Shown: piece by piece, positions 1-16,660 of the stretch
Numbering within the stretch: the stretch's first letter is position 1
Layout: each line of letters starts with the position of its first letter
DNA from: a virus
Taxonomy: Duplodnaviria; Heunggongvirae; Uroviricota; Caudoviricetes
DNA length: 16,660 bases
Strand: one strand, 5' to 3'
IMG/VR virus record: IMGVR_UViG_2728369188_000006
Span: 1 to 16,660 of that record
The notes under the pieces: generated by a model
Seen by the model: only the letters and a program-made list of their open reading frames with translations
The model's database searches: none
What the model was told of the DNA's origin: nothing
Translations under genes and position numbers: made by a program

Positions 1-9683: not shown

Positions 9684-10725
9684 ACAGGTTAGCGTTTGGG
9701 TTTTGTTGTTGGGGAGCTGTTTTTATAGGCGCTCCCAGGTTTTTAGTAAACCACTCAACGACTCTGTTTATAATAATTGGCTGATACCATGTCTTATCGC
9801 CATGCTCGGCCCCTTCTACCAGCACGTACTCAGCGTTATCGCCGTTCTTCTTCAACATCCTGAATAGTTTGGCGCTTTGCTCAGGTGAAACCAGAGTGTC
9901 TTTGCTACCATGCATAATAAGAAATGGGGGTTTTACTCCTTTCATATGTCCGATTGGACTGGCGTTTAGCGCTTTTTCTTTTGACGCTGTGATGGGGGCT
10001 CCCGCAAAATTTCTGAATGCAGGGCCATTGATCATTAAGGCTTCGGTTACGGCAGGAGAGCGATGAACCTCCTGCACTGATTCAGGGAACCCCTCGCCAA
10101 TATTCAACAAGTCAGAAATCCCATAAAGTGTGGCAACTGCCTGAACATCTGAGGATTGCTGAAGAAAGTCACCTTTATCAAAGGTTTTGTCACCATTTGT
10201 AGTTCCCATCATCTGAGCAAGCCATCCACCGGCAGAGTCACCCAGAACTCCGATTCTTTGAGGATCAATCCCATAATTGCTGGCATGCTCTCTCAGGTAA
10301 CGTATTGCAGCTTTTCCATCCTCAACTGGTGCTGGAAATGTATCAGGAATTGTTCTGTATTCTACAGCGGCCACAACAAAACCAGCTTCTGCCAGAGCCA
10401 TTCTCATTTCAATAAATTTGTCATGTTCAGAAGACATGAATCCGCCGCCGGGATAATAAATAATGGCTGGTTTTAAATCATTTGTTCGCGGGACAAGAAC
10501 TGACATGTGAAGCTGTCTGACAGAACGAGTTCCTTTTATCTGGGAATAAACAACATCACCAATGAGATCGACTTGGTTTCTGGTCGGTGAAACACTAATG
10601 ATATCTGCACCCGGGGTGTAACCAGGAAGATTAGTCTGGACAGGTGTTGCACAACTCCCGACCGACATGGCCATTGACATACCATACAATAGTGTTGCAG
10701 ATGATAATATCTTGTTAATTTTCAT
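9682..10725 (-). CDS. Secreted, probably lipoprotein, alpha/beta-hydrolase esterase/lipase (hormone-sensitive-lipase-like family IV), 347 aa
   Basis: Contains PGGGF (HGGG-type oxyanion region), the GDSAGG nucleophile elbow, and downstream Asp (HGSKDTLV) and His (GAEHGD) candidates in canonical order. The N-terminus MKINKILSSATLLYGMSMAMSVGSC looks like a signal peptide with a lipobox-like Cys. Confidence 0.8.
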   Translation of the reverse strand: MKINKILSSATLLYGMSMAMSVGSCATPVQTNLPGYTPGADIISVSPTRNQVDLIGDVVYSQIKGTRSVRQLHMSVLVPRTNDLKPAIIYYPGGGFMSSEHDKFIEMRMALAEAGFVVAAVEYRTIPDTFPAPVEDGKAAIRYLREHASNYGIDPQRIGVLGDSAGGWLAQMMGTTNGDKTFDKGDFLQQSSDVQAVATLYGISDLLNIGEGFPESVQEVHRSPAVTEALMINGPAFRNFAGAPITASKEKALNASPIGHMKGVKPPFLIMHGSKDTLVSPEQSAKLFRMLKKNGDNAEYVLVEGAEHGDKTWYQPIIINRVVEWFTKNLGAPIKTAPQQQNPNANL

Positions 10726-11023
10726 GTTTTACATGCCTTGACTTATCGGATGAAATTCTCTTACTGAATTTAACGGCAGTTTAATAGCCGTACAACTCGT
10801 GGTAGCCAGGGAAATATCCCAGTCGTGGTTAAGGTTGTACTTGACGGCTATTATTTCAACAATGCTTAAAGTGAGAGCTTAAGGTTATGCGTATGTTTTA
10901 CAGTCCGAGTAGATTCTGACCAATAGCTTCTTTGTATAATTCTGTCAGAAATAAATCTTGGCTTGCATGAAGTTTGAGACCTTATCTTGTTTGATTATGA
11001 ATAATCAATTCGCCATAATTGTA

Positions 11024-11050
11024 TCACCGGAGCCTGAACAACTCCGGTGA
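11024..11050 (+). other. Perfect 9-bp inverted repeat hairpin (TCACCGGAG / CTCCGGTGA, 9-nt loop) in the cargo-nin intergenic region
   Basis: Seen directly in the sequence. No strong T-tract follows, so function (terminator, processing or operator site) is unknown. Confidence 0.3.
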
Positions 11051-11172
11051 CTTCTGCGCTAAACGGGGACGTTTATGCGCACACACAATCCAAACTCTCT
11101 TCTCCCTTCACAGATGCAGAAATGCACCTGCGTTTTTTTGCATCCAGCGTCTGACCTCTGTGGAGGTGAAGC

Positions 11173-11628
11173 GTGAACCTACCACAAGATGGCATCAAAC
11201 TGCATCGCGGTAACTTCATCGCTATCGGCCAGCAGATCCAGCCTTATCTGGAGGACGGAAAATGCTTTCGCATGGTGCTTAAACCGTGGCGTGAGAAACG
11301 CAGTCTTTCCCAGAATGCACTCAGCCATATGTGGTACAGCGAAATCAGTGAATACCTCATCAGCAGGGGGAAATCGTTCGCTACCGCAGCATGGGTAAAA
11401 GATGCTCTCAAACACACATACCTCGGTTATGAAACCAAGGACCTGGTTGATGTCGTAACCGGCGAAATCACTACTATCCAGTCGTTACGCCATACCTCCG
11501 ATCTTGATACCGGAGAGATGTATGTCTTCCTGTGTAAGGTTGAAGCCTGGGCGATGAATATTGGCTGCCACCTGACTATTCCGCAGAGCTGCGAGTTCCA
11601 GCTGCTGCGCGACAAGCAGGAGGCGTAA
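11173..11628 (+). CDS. ybcN: NinB/Orf-family protein (YbcN-like), 151 aa
   Basis: GTG start with a GGAGGTGA ribosome-binding site. The protein [15 protein letters not shown]...[20 protein letters not shown]... matches what I recall of DLP12 YbcN and the NinB motif (RSLDQN...W). Its stop overlaps the ninE start. Confidence 0.8.
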
Positions 11629-11798
11629 TGGCTACACCGCTTATTCGTGTCATGAACGGACACATCTACAAAGTACCAAATCGTCGTAAGCGTAAACCTG
11701 AGCTGAAGCCATCCGAAATACCAACACTGCTCGGGTATACCGCCAGCCTGGTTGATAAAAAATGGTTGCGACTGGCAGCAAGGAGGAATCATGGCTGA
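11628..11798 (+). CDS. ninE: NinE-like small protein, 56 aa
   Basis: Not in the ORF track (under 60 aa). ATG at 11628 overlaps the ybcN stop (TAATG). The translation [56 protein letters not shown] matches DLP12 NinE as I recall it. Confidence 0.7.
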   Translation: MATPLIRVMNGHIYKVPNRRKRKPELKPSEIPTLLGYTASLVDKKWLRLAARRNHG

Positions 11799-12081
11799 TT
11801 TAAGAAAAGCAGCGCGTGGTCGGGAATGCCAGGTAAGAATCCCTGGCGTATGTAATGGCAATCCTGAAACGTCAGTACTGGCACATATCCGGCTGGCTGG
11901 ATTGTGCGGTACCGGTATCAAACCGCCAGACCTGATTGCCACCATTGCATGTTCTGCCTGCCACGACGAAATCGACCGTCGCACGCATTTTGTTGACGCT
12001 GGATATGCAAAAGAATGCGCGCTGGAAGGTATGGCGAGAACACAGGTTATCTGGTTGAAAGAGGGGGTTATTGAGGCGTGA
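11791..12081 (+). CDS. ybcO: YbcO-like DUF1364 putative nuclease (Cys-rich metal-binding), 96 aa
   Basis: The likely start is the ATG at 11791 ([10 protein letters not shown]...), preceded by AGGAGG, not the track's 11752. CxxxxxC...CxxC cysteines are present. The stop overlaps the rusA start. Confidence 0.8.
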
Positions 12082-12440
12082 ATACCTACAGCATCACATT
12101 ACCCTGGCCTCCGAGCAATAATCGCTATTACCGCCATAATCGTGGGCGCACGCACGTCAGCGCAGAGGGGCAGGCATACTGCGATAACGTCGCCCGAATC
12201 ATTAAAAACGCAATGCTGGATATCGGCTTGGCTATGCCAGTGAAAATCAGCATTGAGTGCCACATGCCGGATCGCCGTCGCCGTGACCTTGATAATCTGC
12301 AAAAGGCCGCTTTTGACGCACTCACCAAAGCAGGTTTCTGGCTGGATGATGCTCAGGTCGTTGATTACCGCGTTGTGAAGATGCCCGTTACCAAAGGTGG
12401 GAAGCTGGAGCTGACTATCACTGAACTGGGAGATGAATGA
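12078..12440 (+). CDS. rusA: RusA Holliday-junction resolvase, 120 aa
   Basis: [34 protein letters not shown]...[32 protein letters not shown]... is near-identical to E. coli RusA as I recall it. Confidence 0.9.
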
Positions 12441-12577
12441 TGTTTGAGTCTTATATGGCAGAGCGTCTTCGCCGCCGCTGGGTGCGCCTGCGCTTATATC
12501 GTTTTCCTGGTTCTGTTTTGACCGATTACCGAATACTGAAGAATTACGCCAAAACCCTGACAGGAGCAGGAGTATGA
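12437..12577 (+). CDS. ylcG: YlcG-like small prophage protein, 46 aa
   Basis: Not in the ORF track. ATG at 12437 overlaps the rusA stop (GAATGATG). Translation is [46 protein letters not shown]; its position between rusA and Q matches DLP12 order. Confidence 0.55.
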
Positions 12578-12662
12578 AGTCAGAGATAACAATCAACTAA
12601 TACTGTTTTGTTGATTTTTGCTTGTAATTGGCGTTCTGGTCTGATTTTTGTGGAGTAAGTTG

Positions 12663-13046
12663 ATGCGTGATATTCAGATGGTTCTTGAGCGTTGGGGAGC
12701 GTGGGCGGCTAATAATCATGAAGATGTGACCTGGTCGTCCGTTGCCGCCGGTTTTAAGGGATTAATTCCTTCAAAAGTAAAATCTCGCCCGCAATGTTGT
12801 GACGATGACGCGATGATCATTTGCGGGTGCATGGCCCGTCTGAAAAAGAACAACAGCGATTTACACGATTTATTAGTAGATTATTATGTATGTGGTATGA
12901 CATTCATGTCACTGGCAAGTAAGCATTGCTGCTCGGATGGTTATATCGGGAAAAGGTTACAGAAGGCTGAGGGCATAATTGAAGGGATGTTAATGGCATT
13001 AGATATCCGGTTAGATATGGATATCGTTGCTAATAATTCTAATTGA
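12663..13046 (+). CDS. quuD: Late-gene antiterminator Q (QuuD-like), 127 aa
   Basis: ATG at 12663 with a GGAG ribosome-binding site; the track's 12648 start is a TTG extension. [24 protein letters not shown]...[18 protein letters not shown]... matches DLP12 QuuD as I recall it, with a Cys-rich zinc-binding region. Confidence 0.85.
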
Positions 13047-13067
13047 TATGCAATTGTTTACTAAAAG

Positions 13068-13096
13068 TTATTAAAAATGGGGCGTGGAAACGCCCC
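13068..13096 (-). terminator. Putative terminator hairpin for minus-strand (porin) transcription
   Basis: GGGGCGT-GGAA-ACGCCCC stem-loop (13079-13096). On the minus strand it is followed by ATTTTTAATAA (plus 13068-13078). It lies about 140-170 nt downstream of the porin stop. Confidence 0.4.
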
Positions 13097-13183
13097 CAAA
13101 ATAAAGGGTAATATATAACAGAAGGTTTATATAGTAAGAAGCAAGGTAGTGCTTCTAAAGGAAGTGGCTTGAGGGCTCCACTT

Positions 13184-13226
13184 ATATGTTGCGGAGGCAA
13201 AGCCTCCCGCAACATATCTTTTTCGT
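13184..13226 (+). terminator. Putative tR'-like intrinsic terminator downstream of Q
   Basis: About 15-bp stem ATATGTTGCGGAGGC / GCCTCC(C)GCAACATAT with a small loop and one bulged C, followed by CTTTTTCG on the plus strand. Its position roughly 140-180 nt after Q is where lambdoid phages place tR'. Confidence 0.5.
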
Positions 13227-13234
13227 AAGTCAGA

Positions 13235-14100
13235 TTAGAACTGATAAACCAGACCTACAGCGACGATGTCGTCGGTATCAATACCAGCTGTTTTGGTAAA
13301 CTTACTATCGTCAATTAAGTTGATTTTGTAATCAACAAAAGTGGACATGTTTTTATTAAAGTAGTAAGTAGCACCGACATCGACATACTTGACTAAGTCT
13401 CGGTCACCATGAACACCAAGGTCTTTACCTTTTGACTGAAGGTAAGCAACAGATGGTCGCAGACCGAAGTCAAACTGATATTGTGCTACTGCTTCAAAGT
13501 TTTGTGCTTTGTTTGCAATATGGTTATTACCAAAAACGGTCATATTCTGAGTTTCAGAATATGTGGTAGCCAGATAGATATTGTTCGCATCATATTTCAG
13601 GCCTGCAGCCCATACTTCCGCATTTTTGCCGGAGGCATTGAATTTGCTCTTACCATAGGCGACCTGACCGTCAGTGCGATCTGATTTAGCATAGGTTGCA
13701 CCCACGCCGAATCCTTCATACTCATAAGTAGTGGAGAAACCGAAACCATCACCATTGGCTTCAGTTACGTCAGTGCGGTCATTTTTACCCTGATACTGAG
13801 CAGCAAAGTTCAGGCCATCGACCAGACCAAAGAAGTCGTTGTTACGATAAGTTGCAACACCAGTAGTGCGACCAGTCATGAACACATCTGTTTGGGTCCA
13901 GGTATCACCACCGAATTCTGGCAGGACGTCAGTCCACGCACCGATGTCGTATGCTACACCGTAGTTACGGCCGTAATCGATTGAGCCGTAATCACCAAAT
14001 TTCAGGCCTGCAAATGCAAGACGGGTTTTGTCTTTGGAAGAACCTTGAGATTCAGCACGGTTGCCTTTGAATTCATATTCCCACTGACCGAAACCAGTCA
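13235..14100 (-). CDS. nmpC: NmpC/Lc/OmpC-family general porin, partial: C-terminal about 288 aa, 5' end runs into the assembly gap
   Basis: The translation from ...[48 protein letters not shown]... to the ...VAVGLVYQF terminal Phe motif aligns with OmpC/NmpC. The signal peptide and first roughly 70 residues are not present before the N-run. The track's extension to 14218 is antisense translation of stf and is not porin. Confidence 0.9.
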
Positions 14101-14110
14101 NNNNNNNNNN
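14101..14110. other. Assembly gap (10 N) joining two non-contiguous gene fragments
   Basis: A run of n at 14101-14110. The porin gene (minus) is cut mid-ORF on the left and the stf gene (plus) is cut mid-ORF on the right. Confidence 0.95.
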
Positions 14111-14111
14111 C

Positions 14112-15932
14112 TCCAGACCAGGTACGCTGAATGATTTTCTCGGTGCCATGACGGAAGATGATGTCATGCCGGAGGCATTGCGTCGTTTTGAGGTAATGGT
14201 GGAGGATGTGGCACGCAACGCTGAAGCCGCCTCTCAGAGCGCAGCGGCAGCAAAGAAATCAGAAACAGCAGCGGCATCGTCCAGGAACGCGGCGAAAACA
14301 TCAGAGACGAATGCAGGTAACAGCGCGAAAGCGGCAGCTTCTTCAAAAACAGCCGCACAAAACGCAGCAACAGCGGCAGAACGTTCAGAGACAAATGCCC
14401 GTGCGTCAGAAGAAGCCTCCGCAGACAGTGAAGAGGCTTCCCGCCGTAATGCAGAGTCAGCCGCTGAAAATGCCGGAGTCGCCACCACAAAAGCGCGGGA
14501 GGCTGCAGCAGACGCAACAAAGGCCGGGCAGAAAAAGGATGAGGCTCTGTCGGCAGCGACACGAGCTGAAAAGGCGGCAGACCGCGCAGAAGCCGCAGCG
14601 GAAGTGACTGCAGAGCCCTATGCGAATATAGTGCCGCCGCTGCCTGATGTGTGGATACCGTTTAACGATTCACTGGATATGATTGCGGGTTTTTCTCCGG
14701 GCTATAAAAAAATAGCTATTGGTGACGATGTGGTTCAGGTCGCCAGTGATAAACAGGTTAATTTCAGTCGCGCATCAACGGCAACATATATCAACAAATC
14801 TGGCGAACTGAAAACGGCGGAAATTAATGAGCCGCGATTTGAGTGTGATGGCCTGCTTATTGAGGGACAAAGAACGAACTACATGCTCAATTCGGAAAGT
14901 CCAGCCAGCTGGGGGAAGTCATCAAACATGGATGTGCCCGAAACCGGGACGGATAGTTTTGGTTTTACTTATGGAAAGTTTGTCTGCAACGATTCTCTGG
15001 TTGGGCAAACTTCGGCTATTAATATGGCATCAATTGCTGCAACAAAGTCAGTTGATGTCTCAGGCGATAACAAGTACGTGACAACCTCATGCCGTTTTAA
15101 AACAGAACGACAGGTAAGGTTACGTATACGGTTTGATAAGTATGATGGTAGTGCAACAACTTTTCTTGGCGATGCGTACATTGATACGCAAACGCTTGAA
15201 ATTAATATGACAGGTGGTGCTGCCGGCAGAATTACGGCACGAGTCAGGAAGGATAAGACCACGGGCTGGATTTTTGCAGAGGCAACGATTCAGGCAATTG
15301 ATGGTGAGTTAAAAATAGGCTCTCAGATACAGTATTCTCCTGAGCAGGGTGGGGCAACAGTATCTGGTGACTATATTTATCTTGCCACCCCACAAGTAGA
15401 GAATGGGCCGTGTGTATCATCATTTATTATTTCAGGAGGCAGCGCAACGACAAGAGCCAGTGATTTGGTTAGTATCCCCACCAGAAATAATCTTTATAAG
15501 TTACCATTTACTTTTTTACTTGAGATTCATAAAAACTGGGATATTGCACCAAACGCCGCACCCCGCGTGTGGGATATAGCAGCAGCCAATACCGGGCAAT
15601 CAGCAATTGCAGCAATCAACAGAGGTAGTGGTAAGTTATATATGAGTCTGTCAAACCCTTCAGGCTCGTATGTTAATAGCGCAGCGACAGATGTATTTGC
15701 AGAGAAAACCACATTTGGATGTATTGCAAAAGCTGATGGTCACTTTCATGTGGTGACAAATGGTAAAGCGGTTAATGAAGTTTATTGTGAATATAATGGC
15801 GTGACCGCTGATAAAAATATCCGATTTGGAGGGCAGACGAATACTGGAGAACGACATCTGTTTGGCCATATTCGCAATTTCCGCATATGGCATAAAGAAT
15901 TAAATGACAGGCAATTAAAAGAGGTCGTATGA
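14112..15932 (+). CDS. stf: Side tail fibre protein (lambda Stf-like), 5'-truncated by the gap, with a C-terminal LamG/ConA-like putative receptor-binding domain
   Basis: The frame is open from the gap (SRPGTLNDFLGAMTEDDVMPEALRRFEVMVEDVARNA), which aligns with an internal segment of lambda Stf (PGTLNDFLCAMTEDDARPEVLRRLELMVEEVARNA). An Ala/Ser/Thr-rich repeat region follows (KKSETAAASS, KTSETNAGNS, ERSETNARAS). The C-terminus ...RFGGQTNTGERHLFGHIRNFRIWHKELNDRQLKEVV looks like the end of a laminin-G/concanavalin-like lectin fold. Confidence 0.85.
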   Translation, partial: SRPGTLNDFLGAMTEDDVMPEALRRFEVMVEDVARNAEAASQSAAAAKKSETAAASSRNAAKTSETNAGNSAKAAASSKTAAQNAATAAERSETNARASEEASADSEEASRRNAESAAENAGVATTKAREAAADATKAGQKKDEALSAATRAEKAADRAEAAAEVTAEPYANIVPPLPDVWIPFNDSLDMIAGFSPGYKKIAIGDDVVQVASDKQVNFSRASTATYINKSGELKTAEINEPRFECDGLLIEGQRTNYMLNSESPASWGKSSNMDVPETGTDSFGFTYGKFVCNDSLVGQTSAINMASIAATKSVDVSGDNKYVTTSCRFKTERQVRLRIRFDKYDGSATTFLGDAYIDTQTLEINMTGGAAGRITARVRKDKTTGWIFAEATIQAIDGELKIGSQIQYSPEQGGATVSGDYIYLATPQVENGPCVSSFIISGGSATTRASDLVSIPTRNNLYKLPFTFLLEIHKNWDIAPNAAPRVWDIAAANTGQSAIAAINRGSGKLYMSLSNPSGSYVNSAATDVFAEKTTFGCIAKADGHFHVVTNGKAVNEVYCEYNGVTADKNIRFGGQTNTGERHLFGHIRNFRIWHKELNDRQLKEVV

Positions 15933-16207
15933 AAGATTTAACTTTGAAGTTTCATGACAAACTGCAGTTTAAGGCCTTCCTGTCATCTCTTGGCTGGGCG
16001 GAAGATGAAGACCTCCAGAATAAACTGTTAGTTGATGAAATTGGTTTCACCTACACAGAAACAGGGGTAACAGAAGAGGGAGAACCTGTCTGTATCCGGA
16101 ATGATGGTTATTTTGTCAACATTCGCATTCTTGATGACTTGTTTGATGTTTCTGTATTCTCTGATTATGTCGTGGAGCTGGAAACACCGCTTCGGGAATG
16201 GAGCTGA
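15929..16207 (+). CDS. Hypothetical small acidic protein translationally coupled to stf (possible fibre chaperone or accessory), 92 aa
   Basis: Its start overlaps the stf stop (ATGA). I see no resemblance to lambda-type Tfa as I recall it. The functional guess rests on position only. Confidence 0.45.
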   Translation: MKDLTLKFHDKLQFKAFLSSLGWAEDEDLQNKLLVDEIGFTYTETGVTEEGEPVCIRNDGYFVNIRILDDLFDVSVFSDYVVELETPLREWS

Positions 16208-16219
16208 AAGGAGGAAATA

Positions 16220-16660
16220 ATGGATATAAGCCCCTTACTTCATGCACTTTGTGCTGTGGCTGCGCAGATACTGGTTGGTCTTTTTACCGGAAACTGGGCT
16301 TACGGAGCGATAGCCGGTTGTACGTTCTTCATTGCGCGTGAACATACCCAGGCAGAATATCGCTGGATTGAAATGTTCGGGCATGGCAAGCGAATGAATA
16401 TGCCGTGGTGGGGCGGTTTTGATCCGCGTGCTTGGGATGTGGCAAGCCTGATGGATTTTGCTGTGCCGGTGGTGGCGTGTCTGCTGGTCTGGCTGTTGGT
16501 TAATCGTGGGCGAAAAAAGGTGAGCTGTATATGCAACGGAGGAAGAAACCCCGTTGCTGGAAGCCAGGAAAAAGTATCGGGTGTTGCTGTCCTCGGATGT
16601 TGTGCTAATTGGGTGATAACAGATCCTGTGTATGGGAGTTTCCCTTTTTGCGTGCGTTGA
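16220..16660 (+). CDS. Hypothetical membrane protein (at least two predicted TM helices), 146 aa; C-terminal 45 residues look atypical
   Basis: Strong ribosome-binding site (AAGGAGG, 6 nt before the ATG). There are hydrophobic segments at about residues 5-35 and 75-95. The tail after RGRKK is Cys/Gly-rich and ends exactly at the window edge, so the 3' end is uncertain. Confidence 0.45.
   Translation: MDISPLLHALCAVAAQILVGLFTGNWAYGAIAGCTFFIAREHTQAEYRWIEMFGHGKRMNMPWWGGFDPRAWDVASLMDFAVPVVACLLVWLLVNRGRKKVSCICNGGRNPVAGSQEKVSGVAVLGCCANWVITDPVYGSFPFCVR

Follow-up and report, generated by a model that had tools for sequence, protein, structure and literature searches.

A ten-nucleotide N-run in a defective lambdoid prophage at icd of Escherichia coli: an ordinary scaffold gap between porin and tail-fibre genes

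A relative of phage lambda that carries all of its modules, NC-SV of strain NC101, has been described in icd, at the site of phage 21 (PMC12803456). The prophage of LF82 occupies the same integration site as the element analysed here and has the same late gene order, Q–porin–holin...J–stf–sitABCD, but it differs in having kept lysozyme, Rz, iss, terminase, portal, capsid and all tail genes, with 24.5 kb where the defective versions at this site have 4.9–6.3 kb; its lysis cassette also differs, being arranged as essD–ydfR–...–lysozyme. The same defective icd prophage as ours is present in AREA_492, 21AR0173, SCU-176 and ST1193 strains such as MCJCHV-1, with flanks that are 99.8–100% identical. 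In closed genomes these defective prophages share the order intE, inverse autotransporter, quuD, porin, essD, a lysozyme–J fusion, stf and sitDCBA; the 4.9–6.3 kb interval between porin and fibre is readable in them, and they differ from one another by insertions of IS4, IS30, IS3 or IS66. DLP12 of strain K-12 (quuD–nmpC–essD–rrrD–rzpD) is likewise a lambdoid remnant without a morphogenesis module. The part of the interval that runs from the porin 5' end through essD to the start of rrrD matches MG1655 with 92.3% identity over 1,220 nt, and the Q–porin–holin–lysozyme segment of our lineage is of the DLP12 type. DLP12 differs in its chromosomal site, in a porin interrupted by an IS (IS5 is listed) and in having no lysozyme–J fusion. 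In Ecol_448 (NZ_CP015076.1) the lysis-to-tail block at the same locus has also been lost, but by an independent IS1-associated event: the complete porin is directly followed by IS1, and J is reduced to its final ~100 nt before stf (L001 15801–16656), about 1.45 kb separates the counterparts of the two edges seen in our DNA, and emrE/ybcK take the place of the inverse autotransporter.

The window, by which we mean the whole 16,660-nt stretch of DNA that was analysed, contains a single run of exactly 10 N. It corresponds to positions 4265–20924 of LRXU01000008.1 (GCA_001571725.1; locus L010), an E. coli draft scaffold of 340,634 bp, with 100% identity over all 16,660 positions, Ns included, and the sole N-run of that scaffold is at 18365–18374. 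As the Ns are present in the public record, the gap is a property of the deposited scaffold and not a later mask, and the earlier note had been right to call it an assembly gap. The remainder of the span which that note had assigned to the gap (14111–14147) is tail-fibre coding sequence 5' of the first in-frame ATG, at 14148. A literature search on the accession (LRXU01, GCA_001571725) for the assembly or scaffolding method found no paper. An ORF of 327 aa is predicted across the ten Ns (13235–14218, minus strand), running on antisense to the fibre gene; this prediction is spurious, an artefact of the gap. The locus resembles the ordinary gaps of draft whole-genome scaffolds in having an N-run in the deposited scaffold, flanks collinear with those of closed genomes, and genuine sequence between them. 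The one oddity by comparison is that 10 N stand for ~5–6 kb, which is unlike the output of short-insert paired-end scaffolders and is a counterpoint to the explanation that we favour.

The two genes that meet at the gap are both cut exactly there, as had been noticed from the sequence alone; they have lost their 5' ends and lie head to head on opposite strands. The porin fragment comprises the last 866 nt (3' end) of a gene of 1083 nt and encodes the C-terminal 288 residues with no interrupting stop codon. In AREA_492 the complete gene occupies L005 14235–15317 (PF00267, E = 1.9e-151, Pfam) and, as window position 14100 equals L005 15100, the first 217 nt (72 codons and 1 nt) are missing. Throughout the left arm, window positions are those of L005 minus 1000 (quuD, for example, is at L005 13663–14046). 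The side-tail-fibre fragment is open from its first base and is the 3' 1822 nt of a 2061-nt ORF of 686 aa, which in AREA_492 runs uninterrupted from an ATG at L005 21210 to 23270 and matches PF08400 over residues 1–131 (E = 4.8e-67); as window position 14111 equals L005 21449, its first 239 nt are missing, of which the first 79 codons are complete. Both ORFs are completed in the finished relatives (L003, L005). PGAP splits the continuous 686-aa fibre ORF into an N-terminal 'pseudogene' and a 'phage head spike fiber domain' CDS, and the C-terminus has a weak match to Laminin_G_3 under the Pfam threshold. The counterpart of the last ORF in the window is annotated in closed genomes as an incomplete pseudogene of 291 nt (L005 23558–23848), with sitD at 23943; in the source scaffold sitDCBA occupies L010 20869–23909. 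The features are collected in Table 1.

Table 1. Features of the window and of the corresponding prophage locus. Positions are those of the window unless a locus is named (L003, SCU-176; L005, AREA_492; L010, source scaffold).
Feature	Position	Strand	Description
Septu-like defence pair	L010 1622–3996		A short way upstream of the window, with icd and the integrase on either side
intE, prophage integrase	1–1127	-	Frameshifted (ORFs 1–492 and 588–1127); left end of the icd element
IS3-family element split by ISEc21 (IS110-family)	~1320–3860		Replaces exo, bet, gam and repressor
Replication gene O	3879–4789		Frameshifted
Inverse autotransporter	5737–9645	+	1302 aa; IAT_beta and Big_1/Invasin_D3 repeats; cargo between P and the nin region
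Alpha/beta hydrolase (Abhydrolase_3/BD-FAE)	9682–10725	-	347 aa; antisense within the nin region
quuD (Q), late-gene antiterminator	12663–13046	+	PF06530; precedes the porin, as it does in late regions of the DLP12 type
Prophage porin (OmpC/NmpC family)	13235–14100	-	Codons 73–360 and stop; from translation and comparison with closed genomes
Scaffold gap	14101–14110		10 N; a placeholder, not a measured length; represents 4,909 bp in SCU-176 or 6,348 bp in AREA_492
Lysozyme–J fusion	L003 21121–24711; L005 16122–21151		Inside the hidden interval; RefSeq name gpJ, WP_001556898.1
Lysozyme–J junction			GACATCATGCTCGGTAAAACGTATAAAGGCAGCAGTAAGGGG
Side-tail-fibre (stf-like) ORF	14111–15932	+	Last base of codon 80, codons 81–686 and stop
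Hypothetical 92-aa gene after stf	15929–16207	+	L005 23267–23545, WP_000654168.1; order as in closed genomes
Hypothetical ORF	16220–16660	+	Runs to the end of the window; sitD follows in the source scaffold

The element is a defective lambdoid prophage at icd, with an integrase beside icd and a late region of the lambda type. The genes icd and intE are both present in SCU-176, AREA_492 and the source scaffold, the late order being quuD–porin–essD and J–stf by Pfam domains, and intE is annotated in closed genomes that match at 100% identity (L003 6001–7127, L005 1001–2127). An inducible prophage would be expected to have intact integrase, early and replication genes; in the window intE and O are frameshifted and the early genes have been replaced. 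These early genes (exo, bet, gam, repressor) are still present in three related loci (L006, L014 and L015).

The whole window was used as a query against 5,426 complete E. coli genomes, in 73 of which a single place covers at least 80% of it. A second query of the same set, where 80% coverage requires the two flanks to lie together in 6.5 kb, was matched by at least 70 closed genomes, with the flanks in the same order and orientation among the matches listed; three of the 73 were not placed with both flanks within that distance. The best matches to the window were AREA_492 (NZ_CP123335.1) and 21AR0173. AREA_492 differs from the left arm by three mismatches in 14,100 nt, with no gaps, and is identical over the right arm (2,550/2,550), including the first base, a C at 14111. 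This C is common to only AREA_492, 21AR0173 and FDAARGOS_536, all three of which have 6,348 bp between the flanks. SCU-176 (NZ_CP054345.1) has four mismatches and one gap in the left arm and is identical over the right arm from 14112 (2,549/2,549). Leftwards the source scaffold reaches icd and rightwards sitDCBA, in agreement with the closed genomes.

That the two edges of the gap are not natural neighbours, as the earlier note had argued, held true, since 4,909 or 6,348 bp lie between them in the closest closed genomes (SCU-176, L003 20100–25008; AREA_492, L005 15101–21448, which is NZ_CP123335.1 2,765,016–2,771,363). The interval consists of the porin 5' end (codons 1–72), 589 bp of intergenic sequence, essD, the lysozyme–J fusion and the fibre 5' end, and the sole difference between the two versions is an IS4 of 1,426 bp in J, with a 13-bp target duplication (CAGCAAACTGGAG). 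The whole 4.9-kb block is present at 99% identity or higher in 79 of the 5,426 closed genomes, and seven other draft or closed assemblies (L007, L009, L011, L012 and L014–L016) read through porin, essD, fusion and stf. Terminase, portal, capsid and tail-shaft genes are all absent from the 4.9–6.3 kb interval in at least 70 of the 73 closed genomes; this loss was seen in the closed relatives, the interval of the source strain itself being hidden by the gap. Judging from the near-identical closed genomes, the source strain would carry the same content.

We propose, with a probability of roughly 0.85, that the Ns are a placeholder from the scaffolding of a draft E. coli assembly and correctly link two contigs of one locus, a sitABCD-carrying defective lambdoid prophage at icd, and that the missing late genes, ~20 kb from Rz through tail gene I, were lost in an ancestor of the lineage by one old deletion between the lysozyme gene and J. 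The hidden sequence would most likely have the length found in AREA_492 (6,348 bp) or that found in SCU-176 (4,909 bp), and would run through 217 nt of porin, 589 bp of intergenic sequence, essD, a 66-codon lysozyme stub joined to J and 239 nt of fibre, with IS4 in J if it is AREA_492-like. Rz, terminase, the head genes and the tail genes up to I would then not be in the gap at all, having been removed by the ancestral deletion.

Why the contigs should end inside these two genes was examined at the break points. The left break falls inside the longest exact run (134 bp, L005 15058–15191) that is shared with a different E. coli prophage porin allele (L017), the one useful E. coli allele from a scan of genome contigs with the porin protein, which otherwise returned mostly ompC orthologues of other genera. 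The right contig begins exactly at a variable site, within a cluster of allele differences (L005 21434–21497) past which the alleles are nearly identical; this is the boundary of an exchangeable stf N-terminal module. Segments of 150 bp from the edges occur at one to two places in close genomes for the left edge and at two to five for the right, and parts of the hidden interval are found at a median of four places per genome. One explanation is that the contigs broke mid-porin and mid-stf on paralogous prophage copies in the same genome. Relatives without IS4 assemble through the region (L007, for example, is a SPAdes contig from short reads) and the breaks are not at IS4 ends, so that this explanation is plausible but unproven. 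Native porin and stf sequence continues to the last base of the two contigs, with no IS terminal sequence at either edge, and a search at both edges found no direct or inverted repeats and no target duplication flanking the gap. An IS junction at the gap is therefore not supported.

An alternative is that the source strain has undergone a private rearrangement, in which porin and fibre are truly truncated and only a short element that could not be assembled, such as an IS, lies between them, the true gap being less than ~1.5 kb. Some scaffolders write a 10-N placeholder when paired reads put two ends very close together, which would suit such a short gap, as would the absence of breaks at the IS4 ends that an AREA_492-like genome should give; Ecol_448 moreover demonstrates that IS-mediated decay has occurred independently at this locus, since IS1 there connects the porin region with the final ~100 nt of J. 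We nevertheless regard a private rearrangement as improbable. Besides the native contig edges and the lack of target duplications or terminal inverted repeats around the gap, both breaks fall in segments that are common to prophage alleles, where the end of a random deletion would not be expected to fall, a porin-to-stf junction at these points occurs in none of the 5,426 closed genomes, and the sole short variant, that of Ecol_448, has the whole porin. The Ecol_448 arrangement itself (IS1, ~1.45 kb) was considered as the gap content and rejected, as this strain is not the closest relative and its left arm is without the inverse autotransporter; genomes that are 100% identical to the window and have a different interval also rule it out. 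Were a private rearrangement to be true (for example, an IS-mediated event in which essD and J were also lost), the element would be one decay step beyond all 5,426 closed genomes.

Under the reading that we prefer, the record of the late-gene loss is the lysozyme–J fusion. This is an ORF of 1196 aa in which residues 1–66 are the N-terminus of an rrrD-type lysozyme, followed in frame by J from codon 3, and its Pfam domains are Phage_lysozyme and four J domains. BLAST matches to porin–essD–rrrD end at position 1220 of the interval and matches to J start at 1219, so the pieces abut; the deletion junction (...GGTAAAACGTAT|AAAGGCAGC...) is in frame, with an overlap of at most two bases and no IS. 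The lysozyme stub keeps its N-terminal hydrophobic segment. In the AREA_492 sublineage the fusion is interrupted by IS4, and in AREA_492 PGAP annotates the stub and J separately. L014 and L015 have both the fusion and intact early genes, which places the deletion before the replacement of the early genes by IS3::ISEc21; the late-gene deletion in this lineage is widespread and old.

The expectation in the earlier note that porin and stf of a lambdoid prophage should be separated by some 20 kb or more is correct for an intact member of the family: in LF82, 24,496 bp lie between the same two points, comprising essD, lysozyme, Rz, iss, terminase, portal, protease, capsid, all tail genes, J, lom and the fibre start. 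The note had suggested that such a module, with the lysis, head and tail genes, might sit in the gap. Complete versions of the prophage do exist at this site, LF82 being one and NC-SV, described as an intact lambda relative (PMC12803456), another, and OZ039818, whose late region is complete as far as tail gene I, where the stretch examined ends, shares the inverse-autotransporter cargo gene. However, OZ039818, the sole full-length genome in which this cargo was detected, reaches only 99.2% identity with the left arm (4600–14100), its early region is intact and it is without the degraded left end of the window, whereas the window is 99.98% (left arm) and 100% (right arm) identical to genomes that have the deletion. 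The window moreover shares with the deleted genomes the frameshifted integrase and O and the IS3::ISEc21 in place of the early genes, among the 73 closed genomes that have this degraded left arm at least 70 show an interval of only 4.9–6.3 kb, and the deletion is older than the decay of the early region. A gap of 20 kb or more that holds a complete late region is thus very improbable, and the full late module is almost certainly absent from the source strain rather than hidden in the gap, as far as can be judged from its relatives.

E. coli genomes contain several copies of porin and stf N-terminal sequences, which are hence prone to mis-joining, and a related draft (L008) has the porin followed by unrelated chromosomal genes, but a mis-join of two unrelated loci, the other explanation that had been offered, is equally hard to sustain, as at least 70 closed genomes have the two flanks side by side, ordered and oriented alike, the scaffold reaches icd and sitDCBA exactly as these genomes do, and a chance join would rarely give order and orientation together. 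Of the earlier interpretation as a whole, the gap, the two cut genes and the distance between their edges stand, and both of the explanations offered for them fall away.

The N-run is an ordinary scaffold gap, the biology beneath it has been catalogued before, and its significance is for quality control only. It would be wrong to interpret the half-porin and half-fibre as pseudogenes or to see a recombination junction in them. By comparison, the lack of head and tail genes is real biology that is already recorded in closed genomes, where the grounded prophage of this lineage retains its cargo (sitABCD, the inverse autotransporter and the porin) despite the loss of ~20 kb of late genes.

Several other features of the locus and its relatives were noted. 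The inverse autotransporter contains a tandem domain repeat of ~355 bp (7041–7394 and 7397–7751, 97% identical), and LF82 as well as Ecol_448 carries emrE and ybcK at its position. The 347-aa alpha/beta hydrolase was found in all versions of the prophage examined. In Ecol_448 there is an IS66 (ISEc23) insertion after stf. In the related draft mentioned above (L008 17499–23909; GCA_006231035.1, SPYE01000106.1) the complete porin is followed not by essD but by SRAP/yedK-like, TusA, sulphur transporter, YedD, amylase, fliT and fliS genes, with IS1 and a gap of 63 N on the other side of the porin; this arrangement is either a rearrangement or a misassembly. Of the Septu-like pair upstream of the window, the first gene encodes a PtuA-type AAA ATPase (PADLOC PDLC00282, E = 2e-239) and the second, annotated as an HNH endonuclease, matches PADLOC PDC-M01B (E = 1.1e-114).

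Follow-up and report, generated by a model that had tools for sequence, protein, structure and literature searches.

The window, a 16,660-nucleotide stretch that carries a degraded lambdoid prophage of E. coli, contains the 3' part of a lateral tail fibre gene and, overlapping its stop codon, a gene for an acidic 92-aa protein. In every one of approximately 170 loci, drawn from lambdoid, T1-like, T5-like, Dhillonvirus and metagenomic phages, the tip of this type of fibre stands directly next to the small protein, with which it is translationally coupled. The pair probably represents a glycan-binding lateral fibre together with a dedicated assembly or accessory factor for its tip cassette. We infer a physical interaction between the two proteins and a chaperone role for the smaller one, and glycan binding is predicted by analogy, from homologues only. 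Both the fibre and the 92-aa sequences are already known, and the pairing of tip and partner appears to be undescribed in the searchable literature.

The two ORFs, 14148–15932 (594 aa) and 15929–16207 (92 aa), are present on the + strand where the first-pass annotation had placed them. The fibre gene, however, does not start at 14148 as had been claimed: this ATG is an internal Met corresponding to residue 93 of a 686-aa fibre, the reading frame is open 5' of it (SRPGTLNDFLGA-M) up to a run of Ns, an in-frame SRPGTLNDFLGAM stands upstream, and the match to the attachment domain PF08400 sets in at profile position 93. Over 593 residues the encoded protein is identical at 586 (99%) to residues 94–686 of the 686-aa phage 21 protein CPT_21_22, and it matches the tail protein family phrog_1419 with an E-value of 2e-263. 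Judged by its sequence, the window ORF is a 5'-truncated copy of the long-known side tail fibre gene of phage 21. RefSeq annotates the gene in two pieces, a pseudo N-terminal part and a "head spike fiber domain-containing protein", which first raised the suspicion of a frameshifted pseudogene. This explanation was rejected, since a 100% identical allele in FDAARGOS_536 reads through as a single intact ORF of 686 aa. The features of the locus are collected in Table 1.

Table 1. Coordinates of the fibre locus in the window.
Feature	Position	Strand	Basis or remark
Run of 10 N	14101..14110		Scaffold gap or masking
Phage-21-type side (lateral) tail fibre, partial CDS	14112..15932	+	Frame open from gap
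Tail-fibre N-terminal (tail attachment) domain, last 39 positions	14148..14264	+	PF08400
Ala/Ser/Thr/Glu/Asn-rich low-complexity shaft, residues 17-158	14196..14621	+	As in lambdoid Stf
Conserved junction PLPDVWIPFNDSLDM, start of exchangeable tip	14637..14681	+	Alignment of 16 fibres
Beta-rich module, RcGTA head-spike fibre homologue, residues ~205-451	14760..15500	+	NF048003, 6tb9_F3
Laminin_G_3 / ConA-like beta-sandwich, residues 468-589	15549..15914	+	PF13385
Translational coupling signal	15919..15932	+	AAGAGG Shine-Dalgarno 15919-15924, ATGA stop/start overlap 15929-15932
92-aa acidic alpha/beta protein	15929..16207	+	phrog_1361 (unknown function)
Homologue of the phage 21 97-aa two-TM membrane protein	16220..16660	+	phrog_1443, E 7e-58

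The prophage remnant retains int, O, P, the nin region, Q and a porin gene, has no head or tail genes in the window, and adjoins sitABCD. In phage 21 and FDAARGOS_536 the fibre gene lies downstream of J within the tail cluster, whereas in the window its 5' neighbour across the gap is the porin gene. The porin gene (− strand) and the fibre gene (+ strand) each have their 5' end concealed by the run of Ns. In Ecol_448, the closest complete genome, the left flank corresponds to locus positions 6001–7101 and the right flank to 8561–8943, and the interval of ~1.46 kb between them, absent from the window, holds the porin 5' end, an IS1, a J fragment and the first 82 stf codons. On the 3' side, the phrog_1443 homologue has its stop codon mutated (TGA to CGA at 16511), extending the product to 146 aa. 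This neighbour is missing from the non-lambdoid loci L004–L007 and was seen in lambdoid contexts only; it is probably not part of the fibre module. The genes in the window are a prophage remnant unable to build a fibre on a tail, and the window itself is mundane, a known phage gene surviving beside a virulence-associated transporter. The N-run 5' cut, the near-identity to the phage 21 Stf and the tail-less remnant setting had been missed in the first-pass annotation.

The similarity of the N-terminal part to lambda Stf, noted at first reading, is borne out by PF08400 (38.1 bits; gathering score 26.6) and by matches of residues 1–160 to several tail-fibre PHROGs. Protein residues 1–39 align with profile positions 93–131 of 134, the coverage being limited to these positions because of the gap; the full domain is found in phage 21 and in the FDAARGOS_536 allele, and 11 of 16 relatives match PF08400. 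The "repeat shaft" that had been described does not stand as a DNA tandem repeat, none being found by TRF, but as a low-complexity region composed to 73% of A, S, T, E and N with recurring SET(N)A motifs.

Distal to the shaft, the columns of the junction are invariant across 16 fibres with differing N-termini, and homology to a non-lambdoid fibre begins exactly there. The motif PDVWIPF was used as the search pattern for tip loci. The distal ~300 residues had been read as ending in a LamG/ConA-like motif, which holds for the C-terminus; about half of them belong to a second module, homologous to the head-spike fibre of the Rhodobacter capsulatus gene transfer agent (RcGTA). Residues 237–437 cover positions 1–181 of 182 in the NF048003 profile (GTA_spike_fiber; 56.1 bits, cutoff 36), and residues 205–451 match PDB chain 6tb9_F3 (Rcc01080) in phmmer with an E-value of 1.1e-9. 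6TB9 resolves only residues 2–10 of the RcGTA fibre, so that it offers no experimental fold for comparison. Rcc01080 has been found experimentally to bind capsular polysaccharide (PMC10218006; PMC7296036), and rcc01081–01086 are capsule genes (PMC10218006).

The last 154 residues of the fibre are basic (pI 9.2). Searched as an isolated C-terminal segment of 180 aa, this region reaches PF13385 at threshold, with 27.7 bits (gathering score 27.6), while longer queries score 25.0–25.7 bits (25.0 for the full ORF). The same family is matched in 23 of 31 diverse relatives, with a best E-value of 7e-12, the relative L093 scores 37 bits, and the closing motif FGHIRNFRIWHKELNDRQL falls within the Laminin_G_3 match at the C-terminus. 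Profile searches with the C-terminal domain led to the ConA-like/LamG superfamily and assigned no other fold, in agreement with the lectin-type tip suggested at first; they returned no LamG chain among PDB sequences. Pfam gave no match to Peptidase_S74 (PF13884) in the fibre itself, and Phage_fiber_2 (PF03406) has no match in the window ORF. An AF2 model of the tip (435 aa, built on a 16-sequence alignment) is all-beta with a poor mean pLDDT of 51.7, because the alignment held close E. coli relatives only. Foldseek searches with this low-confidence model placed ConA-like modules at the top (E ~1e-4 to 1e-3, TM ~0.25), among them the binding modules BoNT Hc, CBM40, neurexin LNS and pentraxin; owing to the pLDDT, the model gives weak evidence for the fold.

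The 92-aa protein is acidic (pI 4.17), as first described, and matches phrog_1361 over residues 1–91 with an E-value of 3.2e-42. The only other PHROG match is phrog_18574, and both families are annotated as "unknown function". The ORF has no match in NCBIfam and none to Tfa (Caudo_TAP, PF02413) even at E<=1, in line with the initial impression that it is not a lambda-type tail-fibre assembly protein, and similarity to known chaperones was not detectable. Its AF2 model is a confident alpha/beta fold (pLDDT 90) with no fold relative in the PDB; its relatives are uncharacterised phage proteins. A search at E<=1e-3 gathered 77 representatives of the small-protein family, and the motifs MKDLxLKF, DxIG, GY(F/H)VN(I/L)R and a C-terminal P.R.W are conserved across 25 divergent members.

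The comparative survey ties this protein to the tip: the 92-aa ORF co-occurs with it in every informative locus examined. In 80 IMG/VR loci, the small ORF lies directly 3' of every intact tip, the exceptions being IS66 insertions or contig ends. Conversely, when loci were fetched through the small protein, the ORF immediately upstream matched the tip profile in all 88 cases, including those of a small-protein clade only ~30% identical. The overlap with the fibre stop codon, reported at first reading, is one instance of a general arrangement: in all 107 distinct pairs, the start of the small ORF falls within ±3 nt of the fibre stop. In 106 of these the fibre C-terminus is basic, and the partner has a pI of 4.05–4.80 in all. 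Lambdoid, Drexlerviridae, T5-like and Dhillonvirus phages, some of which are lytic, carry the cassette, which is very common in siphoviruses and prophages of E. coli and Salmonella; one 90% cluster alone contains 2,232 sequences, and the partner gene is carried by 147 isolated phages. Downstream of stf, where a Tfa gene canonically lies, phage 21 has none. In siphovirus groups that carry the cassette, the lateral fibres are thought to bind O-antigen (PMC8594841).

Within a metagenomic clade, the partner is 79–100% identical whereas the LamG domain ranges from 18 to 100% (r = 0.07). The partner is kept while the LamG domain diverges and thus behaves as a conserved factor, not as a specificity determinant. 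It is unlikely that the small protein acts as a gp38-like adhesin, since it is far more conserved than the tip.

These observations suggest the following mechanism. In the intact phage, the fibre would dock on the tail tip via its PF08400 domain, and the low-complexity shaft, presumably helical, would extend it outward. The exchangeable tip cassette would begin at PLPDVWIPF and consist of the RcGTA-like domain followed by the basic LamG/ConA-like beta-sandwich. In the primary adsorption step, such a tip may bind reversibly to a glycan of the cell surface (O-antigen, LPS or capsule), in a manner unlike the lambda Stf tip. The coupled 92-aa protein most likely assists assembly or folding, or is a stoichiometric accessory subunit; it would recognize strands that are conserved in the basic C-terminal domain (TRAxD...N..Y, RNFRIWH..L..Q) and not the variable receptor surface. 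It would do for this fibre what Tfa, to which it is unrelated, does for lambda Stf. Several points count against this reading: the tip model is poor, the LamG score of the window copy is at threshold, and the small protein shows no detectable similarity to known chaperones. LamG-type domains usually fold without a dedicated chaperone. No small gene of this kind is known beside that of the RcGTA head-spike fibre, so that the middle domain of the tip would not need a partner. Co-occurrence can also arise from adjacency and linkage alone.

The architecture of many loci raises the possibility that the small protein is the adaptor of a branched fibre, which docks a second, short Peptidase_S74 fibre onto the LamG-tipped one, the phage 21 type having lost the second fibre and kept the adaptor. 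A gene for a short S74-type fibre (PF13884) stands directly 3' of the small ORF in 85 of the 135 loci with enough sequence, in lambdoid and non-lambdoid backbones alike, and it accompanies small-protein clades 1, 3 and 5 in most cases; multi-protein lateral fibres have moreover been described for T5-like and small siphoviruses (PMC8594841). However, the other 50 loci retain the small ORF intact and coupled without an S74 fibre, clades 0 (the phage 21 type, including the window) and 2 are entirely without one, and the coupling is always with the upstream fibre and never with the downstream one. We therefore consider an adaptor unlikely.

Slightly less likely still is an enzymatic tip, in which the ConA-like/glucanase-superfamily or the GTA-like domain would cleave or modify a surface polysaccharide and the small protein might act as an inhibitor or immunity factor in the producing cell. 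The Pfam clan of PF13385 is indeed named "Concanavalin A-like lectin/glucanases", and a small acidic cytoplasmic partner next to a basic domain recalls enzyme-inhibitor pairs. Nevertheless, the tip matches no glycoside hydrolase or lyase family in Pfam or NCBIfam, its nearest characterised homologue, Rcc01080, is a binding protein, and the structural neighbours of the low-confidence model are binding modules as well. It is improbable that the 92-aa ORF is an unrelated passenger (a moron, a regulator or a superinfection-exclusion factor) hitch-hiking with the tip cassette in recombination: although it has no known domain and lambdoid prophages place it in a moron-rich region beside a small membrane protein and sitABCD, the ±3 nt junction is kept across ~30%-identical clades and strictly lytic phage families, no signal peptide, TM segment or PADLOC match was found in the protein, and its neighbours vary (97-aa protein, S74 fibre) while the ORF itself is constant.

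We thus favor an assembly or accessory factor. A wider claim, to which we give a little less than even credence, is that phrog_1361 and phrog_18574 form an unrecognised class of fibre maturation or accessory proteins, specific for LamG tips, required for assembly, present in at least four siphovirus lineages, binding the conserved basic edge strands, and resembling neither in sequence nor in fold Tfa, gp38, gp57A or the S74 chaperones. The searchable literature yielded nothing specific on the phage 21 Stf tip, on LamG tail fibres or on the small ORF; the phage 21 genome announcement and the phi21 receptor paper leave the tip and the 92-aa protein undiscussed, and the lambda-chimera papers mention neither the tip nor an accessory. 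Lateral tail fibres determine how host recognition begins and are exchanged to retarget phages or phage-derived delivery particles. If the tip cannot function without the partner, chimeric fibres made from this cassette must include it, and the phrog_1361 family would merit a functional name over "hypothetical protein".

The closest known system is phage 21 itself (OL657228; CPT_21_22/CPT_21_23), in which the hypothetical protein CPT_21_23 is 97% identical to the 92-aa ORF and the genes follow in the same order, stf, 92-aa ORF, 97-aa membrane protein and sitDCBA. The window copy differs in lacking the first 92 codons at the N run, in lying in a remnant without J or other tail genes, and in the third ORF being without its stop. 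Lambda Stf and Tfa resemble the phage 21 type in the position downstream of J, the homologous PF08400 attachment domain, the Ala-rich shaft and the small gene directly 3' of the fibre. In contrast, the distal half of the window-type fibre is unrelated, with neither Phage_fiber_2 nor a gp37-like tip, and the 92-aa protein does not belong to Caudo_TAP/Tfa and is half the size of Tfa. Rcc01080 (GhsB; 6TB9 chain F3) shares sequence homology over ~245 residues, but it is anchored as a single chain on a capsid pentamer instead of forming a tail fibre and, judged by the extent of the sequence match, is without the LamG-like C-terminal domain. The lateral fibres of T5-like phages, Drexlerviridae and Dhillonvirus carry the same cassette of tip and small ORF with the same overlap (KarlBarth gp28/gp29; the T5_ev219 fibre locus), the small ORF being annotated merely as hypothetical; their N-terminal anchors and shafts are different, and an extra downstream fibre gene is often present. 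These fibres are considered O-antigen binders and are dispensable on rough K-12 (PMC8594841). The 92-aa protein has no sequence or fold similarity to Mu/P2-type Tfa, T4 gp38/gp57A or Peptidase_S74, and unlike the gp38 adhesins it is better conserved than its tip; what it would share with these systems, as we propose, is that a factor needed for the distal tip is encoded at the 3' end of the fibre gene or beyond it.

The side tail fibre (stf) of this prophage consists of the end of a PF08400 attachment domain, a shaft and a tip in which a middle domain is followed by a C-terminal Laminin_G_3-like domain. The shaft, described as a repeat shaft in the first-pass annotation, has recurring SET(N)A motifs in the protein and no tandem repeat in the DNA. 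The positions of the junction PLPDVWIPFNDSLDM are invariant among fibres with differing N-termini (PF08400, PF12571, PF03406), and homology to a non-lambdoid fibre starts precisely there, which marks this stretch as the start of an exchangeable tip cassette. The middle domain was assigned by an NCBIfam NF048003 match of 56 bits (cutoff 36) and by similarity (E 1e-9) to Rcc01080, the head-spike fibre of the Rhodobacter capsulatus gene transfer agent (RcGTA), in whose structure residues 2-10 alone are resolved (PMC7296036). The Laminin_G_3 domain scored 25.0 bits in the full ORF and 27.7 bits in isolation (gathering score 27.6); it was found in 23 of 31 diverse relatives with a best E of 7e-12, and reached 37 bits in a metagenomic relative, L093. 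The closing motif FGHIRNFRIWHKELNDRQL, which had suggested a lectin-like tip on first reading, is the best-conserved stretch of this domain. AF2 modelled the tip as all-beta at low confidence (pLDDT 51.7), and Foldseek on this low-confidence model returned, with weak scores, the BoNT Hc lectin-like subdomain, CBM40, neurexin LNS and pentraxin; these ConA-like binding-module matches to a predicted model are consistent with the assignment, not proof of it. In two E. coli prophages, L008 and L009, the small protein is the same, the C-terminal LamG-like domains are identical and the GTA-like middle domains are very different; their tips are 48% and 72% identical to that of the window, respectively, which points to domain-level mosaicism within the tip.

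Features of the prophage and of the fibre
Feature	Position	Strand	Remarks
Lambda-type integrase	1-492 and 588-1127	-	two ORFs; appears split
IS3-family transposase fragments	1284-2132		interrupted by IS110-family transposase
IS110-family transposase	2456-3532		adjoins IS3-family fragments
Replication genes O and P	after IS elements		
Inverse autotransporter, intimin/invasin-like	5737-9645	+	1302 aa; GC 0.38-0.46, lower than surroundings
Alpha/beta hydrolase	9682-10725	-	
nin region with RusA and Q	after hydrolase		
OmpC/NmpC-type porin	13235-14100	-	lacks ~70 N-terminal residues; then gap
Run of 10 N	14101-14110		just 5' of fibre ORF
Fibre ORF (stf)	14148-15932	+	594 aa; first of three genes 3' of gap
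End of PF08400 attachment domain	fibre residues 1-39		
Shaft	fibre residues 17-158		73% Ala/Ser/Thr/Glu/Asn; recurring SET(N)A motifs
Junction	fibre residues 164-178		PLPDVWIPFNDSLDM
RcGTA-like middle domain	fibre residues ~205-451		NF048003 + Rcc01080
Laminin_G_3 domain	fibre residues 468-589		
Small ORF (partner)	15929-16207	+	92 aa; second gene 3' of gap
Homologue of phage 21 97-aa two-TM membrane protein	16220-16660	+	phrog_1443; stop TGA -> CGA at 16511; third gene 3' of gap
sitD 3' end	window end		opposite strand to 97-aa protein homologue

The tip and the 92-aa partner were found together from whichever side the comparison started. Among 80 IMG/VR loci collected by the tip (71-100% tip identity), every intact tip has a small-ORF homologue (50-100% identity) directly 3' of it; the only exceptions are two loci in which IS66 has inserted into the tip and two that are cut off by the contig end. 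Eight E. coli loci and 80 metagenomic loci were collected by the partner, and in all of them the ORF directly 5' matched the tip profile (examples, E 1e-29 to 1e-51); four of the eight E. coli loci have a non-lambdoid phage backbone and an unrelated shaft, and the metagenomic loci form a clade only ~30% identical to the 92-aa protein of the window. The association of this small ORF with this tip type, raised in the first-pass annotation, was thereby borne out. Fibre stop and partner start are no more than ±3 nt apart in 107/107 distinct pairs; in the window the two codons share the sequence ATGA, with AAGAGG ahead of it. In 106 of these pairs the final 154 residues of the fibre are basic (median pI 9.6), and the partner has a pI of 4.05-4.80 in all 107 (4.17 in the window). 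The partner is carried in 147 isolated-phage records, including lambdoid phages (21, mEp460, ev243), Drexlerviridae, T5-like phages and Dhillonvirus, where it stands beside a tail fibre gene and is always annotated as hypothetical.

The partner belongs to phrog_1361 ('unknown function') and had no match in Pfam, NCBIfam, PADLOC or PDB sequences. AF2 gave a confident alpha/beta model (pLDDT 90, pTM 0.73; order beta-alpha-alpha-beta4), to which no solved structure was significantly related in fold (best E 0.04); its fold relatives (TM 0.65-0.72) come from uncultured tailed phages and are 80-100 aa long and uncharacterised. An exhaustive profile search of 1.84 billion proteins returned only 77 representatives at E<=1e-3, and the family shares the motifs MKDLxLKF, DxIG, GY(F/H)VN(I/L)R and a C-terminal P.R.W. 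Identity in the metagenomic clade is 79-100% for the partner, 18-100% for the LamG-like domain and 31-100% for the middle domain, and the divergences of partner and tip are uncorrelated (r about 0.07). Such conservation would be unlike that of a receptor-contacting adhesin, which is expected to vary with the tip, and would fit a protein recognising conserved structural elements. We prefer to read the partner as a factor dedicated to the assembly or folding of this tip, or as a conserved accessory subunit of it, because it is conserved relative to the tip, its translational coupling is tight and the charge complementarity is conserved, and because it is found in lytic and temperate phages alike and phage 21 has no Tfa gene at the canonical position 3' of stf. 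The partner could instead act as adaptor in a branched fibre, given that a short fibre with a Peptidase_S74 domain, a facultative third gene that may reflect a branched or two-fibre arrangement, lies directly 3' of it in 85 of 135 informative loci; however, two whole partner clades, among them the phage 21 type, keep the partner without this fibre, and the assembly or accessory role remains our preferred reading. Examples of the Peptidase_S74 (intramolecular chaperone) fibre are at L005 5341-6369, L052 5608-6606 and L093 4815-5813; the phage 21 type has none. L093, a metagenomic siphovirus, also encodes an ApeA-like HEPN protein (PF18862 + PF18739; 6015-7340, - strand) just 3' of the fibre module, cargo of this locus that may serve defence or counter-defence.

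We infer that the fibre receptor would be a glycan, because the tip is homologous to a capsule-binding protein and falls in a lectin-type superfamily, and because the lateral fibres of these siphoviruses are generally seen as O-antigen binders. Binding of tagged Rcc01080 was far stronger to capsulated cells than to cells without a capsule (PMC10218006). These lateral fibres are generally regarded as binding O-antigen and as dispensable on rough K-12 (PMC8594841), as has likewise been suggested for Ur-lambda Stf (PMC11990801). An enzymatic role of the tip is conceivable, if less likely; no hit favoured it.

Judged by alignment, ATG 14148 is an internal methionine and the gap hides the true 5' end: the PF08400 match is limited to the last 39 of 134 profile positions, and the ORF shares 586/593 identities with residues 94-686 of the 686-aa phage 21 side tail fibre. 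Upstream of this ATG the frame is open all the way to the N-run, with the sequence SRPGTLNDFLGA-M, in agreement with the consensus of full-length fibres at the same position. In Ecol_448, the closest complete genome, the two flanks are separated by 1.46 kb holding the porin 5' end, IS1, a J fragment and stf codons 1-82, and the 686-aa ORF is intact in a genome that is 100% identical to the window 3' of the gap. In the window, the truncated porin gene is joined by the N-run to the 5'-cut stf, an adjacency that depends on a scaffold join or masking. RefSeq/PGAP cuts the intact 686-aa stf in two (L001 8315-10243, L003 4762-6822), as a 'prophage tail fiber N-terminal domain' pseudogene and a 'phage head spike fiber domain-containing protein'. 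A frameshift was ruled out, the split being an annotation artefact; the reading frame is continuous, and many E. coli genomes therefore carry a systematic mis-annotation of this fibre.

The window is a decayed lambdoid (DLP12-like) E. coli prophage. Lysis, head and tail genes are all absent from it, so the fibre genes are a remnant here, whatever their role in a phage. The autotransporter and the hydrolase sit inside the prophage, between P and the nin region; at the same place, Ecol_448 has the hydrolase and lacks the adhesin. The mutated stop lengthens the 97-aa homologue to 146 aa, into the sitD 3' end on the other strand, and the identical copy is a pseudogene according to RefSeq. The sitABCD iron/manganese transporter lies directly 3' of the fibre cluster in phage 21 (OL657228 21967-25416) and in the chromosomal remnant alike, and so the sit locus that is widespread in chromosomes looks to be a leftover of phage-21-type cargo.

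In the literature searched, which covers only part of what is published, we found no description of the two-module tip composition, of the obligate small partner of the tip or of the spread of the tip and partner cassette across siphovirus families. The fibre and partner sequences are themselves already known and numerous, a single 90% cluster of fibres comprising 2,232 sequences, and a fibre with a cognate downstream factor is an already known kind of arrangement. Phage 21 has been in laboratory use since the 1950s, and its gene order of stf, 92 aa, 97 aa and sitDCBA is the same as that of the window.
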